A program made the translations under genes and the position numbers. Source: a plasmid. Taken from it: a DNA stretch of 64,000 bases. How positions within the stretch are numbered: the stretch's first letter is position 1; each line of letters starts with the position of its first letter. Below the pieces are notes generated by a model. It had not been told where the DNA came from and ran no database searches. It saw nothing but the letters and a program-made list of their open reading frames with translations. This document shows, in pieces, positions 1 through 64,000 of this stretch. The DNA lies in sequence record NZ_CP137560.1; one strand, given 5' to 3'.

Positions 1-255
1 CAGAGACAAATTTTTGCTCTTTGGTTGGATATTGAAAAAATGCTTCATAATTTCTAAACTCTATAACTACTTTTTCCAAAGGTCACCATCCCTATACGTA
101 TGCTTAATCTCGTAATAAACCGCTACCAGAATAGCTACAATGACAATGCCTAAAGCTACTATCAGTCCCATAACTCCTACAAACAAGTTGGAATTTCAGC
201 AGAGGATAACTCCTTGACGAACTCCATAAGGTTTCTGTGTCCCTTATATAGGACA

Positions 256-828
256 TCACAGTTCTTGGTTTTTTTTTTGGTTCCTTTGCTGAAGGGTCTT
301 GGAAATCGTTTTCCCCAAATCTGTGTTTGGGAAGAATAGATAGACTTCATCAAAGTCATCGCTATCCACAACCATGTGCATGAAGTTAGAAACATGTGAC
401 ATGATGATACAGGTTGCTGCTTGAGGTAGGCGGAAGTGATTCATACCCTTGAGTTCACAAAAGGCAAGATAATCCAAGAAATCATAAAACAAGCAGCACA
501 CGTGTGTTACATTCTGCCTATGTGGACGAAGTGTTATGGTTGCCGTTGTCTTCAATGAAAAAGGGCGTTGCGTATATTCAGGATTGAAAACTTCATATCC
601 TCCAATATCATTTTTCATGCCGATTCCCTGATAGCATTTATTTACACAGAGAAACTCTACCCTTGACAGGCTCAGCGGTAATCTTGAAAAGCCCATATCC
701 TTGAGCATTTCCTTGTCTGCTTTGTTAAGCCTCACAAGTCTTATGTCATCAGTAGTGTAAATAAATGATGAAATTTTAAGGTTGTTCATTGTCATGTTTA
801 TTTTGGTTGTTATTATTTTATATTGCAT
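256..828 (-). CDS. hypothetical protein, mobile-element associated; overlaps the primase gene start by 11 nt (translational coupling)
   Basis: 190-aa ORF with no motif I recognise. It lies at the 3' end of the primase/loader/initiator gene string on the same strand. Confidence 0.35.
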   Translation of the reverse strand: MQYKIITTKINMTMNNLKISSFIYTTDDIRLVRLNKADKEMLKDMGFSRLPLSLSRVEFLCVNKCYQGIGMKNDIGGYEVFNPEYTQRPFSLKTTATITLRPHRQNVTHVCCLFYDFLDYLAFCELKGMNHFRLPQAATCIIMSHVSNFMHMVVDSDDFDEVYLFFPNTDLGKTISKTLQQRNQKKNQEL

Positions 829-1864
829 CTACCTGATGGAGCATTTCCCAGAGATTCTCAGAATTGCCTCCACCTGCAAAAAAATCACTCACGTCTTTTG
901 ACTGTTTACTACCTGGCAACAGTAAGTCTATCTTAGCTACAGGATACTTATCCTTCAATTCACGGACTCTTGAACTTGACTCTGCTTTACCAGTAGAGTC
1001 CGTGTCGTACAGGAATATTATCTTTGAGAAACGCCTGGCAAGATCATCCATGATAGATGCATGCATCTTGGCGGTCTCACTATTCAAGCATATGGCAGGA
1101 AATCCATGGGCAGCCAAAGCTAGTACATCCTTTTCGCCGCCAGTTACGATTACATATTCACCAGAAGAGGGCAGTTGCTCCTTTCCAAAGAGATAAGGCG
1201 AAGGTAGCTTTCCTGCATATAGAAAACGGTTCTCAGATCTAGGTCTATAGACCTTGAGCCCCTGACCACCATCAAAGAAATAACCATAGCAGGGAGTCAA
1301 TGCAGTGGAATAGATTCCATATTGACCTCCAGATGGGTTAGTAAACAAACAACTCTTCAAACTTCTAACATGATATTTTTGAAGAGTATCTTCGCTTATA
1401 CCATAATGTTCCCAATAGGAAAGTCCATCCTGCGAGAAAGTTTTCTCTTCCGTCGCAAAAGTAATCAAACCGTCTTTCTTGGAAGACGGAATTATACGAA
1501 TTTCATTGCAGGTGCCCTTTATGGGAAGTCTGGAGGCATCATGCTGATCACCAAATACCCCCAGGCACATATCTTGGTCGATAGCCTTCAACAGTCGAAC
1601 AAACTCCATCTGAGGATTGATGCCAAGAACCAAACCGGCCACAGCAAAGCAATTTCCTGAGAACCTGCCATCGCCAAAATCCTGCAAATAATAATAGGGC
1701 AGACCACCCGGTTTCTGATTACAGTAGAGCTTGCATGATGGACGAATATCATCCTCACGGAAAGGACTACGAAATTTTGGCTTGAGACATTCCTTACCCA
1801 GATAATGGACAAAGATATCCAAACCACCTGAAGTCTTTCTCAAGATTATCTCTTTTTCAGTCAT
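818..1864 (-). CDS. DNA primase, toprim-domain (phage/mobile-element type)
   Basis: C-terminal region VIVTGGEKDVLALAAHGFPAICLNSETA ... IIFLYDTDSTGK has the toprim acidic motifs (E...DxD). Its position with the helicase-loader and initiator genes supports the call. Confidence 0.6.
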   Translation of the reverse strand: MTEKEIILRKTSGGLDIFVHYLGKECLKPKFRSPFREDDIRPSCKLYCNQKPGGLPYYYLQDFGDGRFSGNCFAVAGLVLGINPQMEFVRLLKAIDQDMCLGVFGDQHDASRLPIKGTCNEIRIIPSSKKDGLITFATEEKTFSQDGLSYWEHYGISEDTLQKYHVRSLKSCLFTNPSGGQYGIYSTALTPCYGYFFDGGQGLKVYRPRSENRFLYAGKLPSPYLFGKEQLPSSGEYVIVTGGEKDVLALAAHGFPAICLNSETAKMHASIMDDLARRFSKIIFLYDTDSTGKAESSSRVRELKDKYPVAKIDLLLPGSKQSKDVSDFFAGGGNSENLWEMLHQVDAI

Positions 1865-2577
1865 ACTAAAACCTTGCTAAGCAATTGTGAATAATTGCGA
1901 TAGTTAGTATCAGGCATGGTCACGACCTCCATCATATGTTTCACTCTATCTGCCGCTCTATCGCCATAACGATTTCGAATAACATCCGATGGCAAGTTTG
2001 TGGTAACGATGGTAATCAGACGATTCTCATAACGAAATGCCAATAACTCTGCAAACGGGTTGCATTGCTGTCCATAGTTCAGAATCTTCTCTGGCTCCGC
2101 ACCCAAGTCGTCAATTGCCAAAAGTGCCTCTCTTTGATATCTCTGGAATTTCTTAGGCTCATTCACATAGACATTGCAAAGCTGAGTGGCAGATATGACT
2201 ACAAGACCAGCCGAAACTTGATGGGATGGGTTTGACTTGATAGGATCTTGTATATCCAATGATAAAACGAGTTTCTGAATAGCCTTGACTATTGTCGTCT
2301 TACCAGTCCCACCTAAACCACATAGCCATAACCCACACTTATAGCTATATCCCACAAGCCATCCTGAAATCATAGCCAAAGCATTCTCATGCTCAGGGCG
2401 ATGAATGTAATGAATACTGGCATCATTCACGCAATTTACATAAGCCTCCGTCAAGGCATAGTGGCAGAATGATTGGTTAAGGGGCAATCTGAAAATACCT
2501 TCTGGGGTTCGTGTTGAACGAAGGCGATTCATAATCCCAATCTGCTTAAATGTCAAATTCGTTTCTATTAATTCCAT
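1861..2577 (-). CDS. AAA+ ATPase, DnaC/IstB-like helicase loader
   Basis: Walker A GLGGTGKTT, Walker B-like LLAIDDLG, 238 aa. It overlaps the primase start by 4 nt. Confidence 0.6.
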   Translation of the reverse strand: MELIETNLTFKQIGIMNRLRSTRTPEGIFRLPLNQSFCHYALTEAYVNCVNDASIHYIHRPEHENALAMISGWLVGYSYKCGLWLCGLGGTGKTTIVKAIQKLVLSLDIQDPIKSNPSHQVSAGLVVISATQLCNVYVNEPKKFQRYQREALLAIDDLGAEPEKILNYGQQCNPFAELLAFRYENRLITIVTTNLPSDVIRNRYGDRAADRVKHMMEVVTMPDTNYRNYSQLLSKVLV

Positions 2578-2602
2578 TTGTAATTGATGTATAAAATGTT
2601 AG

Positions 2603-3910
2603 TTAGAACTGATTTGTGTATATCTTTCCTGAACTTGATGACTTTGGGGTAAACTTGGAACCATACTCCAGAGTACCAGTTCGCGCCTTCTGTTTGTTGA
2701 CCCAATCACAGAAATGACTCATATAATCTTGAAAATTTTCATGGGAATCTTTTCCTCTGCACAGTATATCAAGCTCAAAAGATTCCAGTAAATGCCTAAC
2801 CACTTCAACTGAATCCAGCCGATAACGCTTACAAATACCTGAAAGCCATCTGCTGTTTTGGATCAAACTATCGTAGTAGCTTTCTTTGCTTGGTTTCTTT
2901 GCTTGGTTTCTTTCAACCTCCACCAATCCAGGGCTTTCTTGAAAAGCATCATACGCACACATACACGCGGATGATGATATTTTATCTTTTTCTTCTTTAT
3001 ATCTTTCTATATTATGTGTCAGTTGTTCGTCTCCACTTTGTCGGAAGTTCGTCGGTCGTATGTCTGTGCTTTGTCGGTTGTTTGTCACCAGTTTGTCACC
3101 TCTAAAATTTTCAGTCTTATAACCGTATGGTACACAACTGGTTACAGGATTACACCCGCTGGTTACTTCTTGTCCAAAATCAACATTTTGGAAATAAATA
3201 TTATTTTGTTGGACAAAGTTATTTTGGATAATGTTTGTGTTTGATTCTGTATTGTTAGAACTGTCTTGATAATGGCAATAATTAGAAATAGTGATAAGGT
3301 TGGAAAGGAAAGCAGAGTTTGGAAGGATTTCAATCTCACCTGTATTCTGTAACTTTTTGAGACAAGTCTTTATGCTTTGCACAGAAATACCAGTTTCATG
3401 TTGGAGGATATTCTTGCTGAGAGCCAGCTGAGCACGCCCAAGGGGACCATTAGGCAAATCTTGTCTCTGATAAGAGGCTCTTAAAAGCAAGTGAACAAAA
3501 AGGTGAACCATTTCAGCATTGGCATACCAACTCCAATCAAGAATCTTTCTATAAAGTTTAATCCACCCCACAGCATTGCTTTCTTCATCGAACTGCTGAA
3601 AACTACCATAATCCAGCATGGTAATAATAGTACCGCGGCTGTTGGAAACAATAGTAACTTCATTTGTTTTGGACAGCTTTTGCAAGCAAGTGCGCACATT
3701 ACGTGGTGAAAGACCTGTTCTGCCTGAAATCTGAGCATGGCTTGTCACCAATTGTCCAGGCATAATGGTCAAAGTTTTGTATTCGGTCTTTTTCACATTA
3801 GCCTGGAGCAACAAATACAGATATAGGTGAACCATATTGGACTCACTATACCATCGCCACGAAGTAAAACTTCTTGGCAGTTTTAGCCATGTACCATTTG
3901 TTTGTATCAT
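2603..3910 (-). CDS. replication initiator / replisome organizer with duplicated N-terminal winged-helix domains
   Basis: Two tandem ~100-aa repeats (W..KLPR ... MVHLYLYLLLQAN.. and WIKLYRKIL..MVHLFVHLLLRAS..), each with an HTH-like segment (SVQSIKTCLKKL, NVRTCLQKL). The C-terminus has a DnaD-like F.DY..HF..WV pattern. Confidence 0.5.
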   Translation of the reverse strand: MIQTNGTWLKLPRSFTSWRWYSESNMVHLYLYLLLQANVKKTEYKTLTIMPGQLVTSHAQISGRTGLSPRNVRTCLQKLSKTNEVTIVSNSRGTIITMLDYGSFQQFDEESNAVGWIKLYRKILDWSWYANAEMVHLFVHLLLRASYQRQDLPNGPLGRAQLALSKNILQHETGISVQSIKTCLKKLQNTGEIEILPNSAFLSNLITISNYCHYQDSSNNTESNTNIIQNNFVQQNNIYFQNVDFGQEVTSGCNPVTSCVPYGYKTENFRGDKLVTNNRQSTDIRPTNFRQSGDEQLTHNIERYKEEKDKISSSACMCAYDAFQESPGLVEVERNQAKKPSKESYYDSLIQNSRWLSGICKRYRLDSVEVVRHLLESFELDILCRGKDSHENFQDYMSHFCDWVNKQKARTGTLEYGSKFTPKSSSSGKIYTNQF

Positions 3911-3953
3911 TTCATTTCATTTAAAAACACCTACTTGGTAGGTTGATAATTTA

Positions 3954-4244
3954 TTAAGTTAGTTCCTGAACAATTTTAAAGGAGAGACTATTTCTACCAC
4001 TTTTTGTAGATAAAACAAGACTATCATCCAGGACTTTAACCACTCGGATCTGTGTGAGGTTTCTGCTTCCACGATGCCATCTCACAGAGGTGTTCTCTAT
4101 AATGTTTTTAATAATGGTCAATCGCTTCTTACAAGCGTCTGTTGAGTCTTGCCAATCATATACCGTTGGAGGAATCTTATATAGCAGACACACCATCCAG
4201 GTTGGTTTAGTATCACAATGTATTGTTTTCTTTATCTTATACAT
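3954..4244 (-). CDS. hypothetical small protein, first gene of the replication-module operon
   Basis: 96-aa ORF immediately downstream of the AT-rich region, co-oriented with the initiator gene. No motif. Confidence 0.3.
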   Translation of the reverse strand: MYKIKKTIHCDTKPTWMVCLLYKIPPTVYDWQDSTDACKKRLTIIKNIIENTSVRWHRGSRNLTQIRVVKVLDDSLVLSTKSGRNSLSFKIVQELT

Positions 4245-4269
4245 TAGGAATGCAATTTATAACACCTAT

Positions 4270-5082
4270 TAGTCAAGAGCGTATATATCCCTTATGGGGA
4301 ATCATTCTGAAAATACCAATGATACTCCTTACTTAATTCTACATAAAAAGTAACTTAACTATATTTCAATCCTATGTTGATTTGACACAATATATATTTG
4401 GCCTTATTCTTCTATTTATTGCATCTATTTTCTTCTAGGTGTTGTTGTTAATACTTCTATTCTTGATATTATTATAATGTCAAACTATAAAAGTCTAAAC
4501 ATTTTTCATGTTGCAAAAATAATAAAATCCTATCATATCTATAATAAATATGTAATATATTAACATATTTTATAAACTTAAAGATACATATTTTAATAGC
4601 TTACTTACAATATGATTATTTTACATGACTTTTTAAGCCTAATTTTAACAAACTGTTACTTTAGTATATTATAACATTAGTTTATGATATAATCAGTATG
4701 CGTAGTCATAATGTCAACTATATTTGCTAATAAAGAAAAAAATACAGATAATATGACACGTATTTAAATCTTTATTCGTACCTTTGCATCGTCTTTCGAG
4801 ACATCATTTTCGTGGGAAAAAGTAAAGTGCCTCAACACTGTAAAATCGCCAAAATTTAACATTAATGCATGAGGCACGGAGCAACTCATATACGTGGGTT
4901 GTCTTTACGTTATTTGCTGCATTATGGGGTTTGGCGATTCCAACAGTGGGTATGGTAGGCAGCCCACTTTTTATTTTTAGGAATTTCAGTATTCAGAAAG
5001 GCTATAGGGAGGAAATAATTTTCAACAAAATAATATATATCCTTTATTTAATCATTTTTTTGCCAAATTATAATTTGACTAT
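4270..5082. promoter_or_regulatory. ~0.8 kb AT-rich ORF-free region between the divergent replication operon and the XRE regulator; candidate origin/control region
   Basis: Low-complexity AT-rich sequence with no credible ORF, flanked by the divergent replication module (-) and the HTH gene (+). Contains an 8-bp inverted repeat GTGCCTCA..N37..TGAGGCAC near 4829-4881. Confidence 0.35.
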
Positions 5083-5391
5083 ATGAACGGAAATGAACTA
5101 AGGAACATACTTGCAGCAAAGGGAATCATACATAAAGACCTTGCGGAGAAAATGGGCATCACACAATCTTGTTTCAGCCAATTGTTAAGAGCACAGGACA
5201 TACGAACAGGATTGCTGGAGAAGATTTGTGATATTTTGAATGTTCAAATGGATTTCTTTTATGGAGACACAAAATATCTAGCACAAAACAATCAACTCAT
5301 AAGAGAAGACATCAAGTCTCTAAGTAAACAACTGGACAAGATACAAATCCAGTGTTCTCAAATCATTTATCAAAATACTAAAGCCAGGTAA
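5083..5391 (+). CDS. XRE-family helix-turn-helix transcriptional regulator (Cro/CI-like)
   Basis: NELRNILAAKGIIHKDLAEKMGITQSCFSQL is a classic XRE HTH. 102 aa. Confidence 0.65.
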   Translation: MNGNELRNILAAKGIIHKDLAEKMGITQSCFSQLLRAQDIRTGLLEKICDILNVQMDFFYGDTKYLAQNNQLIREDIKSLSKQLDKIQIQCSQIIYQNTKAR

Positions 5392-5410
5392 AAGATATAT
5401 ATAAAGACGC

Positions 5411-5452
5411 CCTCATAGCCAAGTATATCTCAACTTTAGCATGAGGGCTTAC
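5411..5452. terminator. bidirectional hairpin terminator between the convergent HTH and rtcB genes
   Basis: GCCCTCAT..loop..ATGAGGGC 8-bp stem with flanking A/T runs. Confidence 0.4.
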
Positions 5453-5473
5453 AAAAATGTTAGACAAAGACTT

Positions 5474-6646
5474 TTATCCCTTGATGACGGCAATAGGCAG
5501 AAGATGGGTTCTTATTTTAACCAAGTCCATCTCTTGTGATAGAACCTCCTCGATGTTCTTATATGCAGAAGCAGCTTCCTCCAAATCCTGCTGGCATCTG
5601 ATGGCATGAACGATGCCTTTTTCTTCAAGCTTGTTAATCTCATCCTCAAGGTTCAATGTTCTCACGGCCTCGGTACGGCTCATGGCTCTACCTGCCCCAT
5701 GGGAACAACTCATAAAACTCAGTGGATTGCCAAGTCCCTCCACAATGTAGCTGCTGGTACCTTGTGAACCTGGTATGATTCCAATTTCACCCTCACGTGC
5801 GCTAGTTGCTCCTTTTCTATGCACTATACACATATCGTCAAAATGGGTTTCCCATGCCGCATAGTTATGGGCAATATTAATCATGGACTCAAACGTCACT
5901 TCCGGTAAGGCATCAGCAATGACTTCTTCTATACGCTCCATCATCAGTTTTCTATTGCACAGTCCAAAAGCTATGCAGTATTCCATCTCATGCCAATAAT
6001 CATTGAATTCCTGTGTCTTCAACGGAAGGAAAGGTAAATTGATCTCTGGCTTGACCACAGAGAAATATCTCTCATTGAGCACGGCAGCCTTATTGTTATA
6101 ATAGTCACCAACTTGCTTGCCTAGGTTTCTGGAACCTGAATGAATCATAATCCAAAGAAAGCCCTCGTCATCTTTCTGCAACTCTATGAAATGATTGCCT
6201 CCTCCAAGTGTACCCACCTGTTTGGTGGCTGAAACATATTGACGCTTGACCACTGTCATATTCTCAATATCAAATTCTTGAGGCATATACTTCTCGTCCT
6301 GGGCCGTCTTGTGATGTTCCATTCCAAGAGGTATCTGCTTTCTGATTCCACGCATAATTTTCTTGCGTAGAACGTCCTGTGCTATGGTCTCTACCTTAAT
6401 ATTAGTCTTAACTGCACACATGCCACATCCAATGTCCACGCCAACGGCATTTGGTATCACGGCATTCTTAGTTGCCAATACTGAGCCGATAGGCATACCT
6501 TTACCACCGTGCAAGTCTGGCATAAGCGCCAAGTGGTGATACAAAAAAGGCAAGCTACAGAGGTTCGTTATTTGCCTCCACGCCGTTGCATCACAAACAG
6601 ATGCCCACATCTTAACAGGGGTGTTATTAATCAAAAATTCTTTCAT
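5474..6646 (-). CDS. rtcB: RtcB family RNA 3'-phosphate/2',3'-cyclic phosphate ligase
   Basis: MPDLHGGKGMPIGSV, GVDIGCGM, GGGNHFIELQ and SCSHGAGR motifs, all typical of RtcB metal/GTP-binding sites. 390 aa. Confidence 0.85.
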   Translation of the reverse strand: MKEFLINNTPVKMWASVCDATAWRQITNLCSLPFLYHHLALMPDLHGGKGMPIGSVLATKNAVIPNAVGVDIGCGMCAVKTNIKVETIAQDVLRKKIMRGIRKQIPLGMEHHKTAQDEKYMPQEFDIENMTVVKRQYVSATKQVGTLGGGNHFIELQKDDEGFLWIMIHSGSRNLGKQVGDYYNNKAAVLNERYFSVVKPEINLPFLPLKTQEFNDYWHEMEYCIAFGLCNRKLMMERIEEVIADALPEVTFESMINIAHNYAAWETHFDDMCIVHRKGATSAREGEIGIIPGSQGTSSYIVEGLGNPLSFMSCSHGAGRAMSRTEAVRTLNLEDEINKLEEKGIVHAIRCQQDLEEAASAYKNIEEVLSQEMDLVKIRTHLLPIAVIKG

Positions 6647-6687
6647 TACTATAGTCTCCTATTCTTTAAAATTTGTACTGCAAAATT

Positions 6688-6781
6688 AGTCTATAAGTGC
6701 GCAGTATTTTTGCGCAGTTGGAAATAATTTCTTGCTTGGGTCAAAAAAAACTTAAGTGCGCAGATAGATTGCGCAGTTTTT
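6688..6781. promoter_or_regulatory. operator-like array of four palindromic TGCGCA hexamers (two pairs, 13-bp spacing, pairs 59 bp apart) in the rtcB promoter region
   Basis: aagTGCGCAgtattttTGCGCAgtt at 6695-6718 and aagTGCGCAgatagatTGCGCAgtt at 6754-6777, directly upstream of the rtcB start at 6646. Confidence 0.45.
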
Positions 6782-6828
6782 GTTTCTCTTTGCAGCTTAA
6801 GAACAAAAGAATAGGATTATGATATTAT

Positions 6829-6852
6829 AAGGTGGAGAATTGTCTCTCCACC
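6829..6852. terminator. hairpin terminator downstream of the 124-aa gene
   Basis: GGTGGAGAattgtcTCTCCACC, a perfect 8-bp stem. Confidence 0.45.
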
Positions 6853-6901
6853 TCTTTATGTTTATACTCAAATCCTTTATATGTTATTGCATGGATATCA
6901 A

Positions 6902-7276
6902 CTACTCTGTTGGGGAGTATGCCAATATTCCAACTTGCATCCTAGTCAGATTGTATATGTCCTCGATAACAGACCAGGAGCATTTGTCTGAACCAAACAT
7001 CTTCTGAGCTTGAATCAGTTGATGCAGTTCTTTTTGTATGTCTCGCTTACCGTAAGGAATACGAAGCACCATGTTGATGGTGCTGGCCAGTCTAGCTGAA
7101 GGATTTAGTAATGCATGCATAAAGAACACATTCAGATCACTATCACAATCATTTATAGCGAACCTATAGTTTCCTGTTTCCAAAATTTTGCAGATGTTCG
7201 TATATCCTTGTGCCCCAGCAATGATTATATCACCATCAAAGAAGAAATCCAATATATCTTTTTTCTCTTCATCCAT
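6902..7276 (-). CDS. hypothetical acidic protein (124 aa), second gene of a two-gene transcript upstream of rtcB
   Basis: ORF with no motif I recognise. Co-oriented, with a 25-nt gap to the upstream 150-aa ORF. Confidence 0.4.
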   Translation of the reverse strand: MDEEKKDILDFFFDGDIIIAGAQGYTNICKILETGNYRFAINDCDSDLNVFFMHALLNPSARLASTINMVLRIPYGKRDIQKELHQLIQAQKMFGSDKCSWSVIEDIYNLTRMQVGILAYSPTE

Positions 7277-7301
7277 ATAGTAATATTTTAAATCATCATG
7301 C

Positions 7302-7754
7302 TTAAAAAGGAATCACTATACCAGGATTGTGCGATAACAATGTTTTCTCCTGGAAGTATGAAGGATTGTATGAAATGATCCTTTTACCTCCATAATGCGT
7401 AGAGGAGAACAGAGACTTGCATCTATCTTCCCAGTTTTTGAAAGCCTTTTCCGAATATACTTTTTGTGGGTACAGTTCGTCGAGTTCTTTTTCCCGGCCT
7501 ACTTTCTCATTGAGAAATGATGGTCGTGAATTTCCTTGCTCGTCATATTTGCTCTTGGAGCACAACACGTAGGAAGAGAATGGCATTTCCCTGGATTTTT
7601 TCTCCATCCAATCAACACCCTTAATCAGACTTTCCATGTGAGCTTCCCTTATTCTAACCCATGCTCGCCTTGTTGGTTTTGCTGTTTCTTGCATGAAGTC
7701 AGAATATGCCCATTTTTTAAGTGGCCCCAGAAATAATTTAATCATTGCCGACAT
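7302..7754 (-). CDS. hypothetical basic protein (150 aa)
   Basis: ORF with K/R/E-rich composition. No TM segment, no motif. Confidence 0.4.
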   Translation of the reverse strand: MSAMIKLFLGPLKKWAYSDFMQETAKPTRRAWVRIREAHMESLIKGVDWMEKKSREMPFSSYVLCSKSKYDEQGNSRPSFLNEKVGREKELDELYPQKVYSEKAFKNWEDRCKSLFSSTHYGGKRIISYNPSYFQEKTLLSHNPGIVIPF

Positions 7755-7890
7755 TTTTGCATTTTTTTAGCTGGATTTGTACATTCTATCATATTATTTT
7801 GTATCTTTGCCAAAAGGATGGAAAGTTGCCATTCTTCTCACGCTTTTAGATATGAGAAAAATTGTTTTAGTCGTTTTATTAACCATGTGT

Positions 7891-9327
7891 ATGATGATGG
7901 AAGCAAAGATACGTAAACCTGCCGTAGCAGGACAATTTTATGCAGGCGATACCCGGGAACTTCGCCATGACTTGAAGGAGTGTTTTCTGCAATGCAAGGC
8001 TTCACCCTTGAAACCTGTGCAAGCTATCATTGTCCCACATGCCGGTTATGTCTTCTCTGGCGTAACCACAGCATCTGCTTTTGCCTGCATCCAACCAGAC
8101 GCACAATATGAACACATTTTCTTGTTGGGACCTAGTCATCATGTTTATCTTGACAAGGCTTCGGTGAATATTGAAGCGACAGAATATGCAACGCCACTTG
8201 GTAATGTCCCGGTGGATACTGCACTCTGCAAATCTCTGTTGGAACAGAGCGATGCTTTTACCTATAATAATAAGGCACACGACAGCGAGCACTGTCTGGA
8301 AGTGGAGCTTCCTTTCTTGCAGTATCACTTCAAGAAGGTAGTTCCCATCGTTCCAATCATCATTGCCACGCAAAAGTTGAGCATACTTCAAAAGATAGCC
8401 CGTGTCCTCCAGCCATATATGAACGAAAGAAATCTGTTTGTCATCAGTAGTGATTTCTCACATTATCCAGCTTATCTTGATGCCAAAAGGGTGGATGGAC
8501 TTACTAAGGATGCCATCATGACGGGCAAGGCGGAAGCATTCGTAAAAGCCATCTTGCACAACCAGGAATTGAACATCAACAGTCTTGCCACAAGTGCTTG
8601 TGGAGAAGCGGCTATTGCCACACTCCTGATGATGACAGAAAATGATGCCAACATCCATCCACATCACATCATGTACCGCAATTCGGGTGATTCGCCCTAC
8701 GGAGGAAAGGATAGGGTAGTAGGGTATCATTCATTTATCTTTACAAGAGATGAAGTAAAGCCGGTTGAATCAAGAGAAAAAGACGAGGCAAACTTTTCAC
8801 TAAGTGACGAAGACAAAAAGATGCTCAAGGAGATAGCTTACGATGCCATCAGGATGACCTTGGAGGGTAGGAGTTATCAATTTCCCAGCCATCTGTCGGA
8901 AAAACTAAAGACCCTATGTGGAGCTTTTGTATCTCTGCATAAGCACGGCAGGCTGAGAGGTTGCATCGGACATTTCGGAGAGGATATGCCACTTTATAAG
9001 ACGGTCTGCCAAATGGCGAAGGCTGCAGCCTTTGAAGACCCAAGATTTCCAGCAGTCAATATAACCGAGCTTCCAGACATCGACATAGAGATTTCCGTGC
9101 TTACCCCGATGAAGCGCATCCATTCCATCGACAAATTTCAACTGGGCAAGCAAGGCATTTACATGCGTAAGGGCAATCGTGCAGGAACCTTCTTGCCACA
9201 AGTTGCCGATGAGGTGTCTTGGACTAAGGAGGAATTTCTCGGACATTGTGCGCAAGATAAAGCTGGCATTGGCTGGGAAGGCTGGAGAACTGCCGAACTT
9301 TATACCTACGAGGCAATCATATTCTGA
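7891..9327 (+). CDS. AmmeMemoRadiSam system protein B (MEMO1-like) fused to protein A (AMMECR1 domain)
   Basis: N-terminal half PAVAGQFYAGD...IIVPHAGYVFSG is the MEMO1 family. C-terminal half GAFVSLHKHGRLRGCIGHF is the AMMECR1 signature. A TATCTTTG -7 box at 7799-7806 argues against the 7777 start. 7852 is an alternative start. Confidence 0.8.
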   Translation: MMMEAKIRKPAVAGQFYAGDTRELRHDLKECFLQCKASPLKPVQAIIVPHAGYVFSGVTTASAFACIQPDAQYEHIFLLGPSHHVYLDKASVNIEATEYATPLGNVPVDTALCKSLLEQSDAFTYNNKAHDSEHCLEVELPFLQYHFKKVVPIVPIIIATQKLSILQKIARVLQPYMNERNLFVISSDFSHYPAYLDAKRVDGLTKDAIMTGKAEAFVKAILHNQELNINSLATSACGEAAIATLLMMTENDANIHPHHIMYRNSGDSPYGGKDRVVGYHSFIFTRDEVKPVESREKDEANFSLSDEDKKMLKEIAYDAIRMTLEGRSYQFPSHLSEKLKTLCGAFVSLHKHGRLRGCIGHFGEDMPLYKTVCQMAKAAAFEDPRFPAVNITELPDIDIEISVLTPMKRIHSIDKFQLGKQGIYMRKGNRAGTFLPQVADEVSWTKEEFLGHCAQDKAGIGWEGWRTAELYTYEAIIF

Positions 9328-9381
9328 TTTTAAACATCCAAAGAATTCAAAATCGTATGATAAAACAAAAGGTTAGGAAAC

Positions 9382-10269
9382 ATGAAGGAATGTAGATATT
9401 ATACGAAGATAGAGGAGGGCAAAGATGGAGGCAAGAGCCTGAAGGTAAGATGCGAGCTTTGCCCCCATCGTTGCGTCATCCCGGATGGAAAGCATGGGAT
9501 ATGTGGAAGCCGATGGAATTTCAAGGGCAAATTGTATTCCATTGTTTATGGCAAGCCATGTGCCTTGGCAGATGACCCTGTCGAGAAGAAGCCTCTCAAT
9601 GAGTTTCATCCCGGCACCCGATGCCTGTCCTTGTCATGTACGGGGTGTAACTTTCGGTGTCTTAACTGTCAGAACTATGACATTTCGCAAGCGCTGCCCT
9701 CTGATGTGAATTTTTATGAGCTATCACCCCATGAAATTGTTGACATCGCCATGCAGCATCATCTGCCAGGAATCGCATTTACCTATACAGAGCCTCTTAC
9801 CTATTATGAGTATATCCATGACATAGCGAAGGTATCACATGAGTATGGGCTATGGAATATTCTCGTCTCGGCAGGTTACATCAATCCAGAGCCCTTGCAG
9901 GAGCTCCTTCCTTATATAGATGCCGCTAACATAGACATCAAGGCTTTCTCCGATACGATGTATATGCATCAATGTGGTGGACATCTAAAACCAGTACTTG
10001 ATACCTTGCTAGCCATGCAGAAGTCTGATGTTCATCTGGAGATAACCAATCTCTTGATTCCAGGTGTCAATGATAGTGAGAAGATGATCAGGAAGATGTG
10101 CCGCTGGCTCGTCTCGAATGGCTTTGCCCAGAATCCACTACATTTCAGCAGGTTCTTCCCTCTTTATAAGATGCAGGATGCTTCTCCAACGCCAAAAGAA
10201 ACCATATATTTGGCAAAAAGGGTTGCATTGGAAGAAGGGATGAAATTTATTTACTTGGGAAATATATAG
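9382..10269 (+). CDS. AmmeMemoRadiSam system radical SAM enzyme
   Basis: CTGCNFRCLNC (CxxxCxxC) radical-SAM cluster motif, 295 aa. Located immediately downstream of the MEMO1/AMMECR1 gene. Confidence 0.8.
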   Translation: MKECRYYTKIEEGKDGGKSLKVRCELCPHRCVIPDGKHGICGSRWNFKGKLYSIVYGKPCALADDPVEKKPLNEFHPGTRCLSLSCTGCNFRCLNCQNYDISQALPSDVNFYELSPHEIVDIAMQHHLPGIAFTYTEPLTYYEYIHDIAKVSHEYGLWNILVSAGYINPEPLQELLPYIDAANIDIKAFSDTMYMHQCGGHLKPVLDTLLAMQKSDVHLEITNLLIPGVNDSEKMIRKMCRWLVSNGFAQNPLHFSRFFPLYKMQDASPTPKETIYLAKRVALEEGMKFIYLGNI

Positions 10270-10439
10270 CAAATATATGATACCTGCACCATTCCATTTG
10301 TACCGATTGGAGCTATCATTGGCAGCAGCCGTGACAAGCTCTTCGTTATCAGCAAGGTCTGGAATACATGTACACATAAGGATGATTATGATAAATTATC
10401 TTTACGCCCTTATTCCTTGAACAAATATAGAAGTTTGTT

Positions 10440-10814
10440 ATGGATAGCTTATGGCTACGTATGATGATGAATCCTGGAGGCACCCAATATCTGCCTCAGA
10501 ACATCAACGGCATGAATATTCTGCCATTGTTCTATGGTAAGCAGATTGATACAGACGACCGAGTTCTTTATTGGGAATTCCCAGGTAAGCAGCGTGCTGC
10601 GCGCCACGGTGACTGGAAGGCTGTTACCATCAAGCCTAACAAGCCTCTGGAACTCTACAATCTGCATGAAGACCCAGAAGAGAAGCATGATCTCGCCAAG
10701 AAATATCCGGAAATGGTAATCGGTTTTGACAAGGTGATGAAGGAAATGCGTACTCCATCAGAGAACTGGCCAATACCGGAAGATGCGGAAAGTGGGAAAA
10801 GTAATCGGCTTTGA
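10440..10814 (+). pseudogene. C-terminal fragment of an arylsulfatase (gene remnant)
   Basis: LYWEFPGKQRAARHGDWKAV...LELYNLHEDPEEKHDLAKKYPE matches the conserved sulfatase C-terminus. There is no N-terminal catalytic region upstream. Confidence 0.5.
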
Positions 10815-10941
10815 GTAAATATCAGTCACGCTATCTTTCAATTTAACATTCAACATTTCTCTTTCAGCATATTCCAAAGGAACAGCGCAACCATGCTCCT
10901 ACCACCACATTGGCGCACGCTCCACAGTACCAGCGAAGAAA

Positions 10942-11178
10942 TCAAACACAGCGCCTATAGTCCCCACATGACAATGGATGTTCGAGAGTACGTCCATTTT
11001 CCTGCTTTGGCGCTGTCATACCAATCCAGAGGAGATCAGGGTTAGCCGCATTGATAGCATCAATGATAGCCTTATTATAAGAATGAGCATTTACAGTATT
11101 AATGAGCAATTTGCCCTCTGGCAGCGAGGCGAGTTCCGCCTTACTACCCAAAATATCCAAAGATTTTAAACAAAACAT
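10942..11178 (-). pseudogene. N-terminal fragment of a WecB/TagA/CpsF-family glycosyltransferase (gene remnant)
   Basis: LINTVNAHSYN...PDLLWIGMTAPKQE resembles the TagA/WecB core. The ORF is only 78 aa and diverges afterwards. Confidence 0.4.
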
Positions 11179-11479
11179 TATAGTAATTTTTTAATTATCA
11201 AATATAAGCGAAGCTAAAGGAGTCTCAATCATAAGAATTTTACAGCGCCTTTCCAACCTCCGATAGGGAAACACCACAAAAACAGCAATCCTCTAGCAAG
11301 GCGGTCCCATCCCGCACAAAAAACTGACGAGACCTCTGATGGTCCGTCAACCCTAAAGCGAAGCGGTTAAGAGCGACAGGAGGGAGCGGTTACATCCTCT
11401 CCCTTCTGAGAAGGGCAGAGGCTTGGAGAGGGATGTGGAGCCCTCTTTGGAAAGAGCGGGCACTGAAAAAGTCCCTTTT

Positions 11480-12660
11480 GGGGTTATGGTAGTTTAACAT
11501 TCTGCTTTTAAAAGAGCCTCCCTAAAAGTTGCATATGTGCAATATTTTTTGTATCTTTGTAGGAAAATGCAAGGACTATGCTAGAGCAACAACAGACCAT
11601 ATCATTCAGTGATTATTCAAGTTTGTATGACTTGATTATCCCAAAAGACAACCTGCTCCGCCAGATTAATGACCTGATGGACTTTAGTTTCGTATACCAG
11701 GAATTGCAAGACAAGTATTGTCATGACAATGGTCGTACAGCAGAGAGTCCTATTCGTATGTTTAAGTATCTCCTTTTAAAGGTGATCTATAACATATCGG
11801 ATGAGGATGCCCGTACAGGACATAAAACAGCTCATTCTTCATTCTTTGGCTATAAGACGCATATGGCTATGAGCGATGAGAGAATTATCACCGCAGCTGC
11901 TGTCACTTCCAGCGAGAAGGGTGATGGACAGTAATTGCCAGAATTGATAAAAAAGACAGAGGAAGCAGGAATGGAAGTTGATTCCATAGTAGCAGATAAG
12001 GCATATTCCAGCAAGGAGGATCTCAAAATGGCAAAGGAAAACAATATGCGCCTCTCTGCTCGTTTAAGCTCTGCAATTGATGGTAAACGAACAAACAAAC
12101 TCCCTTTTGAATACAATAAGGATGCAGATCTGTACGTCTGCCCAGCAGGGCATCTGGCGAAATGGAAAGAGATGAATAATCGCAAAAATGACAAGCGTCA
12201 CAGAAACTCCAGCATTTTATTTTGATGTGGACAAATGCAAGGTCTGTCCATTACGTGAAGGTTGCTACAAGGAAGGAGCCAAGACAAAAACATATGCGGT
12301 TATCATCAAATCGGATGAACAGTTGGAGCAAATCGAATATCAAAAAACAGAAGAGTTTATAAATCTTTAGAGGAAACGATACAAGATAGAAGCCAAGAAC
12401 TCCGAACTTAAGAATGTCTTAGGATATGACAGAGCCCTGTCATACGGTTTGTCGTGCATGGAAATGCAGGGAGCTTTGATTATTTTCGCTGCAAATGTGA
12501 AGAGAATCATCAAGTTGATGCAAAATGCATAAGGGGGAAGCAGATTCCTCTATATATTGCCGAATTAAGCGCCAGAAAACGCTATAGAAAGCTATTTGGG
12601 GCTATATTCCTGTCCCAAAAAGTATTCCACTTTTTTTAAAAGATGAAATGCTTCTTGGTC
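11480..12660 (+). mobile_element. degenerate IS element (IS1182/IS5-type), internally deleted
   Basis: A transposase reading frame is broken over at least 4 frames/ORFs (11578-12530). A GC-rich structured sequence lies upstream at 11221-11480. Confidence 0.55.
11578..12530 (+). pseudogene. IS1182/IS5-family DDE transposase, multiple frameshifts
   Basis: N-terminal DLMDFSFVYQELQDKYCHDNGRTAESPIRMFKYLLLKVIYNISDE (transposase N-terminal domain); central ADKAYSSKE; C-terminal RKRYKIEAKNSELKNVLGYDR. These are split across frames. Confidence 0.6.
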
Positions 12661-12864
12661 AAGAATTAAAGTTCAAAAACAAGCTATGCAACTTAAAATT
12701 GGGTACCTTTTTCAGTGCCTTCACTGGGCTAGGAACTTTTGGGCCTTCAGCCCGTACTTGAACCACATGCGAAGCTTCGTGTTAATATAGGTTAACTTCA
12801 TTAACAAAAACACTTCTTTTCCGTTTATGTAGTAGTTTTGAACAAATAAAACAAGTGAGAGCAA

Positions 12865-13365
12865 ATGACAGAGAATGAATTCATCCATATCGTTCCGCAG
12901 TTGCGGCAGATAGCCTTGCAAATCAGTCAGGGTTATGGCGTTGGCTGTGATGAGGCTGAGGACATCGCACAGGATGCGATGCTCAAGCTCTGGGCTATCA
13001 AGGAAGACATTCTGTCTGCTGCTCATGCCAAAGGTTCGATGGGCTGCATTACCAAGCATCTTTGCATCGACTTCTTTCGCAAGCGAAAGATGATTTCGAT
13101 AGATGCCCAGCCTTTCGATAAGTCGCCTAGCTACTATGCGCCGCCCGATGTGGAAGTGGAAAACTCGGAGAACGAACAGTGGCTCCAAAAACGCCTCAAG
13201 GCGCTGCCCTCCAACCAGTATCAGGTGCTTTATCTGCGGCAAGTAGAGAAGAAAAGCTCTGAGGAAATAGCGCAAATCGTGGGTATCACCACAGAATCTG
13301 TATCCGTGTTGCTTTCGAGGGCAAGAAAGCAGATGTTGCAGGAAATCAAGAAAAGATGTCGATAG
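12865..13365 (+). CDS. ECF-subfamily RNA polymerase sigma-70 factor
   Basis: 166 aa with a sigma-70 region 2 (DIAQDAMLKLW) and region 4 HTH (SSEEIAQIVGITTESVSVLLSRARKQM). Confidence 0.8.
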   Translation: MTENEFIHIVPQLRQIALQISQGYGVGCDEAEDIAQDAMLKLWAIKEDILSAAHAKGSMGCITKHLCIDFFRKRKMISIDAQPFDKSPSYYAPPDVEVENSENEQWLQKRLKALPSNQYQVLYLRQVEKKSSEEIAQIVGITTESVSVLLSRARKQMLQEIKKRCR

Positions 13366-13413
13366 CCCTTATATATAAAAATAGGTATAATTAATAAAGG
13401 AGGAAAAATTGAT

Positions 13414-14226
13414 ATGAAAGAAAAAGATATACGTTTGTTGCTCAATTGGTTTATGGCTGGTGAGACTACTCTTGAAGAGGAGGCTCTGCTAAGGGAGTGG
13501 TTTCGCCAGCATCCCGATGTGAGCGATGACCTGAAGGAATACCAGATGATGTTTGGATATTTCGACGAGGGGATGCCCCTCGAACATGAGCCGGGGATGC
13601 CCCTCGAACATGAGGCTGAGAAGTGTGAAGAAAATGTCGCCCATCCAAAGACTTCAAGGACTTCAATGTCTAAAGCGAGAATGCGCCGCCTATGGTTGCC
13701 GATTAGCATGGCTGCATCCATCGCCCTGCTCATTGCATTTGCTGTTCCTCGCATAGGGAAACAGATAGGACAACAGGCAGGACATCAGGATGATTCGAAG
13801 ATGGCTCAACTCGAAGGCAGAACGACTCCGGAGGATACAGATTCAGCTGTTGTTCAAAAGGAAAAAACGCCAGATGCCGATCTCTCCATGCCTGAAAAGA
13901 TAAAAAAGTCGGGTGATTCCGTATCTCCCAAAACAAGGAAGCACAAGCAGAGGAAATATCGTCAGCATCTGTTTGCTCCTGCTCCTCCAAAGCTTTGGAT
14001 AGCTCAGAATATTGCTACCGATTCTTTGTTGGCAGAGCCGGAAAAGCTTGCCGATAAGCATCTCTGTGAGATGGAGGCACAGCAGAATGAAATGTTCTTC
14101 AAACTCTATCTCATCAATGCTCTTCAGACCCAGTTGCTTAATGCCGATATTGCCAGTGCCTCGTTCGAAAGCGAGGAGAATGTGCATGATGAGGACCATG
14201 TGAGTGATGACCAGGAGGTTTATTAA
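13414..14226 (+). CDS. putative anti-sigma factor (single-pass membrane protein)
   Basis: Immediately downstream of the ECF sigma gene. One TM helix (WLPISMAASIALLIAFAV). Contains an internal 24-nt tandem duplication (GMPLEHEP/GMPLEHEA). Confidence 0.5.
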   Translation: MKEKDIRLLLNWFMAGETTLEEEALLREWFRQHPDVSDDLKEYQMMFGYFDEGMPLEHEPGMPLEHEAEKCEENVAHPKTSRTSMSKARMRRLWLPISMAASIALLIAFAVPRIGKQIGQQAGHQDDSKMAQLEGRTTPEDTDSAVVQKEKTPDADLSMPEKIKKSGDSVSPKTRKHKQRKYRQHLFAPAPPKLWIAQNIATDSLLAEPEKLADKHLCEMEAQQNEMFFKLYLINALQTQLLNADIASASFESEENVHDEDHVSDDQEVY

Positions 14227-14253
14227 CAAGAAACAATTAAAAAGAAGAAGAAT

Positions 14254-15201
14254 ATGAAAACAACTTTTAAATTAGCATTTGTGGCTTGCCTGTTGGTGCT
14301 CTCTTCAGCTTGCCATGCCCAGAAGCCTATACCGAACATCGACCAGGCTTTTGATAAATTCGTACAGGATTTGTCGCAAGACGACCTCGTTACTTCTTCC
14401 ACGATGAATACCTATAATATAGGTATGATGAAGGGATTTGAGTTCGCCGTTCCCAGGAAGAAGCAGAAAATGGTGGATACTTTTCATAAGGCTTTGTTGA
14501 GCAATAGTCGTCTCGCTTATATCAGTTTTACCAAGAAAGCGGGTTCTGCCAGCATTGAGACGAATCGGGTGGGATATGGCAATAACAATTCCACGACCTA
14601 CGAGTTTGGTGCTCACAAGGACCGCAACTATAACCTGCAGTATTTCCGTGACTGCAAGGATTCTACCATGCGATATGTTTATGCCTTGGTATGGTATCCA
14701 GGAAAGAATGATGTGGTATTGGGCAGTGTGTATAAGTTCCACTCCAAGGATCCGCAAACCTATAAGAAGCCATCCGCCAATGTGAAGTCATTTTCTTATA
14801 CGCAGCCATTCTCTTATACGAAACCGTCTGTTCAAAGTCTGGATTCTCTTGTCTTGCTGGCCAAGAACTTCAAGTTTGACAAGAGTTTGGCTGGCAGTTA
14901 TTATTTCGATGAGACTCCTCCCAAGGATGCGGCAGAGTTTATGATGCAACTCAATACGCTTCGCGCTGCCTTTAAGAATGCCAAGGATTTATACCCTTAT
15001 CTCGGAAATCAGGTGTTTCGGCGTACCCTCCAGACGGGCATTGCCAACAAAATAGTCAAGCTTTGTAAGGGATACGGCAAGTTGCTGAATGCTGACGAGA
15101 AGAAGTTCTGTGCCACTTCGCTGAATAAGATGAAGAAGGATACAGACGATGAATATCTGCAAAGTCTTCTGGAACTGACTGCCAATTCTTTGAGAAAGTA
15201 G
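14254..15201 (+). CDS. secreted hypothetical protein (signal peptide), third gene of the sigma/anti-sigma module
   Basis: MKTTFKLAFVACLLVLSSACHAQ signal peptide, 315 aa, no catalytic motif recognised. Confidence 0.5.
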   Translation: MKTTFKLAFVACLLVLSSACHAQKPIPNIDQAFDKFVQDLSQDDLVTSSTMNTYNIGMMKGFEFAVPRKKQKMVDTFHKALLSNSRLAYISFTKKAGSASIETNRVGYGNNNSTTYEFGAHKDRNYNLQYFRDCKDSTMRYVYALVWYPGKNDVVLGSVYKFHSKDPQTYKKPSANVKSFSYTQPFSYTKPSVQSLDSLVLLAKNFKFDKSLAGSYYFDETPPKDAAEFMMQLNTLRAAFKNAKDLYPYLGNQVFRRTLQTGIANKIVKLCKGYGKLLNADEKKFCATSLNKMKKDTDDEYLQSLLELTANSLRK

Positions 15202-15227
15202 TAAGTTCTTGATGTATAAGCTTTGGA

Positions 15228-15291
15228 AAATGTGGAATTCTCTCTCAAAATATCGCTTTTAAACGATATTTTGAGAGAGAATTCCACATTT
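15228..15291. terminator. 28-bp perfect inverted repeat (hairpin), bidirectional terminator or truncation junction
   Basis: AAATGTGGAATTCTCTCTCAAAATATCG - 8-nt loop - CGATATTTTGAGAGAGAATTCCACATTT. Confidence 0.55.
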
Positions 15292-15292
15292 C

Positions 15293-15481
15293 CTAGACTA
15301 TAGTCTTGCTATAATTTTGTATCTTTCCTCTATAAAACGAAAATGATTTCCCTCGCATAGGGTAACCTTCCAGTTGAAATGTTAAAACTCCGAAAACTTG
15401 CTCAAACAATTCACCATCACTGTGCAAAATACAAAGAAAAATACTATCTTTGTGCACGTCAAGACCACATACTGCTTTCAT
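15293..15481 (-). pseudogene. N-terminal fragment of an IS110-family (DEDD) transposase
   Basis: MKAVCGLDVHKDSIFLCILHSDGELFEQ matches the conserved IS110/IS1111 N-terminus (GIDVsK...). The ORF ends after 62 aa, exactly at the hairpin. Confidence 0.5.
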
Positions 15482-15766
15482 AAGCCTACATTTTTGAAGT
15501 TTAAAAAATCAGTTTACGAACACTGCTTCAAAGATAATTAATATTTTTGTGACTCAGAGCACGTTAGTAGGATTTTTTGCAGTTGTGGTCTTGATTTCTC
15601 AAAAAATAAGGCAAATCTCGCACAATTCGAGGGAAATCATTCAAGTTTTTTATTATACTGGCTTATAATTCAGAAATTTTATCTAAATTTGCAATGCTAA
15701 ATGATATTTTAAATGTGGGAGATTGAATCTCCACTTAGAATAGGAGTTTTTTGATATGAAAAAATA

Positions 15767-16225
15767 TTGAATCCTTATCTGAATAAGGAAGGTTACAACT
15801 GCGTTTGCTGCGCACCAAACAATCCGGTAGGATTGCACCTTGAGTTTTGGGAAGAGAATGAGGATGTTCTTACCATCTGGAATCCTGGTGAGAATTATCA
15901 GGGATGGGTAAATACCTTGCATGGCGGCATCATTAGTATGCTGATGGACGAAGTGGCAGGCTGGGTCATCAACCGCAAGCTGCAGACTACTGGTGTTACG
16001 ATGCAATTGAACGTGAAGTACAAGAAGCCTGTGATGACCACCGATTCGCAGATTACGGTGCGTGGTCACATCGCCAGGCAGCGCCGCAACATCGTCACCA
16101 TCCACTTGACCCTGGAGAACTCCAAAGGCGAGGTTTGTGATGAGGGCGAAGCCGTCTATTTCACTTTCGGATCAGACAAAGCCAGAGAAATGGGCTTCGA
16201 AGGTTGCAAGATTGAGGGGGAGTAA
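15767..16225 (+). CDS. PaaI/hotdog-fold acyl-CoA thioesterase
   Basis: LHGGIISMLMDEVAG hotdog thioesterase motif, 152 aa. Confidence 0.7.
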   Translation: MNPYLNKEGYNCVCCAPNNPVGLHLEFWEENEDVLTIWNPGENYQGWVNTLHGGIISMLMDEVAGWVINRKLQTTGVTMQLNVKYKKPVMTTDSQITVRGHIARQRRNIVTIHLTLENSKGEVCDEGEAVYFTFGSDKAREMGFEGCKIEGE

Positions 16226-16353
16226 TAGCCTTCTATTTGCTGATACCACTACACCCTTGCTTAGAGCGTTCTGTGGAATTGAAATATCAACCATCAAAAT
16301 CAGTTTTTACAGCATGCTACTCAAATAAAAATAGAATAAATAATTTATAAAAT

Positions 16354-17394
16354 ATGATTTCATTTGAAAGTGACTATAACAACGGAACCTTGCCGGAGAT
16401 TTTGGAAGCGCTAGGCAAGACCAATGACGAGAAGACTTCCGGATATGGATTTGACCCCTATACAGAAGCCGCCAAAGAGAAGATTCGCAAGACCATCGGC
16501 ATGGAAGATGCGGATGTTACCTTCCTCGTGGGTGGAACCCAGACCAACACGACAGTCATCGATTCCGTCCTCTTGGGATGCGAGGGAGTTATTTGTGTGG
16601 AGACAGGACATATCGAGGTACATGAGTCTGGAGCCGTGGAAGCCTTTGGCCACAAGGTCATTACCTTGCCCTCCACAGATAGCAAGCTAAATCCTAATAC
16701 ATTGGCTTCCTATATGGATATCTTCCTGGCCGATGAGACCCACTCGCACATGGTTCAACCAGGTATGGTATATGTCTCCATGCCTACCGAACTGGGCATG
16801 GTATATACCAGAGAAGAACTTGAGGCACTCTATACCACTTGCCAGAAATATGATCTTCGTCTTTTTGTTGACGGAGCACGCCTGGGTTATGGACTGATGT
16901 CTGAGGCATGTAATTATGACCTGCCTTTCATAGCCCGACATTGCGATGTATTCTACATCGGTGGCACCAAGGTGGGAGCCATGTTTGGCGAAGCTGTGGT
17001 ATTCTCCGGCATGAAGACTCCCAAATACTTCTTTACCAATGTGAAGCGACATGGGGCATTACTTGCCAAGGGAAGAATGCTCGGCATCCAGTTTGATACC
17101 TTGTTTACTGACAATCTTTACTTCAAGGTGTCTCGCCATGCCATTGCCATGTCTGAACGTATCCGAAGCATCTTCTGCAAGCATGGCATCAACATCGCCT
17201 ACGACTCGCCAACCAACCAGCAGTTTGTCATCCTCTCCCCTACTCTTTATGAGAAACTCTCGCAAAAGGTGGCGTTTGAAATTTGGGAGAGAAAGAGCGA
17301 GACTGAAATCATCTGCCGTTTCGTGACCAGTTGGGCGACCCGGGAGGAAGAATTGGAAGAGTTGGACGAGATCTTACAGAATATCCTATCATAA
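16354..17394 (+). CDS. ltaE: low-specificity L-threonine aldolase (PLP-dependent, beta-eliminating lyase family)
   Basis: 346 aa. N-terminal SFESDYNNGTLPEILEAL, and GGTKVGAMFGEAVVF with a lysine in the PLP-binding region. Confidence 0.7.
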   Translation: MISFESDYNNGTLPEILEALGKTNDEKTSGYGFDPYTEAAKEKIRKTIGMEDADVTFLVGGTQTNTTVIDSVLLGCEGVICVETGHIEVHESGAVEAFGHKVITLPSTDSKLNPNTLASYMDIFLADETHSHMVQPGMVYVSMPTELGMVYTREELEALYTTCQKYDLRLFVDGARLGYGLMSEACNYDLPFIARHCDVFYIGGTKVGAMFGEAVVFSGMKTPKYFFTNVKRHGALLAKGRMLGIQFDTLFTDNLYFKVSRHAIAMSERIRSIFCKHGINIAYDSPTNQQFVILSPTLYEKLSQKVAFEIWERKSETEIICRFVTSWATREEELEELDEILQNILS

Positions 17395-17414
17395 AGAATA
17401 TAACCGACATCAAT

Positions 17415-18176
17415 ATGCAAATACTCTTAGCATCAGCCAAAATCATGAATGCTGCCACATCTGTGGACATTCCGATGAAAAGCAAGCCTAAGTTTCAGGA
17501 ACAAGCCGGACTGTTTGCCTTGGAACTTTCCACATGGGACACAAATCGTCTCATGAAGGAATTGAAATGCAGCCAAGCCATCGCCCTGGAGAATCAGCAA
17601 CGATATCAGAGTTTCTGGAACGAGGAAGAACTGTTGCCTTCCATCCTTGCCTACTATGGCCAGGCATATAAATATCTCCAGGCAGACAACTTTAGCCAAG
17701 ATGATTTTGCTTTTGCACAAGATCATCTCTTCATCACCTCTTTCCTATATGGTCTGTTGCGTCCTTTGGATATGATTCATCCTTATCGCATGGAAGGAAA
17801 GGTAAGGCTGGATGCTACTAAGGGAATGAATCTCTTTGCCTTTTGGAAAACTTATCTTACGAATATGTTGATTGAGGCTGTGAAAGCAAACGATGGCATC
17901 CTCATTCATCTAGCCACCGAGGAGTTTGAGCATCTCTTCGACTGGAAGCGAGTTTGCCAAGAGGTAAAGGTGATTCAACCTTTATTTTATGTGGACAAAG
18001 GTGACACCATCAAGATGTTATCCGTCCATGCCAAAAGTTGCCGTGGAGCCATGACTAAGTTCATCATTCAAAATCGGATAGACCAGCCTTCAGATATATT
18101 CAATTTCGAGTTGAATGGATTCAGATATGCTCCCAACTATGGAGATGAACTCCATCCTCACTTTATTAAGAAATAA
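17415..18176 (+). CDS. yaaA: peroxide stress protein YaaA (UPF0246/DUF328)
   Basis: Begins MQILLASAKIMN, like the YaaA MLILISPAK motif. Start chosen at the internal ATG at 17415, because the 17331 start would overlap ltaE. Confidence 0.75.
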   Translation: MQILLASAKIMNAATSVDIPMKSKPKFQEQAGLFALELSTWDTNRLMKELKCSQAIALENQQRYQSFWNEEELLPSILAYYGQAYKYLQADNFSQDDFAFAQDHLFITSFLYGLLRPLDMIHPYRMEGKVRLDATKGMNLFAFWKTYLTNMLIEAVKANDGILIHLATEEFEHLFDWKRVCQEVKVIQPLFYVDKGDTIKMLSVHAKSCRGAMTKFIIQNRIDQPSDIFNFELNGFRYAPNYGDELHPHFIKK

Positions 18177-18218
18177 ATTTTAATTTACAAACGATAAAAG
18201 ACTTACGATTATCGAAAA

Positions 18219-18599
18219 TTAATCGTAGAGATAGAATATGCGTTCCATCATGTGCCACTTTTCATCGCTGGTAGCACCTTTGCCGCATTTTTGAAATTTG
18301 CCTACCACTTCTTCCCATTCTGCTTGTCTTGGGAGTGTGGCAAGTTCTGCCATTGATTTGTCCCAATCGAAATCTTCCGGCGCATCAACTATCATCACCA
18401 GTCTGTTGCCGAAGATGTAAATCTCCATCTCCAGAATGCCTACCTGTCGGATTCCATCTCGAATTTCCTTCCATTGCACACCCTCGGAATGCAATTTGCG
18501 ATATTCACGGATAGCCTCTTCATCCGATTCTAACTCCAACCACTGTACGTAGCGCTTGGTGGCTACGGGATATTTCTTCTGTTTATAACCTTCCATCAA
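18219..18599 (-). CDS. rhaM: L-rhamnose mutarotase family protein (RhaM/YiiL, DUF718)
   Basis: Colinear pattern Y..H...W.E...G....IY...L....E...W........F..L shared with E. coli YiiL, and a C-terminal FYL motif. Confidence 0.55.
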   Translation of the reverse strand: MMEGYKQKKYPVATKRYVQWLELESDEEAIREYRKLHSEGVQWKEIRDGIRQVGILEMEIYIFGNRLVMIVDAPEDFDWDKSMAELATLPRQAEWEEVVGKFQKCGKGATSDEKWHMMERIFYLYD

Positions 18600-18798
18600 T
18601 TTCTATATTTAATTCATGTTTTACGTTCGTATTCTGTTTATTTTTGCAAAAATATAAAAAAAGTATGAGGAAAACAAGTCAAACTATTGATATTTTGTTT
18701 ATTTTTGCAATATCGTTTTGCAAATGCGGCATGATCACTAAGGAAATACGGCACATTAAAGCATATTTTAAAATATATCACCATAAAAATTATATCAG

Positions 18799-28135: not shown

Positions 28136-29254
28136 TTATTCTTCCTCCATTTTATTTTCTATTTCTTCTATCTGTGGCAAAGCCGAAGCGACATCAGCAA
28201 AGAGTTTTTCTGTTTCGTATTGTGCAATGCCCATTGGTTGAGTAATGCCACGAAGCGAGAACTCTGCTTTCTTGTTGCTCTTAGTACGGCAGAGAAGCAA
28301 GCCAATGGTAGGCTTGTCTTCAGGTGACTTTACCATGTCGTCAACAGCAGAAATATAGAAGTTCAGTTTGCTAACGAACTCAGGTTTGAACTCCACGGCT
28401 TTTAACTCCACAACAACATAGCAATGCAGTTTGAGATGGTACATCAGCAAGTCGATATAGTAGTCATCACCATCTACCGAAATGTGGTATTGCCTGCCAA
28501 TGTATGCAAAGCCACGTCCCATTTCAAGGAGAAAGTCTGTAATCTTGCTTGTCAATGTTTTCTCAATGTCAAGCTCATTTTGGAGTGCCACTGTACCCAA
28601 AAAACTAAAATTGTATGGGTCTTTAAAAATATACTTCGCCAAATCGGACTGAAGAGGTGGCAAGGTTTGCTCAAAGTTATTGATTGCATGCCCTTTAGCA
28701 TGGATATATCCATTTGCTATCTGCATAAGCATCACATCACGACTCCACCCATTCTGCGCAGTTTCTGTAATGTAATAAGCTCGTTCGGCAATGTCTTTTA
28801 CTTTCGATAGAAGCGAAATGTGATGATACCAAGTAATTTGTGCAAGTGGAACTTGCACAAAGCCTTTGTCATCTTCTTTAAATTGGTCAAGTACCACTTG
28901 ACCAATTGGAATATTTTCCATTTTTGCAAGCGGCACTTGCAAAAATGGAAAATCTGGATACGCTTCAGCGAAACGTCTCATACTTTTGAGATTACTCAAA
29001 GAGTATCCTCTATCATTAGGGAACTTTTGGGATAAATCAACAGATAATTTTGATATGATATTTGCTCCCCAGCCTAATTGTCTCTGCTGTGCTAAAATTC
29101 GTTTGCCCAAAGTCCAATATAACGCCAATGTGTCAGCATTGACATTAATTGCGGTACGTAGTTTTGCTACCTCTATAAGATGCTCTATGTCTTTGCGCCA
29201 TTCTGCATAACCATCAGGCAGCAAATCGGTATTTGCGTTAATAATTTCATTCAT
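28136..29254 (-). CDS. DUF1016 (YhcG-like) PD-(D/E)xK nuclease-fold protein
   Basis: N-terminal LYWTLGKRILAQQRQLGWGANIISKLSVDLSQKFPNDRGYSLSNLKSMRRF (DUF1016_N pattern). C-terminal D...HCYVVVELK is a PD-(D/E)xK motif. Confidence 0.65.
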   Translation of the reverse strand: MNEIINANTDLLPDGYAEWRKDIEHLIEVAKLRTAINVNADTLALYWTLGKRILAQQRQLGWGANIISKLSVDLSQKFPNDRGYSLSNLKSMRRFAEAYPDFPFLQVPLAKMENIPIGQVVLDQFKEDDKGFVQVPLAQITWYHHISLLSKVKDIAERAYYITETAQNGWSRDVMLMQIANGYIHAKGHAINNFEQTLPPLQSDLAKYIFKDPYNFSFLGTVALQNELDIEKTLTSKITDFLLEMGRGFAYIGRQYHISVDGDDYYIDLLMYHLKLHCYVVVELKAVEFKPEFVSKLNFYISAVDDMVKSPEDKPTIGLLLCRTKSNKKAEFSLRGITQPMGIAQYETEKLFADVASALPQIEEIENKMEEE

Positions 29255-29258
29255 GCCT

Positions 29259-29459
29259 TTATTCCTTTCCTACATTTCTATTAAAGCTAAGACTTCCGAG
29301 TTGCTTCATTATCTCATCTTCCAAACGATGACTTTCAGCGAATTGTTGTGCAAGCGTAGTTCTATAATCATTCATTCGCTTACTTTCAGCCACCATTTCC
29401 CCATGGTTGTTTGGCTTTTTTACCTCCACGAAGCAAAGAGGTAAACCATTGACAAACAA
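29259..29459 (-). pseudogene. N-terminal fragment of a type I (or III) restriction enzyme R subunit
   Basis: VNGLPLCFVEVKKP matches the conserved HsdR/Res N-terminal VNGLPLvviElKkp motif. Only 66 aa remain. Confidence 0.5.
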
Positions 29460-29676
29460 AGTGATGTCTGGGCGGAATTCATCTTGACCATTCTTGCAAG
29501 TGAACTCAGCCGTAAAATGAAAAATGTTGGTTTAAATCTTTCATAACATTCAATTTGTTGCTTTAAATGCAAATATAGTGATTTCTTTTTATAAATATAT
29601 GTCAACAGATTAATCTTTAACAAGATATAACAAAGAAAGGATAGCCCGTGAAAGGGCTATCGATCTACACCATTTA

Positions 29677-30720
29677 TTATTTCACATCCGGATATATCGC
29701 AACTTTAATGACTCCATCCTTTCTGTTTTCAAAGATATCGTAGGCTTCTTCGATTTTTGAAAGAGGGAAACGGTGGGTAATGAGAGGAGTGGTGTCTATC
29801 CTGCCCTGAGATATCAGATGCAGGATTTCCTCGCAGTCGCAACCATCTACACCGCCTGTCTTGAAGATGAGATTTTTGCCATACATATCTGGGAGAGGTA
29901 AGAGCTGAGGTTTATCGTACATCGCCACAATGGTAACTATCGCATTAGGACGGGCACATTGCCATGCCAACTGGAAAGTATCAGGACCGCCTGCTACCTC
30001 CATCACCACATCCGCACCACCGTGCAAACTCTGTTCCTTGACAAAAGCCTCGCAATCCTCTGGTTCTACCACCAAAACCTGCGGATAATGCTCCTTGATA
30101 AAAGCTCTTCTGGCTTCTGACTTCTCGCAAACGATGATTTTCTGCGGATTCTTCAACAACGTGCAAAGCAAACAGCACACTCCCGTAGGTCCTGCTCCGA
30201 TAATCAAAACTGTATCTTCTTCCTTGATTTCAGAAATCCTTGTTGCCCAGAAACCCGTGGCAAGAATATCTCCAACAAAGAGTGCCTGCTCATCACTTAC
30301 ATTGTCAGGAATCCTATTTAAGCCCGTAGTGGCATAAGGAACCCTTACATATTCGGTCTGCCCGCCATCAATACGACAGCCCAAAGCCCAACCGCCATGA
30401 GGAGAAGTACAGTTGTTCACATATCCATGTTGGCAGTAGAAGCATTCCCCGCAGTATGTTTCCACATTCACGGTTACTCTATCGCCTGGTTTCACATGGG
30501 TAACCTTCTCCCCTACTTCTTCTACGATACCCACCATTTCATGTCCCACAGTAATTCCGGGAATGGCACGAGGAACAGAACCGTGCTTGATATGCAGGTC
30601 GCTGGTACAGATACTGCTCATGGTAACTCTCACGATGGCATCGTGTTCATCTATCAGGATTGGTTTCTCCTTTTCGGTGAACCCAAATACACCTTGTTTT
30701 AATATATGTAAATGCTTTCA
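29677..30720 (-). pseudogene. Zn-dependent alcohol dehydrogenase (MDR family), copy 1, N-terminally frameshifted
   Basis: ~98% nt identity to copy 2 over ~1.05 kb. A 1-nt insertion in an A-run (attaaaacaagg vs attaaacaagg) truncates the reading frame from the ATG at 30720 after 24 codons. The in-frame remainder starts only at GTG 30633. Confidence 0.6.
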
Positions 30721-30740
30721 TTATGACTGTAAGTTGATAA
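29685..30740. repeat. direct repeat copy 1 (~1.05 kb, ~98% identical to 34672-35725)
   Basis: Collinear near-identity to copy 2, with a handful of SNPs and one 1-nt indel. Confidence 0.7.
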
Positions 30741-30880
30741 TTGTTTTTATCTTTGTTTATCGGACTATTTTTCTTTTTGTTATCTGGCCGTTTTGTCAGA
30801 TTGTCGAAATATTCATTTCTATTTTTTTGCGGAAATATACAAAAAATATTCGGAACCAAGTATCAAACGTTTACCCAAAA
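30718..30880 (-). promoter_or_regulatory. promoter/5' leader block (copy B)
   Basis: attcatttctatttttttgcggaaatatacaaaaaatattcgg is homologous to copies A and C. Confidence 0.45.
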
Positions 30881-31008
30881 GCAACATGCTCAATCGTTTG
30901 CACAAAAAAAAACAGATAAATGGCTGATATTCAGGATAACGACTTTAAATTTTAGATAACTTTGCAACCGAAAAAGATGAATAATAAACAATTTAAAGAT
31001 TATAAAAG

Positions 31009-34000
31009 ATGATAAAAATTAATGATTCCAAACATTTAAAAGCACTACTAGCGATATGCTTCCTGCTTTTACTCCCTTTACAACTTTTTGCAAAGGATAT
31101 CACGGTTTATTTCCGTGATGTAAATAATGAAAAACTTTCCTTGTACATCTGGTGGTACGGTGATAATAATAAAGAAGAACATCCAGTTGGAGATTGGGAT
31201 GCGGCATACAATCACCACTATGATACCAAAACAATAGGTGGTAAAGAATGGAAATACTGCACCGTTACCATTGATGACAATAAGACAATGAATGTAATTA
31301 TCCGAAAGGAAGGAGTAGCTCAAGGAAAAACACAAACTGTTGATATCACTGGTATAGACAAGGATACGTATTTGGAAACAAATGGTCATTTTCCAACTCC
31401 ATGGTCCGGAACCTATGTACAGCAGCTGGAAGATAGTAAGACTGAAGATAGGCATAAAGAAATCATGATTTTCAACGAACTGACTCGCTCTGAAGCAGAA
31501 GGCAAGACCATCAACTACGAGGTGCGCATGAAGGCAGGTAATACTACCAAGAAGTTCTATATGACCAATGTGAGAAATCAAGAACCAGGTATCCACTCTA
31601 TCAGTTCCAGTCTCTTTATGGTAGGTATCGCAGACAAGGATTTGCCAGGCGAAAACGGTAATCAAGTTGAATTCTATGTAGCAGGATCTGATGACGGACA
31701 GAAATATGACGATGGTACAACCATTACCAATGTATTCAGACCATGGGATAATAATTTTGATTTTACACAGCAGAAAGATCAAAATGGCAAGATTAAGCCC
31801 TATGCAGATTATTACAATTGCAAAAATGAAAGCGACAATACCAATACTTTCAAAATCACTAAAGGTTCAGGTGTGTCATATACCATTTGCCTGAATAACA
31901 GCAATTGGACAAAATCAGATTTTGAAACCAATAGTATAGGAGGAAATTCTAACCAATATAATACAAATAAACCAGTCGGTGATGACGATCATACTCGCTA
32001 TGGAATCCGTAGTGTCAATGTTTATACCAACAAGGGTTTGACAGAAGATACAAAAGGCTATACGCTGATAGGTAACTTCTTGAAAACCAATGACCCTAAC
32101 ACGGATAACCAGGGCTTAGATATTGATGATAATTGGGCGCCTGATAATTCAGAGCGACAATACAAAATGGAAAGGGCAGAAAAGTTTGACAGTTCTGTAG
32201 GTGATCCTGGTGACATTGTCTATGAACGCATACTCAACAAGCCAGCCAACGAAAGCAATACTATGTTTTTTAATATCTGTCCTACCTCATTGCTGGAAGA
32301 AACAAGTAAAAATTGGGGAGGCTCTGAAAACTGGGATGGTACTGAAGCAAATAAAGACAAAATTATAAATGATAAGTGGAACTATATTATTCGCCCACAG
32401 ATACAGGCAGGAAAAGATGCCATCTCATTGCAAGGATGCGTAGAAATAACCCCGACCGACGTGTATAAAATCAAGAATGACAAAGGTGAGGAAATAGAAA
32501 CCTGCATCATGAACCGCAGCCAGGCATTCAATGCCAACATGGATGATAACAACTATTCTCAGTTCACTGTCTATCTCAATGTCACTAAATCTATGTACAC
32601 TATTGTTCCAATGGAATCCATCGACCTGATAGGAAATGCCGTCGGCATCATCAACCGTGGTACGGGAGAGTGGCAGCAGGGACAATGGGAAAACGGTGAG
32701 CGCCAGTATCATTATGTGAGAATGGCAAGAAATGCTAAGCTTGACAAGACAACTTACAAAGATACAGACAGCGAGCAGACCACAAAATGCTGGGAATATA
32801 CAGGTAAGTTCTATCACTATGATGTGGCAGGAGGTCGCGGCGGAGACAATGCAAGTAATGGTTTCCGATTCCTCACCAACCAGACTTATGTACGTAACTA
32901 TATAGAGGATGCTTATCGCCCAGAGCATTTCACGGAAGAACAAAAGACGAACAGTGATTATCAAGAGAAGCTGGCAGTCAACAACCCTTATTGGAATGAG
33001 GTAATGCTTGACCCTTACAATGGCACAGACATGAACAATCCTATCACCCCATATAATCCAACCGGAAGCCCGATCTATGGAAGTCTTGGCAATGAGCGTG
33101 ATGAAGGATTGCACATTGGTTTCGTACTGCCAGAGGATATTTATACCATGCGTTTCTGGCAGACTACCGACAAAGACGGTAAGGTTGTGAAGGCTTGGTA
33201 CACATTGGGCGAGAGCGTGACACCTCCTGATCCATTACCAGCAAACACGGAAGTATATGATAACTTGAACTGTATCCGCACATTCAGTTCATCTGTGGCT
33301 TATCAGAAACCAGAAAAGATGAAAGTCTTCATCGTGGACCAATATAAAAATGGTCAGGCACACCTGAAGGAAATCAATTACATTCCTGCCAATACAGGAG
33401 TAATCTTAGCTTACAACAAAGCTGATGCTAAATATATGAAGAAGGATTCTGCGAACTTGGTATTTGTAGGCGATGCAGATAAAGAAGACCAACAGTATAT
33501 CTTCGAGAAATTCCCTTCCATCAACTTTGTGGAGAAGCAGAATGCAGGCGAGGATATCGGTCAGAACTATCTGATGCCATCAGTTGCTTCGAAAGAAGTA
33601 AAAACAACAGAATACAAAGAAGAAAACACGAAGGAAATTGCTTATCGCAACTATATGTTTACCGCCTACAAGAAGAAGGGTAAAGAAAATTACACCTTAT
33701 GTTTCAAGCGTGTGATCACAGGTAAGACATCGAAGAATAGTGCTTATCTCCGCTTGCCAGCAGATTTGTGTGGTGGCACAAAGGTAACAACCAACGATGA
33801 GAAGATTATCGGATCGTCAGCCCAGTTCCCTGAATATACTCCAAGTGCCAGCAAGGAGTGTTTCGCCAGCATCTTATGGGGAGATACTGAAGCTACAGGC
33901 ATCCAAAATGTGAATACAAATAATGCCACAACAACTTCTACAGTGGCTGACATTTATTTCACTCTTCAGGGTGTAAAGATTAATAAGCCATCAGCTCCTG

Positions 34001-34041
34001 GCATTTATATTAAGAATGGCAAGAAAGTAATGGTTAGATAA
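31009..34041 (+). CDS. large Asn/Asp/Lys/Thr-rich secreted protein with T9SS C-terminal sorting domain; function unknown
   Basis: Signal peptide MIKINDSKHLKALLAICFLLLLPLQLFA. C-terminal ...IYFTLQGVKINKPSAPGIYIKNGKKVMVR is a T9SS CTD. Own TAACTTTG -7 box at ~30952. Confidence 0.6.
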   Translation: MIKINDSKHLKALLAICFLLLLPLQLFAKDITVYFRDVNNEKLSLYIWWYGDNNKEEHPVGDWDAAYNHHYDTKTIGGKEWKYCTVTIDDNKTMNVIIRKEGVAQGKTQTVDITGIDKDTYLETNGHFPTPWSGTYVQQLEDSKTEDRHKEIMIFNELTRSEAEGKTINYEVRMKAGNTTKKFYMTNVRNQEPGIHSISSSLFMVGIADKDLPGENGNQVEFYVAGSDDGQKYDDGTTITNVFRPWDNNFDFTQQKDQNGKIKPYADYYNCKNESDNTNTFKITKGSGVSYTICLNNSNWTKSDFETNSIGGNSNQYNTNKPVGDDDHTRYGIRSVNVYTNKGLTEDTKGYTLIGNFLKTNDPNTDNQGLDIDDNWAPDNSERQYKMERAEKFDSSVGDPGDIVYERILNKPANESNTMFFNICPTSLLEETSKNWGGSENWDGTEANKDKIINDKWNYIIRPQIQAGKDAISLQGCVEITPTDVYKIKNDKGEEIETCIMNRSQAFNANMDDNNYSQFTVYLNVTKSMYTIVPMESIDLIGNAVGIINRGTGEWQQGQWENGERQYHYVRMARNAKLDKTTYKDTDSEQTTKCWEYTGKFYHYDVAGGRGGDNASNGFRFLTNQTYVRNYIEDAYRPEHFTEEQKTNSDYQEKLAVNNPYWNEVMLDPYNGTDMNNPITPYNPTGSPIYGSLGNERDEGLHIGFVLPEDIYTMRFWQTTDKDGKVVKAWYTLGESVTPPDPLPANTEVYDNLNCIRTFSSSVAYQKPEKMKVFIVDQYKNGQAHLKEINYIPANTGVILAYNKADAKYMKKDSANLVFVGDADKEDQQYIFEKFPSINFVEKQNAGEDIGQNYLMPSVASKEVKTTEYKEENTKEIAYRNYMFTAYKKKGKENYTLCFKRVITGKTSKNSAYLRLPADLCGGTKVTTNDEKIIGSSAQFPEYTPSASKECFASILWGDTEATGIQNVNTNNATTTSTVADIYFTLQGVKINKPSAPGIYIKNGKKVMVR

Positions 34042-34506
34042 AAAATCAAATATAAAGAAATTATGAGAAAAATATATCAGATGCCGAAGGTTAGAATCAT
34101 CACCCTACCGACCATAGAAAATTTAATGGCCGGTTCTAATGAACCGGGTGTCGTTTCTTCTGAGCAAGGTAAAGGAGAAACCACAGGCGGGGATAGTTAT
34201 ATCGTCTTAGGTAAGCAATACAATGCTTGGAAAACATGGGATGAAGAAGAATGAAAAAGTACTTTGCTTTTTTACTCGCAGCCATAAGCATGATGCCTGT
34301 AGCTGCTAAGAAACAACCCCAACCGATGGGCGTATGATGCCATCGTATATTGGAATGCTTCACCTGAATATCTCGCCCAATGCCAGCCTTCGCTGCGACG
34401 TACTCCACTTTGATGCGAATGGAGCACTGGAGTTGGGCAACAAGATGTTCCAATTCATAGAGAAAAAGAAATTTTAGAAACCATAAGCAATTGCTTATCA
34501 TATTAA

Positions 34507-34543
34507 AAAAGGTTTCGTTCCGTAGTATGGAACGAAACCTTTT
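34507..34543. terminator. hairpin terminator
   Basis: AAAAGGTTTCGTTCC gtagtat GGAACGAAACCTTTT, a perfect 15-bp stem. Confidence 0.5.
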
Positions 34544-34662
34544 ATTAGTTATAAATACATTTACCTATATAAGATACTTATTCTATAGCTTATCTTTTGT
34601 AATAATCATAGAGGAAAGCGTCAAGAAGAGTCCATGACGAAGAGTCTCTTCTTCCCTTTTTT

Positions 34663-35706
34663 TTATTTCTCATCCGGATATATCGCAACTTTAATAACTC
34701 CATCTTTTCTGTTTTCAAAGATATCGTAGGCTTCTTCGATTTTTGAAAGAGGGAAACGGTGGGTGATGAGAGGAGTGGTGTCTATCCTGCCCTGAGATAT
34801 CAGATGCAGGATTTCCTCGCAGTCGCAACCATCTACACCACCAGTCTTGAAGATGAGATTTTTGCCATACATATCTGGGAGAGGTAAGAGCTGAGGTTTA
34901 TCGTACATCGCCACAATGGTAACTATCGCATTAGGACGGGCACATTGCCATGCCAACTGGAAAGTATCAGGACCGCCTGCTACCTCCATCACCACATCCG
35001 CACCACCGTGCAAACTCTGTTCCTTGACAAAAGCCTCGCAATCCTCTGGTTCTACCACCAAAACCTGCGGATAATGCTCCTTGATAAAAGCTCTTCTGGC
35101 TTCTGACTTCTCGCAAACGATGATTTTCTGCGGATTCTTCAACAACGTGCAAAGCAAACAGCACACTCCCGTAGGTCCTGCTCCGATAATCAAAACTGTA
35201 TCTTCTTCCTTGATTTCAGAAATCCTTGTTGCCCAGAAACCTGTGGCAAGGATATCACCAACAAAGAGTGCCTGCTCATCACTTACATTGTCAGGAATCC
35301 TGTTTAAGCCCGTGGTGGCATAAGGAACCCTTACATATTCGGTCTGCCCGCCATCGATACGACAGCCCAAAGCCCAACCGCCATGAGGAGAAGTACAATT
35401 GTTCACATATCCATGTTGGCAGTAGAAGCATTCCCCGCAGTATGTTTCCACATTCACAGTTACTCTATCGCCCGGTTTCACATGAGTTACTTTCTCCCCT
35501 ACTTCATCTACGACACCCACCATTTCATGTCCCACAGTAATTCCGGGAACGGCACGAGGAACAGAACCATGCTTGATATGCAGATCGCTGGTACAGATAC
35601 TGCTCATGGTTACTCTCACGATGGCATCGTGTTCATCTATCAGGATAGGTTTCTCCTTTTCGGTGAAGCCAAATACACCTTGTTTAATATAAGTAAATGC
35701 TTTCAT
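34663..35706 (-). CDS. Zn-dependent alcohol dehydrogenase (MDR family; threonine/sorbitol dehydrogenase-like), copy 2, intact
   Basis: 347 aa. Catalytic Zn ligands (CTSDLH), structural Zn site ETYCGECFYCQHGYVNNC, and NAD-binding IIGAGPTG. Confidence 0.8.
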   Translation of the reverse strand: MKAFTYIKQGVFGFTEKEKPILIDEHDAIVRVTMSSICTSDLHIKHGSVPRAVPGITVGHEMVGVVDEVGEKVTHVKPGDRVTVNVETYCGECFYCQHGYVNNCTSPHGGWALGCRIDGGQTEYVRVPYATTGLNRIPDNVSDEQALFVGDILATGFWATRISEIKEEDTVLIIGAGPTGVCCLLCTLLKNPQKIIVCEKSEARRAFIKEHYPQVLVVEPEDCEAFVKEQSLHGGADVVMEVAGGPDTFQLAWQCARPNAIVTIVAMYDKPQLLPLPDMYGKNLIFKTGGVDGCDCEEILHLISQGRIDTTPLITHRFPLSKIEEAYDIFENRKDGVIKVAIYPDEK

Positions 35707-35725
35707 TATGATGATAAGTTGAAAA
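34672..35725. repeat. direct repeat copy 2
   Basis: See copy 1. Confidence 0.7.
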
Positions 35726-35830
35726 TTGTCAAAATCTGATTGTCCTGTGAAGTGATAGAAACATTCATTTCAATTTTGTGCAAATATACAAAAAATATTC
35801 GTAATTGGCTCATTTTGGACAAAATTCCAT
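35704..35830 (-). promoter_or_regulatory. promoter/5' leader block (copy C)
   Basis: Reverse strand TTTTTTGTATATTTGCACAAAATTG (TAnnTTTG). Homologous to copies A and B. Confidence 0.45.
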
Positions 35831-36028
35831 GATAAAGAATTTTAAAACTGCAGATTTTCTGCTCATAAAAGCCGAATTTTTATCCTTAGATGAAAATGAT
35901 GCACAGTACAGACTGGCGAAAGAAGATAAAAAGAAATTATGGAAACGATAAGTGATTGTTTATCATACCTAAAAAGAAAGTTCCGCTCCGAAGTACGGAG
36001 CAAAACTTTCTCTTAGTTATGAATATCT

Positions 36029-37216
36029 TTAATTTCCATCTGGTTTGGTAACATCCAGGTCTGTGGATGGATACCAAAGGAACTTGTTGAAGTCGTCAGG
36101 CTGGGCTGGATTGAAATCCTGCCAGTCTGGACGGAGATATTTCAGGAATGGCAGATGGAGCTGCTTCATTCCCATCACCACCATCTTGGCCACCTCATAG
36201 GCTCCGTATGGATTGAAGTGGGTATTATCCTCTAATGCCTTCGGCTGATTAGGATAAGTGTTGGCTGGATAGTGAACCAGCGATTTCTTACTGTTCTCAT
36301 AGCCCAATGTCTCGAAGAAAGTACGGGTCATATCATGCAGTTCGATGACAGGCACACCCTCTCTTTTGGCCACAGCTCTCATGGCATCAGGATAATCGCC
36401 ATGCGTTTCCTGTATTTTGCTGCGGGTAGCTTTGTCAAAGAAACGGCGCTGGGTAGGAGTCACAAAGATGATGTTTCCACCCTTAGCGCGTACCTTATCT
36501 ATATACTGCTTCAGATTGTAGGAGAAATTATACCAGGCTCCACTTCCTGGAGTCTTCTCTTTCTGGTCGTTGTGTCCGAACTCACAAATCACATAGTCAC
36601 CCTTCTTCATCATGGCCAATACTTTCTCCAGACGGTTGGAAGCTAAGAAGGATCCGGCTGTCAATCCGCTCTCTGCATGATTGGAAATAGCTACTTCCGG
36701 ACCAAACCAGCGTGGAATCATCTGCCCCCAACTGGCGTATGGTTCATGAGCCTGATCCACTACGGTTGAGTTACCACAGAGGAAGATGGTTGTGGCAGTC
36801 GTGTCACGCTCTATCTTCACCTGTTTTACAGCAGGAGCAGCACCATAGAAGTCAAGAGTCAACTTGTCATCCCAGTCAGGTGTGCCCTTCTCACGAGGTT
36901 TGATACGTACGTTCATCTTATCAGAAATCTTTGGTGAACGCTTGTTGACGATAAACTGGACAGTCTGGAATTTACCCTTCTTGGTAGAGATTTCATCCAC
37001 CATGAGTCTTCTGGCTTCAGCACGCACCACCGTCTTGGCAGCCTTTTTCTTGGAGCCGAGGACAACCGTCACCTTGTAGTTGCCATCAGGCACTTCCACT
37101 GCGTAACTTTTAGGATTTTGCTTACTCAGATCTACATCGAAAGTCTGGGCTTTCACATTTGCGGACATCGCCAGCATCATCATACCAGCGAGTAGCCATT
37201 TCGTTTGTTTCTTCAT
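36029..37216 (-). CDS. rhamnogalacturonan acetylesterase (CE12, SGNH hydrolase), secreted
   Basis: Signal peptide. FLCGNSTV (GDS(L)-type nucleophile block), GHNDQ block II, 395 aa. Confidence 0.7.
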   Translation of the reverse strand: MKKQTKWLLAGMMMLAMSANVKAQTFDVDLSKQNPKSYAVEVPDGNYKVTVVLGSKKKAAKTVVRAEARRLMVDEISTKKGKFQTVQFIVNKRSPKISDKMNVRIKPREKGTPDWDDKLTLDFYGAAPAVKQVKIERDTTATTIFLCGNSTVVDQAHEPYASWGQMIPRWFGPEVAISNHAESGLTAGSFLASNRLEKVLAMMKKGDYVICEFGHNDQKEKTPGSGAWYNFSYNLKQYIDKVRAKGGNIIFVTPTQRRFFDKATRSKIQETHGDYPDAMRAVAKREGVPVIELHDMTRTFFETLGYENSKKSLVHYPANTYPNQPKALEDNTHFNPYGAYEVAKMVVMGMKQLHLPFLKYLRPDWQDFNPAQPDDFNKFLWYPSTDLDVTKPDGN

Positions 37217-37319
37217 TATATGTTTTAGTTATTTGTTAATTTGGCTACAAAAATACAATATCTTTTTCAAAAACATTAGTTTTTCCGTTCATTTTTTGAT
37301 TATATAGTACAAAAAGCAA

Positions 37320-37352
37320 TTGAGGGTGTGTCATGAATTTATGGCGCACCCT
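37320..37352. repeat. 31-bp palindromic element copy 1 (GAGGGTGTGTCATGAATTTATGGCGCACCCT)
   Basis: Identical 31-mer recurs at 47531-47564. Arms GAGGGTG/CACCCTC, followed by a T-run. Confidence 0.55.
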
Positions 37353-37675
37353 TTTTTTTATTTTACCAGGTTCTCACTATCACAAACCTGACAAGAATAA
37401 GACTTTAGGCATGCTGACACAATAATAAATCAATCTTTTTGAAAAGCACAAAACAAGTATTAAACGAATATAGCATAAAGAAATTAATTGGTTATCAAAC
37501 CAAATTTAAAAGTAAGAAATCTATTTTTTTAAGCTTATCTCCGTTTAATTCTGTAGAATATTACCTCATTTATGGTAAAATATTCATTAAATATATATTT
37601 AATTTCTAAAAAAGTGTTATCTTTGCAAAGAAATATAATATTAATACGAGAATACTCAATTTAGATTGTAACTTT

Positions 37676-40600
37676 ATGCAAATAAACAATTTAACTCCAT
37701 GCGCTTGCCGCTGGATTTTGCTGAGTTGTTGTCTTACCCCTCCATTCTTTCAGTCTGCATCCGCACAGAATGTAAATGGAGAAACAACTCCACAAACAGA
37801 GATCGCTGTGAAGCAAGGATTTGTTGAGGGTAAGGTGTTTGATGGCGGTGACCATGAACCGATGATTGGCGTTACCGTGGCCATCGAAGGTACTACTAAC
37901 GCTGTAACAACGGATATCGACGGACATTTCTCCTTGCCAGTCAACAAGGAATGCAACATCGTACTTTCTTTTATCGGTTATAAGAAAACAGTCATTCGAT
38001 ATACGGGTAACAACCAAGCCGACTTTGCCAAAATCATGTTGAAGTCGGAAGCTCAGAACATCAAAGACGTGGTGGTCACTGGTGTCTATCGCCGTAAGAA
38101 GGAGAGCTTCACCGGTTCTTCTGCTACTTTCAAGGGCGATGAACTCAAGAGCGTGGGTGCACAGAACGTGCTCCAGAGTTTGAAGACCCTCGACCCTTCT
38201 TTCAAAATCATGGATAATGCCCTCTCCGGTTCCAACCCTAACAAGATGCCGGATGTGGAAATCCGTGGTAAGTCGAGCGTGGCTGGTCTGAAAGAGGAAT
38301 ATGGTTCTGACCCTAATCAGCCTCTCTTTATCCTCGATGGTTTCGAGACAACTCTGGAAACCGTGATGAACCTCAATATGAACAGAGTAGCCTCAGTTAC
38401 TCTGCTCAAGGACGCTGCATCTACTGCCATCTATGGTTCCAAGGCTGCAAATGGCGTGGTAGTCATCGAGACCAAGGCGCCTGTTAAGGGTAAACTGCAG
38501 ATTTCCTACAAGGGAGACTACAGCATGGACTTTGCCGACCTCTCTGATTACAACCTGATGAACGCTCGTGAAAAATTGGAGTTTGAGAAATTAGCTGGTG
38601 TATATAAGGACAATACCAACGATCCTTTCAACCAGATTAAACTGGATAATCTCTACAATTCCCGTCTCCGCGACATCGAGCAGGGTGTGAATACCTATTG
38701 GCTCAGTGTGCCGCTGCGCACCGGTTTTACCCACAAGCACAATGTATATGCTGAGGGTGGAGAAGGTAACGTGAGATATGGTATTGGATTGAACTACGGA
38801 AAAGTGAACGGTGTGATGAAGGGTTCCGACCGACAGACTTTGGGCGGTAACCTCGACCTGATCTACCGTACAGGCAAGTTCCAGTTTAGCAACAAACTCT
38901 CCATCGACTATCTGGAGACCAACAATCCTACGGTAAGTTTCGCTGAATATGCCCAGGCTAACCCTTATTACAAGAAGTATGGGGAAAATGGAAAGATCAA
39001 CAAATATCTCTATTATCCGGAAGATGGATTGAACGACTATCCTGTATCAAACCCTCTCTGGAATGCCCATCTCAACAATTATGACAAGGGACAGCGCTTC
39101 GGCTTTACCAACAATTTCATCGCCGAGTGGTTTGCCACAGATGACCTCCGTGTGCGTGGCAAGTTTGGTATCACCAAGTATGATGATACCCAGGATCAGC
39201 GACTCTCTCCAGAGCATACAGACTTCGATGATAAGGAAGCAACCCAGAAGGGACTGTTCAAGCACAGCCTGCAGAAATATCTCTATTACGAGGGAGACCT
39301 TTCTGCAACTTATGGTAAACTGATAGCCGAAAAGCATCAGATTAACGCCGTTTTGGGATTCAACTTCAGCAATACCAGCAGCAAGACAAATGGCTATTCG
39401 GCTACAGGTTTTACGGACGACCAATTTGACGCTCCATCCTTTGCCAACAACTACCCTACTGGTGGCAAGCCAAGTTACCGTGAGAACATCAAGCATGCAT
39501 CCAGTTTCTATCTGAATGGCGGATATGCTTACGACAACCGCTATCTGCTGGATTTCAACCTGCGTAACGACGGCGCCTCTATGTTTGGCACCGACAACCG
39601 TTTCCGCACCACCTGGTCTGTGGGTCTGGGTTGGAATATCCACAATGAGAAGTGGATGCAGGAGAATGATATCTTCCAGATGCTGAAGCTGCGTGCCTCT
39701 GTGGGTAACCCAGGTAACCAGAACTTCTCGGCTTATCAGGCTTACACCACCTATATGTTCAACAGTCTGATGACTAACGTATTCGGTACCGGTGTCATCA
39801 TCAATGGCTTGGGTAATAACGACCTGGCTTGGCAGGAGACCATCAACTACAACATTGGAGCTGATATCACCACCTTAGGCAACCGTCTGAACCTGACGCT
39901 TGATTACTATATCAAGAATACAGACCCATTGCTCGCCATCATTACGACACCAGGTTCTATGGGCGTAACCAGCGAAGCTCTGAATGCCGGTAAGCAGAAA
40001 ACCAACGGTTGGGAAGCCACCATCAAGTTCTCTCCTATCTACATGCCACACGAGCGCATCAACTGGAACATCTCCGTGAGCGCCACTCATTCCAAGTCGA
40101 AGTATGCCAACATCGGCAATGCCTTCAGTGCTTTGAATGAGAGCGGAAAGACGGGTCTTCACAACACTACCCGCTATTACGACGGAGGAAGTCCTACCGC
40201 CATCTGGGCAGTGCGTTCTGCGGGCATCGATCCAGCCACAGGTAAGGAGCTCTTCATCAAGCGCGACGGAACCTATTCGTTCACCTATGATGCCAACGAC
40301 GAGGTGGTATGCGGTGATACCGAACCGGATGTAGAGGGTCTGTTGGGAACCACCTTCTATTATAAGGGATTCTCATTCAGCTGCTACTTCCGCTATCAGT
40401 ATGGCGGCCAGCTCTTCAACAGTTCGCTCTTCGACAAGGTGGAGAACATCGGAACAGCTGATGTATATAACAACCAGGACCGCCGTGCCCTCTACGACCG
40501 CTGGAGCATCAACAACCGCAATGCACAGTTCAAGGGCATCTCTATGGTGCAGAAGACCGACAAGTCATCCCGCTTCGTGATGGATGAGAACACCCTCACC

Positions 40601-40783
40601 TGCGAGTCAATCAACTTAGGTTACGAGTTTCCACTCAACATCGCCAAGAAATTTGGCATGCAAGCCCTTTCCGTTCAGGCCAACATGAACGACATCTTCC
40701 GTTGGTCAACCGTGAAGGCAGAGCGAGGCATCGACTATCCGTTTGCCCGTACCGTGTCATTCTCTATAGGTGCAACATTCTAA
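37676..40783 (+). CDS. SusC/RagA-family TonB-dependent outer-membrane transporter
   Basis: 1035 aa. N-terminal carboxypeptidase-regulatory-like domain (IGVTVAIEGTTNAVTTDIDGHFSL), TonB plug, and C-terminal beta-barrel ending in F. Confidence 0.9.
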   Translation: MQINNLTPCACRWILLSCCLTPPFFQSASAQNVNGETTPQTEIAVKQGFVEGKVFDGGDHEPMIGVTVAIEGTTNAVTTDIDGHFSLPVNKECNIVLSFIGYKKTVIRYTGNNQADFAKIMLKSEAQNIKDVVVTGVYRRKKESFTGSSATFKGDELKSVGAQNVLQSLKTLDPSFKIMDNALSGSNPNKMPDVEIRGKSSVAGLKEEYGSDPNQPLFILDGFETTLETVMNLNMNRVASVTLLKDAASTAIYGSKAANGVVVIETKAPVKGKLQISYKGDYSMDFADLSDYNLMNAREKLEFEKLAGVYKDNTNDPFNQIKLDNLYNSRLRDIEQGVNTYWLSVPLRTGFTHKHNVYAEGGEGNVRYGIGLNYGKVNGVMKGSDRQTLGGNLDLIYRTGKFQFSNKLSIDYLETNNPTVSFAEYAQANPYYKKYGENGKINKYLYYPEDGLNDYPVSNPLWNAHLNNYDKGQRFGFTNNFIAEWFATDDLRVRGKFGITKYDDTQDQRLSPEHTDFDDKEATQKGLFKHSLQKYLYYEGDLSATYGKLIAEKHQINAVLGFNFSNTSSKTNGYSATGFTDDQFDAPSFANNYPTGGKPSYRENIKHASSFYLNGGYAYDNRYLLDFNLRNDGASMFGTDNRFRTTWSVGLGWNIHNEKWMQENDIFQMLKLRASVGNPGNQNFSAYQAYTTYMFNSLMTNVFGTGVIINGLGNNDLAWQETINYNIGADITTLGNRLNLTLDYYIKNTDPLLAIITTPGSMGVTSEALNAGKQKTNGWEATIKFSPIYMPHERINWNISVSATHSKSKYANIGNAFSALNESGKTGLHNTTRYYDGGSPTAIWAVRSAGIDPATGKELFIKRDGTYSFTYDANDEVVCGDTEPDVEGLLGTTFYYKGFSFSCYFRYQYGGQLFNSSLFDKVENIGTADVYNNQDRRALYDRWSINNRNAQFKGISMVQKTDKSSRFVMDENTLTCESINLGYEFPLNIAKKFGMQALSVQANMNDIFRWSTVKAERGIDYPFARTVSFSIGATF

Positions 40784-40793
40784 AAAGCAAGAA

Positions 40794-42242
40794 ATGAAAA
40801 AGATAATATATTCAATGATTATAGCCTGCAGCACGCTGATGGTTTCGTGTGACAACTGGTTGGAGGTAAAACCTTACGACCAGATTTCGGAGGGCGAACT
40901 TCTCAAGTCTGAGGAAGGCTATCAGAAAATGCTCAATGGCGTTTATATCGATCTGAACAGTACTGCGCTCTACGGTCAGTCTCTCTCGGTAGAGATGATC
41001 GAGGTGATGGGCGGTGCCTACACCATCGGCAGCGACAACAGTGTATGGGGCAACTACAAGGACCTGGCGTCCTATCAGTATGCTACTGAATATTGGCGCA
41101 ACCGATTGGATCAGACCTGGAACAAGGCATACGCCCTGATTCTCAACTGCAACAAGATTCTGGAGACCATTGATGGCAACCAGAACCTCTTCAGCGGTGG
41201 CAACTATTACGTTGTCAAGGGCGAGGCATTGGCTTTGCGCGCCATGCTTCATTTCGACATGCTGCGCCTTTTCGGTCCGGTTTATTCCAAGGACAGTGAT
41301 AAGAAGGCTATACCTTATTATAATAAGCAGACCAATTCGCCTGAACCAATCCTTACCGCCAAAGAGGTGGCAGAGAAGGTGACAGCTGATTTGGAAGAAG
41401 CACGCACCCTGCTCGCCAACGACCCAGTGAAGACAGAAGGAACCCTGATGAGCGGTTCGCAGGACGGCACCAGCAACTTTATGCGCTATCGTGCACTTCG
41501 CCTGAATTATTATGCAGTGGAAGCACTCCTGGCTCGTGTATATCTCTACATGGGCGACAAGCCCGATGCGTTCAAGTATGCCACCGATGTCATTAAGACA
41601 GCCGACCAGGGCATCTTCCCATTTGTAGATAAGAGTCTTGTAACCGGTTCTCCAGCCGATCCAGACCGCATATTCTCGTCGGAAGTACTCTTCGCCCTGA
41701 CCAATACCAGTCGTGGAAACATCCACAAGAATTTCTACGATCCATCCCGTCTGCCAAACTATGTATTCCGCATGGATGACAACCTGATGAGCAATATCGT
41801 ATATGGCGGAGCTGCGACAACTGGCGGCTATCAAGACGACTACCGCTATCGTGCCAACTGGATAGCTACGGGAAGCAACCGATATTTCTACAAGTATAGT
41901 GACATGGTGGCCAACGGAAGCATTCAGAACACGATGATTCCGATGGTAAGATTGGGCGAGATGTTCCTGATTGCTGCAGAGAGTCAGAGCGACAATCTGG
42001 CTAACGGCTTGCAGTATGTGAATGCCCTGCGCAGAAACCGTGGTGTAGCAAACCTGCAGACCCTGACTCCAGACTTGCTGAAGTATGAGTATATCAGAGA
42101 GTTGTATGGCGAGGGACAGTTGTTCTATCTCTACAAGCGATTGAACTGCGACATCATCACCTCTTCTAACAAGAACAAGAATCCAAAGGCAAGCGTCTTG
42201 ATCTTCGTGGTTCCATTGCCAGATTCTGAGACTGAGAACTGA
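40794..42242 (+). CDS. SusD/RagB-family outer-membrane lipoprotein
   Basis: Lipoprotein signal (LMVSC). Follows SusC. 482 aa with a TPR-like SusD architecture. Confidence 0.85.
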   Translation: MKKIIYSMIIACSTLMVSCDNWLEVKPYDQISEGELLKSEEGYQKMLNGVYIDLNSTALYGQSLSVEMIEVMGGAYTIGSDNSVWGNYKDLASYQYATEYWRNRLDQTWNKAYALILNCNKILETIDGNQNLFSGGNYYVVKGEALALRAMLHFDMLRLFGPVYSKDSDKKAIPYYNKQTNSPEPILTAKEVAEKVTADLEEARTLLANDPVKTEGTLMSGSQDGTSNFMRYRALRLNYYAVEALLARVYLYMGDKPDAFKYATDVIKTADQGIFPFVDKSLVTGSPADPDRIFSSEVLFALTNTSRGNIHKNFYDPSRLPNYVFRMDDNLMSNIVYGGAATTGGYQDDYRYRANWIATGSNRYFYKYSDMVANGSIQNTMIPMVRLGEMFLIAAESQSDNLANGLQYVNALRRNRGVANLQTLTPDLLKYEYIRELYGEGQLFYLYKRLNCDIITSSNKNKNPKASVLIFVVPLPDSETEN

Positions 42243-42322
42243 TCAAAAATTAAGATTAAAAAGTTCAAAGTCAAGCGTTAATAATTAGGAGTTTTCCAGA
42301 TTAATTTAACATACGAAATTAT

Positions 42323-43087
42323 ATGAAATATCAGATAAAAAACCTCTTAATTGGGGCGATGATGGTCATCGCATTCGGTTCATGCAGTGAGCAGGAGCCG
42401 GATGTATTCCAGGATATCAATGGCGTTTATCTCAACAATCGCACCAATACCAATATCCTGCAAGATAAGACTAACGTGACCTTCGTTTATGAAAAAGGCG
42501 ACGAAATGCAGGTGCCGGTGAAGATTCAGTTGGTGGGCAGACCTTCCGACCAGCCTCGCGAGATTGCCCTGACAGTAAGTTCGGAGGATGCACTGGAAGG
42601 CGTGGATTATGTTCTTCCAGAGAAGGCTGAGTTGCCAGCAGGCGAAACAACCTTGGAGTATATGATTACCCTAAAGCGTACAGCCATTCTGAAATCGCAG
42701 CAGAAGCACATCCAGGTAAGTTTACAGCCAAATGCATTCTTCACCCTGCCCGTGACAGAGGAAACCACAGCTAATGGCGACGTGGTGACCACCCTGTCTT
42801 ACGAGATTATCTTCTCCGACCAGTTTACCACAGCACCAAAGGCATGGAAAACTGATTTGCTCGGTGACTTCACTCAGCAGAAGTTTGAACTGGCATGCAA
42901 GGTACTGGAACTCGACCCAGGCGATTTCAACGATGAGTCGAAGATGACACTTGCCATGCAGAGCTATGTAAGTTCTGAAATGCAAAGCTATGTGAAGGAA
43001 CAGCAGAAACTTCGCAACAGTGGCAAGACCTACGATGCCGATGCCTTCGATGCACAGGGCAATGCTTTAGCATTCTATGGTGAGTAA
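42323..43087 (+). CDS. DUF4843-like lipoprotein (SusCD-associated)
   Basis: Lipobox AFGSC, 254 aa. Conserved position after SusD in SusC/D-DUF4843-PKD-TlpA loci. Confidence 0.5.
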   Translation: MKYQIKNLLIGAMMVIAFGSCSEQEPDVFQDINGVYLNNRTNTNILQDKTNVTFVYEKGDEMQVPVKIQLVGRPSDQPREIALTVSSEDALEGVDYVLPEKAELPAGETTLEYMITLKRTAILKSQQKHIQVSLQPNAFFTLPVTEETTANGDVVTTLSYEIIFSDQFTTAPKAWKTDLLGDFTQQKFELACKVLELDPGDFNDESKMTLAMQSYVSSEMQSYVKEQQKLRNSGKTYDADAFDAQGNALAFYGE

Positions 43088-43144
43088 AGCCATGGGAAGA
43101 CATTCACTCTCAAAGGAGAAATTAAAAGAAAAACATTAAGAATT

Positions 43145-44701
43145 ATGAGAAATTATAAAATATGGGCAATGGCTCTGATGATGGCTACCATGTTAGCTGG
43201 TTGCTCGCAAGACGAGGGCAACTACGACTATCACAGCCTGAACGAGCCTACTATTACGGGCGTGCCAGAGAACATCTCAGTGCTCACCCATGCCAACATC
43301 GACCTCGATCCAAATCTGGGCGATAACATCACCGACCTGGATGCCTACAACTATGAATGGAAGGTAATCAACAAGTCGGGCGATAATGAGGTAACGGTAC
43401 TCAGCAACGAAAAACATCTCTTGCAGGAAATGACACTTCCTGCAGGAGAATATATCCTCTATTTCACCGCCACAGAGAAGAACACCGGTCTATTCTGGCG
43501 ACAGAGCTACAAACTCACCGTGAGCGACACTACATCAGAGGGTTGGATGGTGCTTTGCGATGTGGATGGCAAGACCCGTCTCGACATCGTTTCAAAGATT
43601 ACTGGTCAGACCTATTTCGATGTCCTCAAGACTACCGGAATGCCAGAGCTGAATCATCCTTATCGCATCCAGTATGCACCCAATAGCGGATATACTGACT
43701 CTCCATTCTATCTCTTTACAGCCGATGGCGCTACCCGTCTTTCAAAAAACAGTTTCATGTGGCAGAAAGACTATGCCTTCAAGTACGAGGTGGCGAAGCA
43801 GCAGGATCTGCATCCTCAAAGCATGGTATGCGACCAGAGCGGCATGATGAGAATGATTGTAAGTGATGGTTATGCCTACTCTGCTTCCAACATGGGAATC
43901 CAGGGACTCTTTGCTGCTGTCAACAAACAGCCGGTGCTTGCCCCTGCCGTGGGAGCCAACATCGGAGCCGCCTCTTATGCATCCATCTATCTTCTTTATG
44001 ATAATGTAAACAAGTGCTTCATGTCCTGCTGTCCGTTCCTGCCAGGATTGTCGCTTTCAGACGCCTCTTATCACACCATGAAAGAGATGGAAGAGATTGC
44101 TACGGGCTATAAGGGTTCTGAGATGGTAACGGGAAATGCTTTTTCGGAATACCCTACCGGTATGGACTTCGTTTATATGGAGAATACTAAGTATGACCCG
44201 GGAAATGCATTGATGGGCGTCACCTATACCATACTCCGCAGCGGAAAGAAATATGAAGTGTATGGCATCCAGTTGGGCGATATGCTCTGTTATGCCGACT
44301 GCACATTCGCACTGGGCAAGGCATACTATGGCGACCTGAGCGACTGTACCGACATCGCCAAGGCTACCTGCTTCGCCTTCAGTTCGCTGAAGAACTATAT
44401 GTATTATGCCGTGGGCGGCACAGTTTATCGTGTGAATCTCTCAGAGAAGCCATTGAAGGCAGAGCGCCAGTTTAGCTTCAGCGGCGAGACCATCACGATG
44501 ATGAAGTTCAACTTCTATCAGAATTCCGCATCAGCCAATGATTACGATCTTATCGTGGGCACAGAGAGCAGTAAGGGTTCCGGCACACTCCGCATCTACA
44601 ACGGCATGAGTTCAGAGGGCGACTTCTCCAAGGTAATCCCTACCAGCTATTCAGGCTTCGGCAAGATTGTGGATGCTACCTATCGCGAGCGTACCAACTA
44701 A
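43145..44701 (+). CDS. PKD-like family lipoprotein
   Basis: Lipobox LAGC, 518 aa. N-terminal Ig/PKD-like region, C-terminal beta-propeller-like region. Confidence 0.45.
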   Translation: MRNYKIWAMALMMATMLAGCSQDEGNYDYHSLNEPTITGVPENISVLTHANIDLDPNLGDNITDLDAYNYEWKVINKSGDNEVTVLSNEKHLLQEMTLPAGEYILYFTATEKNTGLFWRQSYKLTVSDTTSEGWMVLCDVDGKTRLDIVSKITGQTYFDVLKTTGMPELNHPYRIQYAPNSGYTDSPFYLFTADGATRLSKNSFMWQKDYAFKYEVAKQQDLHPQSMVCDQSGMMRMIVSDGYAYSASNMGIQGLFAAVNKQPVLAPAVGANIGAASYASIYLLYDNVNKCFMSCCPFLPGLSLSDASYHTMKEMEEIATGYKGSEMVTGNAFSEYPTGMDFVYMENTKYDPGNALMGVTYTILRSGKKYEVYGIQLGDMLCYADCTFALGKAYYGDLSDCTDIAKATCFAFSSLKNYMYYAVGGTVYRVNLSEKPLKAERQFSFSGETITMMKFNFYQNSASANDYDLIVGTESSKGSGTLRIYNGMSSEGDFSKVIPTSYSGFGKIVDATYRERTN

Positions 44702-44755
44702 TTACACCTTATTATATATAAGATGCTTTCAACAGAAAGAAAATTTTAAAACAAA

Positions 44756-46111
44756 ATGAAAATGAAGAATAAGATATTGTCATTGCTTCTGTTCCTGTTT
44801 GCAGCAGTGAACATGCATGCCGCTGATGGCATTACGGTGAAGTTTGATGTCAAGAATCCGGTATTGACCAATGTGGTATTGGTTTACCACATGAGTGTCA
44901 ACGAGTTTGCGCTCACCGACGGCAAAGCCACAGTGCAGCTCGACGGCATGGATGCACTCTATGCCAATGTATATTATGGCGAGAAGTTCAAAGTAGTCTA
45001 TCTCCAGAAGGGCGACGAGATGAACATATCCTTCGATGCCCATGATTTCGACAACACCTTCGCTGTGAAAGGCGGCAACGAGAAGGCTGTTGATTACCTG
45101 AACAAGATTCAGTTGACGGCTCTTCCTAATGAGGCTTATGCCCAACCATGGAACGAGTTCAAGGCAGCTGTGGATAAGAAGATGGCTTCGATGAAACGCC
45201 TGTTGAAGGCACGCAAGTTTGCAGCCGACGATAAGTTCCTGAAGATGGAGGAAGGCAGAATCACTTATTTCTATGCCAACATGATGCTGATGTATCCTGT
45301 AAGTCATACATACCTCACTCAGGACACTACAATGGTACTGGGCAAGGAGTATTACGATGCCATCCGCCAGTATGTGAAGGAGGATGAAGATCTTGCCGAC
45401 ATCGATGAATACCGCAACTTTATGATTGAGACGGCTCATATCTTCGACGAGGCAGGCAAGGACATCCGCCAGTATTATCCAAAGGTATTGGCAGAGATGA
45501 GTTATATCGGCGAGAACATCCAGAGTGATAAGGTTCGCGAATCACTGATTCACTTCCTGGCATTCACCTACGTGGAGGGAAATGGTGTGGAGAACATCAC
45601 CGATCTTCAGAACCTCTATTATACCTACGTTACCTCACCTCGCCTCAATGCCATCTTCAAACAGGCTTGTGCCAAATGGGACAAGGCAGCCGTGGGCCGT
45701 CCATCACCAATGTTTAAGGGCGTGGATGTGAACGGTAAGGAGATGACGCTTCGCGATTTCCGTGGCAAGTATGTATATATAGATATGTGGGCCACCTGGT
45801 GCGGTCCTTGCCAGAAGGAGTTGCCATTCCTCAAGAAGTTGGAGGAAAAGTACAAGGGCAGAAACATTGCGTTCGTAGGTCTTTCTATAGATCAGGACAA
45901 GGCAAAGTGGGCTGATCGCGTGAAGAGCGGTGCTCTGAGTGGCACCCAACTTTACATCGGCAAAGGCACCAAGTTCCAGAGCGACTATCGCATCAGCGGT
46001 ATTCCTCGCTTCATCCTCCTCGATCCTAATGGAAGAATTGTCAATCCTGACATGACAAGACCATCCAGCGAGGATACAGAGAAGATTCTGAACAGTCAGC
46101 CAGGTTTGTAG
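44756..46111 (+). CDS. TlpA/ResA-like thiol:disulfide oxidoreductase (thioredoxin fold) with N-terminal DUF4369-like domain, secreted
   Basis: WATWCGPCQKELPFLKK (CxxC thioredoxin motif) in the C-terminal third. Signal peptide. Confidence 0.75.
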   Translation: MKMKNKILSLLLFLFAAVNMHAADGITVKFDVKNPVLTNVVLVYHMSVNEFALTDGKATVQLDGMDALYANVYYGEKFKVVYLQKGDEMNISFDAHDFDNTFAVKGGNEKAVDYLNKIQLTALPNEAYAQPWNEFKAAVDKKMASMKRLLKARKFAADDKFLKMEEGRITYFYANMMLMYPVSHTYLTQDTTMVLGKEYYDAIRQYVKEDEDLADIDEYRNFMIETAHIFDEAGKDIRQYYPKVLAEMSYIGENIQSDKVRESLIHFLAFTYVEGNGVENITDLQNLYYTYVTSPRLNAIFKQACAKWDKAAVGRPSPMFKGVDVNGKEMTLRDFRGKYVYIDMWATWCGPCQKELPFLKKLEEKYKGRNIAFVGLSIDQDKAKWADRVKSGALSGTQLYIGKGTKFQSDYRISGIPRFILLDPNGRIVNPDMTRPSSEDTEKILNSQPGL

Positions 46112-46158
46112 TAAAAAAAGTATAATAATATTTTATTCATTAATTAAAACCAACGATT

Positions 46159-47490
46159 ATGAAAAAATTGATTTCAATGATGCTGATGCTTTGTGCCATC
46201 ATCACATTCTCAGCATGTTCGTCAGACGACGATGGTCCAAGCAACCCAGTGAGCAATCAGGTGGTTCCATCTTCTGCAAAGATTGGTTCCGAAGTAACTG
46301 TTCAGGGAAATGGTTTCGCTTCTGGTCAGACTATTTATCTCCAGCCTGAGCAAGGCGCAGAGGTAAATGCCAATGCCAAGATGACTTCTAATGGTGCAAC
46401 ATTCACCATCCCTTACACCATGACTCCTGGTAAGGTAAATGTAGTTTTGAAGGTGGCTAATGACAGCTTCACCTTGGGCTGCATGAATCTTCTTGCAGCT
46501 GACAATCCAATCTCTACCCTTTCATTGCCAGCCGACATGGCCATTGGTCAGGAGGTAACTATCGCCGGTATCGGTTTTGCTCAGGGCGATAAGATTGTTG
46601 TTGGTGACAAGACCATCGATGCCACAGTTACAGCTGATGGTGTAAAGTTCACAGTTCCTGCAGACTTGGCAGAAGGCGAGTATGCCGTATCCCTGGTTCG
46701 TGGCAATTCAACATGGGAATTGGGTAAGGTATATGCCTTCCAGCAGCGCCAGATAGAGAGCATCACCATTACAGATAATGCGATGCTCAATATGTATGCT
46801 CCAATGTTGGGTCTTGAAGAAGGCAAACTGGTTGTAAACTTCGCCTATAATGAAGATGGTTCCTTGAAGGGAATTTCTTCTAATGGTGGTGTAGAGTGGA
46901 ATTTCGATTATAGCGGTAAGACCATCACAACCATGAGTTTGTTCGCTGGAGCGCCATTCACTTATACCCTCGATGATCAGGGCCGCATCATCAGCAGCAC
47001 AGGTTACGATATGTATGGTGATGACGTTGCCTATACCTGGAACTACGATGCAAATGGTTATCTTGTAAGTGTAAAGAAGAATGGTGCAGCAGATAATGAT
47101 GATGCAAATCTCCTGAACACCTATACAGATGGCAACCTGTCTGCTTATACCATGAGCCTGGCCAACGGGTTGACAACAGATAAGAGCATCCGTACATGTC
47201 CTAACACCGTGGAGCCTCTTTATCTGCTGAATGCTTTCGGCTGGATGCAGACACGTGAGGATTTGTTCCTGGGCTTCCTTCTCAACCGCAACGTGAAGGT
47301 ATCTACCTATGTGCCAAGTCAGCTGATTGCAGCAGAGATGGATGAAAGTGGCACAGAAACCTCAGTTACTGCAGGTATCGAGAGTTCTTTTGCGAACAAC
47401 ACATTGACCATGCAGACCACTGGTAATGTTATTTCCGGCGCTCAGTCAATCTACTCCAACAAGGTAGTTGTTACTTACAAGAAGAAGTAA
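46159..47490 (+). CDS. lipoprotein with IPT/TIG-like domains and YD-repeat-like segment
   Basis: Lipobox FSAC. Two segments of the form VVPSSAKIGSEVTVQGNGF / LPADMAIGQEVTIAGIGF (IPT-like). YD-like repeats (WNYDANGYLV). Confidence 0.45.
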   Translation: MKKLISMMLMLCAIITFSACSSDDDGPSNPVSNQVVPSSAKIGSEVTVQGNGFASGQTIYLQPEQGAEVNANAKMTSNGATFTIPYTMTPGKVNVVLKVANDSFTLGCMNLLAADNPISTLSLPADMAIGQEVTIAGIGFAQGDKIVVGDKTIDATVTADGVKFTVPADLAEGEYAVSLVRGNSTWELGKVYAFQQRQIESITITDNAMLNMYAPMLGLEEGKLVVNFAYNEDGSLKGISSNGGVEWNFDYSGKTITTMSLFAGAPFTYTLDDQGRIISSTGYDMYGDDVAYTWNYDANGYLVSVKKNGAADNDDANLLNTYTDGNLSAYTMSLANGLTTDKSIRTCPNTVEPLYLLNAFGWMQTREDLFLGFLLNRNVKVSTYVPSQLIAAEMDESGTETSVTAGIESSFANNTLTMQTTGNVISGAQSIYSNKVVVTYKKK

Positions 47491-47530
47491 TTTCGTTGTT
47501 ACATACGAAAACAAATAAAAAATTTAAGGA

Positions 47531-47564
47531 GGGTGTGTCATGAATTTATGGCGCACCCTCCTCT
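47531..47564. repeat. 31-bp palindromic element copy 2
   Basis: AGGAGGGTGTGTCATGAATTTATGGCGCACCCTCCT, lying between two convergent genes. Confidence 0.55.
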
Positions 47565-47583
47565 CATTCCACAAAGAAAAACA

Positions 47584-49410
47584 TTATTGGTTGAATAGAT
47601 GACAGATTTCTTGATTTATTTTTCTTACTCTATCTTCTTCCACTTTAATAATTTTACGATCATATGTCATTAAGCCATTTACCTCTCCTTCCACATCCGT
47701 GGTCTGGGTATAGACGGCAGCAGAAAAACCTGTGTGAGCCAATTTCTTAAGCTTTTCGGCATACTTCACGTACTCGTCGGTAACTTCCTTTGCATTCTTG
47801 AACTGAACATATCCCCAGTTCTTATCAGCCTGCCAAAGATGCCCTTTGATAGGTAAGCCAATGCCACCATATTCTCCTAGAACAGTAGGTCTTTCTCCAT
47901 CGGCTAGATACATCTCTGGACCTGGGTAGTTGTGAAGGTCGAGCATGTCTCCTGTATGATAGAAATTGCCACCACTGGCAGGGTTCACCAAGCGAGAAGT
48001 ATCATATTTCTTGGTCCATTCTGCTATTTCGACCGTCTTGAACTGTCCCCATGCTTCATTGAATGGAACCCATGTAACAATAGAAGGATAAGAACGCAGG
48101 CAATCCATGATCTCTTTCCATTCCTTCTTGTAGTTGGCTTCGGATTCTGCAGAACGTATTACTTCTGAGCCATTGAAATACTGGTGATTCTGCCATTGAG
48201 GTGATTTGTCTCCACTAGGCATGTCTTGCCAAACCAAGATTCCTAATTGGTCGCAATAGGTGTACCAGCGTGCTGGTTCTACCTTCACATGCTTGCGAAT
48301 CATATTGAAACCGAAGTCTTTGGCTTTTTGTATGTCATAGCGGAGTGCCTCATCCGTAGGCGCTGTATATAAACCGTCAGGCCACCATCCTTGATCCAAT
48401 GGACCAAACTGGAAATAATCCTTGTTGTTCAGCTGTAAACGAACGATGCCATTACCATCTCTATGGGTTGAGATCTTTCGCATGGCAGCATAACTCTTTA
48501 TTTTATCTTGCAATTTACCGCCACTGAATAGTTTTACCTCCACATCATATAACGAAGGAGATTCTGGCGACCATAGCTTAGGATTCTCAATGGCGATATC
48601 TATCGGCTGACCTACAGCACCTTTGGCATTGGCAACAACAGTGTTTCCGTCTTTGACTTGAATGTCAACAAGGTCTCCCCAAGTAGTTCCTTCTGTAGCA
48701 ACATGAACGGTCAACTTTTGAGAGTCAATATCTGGAGTTGATTCGATATGGGTGATATGCTTGTTGTTGACAGGCTCCATCCATACGGTTTGCCAGATAC
48801 CAGTAACAGGGGTGTACCAGATGCCATTAGGATTTGCATTTTGCTTTCCTACAGGTTGGTAACCATCCGTTGTCGGGTCCCACACTTTTACCACCAGCTT
48901 CTGATTTCCCGGCTTGAGATAATGTGTGATGTCGAAACAGAATGGAGTATATCCACCCGTATGTGAGCCGATTTTAATGTCATTCAGATAGACCTCAGTC
49001 TTCCAATCGACTGCTCCAAAATGCAGCAATACCGTCTTGCCCTTCCAAGATGATGGAACCGTAAACGTGCGCTTATACCAGAGTTCCTTGTCTTTGCCAA
49101 CTTGCTTTTGTACACCAGATAGACTTGATTCCACGGCAAAAGGGACTAAAATCTTGCCCTCAAAGGCTTGTGGCTCTTTTTGTCCGATTGGTTGGATGGC
49201 GTATTCCCAAAGTCCATTTAAGTTGGCCCAGTTGGAGCGTTCCATGATAGGGCGGGGATATTCGGGCAACACATGGTTGGGATCCAAGGTCTCAGCCCAT
49301 TTTGTCTTGATCTTGTCTCCTGCAGGTTTCCACGGAGAGTTGGGAGCTTTGGCCGTGGCGGTCAAGCTCATCAAAGCTAAAAATAGCCAGGTTAATGCGT
49401 TCTTTTTCAT
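47584..49410 (-). CDS. glycoside hydrolase family 2 (beta-galactosidase/beta-glucuronidase-like)
   Basis: FNMIRKHVKVEP (N.IR.SHYP-like), WVPFNEAW (NE acid/base), signal peptide, 608 aa. Confidence 0.75.
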   Translation of the reverse strand: MKKNALTWLFLALMSLTATAKAPNSPWKPAGDKIKTKWAETLDPNHVLPEYPRPIMERSNWANLNGLWEYAIQPIGQKEPQAFEGKILVPFAVESSLSGVQKQVGKDKELWYKRTFTVPSSWKGKTVLLHFGAVDWKTEVYLNDIKIGSHTGGYTPFCFDITHYLKPGNQKLVVKVWDPTTDGYQPVGKQNANPNGIWYTPVTGIWQTVWMEPVNNKHITHIESTPDIDSQKLTVHVATEGTTWGDLVDIQVKDGNTVVANAKGAVGQPIDIAIENPKLWSPESPSLYDVEVKLFSGGKLQDKIKSYAAMRKISTHRDGNGIVRLQLNNKDYFQFGPLDQGWWPDGLYTAPTDEALRYDIQKAKDFGFNMIRKHVKVEPARWYTYCDQLGILVWQDMPSGDKSPQWQNHQYFNGSEVIRSAESEANYKKEWKEIMDCLRSYPSIVTWVPFNEAWGQFKTVEIAEWTKKYDTSRLVNPASGGNFYHTGDMLDLHNYPGPEMYLADGERPTVLGEYGGIGLPIKGHLWQADKNWGYVQFKNAKEVTDEYVKYAEKLKKLAHTGFSAAVYTQTTDVEGEVNGLMTYDRKIIKVEEDRVRKINQEICHLFNQ

Positions 49411-49416
49411 TTGCCT

Positions 49417-50451
49417 TTACTTTTTAAAATAGGGTTTGTTACTTTCTATGGTTGTTATGTTGCCAGCCACTTGCGGCCAGTCGTTGATCCATTCCACCTT
49501 GTCCATGAAGAGTAGGCGGCCCCCGTCTGGGTCGGATCTTAAGAATCCATGATAGATCATCCAGTCTTGTTGTTTGTCATCGGTGATAAACTCAGCATTG
49601 TGTCCTGGACCTGCAACCAAGTTGCTGCCATGTAGCAGTACATCGTAAGCTCCATCAAGCATATTCTTTCCTTCTTTCGTTGTGTAAGGACCAAAGAGGT
49701 TCTTGGAACGTCCATAGATGACTTGATAGGTGCTGTTGACTCCCTCGCAGCAAGTACCTGCCGAGCCAAAGAGATAATAGTAGTCACCATGTTTATGGAT
49801 ATAGGTGGCTTCCATCTGGTTGCCTGCAACTTGCACAGGTTTGGCGCCTGGCTTGAGGGCGAGTCCATCTTCCGTTAACTCTGCACCAAAGATGCCATGG
49901 AATGAGCCCCAAAACAAGTATTTCTTTCCATGATCCTCTATATAGAAAGGATCTATGCAGTTCTGTATGCCAATGTCTTGACTGATGAACAAGGCTCCAT
50001 GGTCGATGAAAGGACCTTGAGGAGATGTGGCGGAGGCGATGCCAATACCGCAAGTCCATTCTCCTCCCCATTCTGATTTGGAGTAATAGAGCATGTAGCG
50101 TCCATTCACGACATTGATGTCTGGGGCCCAAATACCACCTTGCGGATTCCATTGTGGGCGTGAGCTATCAGTGAAAGCTGTACCTACATAGTTCCAGTTG
50201 ACCAAGTCTTTGGAGCGATAGATAGGGAGATTGCGTATATTCTCCGTGGCATACAAATAGAAATAGCCATCGTCCGCCTTCGTCACTGTTGGGTCTGGGA
50301 GCGAAGTCGAAACTATGGGATTATGGTATTTAGCAACTTTTGGCTGTTCGGGAGTTGGTGATTGCTCGATGTCATTCGACACCGAGCAATTTGTGGTAGT
50401 AAGACCGAACACAATACATAAACCTAAACAACTTATCATGTTTTTATTCAT
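49417..50451 (-). CDS. glycoside hydrolase family 43 (endo-arabinanase/arabinofuranosidase-like)
   Basis: NPIVSTSLPDPTV..DGYFYLYAT, WAPD and GPGHN blocks typical of the GH43 five-bladed propeller. Lipoprotein signal. Confidence 0.75.
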   Translation of the reverse strand: MNKNMISCLGLCIVFGLTTTNCSVSNDIEQSPTPEQPKVAKYHNPIVSTSLPDPTVTKADDGYFYLYATENIRNLPIYRSKDLVNWNYVGTAFTDSSRPQWNPQGGIWAPDINVVNGRYMLYYSKSEWGGEWTCGIGIASATSPQGPFIDHGALFISQDIGIQNCIDPFYIEDHGKKYLFWGSFHGIFGAELTEDGLALKPGAKPVQVAGNQMEATYIHKHGDYYYLFGSAGTCCEGVNSTYQVIYGRSKNLFGPYTTKEGKNMLDGAYDVLLHGSNLVAGPGHNAEFITDDKQQDWMIYHGFLRSDPDGGRLLFMDKVEWINDWPQVAGNITTIESNKPYFKK

Positions 50452-50478
50452 TATCTGTTCAGGAATCCTTGATTACAA

Positions 50479-52326
50479 TTACCAACCTGGGTTCTGGGTC
50501 AGGTTAGGATTACGCTCTATCTCTGATTGTGGGATGGCAAACACTTTGGCATGCTCACCCATATATCCGTTGGTATAGCGCTTGGTTCCCCAAATCTCAG
50601 TCATACCATTGGCACCATTCAACTGGGCAGGATCGCTGACAGTCGTACGGTTGGTACCGATCTTACGGTCCATCCAAGTATCCCAACGAATCTGTTTCCA
50701 GTAGAGCTGTCCTTCTCCGCAGAGCTCCCATCCGTATTCATTGCGAATGCGTTCTCTCAGGTCGTCTTGTCCTGACACTTGGGTCCATTCGTTGCTGTTC
50801 AACAAGGCTAGGCCTGGGATACGTTCTCTAACCCAGTTAACGTATTTGATGGCTTCTTGAGTCTGTCCTGTCTCATTCAAAGCTTCTGCCAATGACAAAA
50901 GTGCTCCTGCATAACGGAAAATAGGGGTGTCGATGTCGCTGTTCAAGGCATTCTTCATCTCTCTTCCTTCTGGTACGTACTTACGCCAGAGATAGTAGAA
51001 ACGGTCGTTGGTATCGGTACGCAAGTCGTAAGGTGCGGCATTGTCTGAGCCGATATAAGGCCAACGGAGGGTATAGTCCCAGCAGTCGGCGGTAGCACCA
51101 CCTTTATAAGTTGAGTAAGGAGTGATGAAGTTCATCAACATACGAGGATCTCTGTCCTTGTAAATCTTGAGAATTCTCTCCTCATTGCCATTCTTGTCAT
51201 ACTTGCTCATGTCTGATCCGTATGTCACCATTTGATCATAAGCAGCTTTCAACTTAGGGTCACTTGCATTAGGGTCAAGTCCATTGCGGAGGAAATATAC
51301 GGAACGTTCCTTAGGTGTCATGCTAGAGTAACCAGGAATGGCCTCGTCCATTTTGAAAGGCTTACCGTTGGCATACTCGTATGAGTCAACGAAGTATGGG
51401 TTAGGAATCAAGTTGTTCCAGCAGCCAAATCCATCAGCGGTATAAGTGACACGGTTGCCCTGTGTACGTGCCAACAAGGACCCCATGCCATCTTCCTCAG
51501 AATATTGATACTGGAAGATGTACTCATCGTTTCGCTCGTTAGCTGCCTTGAACATGTTCTTATAGTCTGGGAACAACTCAAAGCCCATGGTTGTGATAGC
51601 CTTGAAGTCGGCAACAGCTTTGTCCCATTGCTTCAGCCACATATATACTTGGCCACGCAGATAGTAGGCGCAAGCTTTCGTTACACGGCCATAGTTGGAA
51701 TCGGATGTAGAATACTTGTTAGGCAAGTTAGGCTCTTCGATGGCTTCGGTGCAGTCTTTGATGACTTGCTCCCACACTTCAGCCTCTGTGTTGCGGCCTT
51801 TGGTGTCTTGACCATATTCTACAGGCTCTGTATAGATAGGTACGCCACGCCAGAACACGTTGGCACGATAATATGCCCAAGCTCTCAAGAACTTGCATTC
51901 TGCGATGTCTCTGGCACGCTCTTCTTTCGACATGCTAGTACATTTATCGAGGTTGCAGACAACGTTGTTCGTACAATAGATTTCCTCATACAATCTCTTC
52001 CATAAGTTGGCGAAGCCCCAATAAGTGGAGTTGCAACGTCCGCGGCACCAGTCATAACCTCCCCAGTTGGCATCAAGGTCGCAAACATCGGTTGCGGCAT
52101 CGAAGTTCTGCCAGTCTGGTGTCTCATATCCATTCTCATAATAGAAACGCTCGTATGCTCCGTTTACTACAGCATTGGCCATGTTGTATGTGCTCCAAAC
52201 TAGGTCGGTACCTACACGGTCGGTTGGCTGGGTGTCTAGGAAGTCGGATGAGCAAGCTGTAAAAGCAGTTCCAGCAGCAACCATCAATAGGCCACCTAAT
52301 ATATGTTTCTTCATATTCGTTTTCAT
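50479..52326 (-). CDS. SusD/RagB-family outer-membrane lipoprotein
   Basis: Lipobox FTAC, 615 aa. Immediately downstream of SusC. Confidence 0.85.
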   Translation of the reverse strand: MKTNMKKHILGGLLMVAAGTAFTACSSDFLDTQPTDRVGTDLVWSTYNMANAVVNGAYERFYYENGYETPDWQNFDAATDVCDLDANWGGYDWCRGRCNSTYWGFANLWKRLYEEIYCTNNVVCNLDKCTSMSKEERARDIAECKFLRAWAYYRANVFWRGVPIYTEPVEYGQDTKGRNTEAEVWEQVIKDCTEAIEEPNLPNKYSTSDSNYGRVTKACAYYLRGQVYMWLKQWDKAVADFKAITTMGFELFPDYKNMFKAANERNDEYIFQYQYSEEDGMGSLLARTQGNRVTYTADGFGCWNNLIPNPYFVDSYEYANGKPFKMDEAIPGYSSMTPKERSVYFLRNGLDPNASDPKLKAAYDQMVTYGSDMSKYDKNGNEERILKIYKDRDPRMLMNFITPYSTYKGGATADCWDYTLRWPYIGSDNAAPYDLRTDTNDRFYYLWRKYVPEGREMKNALNSDIDTPIFRYAGALLSLAEALNETGQTQEAIKYVNWVRERIPGLALLNSNEWTQVSGQDDLRERIRNEYGWELCGEGQLYWKQIRWDTWMDRKIGTNRTTVSDPAQLNGANGMTEIWGTKRYTNGYMGEHAKVFAIPQSEIERNPNLTQNPGW

Positions 52327-52345
52327 ATTGCTGATATTTTATAAT

Positions 52346-55300
52346 TTAGAATGTTACGTTAAGTCCAAAAGAAATCTGGCGCATGGTTGCATAACCTTCT
52401 CCAGAACGAGTCTCTGGGTCGAGGCCAGGGAAGTCTGTGATCGTCCAGAGGTTCTCACCTGAGAAGTAGATGCGAAGGTTCTCTGCATAGATACGCTTCG
52501 AGATGTTCTTTGGAAGTGTATAACCAATGGTGAGGTTACGCAACTTGATGAAATCGCAATTATAGAGATGGAAGGTGTTGTCAAGTGCGTCACTCATACT
52601 TGGGTTCTCCAAAGACATACGTGGGTTCTTGGAGGTGAGGTTGGTACGAGGGTCGGTTGGATTCTCTGGATCGTAGAAATAGTGATCGCTGGCAATCCAC
52701 TGAGGAACAGACAAACCGAATACGACGTTGGTTGAGTTTTGACCAATCTCTCTCCAGTAAGTAGAGAAACCTGTAGCACCACCCCAGTTCATGGAGAGGT
52801 CGAAGCCATTCCATTCTGCGTGCATCTGGATACCAAAGTTGAACTTAGGAACCATAGACTTGCCGGTGAACTTCTGGTCGTAGTTGCCACCATATACCTT
52901 ATCTCCGTTGGTATCAGCATAGATATACTCACCATACCAGATGGCATTCTTGGAAACATTATGCTGAGGCTCGAAATTATAGCCAGCTGCAATCATGTCT
53001 TGCACCCATTTCAAGTCTTTCTCTGTGCGTATCATACCGTCTTTAGGACCACCGTTAGGATCGACAGCACCACTGGCATCGTAATAATTGCCTTTACCAG
53101 AATAGATAGGATATACATAGAACTCGTTCATCATGTGGCCTTCCAACAAGCGCTGATTACCTCCTGATGACACCTCACCGAGATTAGAGTAATAAGCATC
53201 TGGGTCGTTAGGGTTTGCACCCCAACCCTGAACGAGCTTTCCCTTATACTTGGTGACGCGGTTCTTGTTCCATGAGCCGTTTACTGCAACACCGTAAGTT
53301 ACTTTGCCCACCTTGTCTTCCCAACGGAGTGTAGCCTCGAAACCTTGGTTGCTTACACTGGCAAGGTTTTGCAACGGCGCTTGCTTGTCACCGAATACGA
53401 GACCGATGGTAGGACGATAGAGAATACCTGTGGTACGCTTGTCATAGTAATCAAGTACTCCCGACAGACGACCATTCAGTGTGGCGAAATCCAAACCCAA
53501 GTTGAAGGTCTTGGTCGTTTCCCATGTCACATCCATGTTAGGCAAGTTCAGTAGATAGAAACGTGGAACCTTTTTGCCACCCATGATTGTGTAACCGGTC
53601 TCATACCAAGATTGGTATGCATAGTTGTCAACTGAAGAGTTACCCAACTTACCGTATGATACTCTGAGCTTCAAGTTGTCAAATGCACTGAGGAAAGAAT
53701 TCTTGGCAAAGTTTTCCTCACTGATGCGCCATCCAGCTGATGCTGAAGGGAAGAAACCCCAGCGGTTGTCTGGAGAGAAGCGAGATGAACCATCATAGCG
53801 GGCATTGGCCTCAAAGAGGTAACGAGAATCGTAGGCATAGTTCAGACGTCCAAACCATGAACGATAAGTATATCCAGTGAAAGAACCTTTGATGTATTCT
53901 GCTGAAGTCAGGGTGTTCAGGTCGCTGATGGTTTGGTCTATCATACCCATCTTCTTGACATCTGTATTACCATTGCTATTCTTGCCTTCCTCAAAACCGA
54001 CGAGTGCACCTACGTCATGTTTTTGGGCGAAAGTGTGGTTCCAGTTGAGGGTGTTGGTCCACTTCCAGTTGTAGTAGTGGTTGTAATACATGTATCCAGC
54101 CAAAGTCTCCAATGAAGTGGCAGAGCTAACCACTTCGTTTCTGCTGAAACTGAAGCTCTCATTGCTACCCTCTGTCAGTTTATGGCGTGTATTGTAGAAA
54201 TCATATCCAAAGTTGGTCTTGAACGTAAAGTCCTTGAGGAACTTGATTTGTGCATACGCAGTGGAGTAGGCATGTGTCGTCTTCTTGTAGCTGTCGCCTT
54301 GGCCATTGAGAAATAATAATGGGTTGTGAGCGGCTCCATCTTCCATGGAAGTCTCGATGCCACCATATTTGCCATCGTAATAAGGATAAATGCCAGGTAC
54401 GGTCTTCAAGAATTCCCAGCTGCTTAATGCATCTACGTTGTTTCTATCTTTATCGGAATGAGAACCCCATACTTGAGCACCAACTTGGAGCCAGTTGGTA
54501 ACGTCTGAAATCAACTTCAAGTTGATGGAGTACCTCTTCATGCCTGAGCGTACAATCATACCAGGGTTGTCAAGATAAGTCAAGCCCAAGTTATAGCGAG
54601 TGCGTGTGTCTTTTCCTGACAAAGAGATGGAATGCTCCTGCATCACCTTGGTCTGATAGATCTCGTCATACCAATCTGTGTTTGGGTATGCCACGTAGTT
54701 AGGATAGCCCGACTCTGCCAATCCGTTTGGATTTGCCTCTGCGTCACGCCATTGCTGGATCACAGATTCTGGATATTTGCCAGCAGTGCCAATGTTCTCA
54801 CAAGCTTCGTTGACGATAGACATGTAGTCGGCATAGTTGGACATGAAACGAATGAGCTTGGAAGGTGAGTTGATGGATAAACGACCAGAATAGCTGAGGT
54901 TGATCTTACCTTCTGTTCCACTCTTGGTGGTAACCAAGATGACACCATTGGCACCTCTGTTACCATAGATGGCACAAGAGGCAGCATCTTTCAATACAGA
55001 GATACTCTCTATATCCATAGGGTTTATTTCAGAGAGGCTCATTTCCATACCATCAACCAATACCAATGGGCTGGCATCATTCATGGTTCCCACACCACGT
55101 ATGTTGACAGAGAAGTTCTCTTCGCCAGGTTTTCCTGAGCCTTGGATGATATCGAGACCGGCAGCCATACCTTGCAGAGCCTGTGCTGCGGTGGTGACTG
55201 GACGGGAGTTGGTTTCTTTGGCAAGATCTACTGATACAACAGATCCTGTAAGGTTTACTTTCTTTTGGGTGCCATAACCTACAACCACGACTTCATTCAG

Positions 55301-55648
55301 AGCATTCTGCTCTTCTTTCATGGTAACAGTTAGGTTGTTGGCAGCAGGCAACTTGACATCCGTGAATCCAATATATGAGAATTTAAGCATCGCATTGCTT
55401 TTCGTCATGTTGAGAGAGAAACTGCCATCTAGTCCTGTTACAGTTCCATTTTGTGTTCCCTCTTCCATGATGGTTACGCCGATGAGAGGCTCTCCATTGG
55501 TGTCGAGAACTTTTCCACTTGCCGTTGCTTTCTGCTGAAGAATGGCTGCAGAATGTGTAAAATACTTGTTTGGCGTCGATGCTCCTTCTGCCATTGCGGA
55601 TGCAATAGACATGAGAGCAATGCTTGTTAGTAACAAATTCTTTTTCAT
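52346..55648 (-). CDS. SusC/RagA-family TonB-dependent transporter
   Basis: 1100 aa. Start chosen at MKKNLLLTSIALMSIASAMA (55648). Carboxypeptidase-regulatory-like domain, plug, and a barrel ending in F. Confidence 0.9.
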   Translation of the reverse strand: MKKNLLLTSIALMSIASAMAEGASTPNKYFTHSAAILQQKATASGKVLDTNGEPLIGVTIMEEGTQNGTVTGLDGSFSLNMTKSNAMLKFSYIGFTDVKLPAANNLTVTMKEEQNALNEVVVVGYGTQKKVNLTGSVVSVDLAKETNSRPVTTAAQALQGMAAGLDIIQGSGKPGEENFSVNIRGVGTMNDASPLVLVDGMEMSLSEINPMDIESISVLKDAASCAIYGNRGANGVILVTTKSGTEGKINLSYSGRLSINSPSKLIRFMSNYADYMSIVNEACENIGTAGKYPESVIQQWRDAEANPNGLAESGYPNYVAYPNTDWYDEIYQTKVMQEHSISLSGKDTRTRYNLGLTYLDNPGMIVRSGMKRYSINLKLISDVTNWLQVGAQVWGSHSDKDRNNVDALSSWEFLKTVPGIYPYYDGKYGGIETSMEDGAAHNPLLFLNGQGDSYKKTTHAYSTAYAQIKFLKDFTFKTNFGYDFYNTRHKLTEGSNESFSFSRNEVVSSATSLETLAGYMYYNHYYNWKWTNTLNWNHTFAQKHDVGALVGFEEGKNSNGNTDVKKMGMIDQTISDLNTLTSAEYIKGSFTGYTYRSWFGRLNYAYDSRYLFEANARYDGSSRFSPDNRWGFFPSASAGWRISEENFAKNSFLSAFDNLKLRVSYGKLGNSSVDNYAYQSWYETGYTIMGGKKVPRFYLLNLPNMDVTWETTKTFNLGLDFATLNGRLSGVLDYYDKRTTGILYRPTIGLVFGDKQAPLQNLASVSNQGFEATLRWEDKVGKVTYGVAVNGSWNKNRVTKYKGKLVQGWGANPNDPDAYYSNLGEVSSGGNQRLLEGHMMNEFYVYPIYSGKGNYYDASGAVDPNGGPKDGMIRTEKDLKWVQDMIAAGYNFEPQHNVSKNAIWYGEYIYADTNGDKVYGGNYDQKFTGKSMVPKFNFGIQMHAEWNGFDLSMNWGGATGFSTYWREIGQNSTNVVFGLSVPQWIASDHYFYDPENPTDPRTNLTSKNPRMSLENPSMSDALDNTFHLYNCDFIKLRNLTIGYTLPKNISKRIYAENLRIYFSGENLWTITDFPGLDPETRSGEGYATMRQISFGLNVTF

Positions 55649-55728
55649 ATTCTCTTTTTGTATTAGGTTATGACTGCCTTTTGAGCAGGTCTTAAACGTT
55701 AGATAATTCATACATGATGGACTTCCTC

Positions 55729-57738
55729 TTATTTTTTGAGGAAGTTGTCAGTACGGTTTGGTGAGTACATTTCCCACAGTGATGCTACTGTCCAGCCTGG
55801 GGCGAAGTAATTGTTGTAGAATCCCTTGCCGTTCATACCGTAGTCCCAAGTTGTGTGCTGTACCACCTCTGGATAGAAGCCTGGTACGGCAATGCCACAG
55901 TTGCGCTCCTTGGTAGGCATCAATTGTGAGAGTGAGGTGAAGATGACATCGTAGATCTGCTGGAATCTTGGTTCGTTCACTTGCTTGCTCAACCATTTGA
56001 CGATGTGAGGCAGCTCAAAGACGAATACGTCGATGTGGTTGTTTTCTACAGATACGTTACCCCATCCACGGGTCTTGAGACCTAAGTCGCCGTGCATTTG
56101 ACCTTGCGCAAAAGGTACATCCCATAGATAGTACCATGATAGGGCGAAGTAGGCTGCTTTCTGGCAAAGGTCGATGTAGCGTTGACGTTCCTTACCCTTG
56201 GTCACGGAAGCCATGTAGTAGTTGGCAGTGACGGCAGATATGGCAGCTTCTTTGTCCTCGCAGTTGGCATCGAGGGTTGAGGAGAAATAGTCACTCTTTG
56301 AAATGATGTTCTTCTCCAGATAGTCGATGGTTCGGCGGGCTGCCTCAAGGTATTGCTTCTTGCCAAAGTAGCGATAGCCCATCACCAAGGCTGATGTGGC
56401 AGAAGGAGTGCTTCCACCTGAGGCGTCTATATCGGAACCGTCGTCGTGGAACTTTCTGGCAAAGTTACCGTCCTTTTTCTGTAGCTTGAGGAAACCATCC
56501 AAGATTTGCTTGATGTGATTCTCCCATTCTGCATGCTTGCGTCCTTGACTCTTCTCGTATTTCAGGTACAAAAGGATGGCATAGACGGCTTCTGATTGTT
56601 GGCGAATGGAGTGAACGGCTTTCTCATCGGTAGGGAATCCCTTATTGAAGTTCACGTCATCGTAGAAGTAGCCTGCACTGGTGAAACCATGTTGTAGGAA
56701 ACTCTCAAGAATCTCATTTCCCATGTTCACCAAGTCTTTTTCCTGATGTTGCTCTCCATATTCTATTGCGTTGAAGGCATTGAGCAATACTCTTCCGCAG
56801 AAACCAATCTGCATGGCAGGATATGGCTTGCAATCATAAGTGAGCAATGTAGTTCCTGAATGATATTTCAATGGATAACGGTCTATGTAAGAGCGTCTGA
56901 AATAGTTGCATAATCCTTTTTTCATTTCGTCTGGTCCGAAGAGCGGAGTCAGAGGTCGTGGATTGTAGATGTCAAAGCATTTCTTCCACATGTTGGTTAC
57001 GTGTTCTCCATAATTGTTGGCAGAGCCATCGATGATTCTCCAAGTGATGGTCTTGCTCTTTCCTTTTTCTAGCTTTGCGTATGTGAAGATTGGAGCGATA
57101 AGTGTTAGTTTTCGGATATAGCGCTTTGGGGTCTCTATATATGGATAACCAAAGGTAAGGGCTACGTCGTTGTGCTCGCTGTCGAAACCGAGATATCCCA
57201 AGGAGGTTTCTCCACTGAGAATGACTTCCCCGCTCGTATGGGTGGTCAGGGTCTCGCTGGAACTGTCAAGACAGCGCATGACGGCTATCGATTTTTTCTC
57301 ACTCTCATTGAAGGCACTGGTCATCGGGGATGATAGGCGGTCTTCTCTGAAATTCCAACATTTCGAAGTGTGGAAGGCTGGCGCCTCTTTAGGAGAGCGA
57401 AGATTTAGGTGATACCAGAAACCAGGCAAGTAGAACTCGCTGCCATGGGATGGCAAACCTGTGTTGAGGCTGGCTTCGAAGTTGTAGAAGGCTGTTTGTC
57501 GTGCCGTCAGCGTAACCTGGTAGATTTGGTCTTTGCCGTCATTAGTTACTTGTTGCTTGATTTCGATAGGCAAGGCAGAGCCATTTGCTGATACCAATTG
57601 TCCGGCATCCTCCTTCAGTGAATAGGTGACGGCAGGATTGCCTGGCTGCTTGATGCTAATCTTCGTCTTGACATCAAGAGCATTGGAACATAGTGTGACA
57701 ACTGTGAGTGCCACTGTAAGTAATGTTCGTCTGTACAT
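55729..57738 (-). CDS. putative six-hairpin (alpha/alpha)6 glycoside hydrolase (GH127/GH105/GH88-like; family uncertain)
   Basis: 669 aa. Signal peptide from MYRRTLLTVALTVV. Helical-repeat character. Lies inside the PUL between SusC and GH43. Confidence 0.4.
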   Translation of the reverse strand: MYRRTLLTVALTVVTLCSNALDVKTKISIKQPGNPAVTYSLKEDAGQLVSANGSALPIEIKQQVTNDGKDQIYQVTLTARQTAFYNFEASLNTGLPSHGSEFYLPGFWYHLNLRSPKEAPAFHTSKCWNFREDRLSSPMTSAFNESEKKSIAVMRCLDSSSETLTTHTSGEVILSGETSLGYLGFDSEHNDVALTFGYPYIETPKRYIRKLTLIAPIFTYAKLEKGKSKTITWRIIDGSANNYGEHVTNMWKKCFDIYNPRPLTPLFGPDEMKKGLCNYFRRSYIDRYPLKYHSGTTLLTYDCKPYPAMQIGFCGRVLLNAFNAIEYGEQHQEKDLVNMGNEILESFLQHGFTSAGYFYDDVNFNKGFPTDEKAVHSIRQQSEAVYAILLYLKYEKSQGRKHAEWENHIKQILDGFLKLQKKDGNFARKFHDDGSDIDASGGSTPSATSALVMGYRYFGKKQYLEAARRTIDYLEKNIISKSDYFSSTLDANCEDKEAAISAVTANYYMASVTKGKERQRYIDLCQKAAYFALSWYYLWDVPFAQGQMHGDLGLKTRGWGNVSVENNHIDVFVFELPHIVKWLSKQVNEPRFQQIYDVIFTSLSQLMPTKERNCGIAVPGFYPEVVQHTTWDYGMNGKGFYNNYFAPGWTVASLWEMYSPNRTDNFLKK

Positions 57739-57757
57739 AGTTGTATAATAGTTAGAG

Positions 57758-58771
57758 TTATTTCTTATATAAATAGGTAAACGTATTCTCTTCGATGGTA
57801 AAACTACCATTCTTGAAGTTCAATCCTACGAGAGCGGTCTTGCGAGGAGCTACCTCCGTGAAGCTTTGGTGCGTGTGGAATACGTACTTCCACTTGCCTG
57901 CATCATCTAGAAAAGCATCTCCATGTCCTGTTCCATAATACCCGATGTTAGTTCGTGAGATGATAGGTGCATTCTGCTTGGTCCATGGTCCGTATGGATT
58001 GTCGGCTGTGGCTATGCCCACTGCATAATCAATGTTACGAAAGTCGTTGGCGGAATAGAACATATAATAGGTGTCGCCGATATGCAAAACCGTTGGGCCT
58101 TCTGTCACTTTCCATGCCACTTGTTCGGTATCTTCCCATGGTAAGCTGGCGCTGATGCATTCCTTGGCGGTTTCTTCCTTGATGGAACTAAGGTCGTCTG
58201 TCATCTCGGCTACATAGATGCGATTGCCGTTTTGAAGTCTTACATGATAAAGATACACCTTTCCGTCGTTGTCAAACAATACGTAGGGGTCAATGGTCTT
58301 GCAAGGTGCTTGAATCATCTGCTTGTTGGGTTGACTGAATGGTCCCAATGGCGATGAGGCTGTGGCTACGGCAATTTGTTCATTGGCTGTATAGAACATA
58401 TAGTAGGTGTTGCCTCGTTTGGCTACTTGTGGTGCCCAAAAACCTGTGGTTCCGAACGAAGTGCCGCTCGTGAGGCAAAAGCCGTTTTCCTTGCCAACAG
58501 GTCCTGACCATTCCTTGAGATCCTTCGACTGATAGACATAGAAGCCTTTGTCGGATTGAGCTCCTGTGCCATATAAATAATAGGTGCCATCGGTATCTCT
58601 GAAGATGGTAGGGTCGGCTTCTGTCAAGACAGTCTTTTCCTCCTTGTTGTTATCTTTATTGTTGATCTCAGGATATTGTGGCTCGTTTGAACTACAAGAT
58701 GGTATCATGAATAGGGAGGCCATGCATGTAGAGAGTAGCCGTGCTGAAAGGATGTTTGTTCTTTTGTTCAT
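57758..58771 (-). CDS. glycoside hydrolase family 43
   Basis: ADPTIFRDTDGTYYLYGT and FWAPQV blocks. Lipoprotein signal. 337 aa. Confidence 0.7.
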   Translation of the reverse strand: MNKRTNILSARLLSTCMASLFMIPSCSSNEPQYPEINNKDNNKEEKTVLTEADPTIFRDTDGTYYLYGTGAQSDKGFYVYQSKDLKEWSGPVGKENGFCLTSGTSFGTTGFWAPQVAKRGNTYYMFYTANEQIAVATASSPLGPFSQPNKQMIQAPCKTIDPYVLFDNDGKVYLYHVRLQNGNRIYVAEMTDDLSSIKEETAKECISASLPWEDTEQVAWKVTEGPTVLHIGDTYYMFYSANDFRNIDYAVGIATADNPYGPWTKQNAPIISRTNIGYYGTGHGDAFLDDAGKWKYVFHTHQSFTEVAPRKTALVGLNFKNGSFTIEENTFTYLYKK

Positions 58772-58952
58772 AGTTATGCAATAATTAGGTTGTTAATTTC
58801 GATTGCAAAAGTACATAATATTTTAATGCCATCATGGGTAATATCGTCTTGGATATGGGTAATTCTGTCTAGTCTGGTCAAAAATACTTGTAAAAAGTGC
58901 AGGATTACCTATAAAAAAGGCTATATTTGCACTTGAAATAAAAGTAACATAG

Positions 58953-61900
58953 ATGAAACAAATACTCTTGACCTTAGTTTTTGCTGTAGTCAATACATGG
59001 TCAGCATGGGCCTTGGACTTCTGCTTTCGACATCTCAATACCTCTAATGGCTTGCCTAATCAACAAGTGGAAGCCATCGTGCAAGATGCCGATGGATATA
59101 TCTGGATTGGTACCCGAAATGGGTTGGCCAAGTTTGATGGTTATAATGTGCAGACTTATTACCATCAAGAAGGAAAGGTACATTCGTTGATACATAATTT
59201 TGTTCATGGACTGTTTGTGGATTCCAGAAAGGACTTATGGATTGCTACAGAAAATGGCGTGAGCCGTTATCGCTCCAAAACGGATGATTTCCAAAATTAT
59301 GGCAATGTCAAAGGGTATTGCACTAGTTTCGTGGAAACGAAAGATGGCCGAATCCTGACGGGGCATGACAAGCTCTTTGTCTATGACAAGAAGACGGATG
59401 CCTTCTCCGTTTATCCGTCTCTCAACTATGGAGCCATCGCCTCCATGGCAAGAGACGGCAAGGGCAATATCTTTGTATCTACCAACAAGGCTGTTTTTTC
59501 TTTTAATGCAACGCTATCCAAGATAAGTCTTCACAAATTGGGTGGCTTGGGAAATTCTGGCATAGAGCAAAATACCATCAAGCCACTTTATGTGGATTCT
59601 CGGCAGCGCTTGTGGATTGGATGTGACAATGGGGGATTGGCATGTGTCTATCTTGCTACTGGCAAGGAGGTGAAGTATGAGGCGAAATGGCTTACAGGGG
59701 GAATCGTGAGAACCATCACCGAGGACAAGCGCCATAACATCTGGCTGGGCACGGAGATGGGTATTGCCGTGATTGCTCCTGATGGGCATATAGAGAGAAT
59801 CAAAAAAGAGGCAAACAAGTCGAATAGCTTGACGGATAATGCGATCTATAGTATCTTGTCGGACAGGGAGGATAATATCTGGATTGGCTCCTATTTCGGA
59901 GGCGTGGATTACTTGGTCAAGCGCAACTCTTGGTTTATGCATGATTATGCCAATGGAAAACCTGGGGCATTCAATGCACGTATTCCTCGCTCAATAGTTG
60001 AGGCGGAGGGTGGATTGGTTTGGATTGCCACAGAGGATAATGGTGTCTTCATCTATGATATGCAGAACCATGTTTTTACTCCTTTTACGGGCATCCCAAC
60101 ACTTGGCTCCAATGTGCATAGTCTTTATTATGACCCTGTGTCTCGTGATATGTGGATAGGCTCACGCTTCAATGGATTGTTCCGTTATCAATTAGGTACA
60201 CACCAATATTCACAATATTATTATACGAATGGTATCACATCGGCGGGAATCTTCGATGTCTGTAAGACTTCGAATGGCAGGATTTGGGTCGCTACCATGG
60301 ATGGCCTACGCTATTATGATGCCAAGAACAATGTCTTCCGCAAGATAGGTCATCAACTTCTTGACCATGTGTTCATCTATTCGCTTTTTGAGGATAGTAA
60401 GCATCGCTTGTGGGCGGCAACTACTTCTTATGGCCTTTTCTGCATAGATCATGGTAAGGTGATACGCTACAGTAAGGAAAGCCATTGTGGGTTGACGGAT
60501 AATTATATTATCGTCGTATTTGAAGATTCTCAAAAGAGGATTTGGATTGGCACGAACAATAGTGGCATGTTTTGTCTTGATACTACTGGCAAAGAGAAGA
60601 TTAAACATGCATCCTGTGGTCTTCCACAGGAATGCACGATTTGTAGTATTGTAGAAGATGCCAATCATTGTTTGTGGATTGGCACGGATCGTGGACTTTT
60701 TCGCTATAATATTGTGGATGGTAGCACTCGTTGTTTCACTGCAAATGCAGAACTGCCGGTTAACCAATTCAACTTTACTTCATCCTATTACTCTCCTCGG
60801 GGCTTTATGATGATGGGCACTTTTGATGGCTTGCTCACTTTCTATCCTCAAAAGATAGAGGATAAACCTGTTAATTACCAAATACATTTTAAACAGCTTT
60901 ATATCAACAATAAGCTCATGGGTGTGGCAAGTGAAGACTCGCCACTCAAGACCCGCCTTGATTGTACCGATGAAATCGTGTTGAGTTATGATCAGGCAAA
61001 GTCGTTCTCTATAGAATATGGTGTCATAATGCCTGGCTGTATGGAGAATGTCAGGTATCAGATAAAGGTGGATGGCATAGATAAGGATTGGCGAGACATG
61101 GGGACTGAGCATCGTTTTAATGGTTATTTGCTTCAACCTGGCAACTATCGTCTTCATGTAAGAGCCTACAATGGTGTAATGAACGAAGGAAATGCGAAAG
61201 AACGAGTCTTGAATATTGTTGTTAAGGCTCCATTCTATCGTTCCAATTTTGCGATATTCATCTATTTCCTTCTTTTGTGCGGCATCGCTTTTGGAGCGAT
61301 TGCTTTTTATAATATGAGAATGAAGGAAAAGGCAGAAATCAAATATGTGAGTCTGGAAAAGGAAAAGGTGAAAGAGGTGGACAAGATGAAGTCCAACTTC
61401 TTTACAATGGTTTCTCATGAGTTAAAAACCCCGTTGGCTCTCATTAAGGCTCCTTTGAAGACGATAGCCGCATCACAACTCAACGAAGATGCTAAGACTT
61501 CGCTTGATATGGCGATACGTAATGCAACTAAGATGGAGCACATAATCAATGAATTGGTGACATTCAACAAGATAGAGTCCGACAACTTCCCTTTCTATGT
61601 TCAACAGGGTAATCCTGTGGAATTCATAGCCATGGCAGCTGCAAATTTCAAGGAAGTGGTTTCTTCTAAGGGGCTAAAGCTTGAGATTCGTGCCATTGAT
61701 AATGGAGAGGAGGGATGGTTCTCACCTTCTTATATAGAGCATATCCTCAACAATTTGATGTCGAATGCGATGAAGTTCACTTCCACTGGTGGTGTCATTA
61801 CCATTGGGGCGGAGATGGTGCGGAAGCCAGAATCTTCCGACTTGTTCCTGAAGATGGAAGTAGCCGATACGGGCATTGGCATCATGAAAGAAGAAATCGC

Positions 61901-62969
61901 TAATATCTTTGAGCGATATTATCAAACCAAGCGTGGCTTTAATGCCAATAGTAAAGGCTGGGGTATCGGCTTGTCTTTGGTTCGTCGCTTGGCAGAGATT
62001 CATAAGGGAAGTGTCGCTGTTGATAGTGAGTTGGGAAAAGGAAGTACTTTTACTGTGTTGATTGATGTGGCAGAAAATGCTTTCTCGGAAAAAGATAAGA
62101 TCTCATCCGACAAGGAATTGGTTACAGTGAAAGATTATGTTAGTAAGGCAGAGCCTTTAGCTGTAGATTCGCAAGAAAGTGGCATGTTGCAAGTTCCAAT
62201 GGAAGTAGAGAATGCCGAGGACAAGCATACGCTATTGGTCGTGGAGGACAATGTTGATATGTTGAGGTTCTTAACGGAACTATTGGGAAAGACATATCAT
62301 GTCGTTACGGCAGAGGATGGACAAGAAGCTTGGAATATTGCTATCTCACGGCAGGATATAGAAATGGTTGTGTCTGATGTGATGATGCCAAAGATGACAG
62401 GCAATGAACTTTGCAACATGTTGAAGGGGAATATGGCAACATCACACATTCCTGTCATACTTCTGACCGCTAAAAGCGACCCTGACGACATCAAGAGCGG
62501 TTATAAGGATGGGGCGGATGTGTATATATCCAAACCATTTGACCCTATGGCTCTTTGTTATCAGATAGGAAATATCCTTAGGTTGGTTTGTAGCCGTCAA
62601 GAAAAGATTGTGGAGGGAGGTAAAGAGGCTGCTGAGGCAAATAAGGCCCTTACTCAGTTGGATAAAGATTTTGTAAAGAACATTTGTGATATGGTGGAAG
62701 CAAACTTGGATAATGCAAATTTCTCTATAGAGGATATCACTGTGAGCATGGGCATTTCACGTAGTCTCTTATATACCAAGATGAAGAGCCTCATGAATAT
62801 CTCAATGGGTGATTATATCCGTCATAAGCGTATAGAGCGTGCCTGCCGTATGCTTTCTGAAGGTTATAATGTTTCAGAGACAGCATACGCTTGCGGATTC
62901 TCCGACCCTAATTATTTCTCAAAGGTATTTAAGAAGATAAAAGGGGTGGCTCCTTCCGATTATTCGTAA
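58953..62969 (+). CDS. hybrid two-component system sensor kinase/response regulator with AraC-type HTH (HTCS)
   Basis: 1338 aa. Periplasmic beta-propeller/Y_Y_Y repeats, a TM helix, HisKA (SHELKTPL), HATPase, a receiver (DVMMPKMTG), and a C-terminal AraC HTH. Confidence 0.9.
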   Translation: MKQILLTLVFAVVNTWSAWALDFCFRHLNTSNGLPNQQVEAIVQDADGYIWIGTRNGLAKFDGYNVQTYYHQEGKVHSLIHNFVHGLFVDSRKDLWIATENGVSRYRSKTDDFQNYGNVKGYCTSFVETKDGRILTGHDKLFVYDKKTDAFSVYPSLNYGAIASMARDGKGNIFVSTNKAVFSFNATLSKISLHKLGGLGNSGIEQNTIKPLYVDSRQRLWIGCDNGGLACVYLATGKEVKYEAKWLTGGIVRTITEDKRHNIWLGTEMGIAVIAPDGHIERIKKEANKSNSLTDNAIYSILSDREDNIWIGSYFGGVDYLVKRNSWFMHDYANGKPGAFNARIPRSIVEAEGGLVWIATEDNGVFIYDMQNHVFTPFTGIPTLGSNVHSLYYDPVSRDMWIGSRFNGLFRYQLGTHQYSQYYYTNGITSAGIFDVCKTSNGRIWVATMDGLRYYDAKNNVFRKIGHQLLDHVFIYSLFEDSKHRLWAATTSYGLFCIDHGKVIRYSKESHCGLTDNYIIVVFEDSQKRIWIGTNNSGMFCLDTTGKEKIKHASCGLPQECTICSIVEDANHCLWIGTDRGLFRYNIVDGSTRCFTANAELPVNQFNFTSSYYSPRGFMMMGTFDGLLTFYPQKIEDKPVNYQIHFKQLYINNKLMGVASEDSPLKTRLDCTDEIVLSYDQAKSFSIEYGVIMPGCMENVRYQIKVDGIDKDWRDMGTEHRFNGYLLQPGNYRLHVRAYNGVMNEGNAKERVLNIVVKAPFYRSNFAIFIYFLLLCGIAFGAIAFYNMRMKEKAEIKYVSLEKEKVKEVDKMKSNFFTMVSHELKTPLALIKAPLKTIAASQLNEDAKTSLDMAIRNATKMEHIINELVTFNKIESDNFPFYVQQGNPVEFIAMAAANFKEVVSSKGLKLEIRAIDNGEEGWFSPSYIEHILNNLMSNAMKFTSTGGVITIGAEMVRKPESSDLFLKMEVADTGIGIMKEEIANIFERYYQTKRGFNANSKGWGIGLSLVRRLAEIHKGSVAVDSELGKGSTFTVLIDVAENAFSEKDKISSDKELVTVKDYVSKAEPLAVDSQESGMLQVPMEVENAEDKHTLLVVEDNVDMLRFLTELLGKTYHVVTAEDGQEAWNIAISRQDIEMVVSDVMMPKMTGNELCNMLKGNMATSHIPVILLTAKSDPDDIKSGYKDGADVYISKPFDPMALCYQIGNILRLVCSRQEKIVEGGKEAAEANKALTQLDKDFVKNICDMVEANLDNANFSIEDITVSMGISRSLLYTKMKSLMNISMGDYIRHKRIERACRMLSEGYNVSETAYACGFSDPNYFSKVFKKIKGVAPSDYS

Positions 62970-62996
62970 CAAAACCTCATATGGAATAAATTGGCT

Positions 62997-63028
62997 AACC
63001 CCCAAAGCTTAACTAAACTTTGGGGGTT
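62997..63028. terminator. hairpin terminator after the HTCS gene
   Basis: AACCCCCAAAG cttaactaaa CTTTGGGGGTT. Confidence 0.5.
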
Positions 63029-63507
63029 GGCGCAAATTCCGTATGCAATGTCTACATTGGATGCTCCTTGAAGTCTTGTTCTGAAGTGAATTTAGTTTGT
63101 TTAAAAAATCTCTCAATCATAATTGTTTGACTTGCTTAGAGAATTGAATTCTCTATTTAGATAATGATACAAAGAAACTTGGCAGGTTCTCCATTAAGGG
63201 AACGAAAACAATGTTGTTTCAATATACGATAGTTGTAACTTTACAGGCGTATTACAAACCTTTTAGAGTGATAGATTATGGCAAGATTACTTGGCGGATG
63301 CCACCCATCCCTTTATCCGTGTGGCAGATTATGCAGGCTAACTTCCCTCCCTCGTTCCACAGCTACGAAGGAACTTCGAACTTTCTCCGAAGAGCCTGCT
63401 AATGGCATTACTACGAGTGGCTGGAGAACGGCGATAGTGTATGTGAAAAGAATAGAAAAATAAGATTAAAAAACGAAAACCATTTTATTGATTTTTTTGG
63501 ACATACT

Positions 63508-63648
63508 GAAGAAGCGCTTCTTTGCAACTTAAAGAAGCGCTTTATTAACACTTAACGAAGCGCATCATGAGACCTTAATAAAGCGCATCATTAAACCCTA
63601 ACGAAGCGCATCGTTAGACCTTATAAATGCGCATCGTTAGATTTGATA
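63508..63648. repeat. tandem array of six degenerate 23-bp units, each with a palindromic core GA(A/T)GCGC(A/T)TC
   Basis: Cores at 63511, 63534, 63557, 63580, 63603 and 63626, an exact 23-nt period. Unit 1 contains the perfect palindrome GAAGCGCTTC. Confidence 0.6.
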
Positions 63649-64000
63649 AATATACTTTCTTTGAGGAAATGCTTTCTCATCGGATAGTGTGTCAAGATTT
63701 ATGACTCTCCCTCATCCTCTTCTCCATGAAAGATGTTATTAGAAAGACTAACAAATATTTACTAAAAATCATATAAAACAATCTAATTTTCGAGAAATTA
63801 AGAGGAGTTTCGTATTATTTTCATTATATTTGCAACAAATTGAAATCAATGATGATTGTAATGACATTTGCAACAACAAAACATATATCAAATAAACTCC
63901 AAAGATGTAATGTTCCCCATTACATCCTTCATTGTAATCTTCGGAAATAATATCTATCTCATTTCAGATAACATATTATTAACGAATTAAAATTTACATG

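Follow-up and report, generated by a model that had tools for sequence, protein, structure and literature searches.

The interval between positions 5474 and 7754 of the window (the whole 64,000-nucleotide stretch of DNA analysed here) is, on the best explanation of the evidence as a whole, probably the meeting point of two pieces of horizontally acquired DNA that are unrelated to each other. The first would be an island reaching from position 1 to about 6800 and extending beyond the left edge of the window, with the RNA ligase gene rtcB as its outermost gene. The second, from about 6800 to 7711, would be the remnant of a pair of genes encoding proteins of 224 and 124 residues, native to transfer elements of Prevotella/Segatella, which lodged beside the Memo-AMMECR1 locus independently of rtcB. 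We infer that the pair and rtcB are functionally unconnected. The setting is a gut Segatella/Prevotella genome, and the presence of the island varies between strains. The features of the region are as follows:

1-4244, minus strand: replication module, crossing the left edge of the window (190/177-aa ORF, primase, ATPase, DnaD-like protein, 96-aa ORF)
818-1864, minus strand: Toprim primase (PHROG DNA primase, 4e-28)
1861-2577, minus strand: DnaC-like ATPase (PHROG DnaC-like loader, 2e-20)
2603-3910, minus strand: DnaD-like/DUF7833 protein (PHROG DnaD-like loader, 5e-39; Pfam DUF7833)
5083-5391, plus strand: XRE/Cro-C1-type HTH regulator of 102 aa, convergent with rtcB (Pfam HTH_26, E 4e-10)
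5409-5448: imperfect hairpin in the gap that separates rtcB from the convergent HTH gene (GCCCTCAT...ATGAGGGC), as read from the sequence
5474-6646, minus strand: rtcB, encoding an intact 3'-phosphate/5'-OH RNA ligase of 390 aa
6681-6688, minus strand: candidate Bacteroidetes -7 box for rtcB, TAATTTTG (motif TAnnTTTG on the minus strand)
6694-6719 and 6753-6778 (span 6694-6778), upstream of rtcB: two 26-nt direct repeats, each with CTGCGCA-N6-CTGCGCA
6717-6866: junction zone, with three homology limits
6829-6853, minus strand: hairpin 3' of ORF124, with a G+C-rich stem of 9-10 bp (5 G-C pairs in the nine-pair stem)
6902-7276, minus strand: ORF124, acidic orphan of 124 aa (pI 4.93), intact here
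7302-7754, minus strand: ORF150, basic, 150 aa (pI 9.45), 25 bp from ORF124

The junction zone is delimited by DNA homology. Homology to a related rtcB island at another locus ends at 6717, homology to the unit of ORF124 and terminator in L024 ends at about 6798, and homology to the rtcB-less loci L001-L005 and L025 spans both ORFs and ends at 6866. These limits contradict the first-pass annotation, which had placed the two ORFs inside the same mobile block as rtcB. Four rtcB-positive loci (L016, L018, L020, and L021) hold a tandem 168-bp duplicate of the 3' end of ORF124, and the 3' end found in the window is 98% identical to the rtcB-side copy of L018 (copy B) and 89% identical to copy A. 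These 168 bp arrived with the rtcB-side copy, which shows that rtcB had adjoined an ORF124 gene at least once earlier, and there is therefore some historical linkage between them. The multi-copy homology of the ORF pair could have served as the recombination arm that joined the rtcB island to the Memo-AMMECR1 locus.

Each piece is found without the other. The pair sits beside Memo-AMMECR1 in strains lacking rtcB: L001-L005, from the same species, and L025 from S. hominis hold the ORF pair and neither rtcB nor the replication genes, with a Memo dS of 0.03-0.05. Altogether, the pair occurs without rtcB in L001-L015, L024, and L025, and L027-L033 and L038-L040 have rtcB but not the pair, so the neighbourhood analysis found no co-occurrence of the two across independent loci. 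In L027-L030 and L039-L040 the order rtcB-HTH-DUF7833-ATPase-primase is kept beside different chromosomal genes; in L027-L030 the replication-module order is the same as in the window, at 66-75% nucleotide identity. This diverged copy of the island occupies another chromosomal locus and, together with the strain-variable presence of rtcB, bears out its earlier assignment to mobile DNA.

The pair, in turn, has its full-length relatives in transfer elements. In L011-L015, genes for proteins of 224 and 125 (and 271) residues stand among those for a Mob_Pre relaxase, ArdC, a polyvalent MPTase, SSB, and HipBA, and in L006-L010 and L024 there is a four-gene islet with the order 224-261-224-124. In each of the four contexts where they are found, the two genes lie side by side. 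Their presence in a relaxase-bearing transfer element agrees with an association between homologues of the pair and mobile elements, on which the first-pass reading had been staked in advance. Unlike these conjugative or mobilisable accessory regions of Bacteroidales, where the full-length pair of 224 and 125 residues lies among ArdC-like, MPTase, SSB, HipBA, and Mob_Pre genes, the window holds only an 830-bp fragment, without transfer genes and with the first gene truncated.

The two-gene unit of a basic 150-aa ORF and an acidic 124-aa ORF described at first pass is present, with both ORFs on the same strand, but ORF150 is incomplete: alignment A1 shows it to be a version of the 224-aa protein truncated at the 5' end, with the first 89 residues missing. 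DNA homology to the full-length copies ends at 7709-7711, and residues 1-15 of ORF150 are read from unrelated flanking DNA. By eye, the N-terminus of the 224-aa parent, MKRKMMIDKKKVFMAVGVLLIGLAGIIAC, fits a lipoprotein signal, for which a basic n-region, a hydrophobic h-region, and a lipobox ending in Cys are expected, and this segment is absent from ORF150.

Neither ORF had been ascribed to a recognisable family, and profile searches leave them so: those against Pfam, PHROGs, NCBIfam, and PADLOC returned only sub-threshold noise (SBE2_M, AbiZ, DapD), PDB searches with the family alignments A2 and A3 gave chance-level matches only, and neither ORF was matched by tblastn in 50,697 phage records. 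Searched exhaustively by HMMER, 1.84 billion proteins yielded only 17 cluster representatives for the profile of the 224-aa family, all of them close relatives or fragments, while ORF124 has 226 close homologues only and appeared in just two genomes of a one-genome-per-species scan. A distant relative, P0215, lies on a 613-bp contig with no gene context. No type II toxin-antitoxin fold was matched by either ORF in Pfam, NCBIfam, PADLOC, PHROGs, or the PDB, and the AF2 models built from the family alignments (pLDDT 40 for ORF124 and 43 for the 224-aa form) are unusable.

The hairpin downstream of ORF124 had been taken for a terminator that separates the pair from rtcB. Its stem is real (local fold of -22.9 kcal/mol, z -2.5) and is conserved with ORF124 both in the rtcB-less L024 and in copy B of L018, but the U-tract is weak on the ORF124 strand: a T-run follows the stem on the plus strand only, and the minus-strand tail reads TTATAATATC. 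It is a candidate for ORF124's own, imperfect terminator.

On the other side of the junction, the description of rtcB as full-length holds. The Pfam profile PF01139 (RtcB) matches the 390-aa ORF along its whole length (profile positions 1-426 of 426, E 1.3e-109), PHROG 1075 (tRNA splicing ligase) matches it with E 6e-117, and the metal-ligand and nucleophile positions are all kept in the alignment to RtcB from P. horikoshii (1uc2), as D44, D71, C74, N151/H152, H169, H260, and H316. In the P. horikoshii protein, we take the Mn-binding Asp, Cys, and His residues and the GMP-accepting histidine to be D65, D95, C98, N202/H203, H234, H329, and H404. By its residues the ligase of the window is catalytically complete, and it is predicted to join 3'-P or 2',3'>P ends to 5'-OH ends in a GTP/Mn-dependent reaction. 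As also stated at first pass, the usual partners are missing, since no rtcA, rtcR, or prfH was called within 10 kb on either side of rtcB in the sister contigs L016-L023. An RtcR-RtcBA operon was not found, with neither an rtcA cyclase nor a sigma-54 activator RtcR with CARF detected by Pfam in the same +/-10 kb of L016-L023 or among the scanned ORFs of the window. Neither was an RtcB2-PrfH module: TIGR03073 scores 154 bits against a cut-off of 271.8, and there is no RF-like gene nearby in L016-L023. In NCBIfam, this RtcB reaches the cut-off of neither the PrfH-linked nor the PRK09588 equivalog, and its 390-aa type is common across Bacteroidales.

The gene appears to have its own Bacteroidetes-type promoter. 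TAnnTTTG is the -7 consensus of Bacteroides promoters, and a box identical to the candidate in the window also precedes rtcB in L027. Farther upstream, the two 26-nt direct repeats share 81% identity at a spacing of 59 (repeat family D1), and their CTGCGCA-N6-CTGCGCA pattern has 2 matches in the window versus 0 expected from 100 shuffles; they are probably the operator of rtcB. The XRE HTH gene holds the same place beside rtcB in the diverged island of L027-L030. The hairpin between both genes is a possible two-way terminator, a weak reading because the terminator scan gave no flag there.

With respect to its class, the rtcB island may be a conjugative element, a satellite, or an island exchanged by recombination. 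No integrase, relaxase, att repeats, or left boundary was found within reach of the available contigs. The only Tra-type gene seen, for a DUF4134 protein (L034 19906-20259), is 14.6 kb away from rtcB and may not be part of the island. A prophage was considered and rejected: no virion, packaging, or lysis genes were seen in the island and it has no close phage relative, its PHROG matches apart from rtcB are limited to replication genes, and a megablast of positions 1-9500 against the 50,697 phage records gave no match. This rejection also follows from scans of IMG/VR, where the DnaD-like protein had no relative and RtcB just one, 53% identical.

A WYL-type regulator and a tRNA array, both outside the flagged interval and the window, are what does repeatedly accompany rtcB in this lineage. 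In sister contigs, the N-terminal wHTH third of a WYL protein and six tRNA genes (Thr, His, Gln, Ser, Arg, Ser) lie 9-11 kb farther along the island:

L034 16490-16982, off-window: six-tRNA array

The WYL fragment is a 137-aa ORF with 69% identity to the N-terminus of the WYL regulator of L031. In L031 and L032, rtcB is followed by WYL/WCX and then by a His/Gln/Arg tRNA array, and in L038 the WYL/WCX gene adjoins both rtcB and a TROVE gene. The L039 island has a 515-aa gene on its far side, which was considered as TROVE/Ro and rejected because it has no Pfam match. Sister-contig synteny and the parallel with L031 suggest that the tRNA array and the WYL fragment share the island with rtcB. The TGCGCA repeats were also considered as controllers of the array and rejected; they are absent from the tRNA-array promoter, and therefore co-regulation with rtcB is not supported.

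RtcB would reseal tRNA or rRNA in which nuclease cleavage has left 2',3'-cyclic phosphate and 5'-OH ends; replacement or decoy tRNAs would come from the six-tRNA array. We infer that the ligase and the spare tRNAs of the island buffer the host against anticodon-nuclease toxins or defences. A more ambitious joint reading takes these genes as a transferable tRNA-protection kit of Prevotella/Segatella and the 224/124 pair as a new module of conjugative elements; it is tentative, and rather unlikely to hold as a whole. RtcB, a WYL-type sensor-regulator, and the tRNA array would ride self-replicating islands, the conserved His-Gln-Arg core would represent isoacceptor classes struck by known anticodon nucleases, and recipients would be protected against tRNA-cleaving toxins or defences. 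The 224/124 module would be anchored in the membrane and serve exclusion or anti-defence, its scattered copies acting as homology arms for island exchange.

Unlikely as well, and slightly more so, is that the pair found here is a functional self-contained module kept by selection independently of rtcB, for instance in membrane-associated exclusion/immunity or in anti-defence of conjugative elements. This would fit the pairing conserved in those four contexts, the full-length copies near ArdC, SSB, and relaxase genes, the dN/dS values of 0.1-0.4 (0.10-0.40 for ORF150 and 0.18-0.40 for ORF124), and the frames of both ORFs, which are intact in the window, in L017, L019, L022, and L023, and in L034-L037. 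However, the first 89 residues, including the signal/lipobox-like segment, are missing from the chromosomal ORF150, no promoter motif is present in the 98-bp spacer upstream of it, and frameshifted alleles are common (both ORFs in L016, L018, L020, and L021, and ORF124 in L001-L010 as well). The low dN/dS may itself have been inherited by recombination from full-length donors, because the dS of the pair is far above that of its flanks, the pair having diverged 6-15 times as far as the neighbouring Memo gene. Since the frames are open here and dN/dS is below 1, ORF150 and ORF124 may retain some residual function.

A further alternative concerns rtcB itself, which would be the resident of an older WYL-rtcB-tRNA locus, split by a separate HTH-replication insertion, rather than the cargo of that insertion. 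The contiguity of rtcB, WYL, and tRNA array in L031/L032 speaks for it, as do the same order and orientation in L034, where about 10 kb of genes, from that of the HTH protein to one encoding 278 aa, lie between rtcB and the WYL fragment, and the wide distribution of 390-aa RtcB in Bacteroidales. It is nevertheless highly unlikely: two lineages of only 66-75% DNA identity, at different chromosomal sites, both have rtcB attached directly to the HTH-replication block, rtcB and block therefore move together, and rtcB, block, and array are all missing from the rtcB-less strains.

Least probable of all is the first-pass proposal that ORF150 and ORF124 form an accessory, anti-defence, or toxin-antitoxin pair of rtcB's element and act with the ligase, which draws on two adjacent, same-strand, basic and acidic small proteins, on orphan families seen on mobile elements, and on the earlier adjacency recorded by copy B, but which is largely refuted by the gene distribution (the pair without rtcB, and the island without the pair in L027-L030 and L039-L040) and is opposed by the truncation of ORF150, the frameshifts of both ORFs in rtcB-positive strains, the conserved hairpin and separate candidate rtcB promoter lying between pair and ligase, and the lack of any toxin, antitoxin, or defence-model match.

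With the interval read as a junction, the rtcB island can be compared with known systems. The RNA ligases of jumbo phages (RtcB, Rnl1/Rnl2) accompany phage tRNA genes and counter anticodon nucleases (PMC7824862), and phage tRNAs serve to evade tRNA-targeting defences (PMC10264068). Like these sets, the mobile element described here combines an RtcB-type ligase with a compact tRNA array, without RtcA, RtcR, or PrfH. Unlike them, it is an integrated island with DnaD, DnaC, and primase genes, no virion genes were seen in it, and its array lies about 10 kb from rtcB, outside the window. In cyanobacteria, a translational-stress regulon unites the tRNA L-array (trn operon), rtcB, and the RHH repressor TrcR; the tRNA arrays, often plasmid-borne, are neighbours of rtcB, and direct repeats at the promoters place both under common control (PMC8421152, PMC10272220). 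The TrcR regulon thus shares with this island a tRNA array, rtcB, and tandem direct repeats at the rtcB promoter, here a candidate operator. However, the repeat sequence differs, and the repeats of the island are placed upstream of the -7 box instead of over it and do not recur at the array. No RHH repressor was identified, and the XRE HTH protein and the truncated WYL protein stand as candidate regulators here.

In E. coli and Salmonella, the Rtc system comprises RtcR-RtcB-RtcA, plus Rsr/Y-RNA in Salmonella (PMC7790460), and RtcB2-PrfH is a ribosome-repair module (PMC9223846). The ligase of the window belongs to the same enzyme family with the same chemistry, a ligand-sensing regulator is likewise expected beside it, and the relative L038 has a TROVE/Ro gene downstream. 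Unlike both, the island holds no RtcA, sigma-54 activator RtcR, or PrfH, and the recurring neighbour of this rtcB lineage is a WYL/WCX regulator, reduced to its wHTH domain in the island of the window.

The interval also illustrates that orphan genes neighbouring a gene of interest can be junction debris rather than partners, in this case a multi-copy relic that probably acted as a recombination anchor. Among the genes of Bacteroidales transfer elements, the 224/124 family is a compact and testable target of study. If the proposed role of the island holds, abundant human-gut Segatella strains differ by a mobile island of RNA repair and spare tRNAs, and such an island could shape toxin-mediated competition in the gut or defence against phages and plasmids.

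The rtcB island and the adjacent ORF pair (ORF150, basic, and ORF124, acidic) are distributed independently, since the pair is found without rtcB and the rtcB island is found without the pair. Three ORFs, all on the minus strand, occupy the interval 5474–7754:

5474–6646, minus strand: rtcB, 390 aa, matching Pfam PF01139 and PHROG 1075; a 255-bp spacer separates it from ORF124
6902–7276, minus strand: ORF124, 124 aa, pI 4.93, 25 bp downstream of ORF150
7302–7754, minus strand: ORF150, 150 aa, pI 9.45

As a description of the sequence features—rtcB, two orphan ORFs and a hairpin—the first-pass annotation was correct. RtcB covers the entire PF01139 profile (E 1.3e-109), matches PHROG 1075 (E 6e-117) and, in an alignment with the RtcB structure of P. 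horikoshii, keeps all metal-ligand positions and the GMP-accepting histidine (D44, D71, C74, N151/H152, H169, H260, and H316). The protein falls under the NCBIfam cut-offs for both the PrfH-linked and the PRK09588 types, and no rtcA, rtcR, or prfH is present among the called genes within 10 kb of rtcB in the rtcB-positive sister contigs, so that a full-length ligase gene lacking these partners is confirmed.

The proposal that the ORF pair belongs to rtcB's element, as accessory, anti-defence, or toxin/antitoxin genes, is not supported from either side. In five rtcB-less contigs (L001–L005) and the Segatella hominis reference (L025), which are same-species-level relatives (Memo-AMMECR1 protein 99% identical, dS 0.03–0.05), a 150-aa ORF and an ORF124 copy adjoin the chromosomal Memo-AMMECR1 gene, with neither rtcB nor any of the replication genes; their DNA homology to the window spans 6866–10405 and ends just past the ORF124 stop codon. 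On the other side, a diverged island (L027–L030, L039–L040) carries an 82% identical rtcB at another chromosomal site, adjoining HK/Carb_kinase genes. There, rtcB is followed, in the same order as in the window, by an XRE HTH gene, a 94–96-aa ORF, a DUF7833/DnaD-like gene, a DnaC-like ATPase, and a primase, after which comes a set of small ORFs. Its homology to the window (66–75% DNA identity) extends over the left part of the window as far as 6717, a point ~70 bp 5′ of rtcB, and both ORF150 and ORF124 are absent from these loci.

In the rtcB-less strains, the cargo located 3′ of the pair includes two GmrSD-type genes in S. hominis (L025 11000–15288), a TIR-LRR gene (L004 14091–15056), PIN_8 and DUF87 genes (L005 17571–20453), and an NgoFVII-type restriction gene (L001 17488–18522). 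These defence-type genes lie ~0.6–8 kb downstream of the pair, and the site behaves like a variable defence/cargo hotspot. The full-length pair occurs in two settings. In contigs L011–L015, genes of 224, 125, and 271 aa reside within a transfer element, together with a Mob_Pre relaxase, ArdC-N/MPTase polyvalent proteins, SSB, an M23/glucosaminidase gene, and HipBA. In L006–L010 and L024, the pair is part of a four-gene islet (224–261–224–124). Two more orphan genes accompany it in this islet form (L006 8283–9747; L024 1743–3210), encoding a protein of 224–226 aa whose C-terminal part has hydrophobic segments and another of 260 aa, both with no family match.

Profile and structure checks uphold the orphan status of ORF150 and ORF124, which have no match in Pfam, PHROGs, NCBIfam, or PADLOC, and provide no fold: PDB profile searches with the two families were empty, and their AlphaFold2 models (pLDDT 40 and 43) are unusable for fold assignment. 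Both families are very narrow: every homologue found is from a metagenome or an unnamed assembly, and the full-length ones share at least ~77% identity. Exhaustive HMMER searching with the family profile yielded no more than 17 cluster representatives out of 1.84 billion, and when one genome per species was scanned, ORF124 turned up only in S. hominis and a Prevotella sp. MAG. Their dN/dS values (0.10–0.40 for the ORF150 core, 0.18–0.40 for ORF124) mark them as real coding families.

Most ORF150 relatives are 224 aa long, and ORF150 is a 5′-truncated derivative that has lost a putative targeting signal, because it matches them only from residue 16 on (AYSDF...). Its residues 1–15 are unrelated to these relatives, the DNA homology ends at 7709–7711, and 89 residues are absent; these start with MKRKMMIDKKKVFMAVGVLLIGLAGIIAC, which, read by eye, combines a basic n-region and a hydrophobic stretch with a lipobox-like IIAC. 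ORF124 is frameshifted in L001–L010, and in four rtcB-positive contigs (L016, L018, L020, and L021) neither ORF is intact, their lengths being reduced to 145 and 61 aa. Between chromosomal alleles, dS is 0.27–0.31 for ORF150 and 0.58 for ORF124 versus 0.03–0.05 for the adjacent Memo gene, a 6–15-fold excess indicating replacement of the alleles by recombination with other copies rather than simple divergence in place. The 224/124 family is uncharacterised and, at this locus, a partly decayed relic.

The hairpin at 6829–6853, previously taken for a terminator between ORF124 and rtcB, is a real stem (9–10 bp, z = −2.5) with a poor U-tract on the ORF124 strand. Since rtcB-less L024 holds ORF124 followed by the same hairpin, with homology to the window extending to ~6798, this stem is ORF124's own 3′ element. 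In L016, L018, L020, and L021 the ORF124 3′ end is tandemly duplicated. Copy A is the resident 3′ end and finishes where the rtcB-less strains do; copy B begins 7 bases later, at about codon 80 of ORF124, and runs through the stop codon and the hairpin into the rtcB promoter. The single window copy shares 98% identity with copy B and 89% with copy A. The island would thus have arrived already bearing a partial ORF124 and its terminator, and would then have been joined to the resident relic; in the window lineage, recombination between both copies may have produced one intact, chimeric ORF124. Apart from the copy-B junction, rtcB and ORF124 share no link, and this one reflects past physical joining rather than conserved co-occurrence.

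The partners that recur with this RtcB lineage are a WYL-type regulator and structured RNAs (tRNAs) rather than the two ORFs: WYL genes and tRNAs accompany rtcB in L031/L032 and, with the WYL gene truncated, in L034, and a WYL gene does so in L038. Regulator genes are located as follows:

L031 9253–10278: WYL/WCX regulator gene
L038 8393–9415: WYL/WCX regulator gene

Sister contig L034 represents the same locus (window position x corresponds to L034 10790 − x) and extends the island past the window's left edge; its 177-aa protein is identical to that of the window. After further small ORFs, a 137-aa ORF (L034 15970–16383) aligns at 69% identity with residues 1–131 of the L031 regulator, so that only the N-terminal wHTH third is left in the window's island type. 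Six tRNA genes with 4–6 bp gaps—Thr-TGT, His-GTG, Gln-TTG, Ser-TGA, Arg-ACG, and Ser-GCT—follow at L034 16490–16982, ~5.7–6.2 kb past the window's left edge and within rtcB's island. In L031/L032 (RtcB 86% identical), a 742-aa RING-like protein, rtcB, the full-length regulator, a His-Gln-Arg tRNA array (69% DNA identity to the L034 array), and a polyvalent LPD13/MuF_C protein are contiguous. A 126-nt tRNA-like element (L031 5477–5602; Rfam tRNA, 39 bits; no ARAGORN call) is found just upstream of the RING-like gene. In L038 (RtcB 74% identical), rtcB is flanked by the regulator gene, ~590 bp upstream and on the opposite strand, and by a downstream TROVE/Ro gene. In the gap separating rtcB from the TROVE/Ro gene, a 77-nt segment (11488–11564) matches 23S rRNA positions 1081–1156 (Rfam LSU model, 54 bits), and may be a partner RNA of rRNA-mimic or Y-RNA-like type.

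Upstream of rtcB, a TAnnTTTG box (TAATTTTG, 6681–6688, minus strand), a candidate promoter by the Bacteroides consensus, lies ~35 nt from the ATG and is kept in L027. Directly upstream of it, two 26-nt direct repeats (6694–6719 and 6753–6778; 81% mutual identity) each contain CTGCGCA-N6-CTGCGCA, which occurs twice in the window versus none in 100 shuffles, and are candidate operator sites of rtcB. The proximal repeat is conserved in L027 only in degenerate form. The TGCGCA repeats were not found at the tRNA-array promoter, and for this reason co-regulation of rtcB and the array is not claimed. The 840-bp spacer that separates the HTH gene from the replication genes (4245–5082, ~30% G+C) has short AT-rich repeats and may be an origin, a control region, or a small RNA; its segment 4763–4910, 75% conserved in L027, contains a TACCTTTG promoter box.

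Although the replication genes match phage families (PHROGs), a prophage is disfavoured, as no virion genes were seen in the island, no match came from the phage collection, and IMG/VR offered no close relative. Neither an integrase nor island ends were found, and the sole transfer-type gene, encoding a DUF4134 protein of a type known from Bacteroidetes conjugative transposons, is distant, after the array (L034 19906–20259). An integrated, self-replicating mobile island is the most that can be stated. On the other flank, the conserved chromosome holds the fused Memo-AMMECR1 gene followed by a radical-SAM activase (7777/7853–10269; AmmeMemoRadiSam-type pair); the listed 516-aa ORF begins at TTG, and gene callers take the 477-aa ATG start at 7853. 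Beyond it (10440–12400) lie a sulfatase C-terminal fragment, a WecG fragment, and a split DUF772/DDE transposase, and a ~100-bp repeat (11299–11410) recurs three times in L001.

The locus carries an intact RtcB, with its own predicted promoter, on strain-variable DNA that also encodes replication proteins, to which sister contigs add spare tRNAs. RtcB would reseal RNA (tRNA or rRNA) that metal-independent RNases have cut, and the array would replace or decoy the targeted tRNAs, together benefiting the island's host, or the island upon entry. The ORF pair would add nothing to this role: ORF150 probably has no activity, and ORF124 may be either expressed or silent. Jumbo phages carry RtcB or Rnl ligases as a supplement to their tRNAs (PMC7824862), phage tRNAs serve in the evasion of tRNA-targeting defences (PMC10264068), and the enterobacterial rtc operon is induced by damaged tRNAs (PMC7790460). 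In cyanobacteria, tRNA arrays adjoin rtcB, and the repressor TrcR co-regulates the two by binding promoter direct repeats (PMC8421152, PMC10272220), whereas the Segatella repeats are found at rtcB and not at the array promoter. RtcB on mobile elements and RtcB paired with tRNA genes are already known themes, of which the Segatella island, with its WYL-regulator link, is a putatively new instance.

Follow-up and report, generated by a model that had tools for sequence, protein, structure and literature searches.

Two direct copies of a zinc-dependent alcohol dehydrogenase gene around a strain-variable 1010-aa ORF in a Segatella hominis-like gut bacterium: gene conversion, decay and probable deletion

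In the window, i.e. the whole stretch of 64,000 nt of DNA analysed here, two direct copies of a Zn-dependent alcohol dehydrogenase (ADH) gene enclose an ORF of 1010 aa, and this arrangement of a Segatella hominis-like gut bacterium most probably goes back to a segmental duplication that is old and would have been followed by gene conversion, reciprocal exchange and decay of copy 1. From metagenomes alone, the locus provides a natural example of all the outcomes of direct repeats, namely conversion tracts, independent lesions, possible repair and a deletion allele. Besides, it points to a hot spot of recombination in the Segatella copri complex, the lipase-ADH-C10 peptidase locus, where a strain-variable and family-less putative secreted protein of 1010 aa comes and goes.

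Organization of the duplicated locus

Both repeats lie on the minus strand in direct orientation, copy 1 at 29664-30744 and copy 2 at 34650-35729, with an offset of 4986/4985 nt, each being composed of an ADH copy and its 5'UTR. Their identity amounts to 96.9% over 1072 nt by BLAST and to 97.4% within the 1044-nt CDS (27 substitutions and one indel); the two direct repeats of the original prediction are therefore real, the identity of ~98% given there being slightly high. The substitutions, 23 of which are synonymous and 4 non-synonymous, are clustered in the window copies, with 21 in nt 1-465, 0 in nt 466-863 and 6 in nt 864-1044. The promoters, i.e. about 110 nt upstream of each ADH copy, are also homologous but just 78-84% identical, and the complete duplicated unit of ~1.25 kb consists of the promoter, the 5'UTR, the Zn-ADH gene and about 25 nt downstream. 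Regarding the age of the duplication, the evidence resides in this lower identity of the non-coding parts and in the large share of synonymous differences in the CDS. The repeats enclose ~3.9 kb, in which the 1010-aa ORF is accompanied by a second conserved ORF of 63 aa, both on the strand opposite to the ADH genes. No recombinase, invertase or transposase gene was found in or adjoining the ADH-bounded unit, nor any inverted repeat of at least 30 nt in the region 27000-38500, and none of the traits of a composite transposon or IS that were looked for, namely a transposase, terminal inverted repeats and a target-site duplication, was found, the repeats being ADH genes.

ADH copy 2 (34663-35706, minus strand) is intact and encodes a 347-aa Zn-dependent dehydrogenase of the MDR family, according to Pfam, NCBIfam and structure matches. 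The GroES-like N-terminal catalytic domain ADH_N (PF08240) is matched by both ORFs (E=1.6e-25 for copy 2 and 6.6e-24 for the copy 1 ORF), which bears out that the repeats are Zn-ADH gene copies; the Rossmann-fold domain PF00107 is borderline, scoring 31.7 bits where the cut-off is 31.8. In addition, full-length matches to solved Zn-ADHs were obtained (5yln at 2e-62 and 4cpd at 1e-50) and the GxGxxG motif is present as IIGAGPTG at residues 174-181. By homology, we take C38, H60 and E61 to be the catalytic Zn ligands, and C90, C93, C96 and C104 are presumably the structural-Zn cysteines. Judging from these domains, cofactor motif and Zn-ligand positions, both copies are predicted to belong to the MDR Zn-dependent alcohol dehydrogenases. 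No equivalog-level substrate was assigned, as the best NCBIfam matches, i.e. tdh, PRK10083 and IolM, all fell far under their cut-offs.

Frameshift in copy 1

In the window, ADH copy 1 (29677-30721, minus strand) is a pseudogene, the frame of which is broken at codon 9 by an extra A in an A4 run (TTTT on the plus strand, 30697-30700), where copy 2 exhibits A3 (35683-35685); on the gene strand, this indel reads ATTAAAACAAGG in copy 1 and ATTAAACAAGG in copy 2. With a TGA at codon 25 (30647-30649) ending the shifted frame, the product of copy 1 would be 24 aa long, and the inactivation by a single inserted A, as claimed from the outset, was recovered in the alignment. Once the frame is restored, copy 1 is identical to copy 2 at the Zn-ligand and GxGxxG positions. 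Based on the sequence, a 314-aa product may start from the internal ATG (M34), and any "ADH" gene of 314 aa that is annotated at this locus is a pseudogene called in truncated form. The extra A was found in the window as well as in the comparison sequences L001-L007, L013, L111 and L022; it is tied to a specific copy-1 5' haplotype and occurs in diverged lineages including the last three, and the length of the A-run, A4 or A3, is constant within each haplotype.

Recurrence and strain polymorphism

More than 20 metagenome contigs, which stem from at least 6 studies, have the gene order lipase-ADH2-(63-aa ORF, 1010-aa gene)-ADH1, the sources being BOND22, STRA21, BRIT16, SHET22, ZHON19, ERZ15609922, ERZ1026882 and the MAG GCA_037358495.1, and nearly all of the comparison sequences are short-read metagenome contigs. 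Within the Segatella hominis-like gut species, the locus is polymorphic. Another lesion of copy 1, namely a deletion of 204 nt (CDS nt 625-828), was found in L013, L016, L018 and L019, and is accompanied by a 1-nt indel among the copy 1 lesions of other lineages. Only in two strains, L015 and L020, is copy 1 intact, its 5' end resembling that of copy 2, and in these two it sits directly upstream of the C10 peptidase gene, with which it probably shares an operon.

Single-copy alleles occur in L109, L114, L115, L116 and L118, where window position 34650 is joined to 27520; the gene order is lipase-P2-ADH-C10 peptidase, P2 being the promoter module of copy 2, with no intervening DNA and otherwise collinear flanks. 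The single ADH is a hybrid, with a copy-2-like 5' part and a copy-1-type 3' end (GCAAC), the 3' end of nearly all copy-2 sequences being ATGTA. As this hybrid matches what is predicted for recombination between the repeats, the latter do act as recombination substrates. The original view of the repeats as substrates of recombination is thus supported, and the suggested comparison with strains harbouring a single ADH could be made, such strains of the same species having their ADH joined to the C10 peptidase gene. In a census of the junctions, all four combinations of promoter and downstream sequence occur, including one contig (L022) with P1, the promoter module of copy 1, followed by ADH and spacer, i.e. 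a junction of the circle or tandem type, though this 4-kb contig has a coverage of about 5x and may be a misjoin. As a practical warning, short-read MAGs of Segatella hominis-like species can collapse or be misjoined at the ADH repeats.

Concerted evolution of the ADH copies

Over CDS nt 351-1000, copies 1 and 2 diverge by 0.57% within a genome, against 1.7% (copy 2 vs copy 2) and 2.35% (copy 1 vs copy 1) between genomes, and they are identical in 6 of 12 genomes, bearing in mind that bubble popping or the repeated use of one collapsed unitig by short-read assemblers in a 1-kb repeat may exaggerate the central identity within genomes to an uncertain extent. This lower divergence within than between genomes is absent from CDS nt 1-350 and nt 1001-1045. 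In the central ~650 nt, 51 polymorphic sites are common to both copies and there are 0 fixed differences, which indicates that gene conversion is ongoing. Strain L111, which is diverged, has the same ~35 lineage-specific substitutions in its two copies, and such lineage-specific blocks shared by the two copies (L111, L013) are hard to produce by assembly bias; the window itself retains 9 central differences between the copies.

Proposed history and alternative explanations

Following the old duplication that we consider most probable, non-reciprocal exchange, i.e. gene conversion, keeps homogenising the central ~650 nt of the ADH copies. Both ends of the repeat, with the promoter and the initial ~350 nt on one side and the final ~45 nt on the other, remain copy-specific in many lineages. 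Reciprocal exchange between the copies would remove, or in reverse insert, the 5-kb unit and give rise to single-copy alleles. The redundant copy 1 is decaying by different lesions depending on the lineage, that is the extra A or the 204-nt deletion plus 1-nt indel, and its intact versions in two strains would either never have been hit or have been repaired by conversion from copy 2.

A different origin would be Campbell-type integration, where a circular 5-kb DNA bearing P1, a diverged ADH and the 1010-aa and 63-aa genes would have recombined into a resident ADH, making the single-copy allele ancestral. The chimeric haplotypes are as expected from such an event, in that copy 2 resembles the resident gene at its 5' end and differs from it at its 3' end (ATGTA), whereas copy 1 is resident-like at its 3' end (GCAA-C/T) and distinct in its promoter and the 5' ~350 nt; however, deletion from a two-copy ancestor yields the same pattern, so that the haplotypes fit single-crossover integration and its reverse equally well. 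Several other observations agree with an integration, namely that genes related to the 1010-aa one are mobile between contexts, as seen for a 4041-bp unit with 71-nt inverted repeats, that ADH homologues are carried by extrachromosomal elements in S. copri (L025, L034), that the ADH loci found in other species have neither the 1010-aa gene nor a second ADH copy, and that L022 displays the circle-type junction, which could nonetheless be a repeat-induced misjoin. Against it, P1 was seen only inside two-copy loci, a metagenome scan for its donor context giving 5 contigs that were all two-copy loci, and in a tree of the flanking lipase gene the two-copy alleles are found on all deep branches with the single-copy alleles nested within. 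As far as polarity can be read from one flanking gene, in a midpoint-rooted NJ tree and a recombining species, this tree rather suggests that the two-copy state came first, and an origin by integration is considered unlikely. Somewhat more doubtful still is the idea that the ADH-bounded 5-kb unit behaves as a transposase-free cassette, which would loop out as a circle made up of one hybrid ADH and the 1010-aa and 63-aa genes and re-enter, by homologous recombination, any strain having the resident ADH; a large surface or secreted protein would thereby be turned on or off within the population, with the frameshifted copy 1 being reversibly repaired from copy 2.

A regulated switch, in the form of a phase-variable A-run or of a programmed excision by which the repeats would turn the surface-protein gene on and off, would account for the presence or absence of the 1010-aa gene between strains and for the one circle/tandem-type junction of L022, but it is very improbable considering that no recombinase, invertase or transposase gene lies in or beside the unit, that no inverted repeat of at least 30 nt occurs in 27000-38500, and that the run length follows the haplotype without any variation within one; besides, the tracts of contingency loci that are known to slip are far longer than A4 or A3. 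The phase-variable tract envisaged in the original prediction is thus refuted, and the same applies to its other proposal, i.e. that the second ADH copy or the extra A arose from an assembly or sequencing error. While 1-kb repeats of ~97% identity and an indel in a homopolymer are classic sources of error, the run is of just 4 nt, both copies appear with distinct flanks and copy-specific haplotypes in the recurrent contigs, which come from independent assemblies, several studies and several assemblers, and the extra A is linked to the copy-1 5' haplotype even in the diverged lineages L111, L013 and L022, making such an artefact the least credible of the explanations and one to be practically dismissed. 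The old duplication followed by conversion, exchange and decay is the reading retained below.

Comparison with known systems

Gene conversion drives the concerted evolution of duplicated bacterial genes, e.g. tufA/tufB in Salmonella and E. coli or the rRNA operons. This subject is also dealt with in PMC6053082 and PMC8022953. As for tufA/tufB and the rRNA operons, the ADH paralogues within one genome are closer than orthologues between strains, polymorphisms are shared and identical tracts have copy-specific ends. Unlike tufA/tufB, the ADH pair has a pseudogene as partner in most lineages and is an accessory duplication that varies between strains, not an essential pair selected for its dosage; in addition, because the ADH copies are only 5 kb apart and in direct orientation, deletion competes with conversion.

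Long direct repeats support RecA-dependent homologous recombination, which results in deletion, tandem amplification or Campbell-type integration. The present locus is similar in that 1-kb direct repeats surround a dispensable segment and that natural alleles with one hybrid repeat exhibit the predicted junction; RecA would presumably be the recombinase involved here. A cargo between two direct repeats and a putative circle junction, seen once (L022), are reminiscent of composite transposons and IS26-type translocatable units, from which the locus differs by having a metabolic gene as repeat and by the transposon hallmarks searched for without success. In Neisseria, pilE/pilS is a silent-cassette gene conversion system, and a defective ADH copy likewise exchanges sequence with an expressed-type copy; unlike pilE/pilS, there are only two copies, which encode an oxidoreductase and not a surface antigen, and they bear no sign of diversifying selection since 23 of the 27 differences are synonymous. 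The locus is then one of ordinary duplication, gene conversion, decay and deletion, and not a new mechanism or kind of system.

The intervening genes

The 1010-aa ORF (31009-34041, plus strand) has an N-terminus, MIKINDSKHLKALLAICFLLLLPLQLFAKD, which by its appearance resembles a Sec signal peptide. It matched no Pfam or NCBIfam family, and just 14 clusters of homologues turned up, all of them unnamed and devoid of Pfam domains. An AlphaFold model built from 15 sequences was poor (mean pLDDT of 48), and its Foldseek search against the PDB returned nothing at E<=0.001; weak but consistent matches (E of 0.01-0.04) were to the starch-binding CBM41 and CBM25, which we would attribute to the N-terminal beta-sandwich of the model, the search giving no aligned query positions. 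The label of T9SS cargo initially attached to this gene is unsupported, as no match to PF18962 (Por_Secre_tail) or TIGR04183 was found in the ORF (NCBIfam at E<=1) and no Pfam CTD match in its isolated C-terminal 61 aa even at E<=10, whereas the neighbouring C10 peptidase, used as positive control, matches both models (2e-7 and 4e-8). The conserved C-terminal motif YFTLQGV..P..PGIYI..GKK.VV is, at the sequence level, reminiscent of a CTD.

The conserved 63-aa ORF (34063-34254, plus strand) is always beside the 1010-aa gene and its homologues. The segment 30972-34264 (plus strand) is common, with 83% nt identity, to a 4-kb unit of a related organism that carries an 81%-identical homologue of the 1010-aa gene in other genomic contexts; this 4041-bp unit, bounded by the 71-nt inverted repeats mentioned above, is 100% identical in at least two different genomic contexts. 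Base composition was also considered as a sign of foreign origin and was not decisive, the 1010-aa gene having 36-44% GC against 41-47% in adjacent genes.

Flanking genes and regulatory regions

Upstream, the conserved neighbour is a gene of the GDSL-family lipase/acylhydrolases (36029-37216, minus strand; profile match). On the other side lies the C10 (streptopain-like) cysteine peptidase gene (24825-27485, minus strand), the product of which combines an Inhibitor_I69 propeptide with a T9SS type A CTD; this gene directly follows an ADH in the single-copy alleles and in the L015 and L020 alleles. In the window, it is separated from ADH copy 1 by a variable island (27521-29669, minus strand), which is missing from L020 and the single-copy strains and contains a DUF1016/YhcG nuclease gene (28136-29254). 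The 32-nt repeat D5 (27418-27449 vs 29632-29663) was rejected as a target duplication of this island, because the boundaries in L020 and the single-copy strains are 27520/29670 and leave one arm outside the junction.

A hairpin with a U-tract, the terminator U' (34459-34563, minus strand), is located downstream of ADH copy 2 and is 78% identical to U (35924-36031, minus strand), the terminator hairpin after the GDSL lipase gene. The similarity of U and U' is all that remained when an in-situ tandem duplication followed by linker insertion was considered and rejected, since neither the lipase 3' end nor the U-P linker aligned locally with the sequences on either side of the cassette any better than shuffles did. 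No credible Rfam match to an RNA element in the shared 5'UTR/promoter was found within 24000-38000. P1 (30745-30860, minus strand) has a 33-nt insertion relative to P2 and a -7 box, TATATTTC, that is imperfect with respect to TAnnTTTG. P2 (35735-35892, minus strand), with the -7 box TATATTTG at 35781-35788, is a 158-nt presence/absence polymorphism, missing from L013, L016 and L020. A third copy of the promoter, 5'UTR and ATGAAAG is present at 27479-27640, 5' of the C10 peptidase gene, its promoter part (27521-27640) belonging to the variable island; together with the ongoing gene conversion and the strain polymorphism with other copy 1 lesions, this third promoter copy goes beyond what had originally been described for this DNA.

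Duplication and decay of the ADH genes

The locus is a real, polymorphic and old duplication, in which concerted evolution goes along with recurrent decay of the redundant copy. Its two direct repeats, at 29664-30744 (copy 1) and 34650-35729 (copy 2), each comprise a gene of the medium-chain Zn-dependent alcohol dehydrogenase (ADH) family on the minus strand and 23 nt of proximal 5'UTR. Alignment and translation bore out the long direct repeats, the ADH copies and the single-A frameshift of copy 1 described in the original prediction; the near-identity also held, the figure of ~98% being slightly high as BLAST gave 96.9% over 1072 nt, with one indel. ADH copy 2 (34663-35706, minus strand) is an intact ORF of 347 aa, whose translation exhibits the expected Zn-ligand residues and GxGxxG motif and resembles solved Zn-ADHs across its full length. 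In ADH copy 1 (29677-30721, minus strand), the extra A of the A-run, i.e. TTTT at 30697-30700 on the plus strand, breaks the frame at codon 9 and leads to a stop at codon 25. The coding sequences differ by 27 substitutions over 1044 nt (23 synonymous), unevenly placed, nt 1-465 holding 21 and nt 864-1044 the other 6, while nt 466-863 are free of them; each copy ends with its own hairpin and U-tract.

Exact-protein look-ups retrieved over 20 metagenome contigs, spanning at least six studies plus one NCBI MAG, with the order lipase, ADH2, 63-aa ORF and 1010-aa gene (both on the opposite strand), ADH1 (L-numbers hereafter designate comparison contigs or genomes). The extra A is present in every contig with the copy-1-specific 5' haplotype, including the diverged lineages L111, L013 and L022, and this recurrence in independent contigs rules out an assembly or sequencing artefact. 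Since the run counts four bases and its length tracks the haplotype, it can be dismissed both as a sequencing error and as a phase-variable tract prone to slippage, two readings that had been proposed. The organism is Segatella hominis-like, within the S. copri complex (for the species context, see PMC10635906), and shares 99% ADH identity with strain BCRC 81118.

Concerted evolution of the two copies

When copies 1 and 2 from 12 genomes were aligned, they differed within a genome by a mean of 0.57% over nt 351-1000 and were identical there in half of the genomes (6/12), against 1.7-2.35% for the same copy between genomes, a contrast whose size is to be read bearing in mind that short-read assemblers can homogenise repeats. 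Across these genomes, 51 polymorphic sites are common to both copies and no difference is fixed; in L111, ~35 lineage-specific substitutions are carried by both. Judged from these alignments, the copies are under concerted evolution by gene conversion. In many lineages, copy-specific sequence persists over the initial ~350 nt and the final ~45 nt, as expected since conversion tracts must begin and finish within homology. This conversion pattern also accounts for the SNP-free middle of the window repeats and for an old pseudogene still looking selected (23 synonymous differences out of 27).

Allelic forms and promoter modules

Besides the two-copy window arrangement (form B), three single-ADH forms were encountered, namely lipase-ADH-C10 peptidase (form A; L109, L114-L116 and L118), with window position 34650 fused to 27520, an ADH with a type I restriction-modification island on its 3' side (form C; L117), and an ADH with a SusC/SusD/thioredoxin block on its 5' side (form D; L110 and the type strain L021). 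Among two-copy alleles, copy 1 has the frameshift, lacks CDS nt 625-828 besides carrying another 1-nt indel (L013, L016, L018 and L019), or is intact (L015 and L020), in which case it stands immediately 5' of the C10 peptidase gene without the DUF1016 island (2/2 strains).

The ~110-nt promoter 5' of each ADH copy is also homologous, yet just 78-84% identical, and a third copy, with the 5'UTR and ATGAAAG, stands 5' of the C10 peptidase gene; the promoter and 5'UTR modules of C10 peptidase, ADH1 (P1) and ADH2 (P2) lie at 27479-27640, 30722-30860 and 35707-35892, respectively. The -7 box reads TAnnTTTG in two of the three and TATATTTC in P1. As a 158-nt block bordered by ATTT, the promoter copy 5' of ADH2 is present or absent depending on the strain; at 35898/35899, 63 additional nt are found in single-copy strains.

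In the junction census, all four promoter/downstream combinations were found, P1-ADH-spacer in a single contig only (L022, from UMGS1762; 4025 nt, ~5x coverage). There, the 5' part of the 1010-aa gene, P1, ADH, spacer and the 3' part of the 1010-aa gene follow one another, the ADH combining a copy-1 5' end with the extra A and a copy-2-type 3' end; this is the junction predicted for an excised circle or a tandem duplication/amplification, but could equally be a repeat-induced misassembly at such coverage. In two more two-copy contigs (L120, 3090-3375; L122, 906-1348), ADH2 lacks the lipase gene and P2 upstream; in their place stand a peptidase-type promoter copy and sequence 87-88% identical to window 24646-24780, the region immediately 3' of the C10 peptidase gene. 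This is a further rearrangement from the same modules.

Direction and origin of the duplication

The single-copy ADH is a hybrid, with a copy-2-like 5' end and the copy-1-type 3' end GCAAC (ATGTA in nearly all copy-2 sequences), as a crossover between the two repeats would produce. A circle bearing a diverged ADH along with the 1010-aa and 63-aa genes would also yield such chimeric haplotypes if integrated by a single crossover. In line with this alternative, relatives of the 1010-aa gene are mobile, an 81%-identical homologue lying within a 4041-bp unit that is flanked by 71-nt inverted repeats and occurs with 100% identity in two or more genomic contexts; the window and this unit have only 30972-34264 in common; and, in the other species examined, neither the 1010-aa gene nor a second copy of ADH lies near ADH. 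However, in the neighbour-joining tree of the lipase gene (36029-37216, minus strand), from which direction was judged, all deep branches are two-copy alleles with single-copy alleles nested among them, which favours deletion as the derived event. Within the repeat unit, the non-coding portions show low identity, indicating an old duplication. The locus also offers a natural deletion (or integration) allele, and all such behaviour is standard for long direct repeats in bacteria; while its kind is already known, the locus itself was previously undescribed. In-situ tandem duplication was considered and rejected, no linker homology being found, and a search for a donor context for P1 returned none.

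Genes between the repeats

The 1010-aa ORF (31009-34041, plus strand) has a signal-peptide-like N-terminus, no family match in Pfam or NCBIfam and 14 homologue clusters only. It had been labelled a T9SS cargo, a designation finding no match to T9SS C-terminal-domain models, even with the isolated C-terminus, whereas the adjacent C10 peptidase (24825-27485, minus strand) matches both; considering its own conserved C-terminal motif, the 1010-aa protein may still be a T9SS cargo. Its predicted structure is of low quality (mean pLDDT 48), with confidence solely at residues ~30-100, the region to which the only consistent, weak Foldseek matches, starch-binding CBM41 and CBM25 modules, are tentatively attributed. 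An ORF of 63-66 aa (34063-34254, plus strand; L101, 13051-13242; L106, 12998-13198), of consensus MKK.YQ.P...AGS...GD.YI.LGK..NAW.TWDEEE and without family matches, always stands 3' of this gene and its 62-81%-identical homologues.

Neighbouring islands and repeats

The stretch separating ADH1 from the C10 peptidase gene (27521-29669) contains a DUF1016/YhcG gene (28136-29254), which looks like the remnant of a larger island, found in L117 (10620-17188) with an HTH gene and the type I restriction-modification genes HsdR and N6_Mtase; neither L020 nor the single-copy strains have the island, and L123 has lost the DUF1016 gene (L013 was also compared). Immediately after the ATPase_2 gene, a ~150-nt non-coding element (24281-24433) is 84-89% identical to the 71-nt inverted repeats (L101, 9893-9963 and 13479-13549) around the mobile 4-kb unit carrying a 1009-aa homologue in a related organism, and also lies at the limit of a rearrangement in the type strain of S. 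hominis (L021, 11926-12077); it may represent an element of the MITE-like or recombination-site type. An array at 63509-63651, made of about 5-6 imperfect 23-nt tandem units (consensus about AAGAAGCGCTTCATTAAAACTTA), has counterparts in L117, 3' of its single ADH, and in L102/L105 (9364-9495), beside the mobile 1009-aa unit in one of its contexts. Two intergenic sites 10 kb apart (37311-37352 and 47518-47559) share a 42-nt repeat with 88% overall identity and an exact 31-nt core (GGGTGTGTCATGAATTTATGGCGCACCCT), probably a terminator-type element common to both.

The far side of the lipase gene (37217-37675 and beyond) is likewise strain-variable, with either the window-type SusC/SusD/DUF4843/PKD locus or an AraC regulator, a ~830-aa unknown protein and a glycerate kinase (L001, L006, L007, L013, L015, L016, L018 and L019 vs. 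L002-L005). ADH homologues 90-91% identical are borne by 'extrachromosomal' records of S. copri HDD05 (L025, NZ_CP152353.1) and HDD04 (L034, NZ_CP152485.1), and relatives of 75-77% identity in bins labelled Lachnospiraceae, Holdemanella and Blautia suggest horizontal spread or binning errors.
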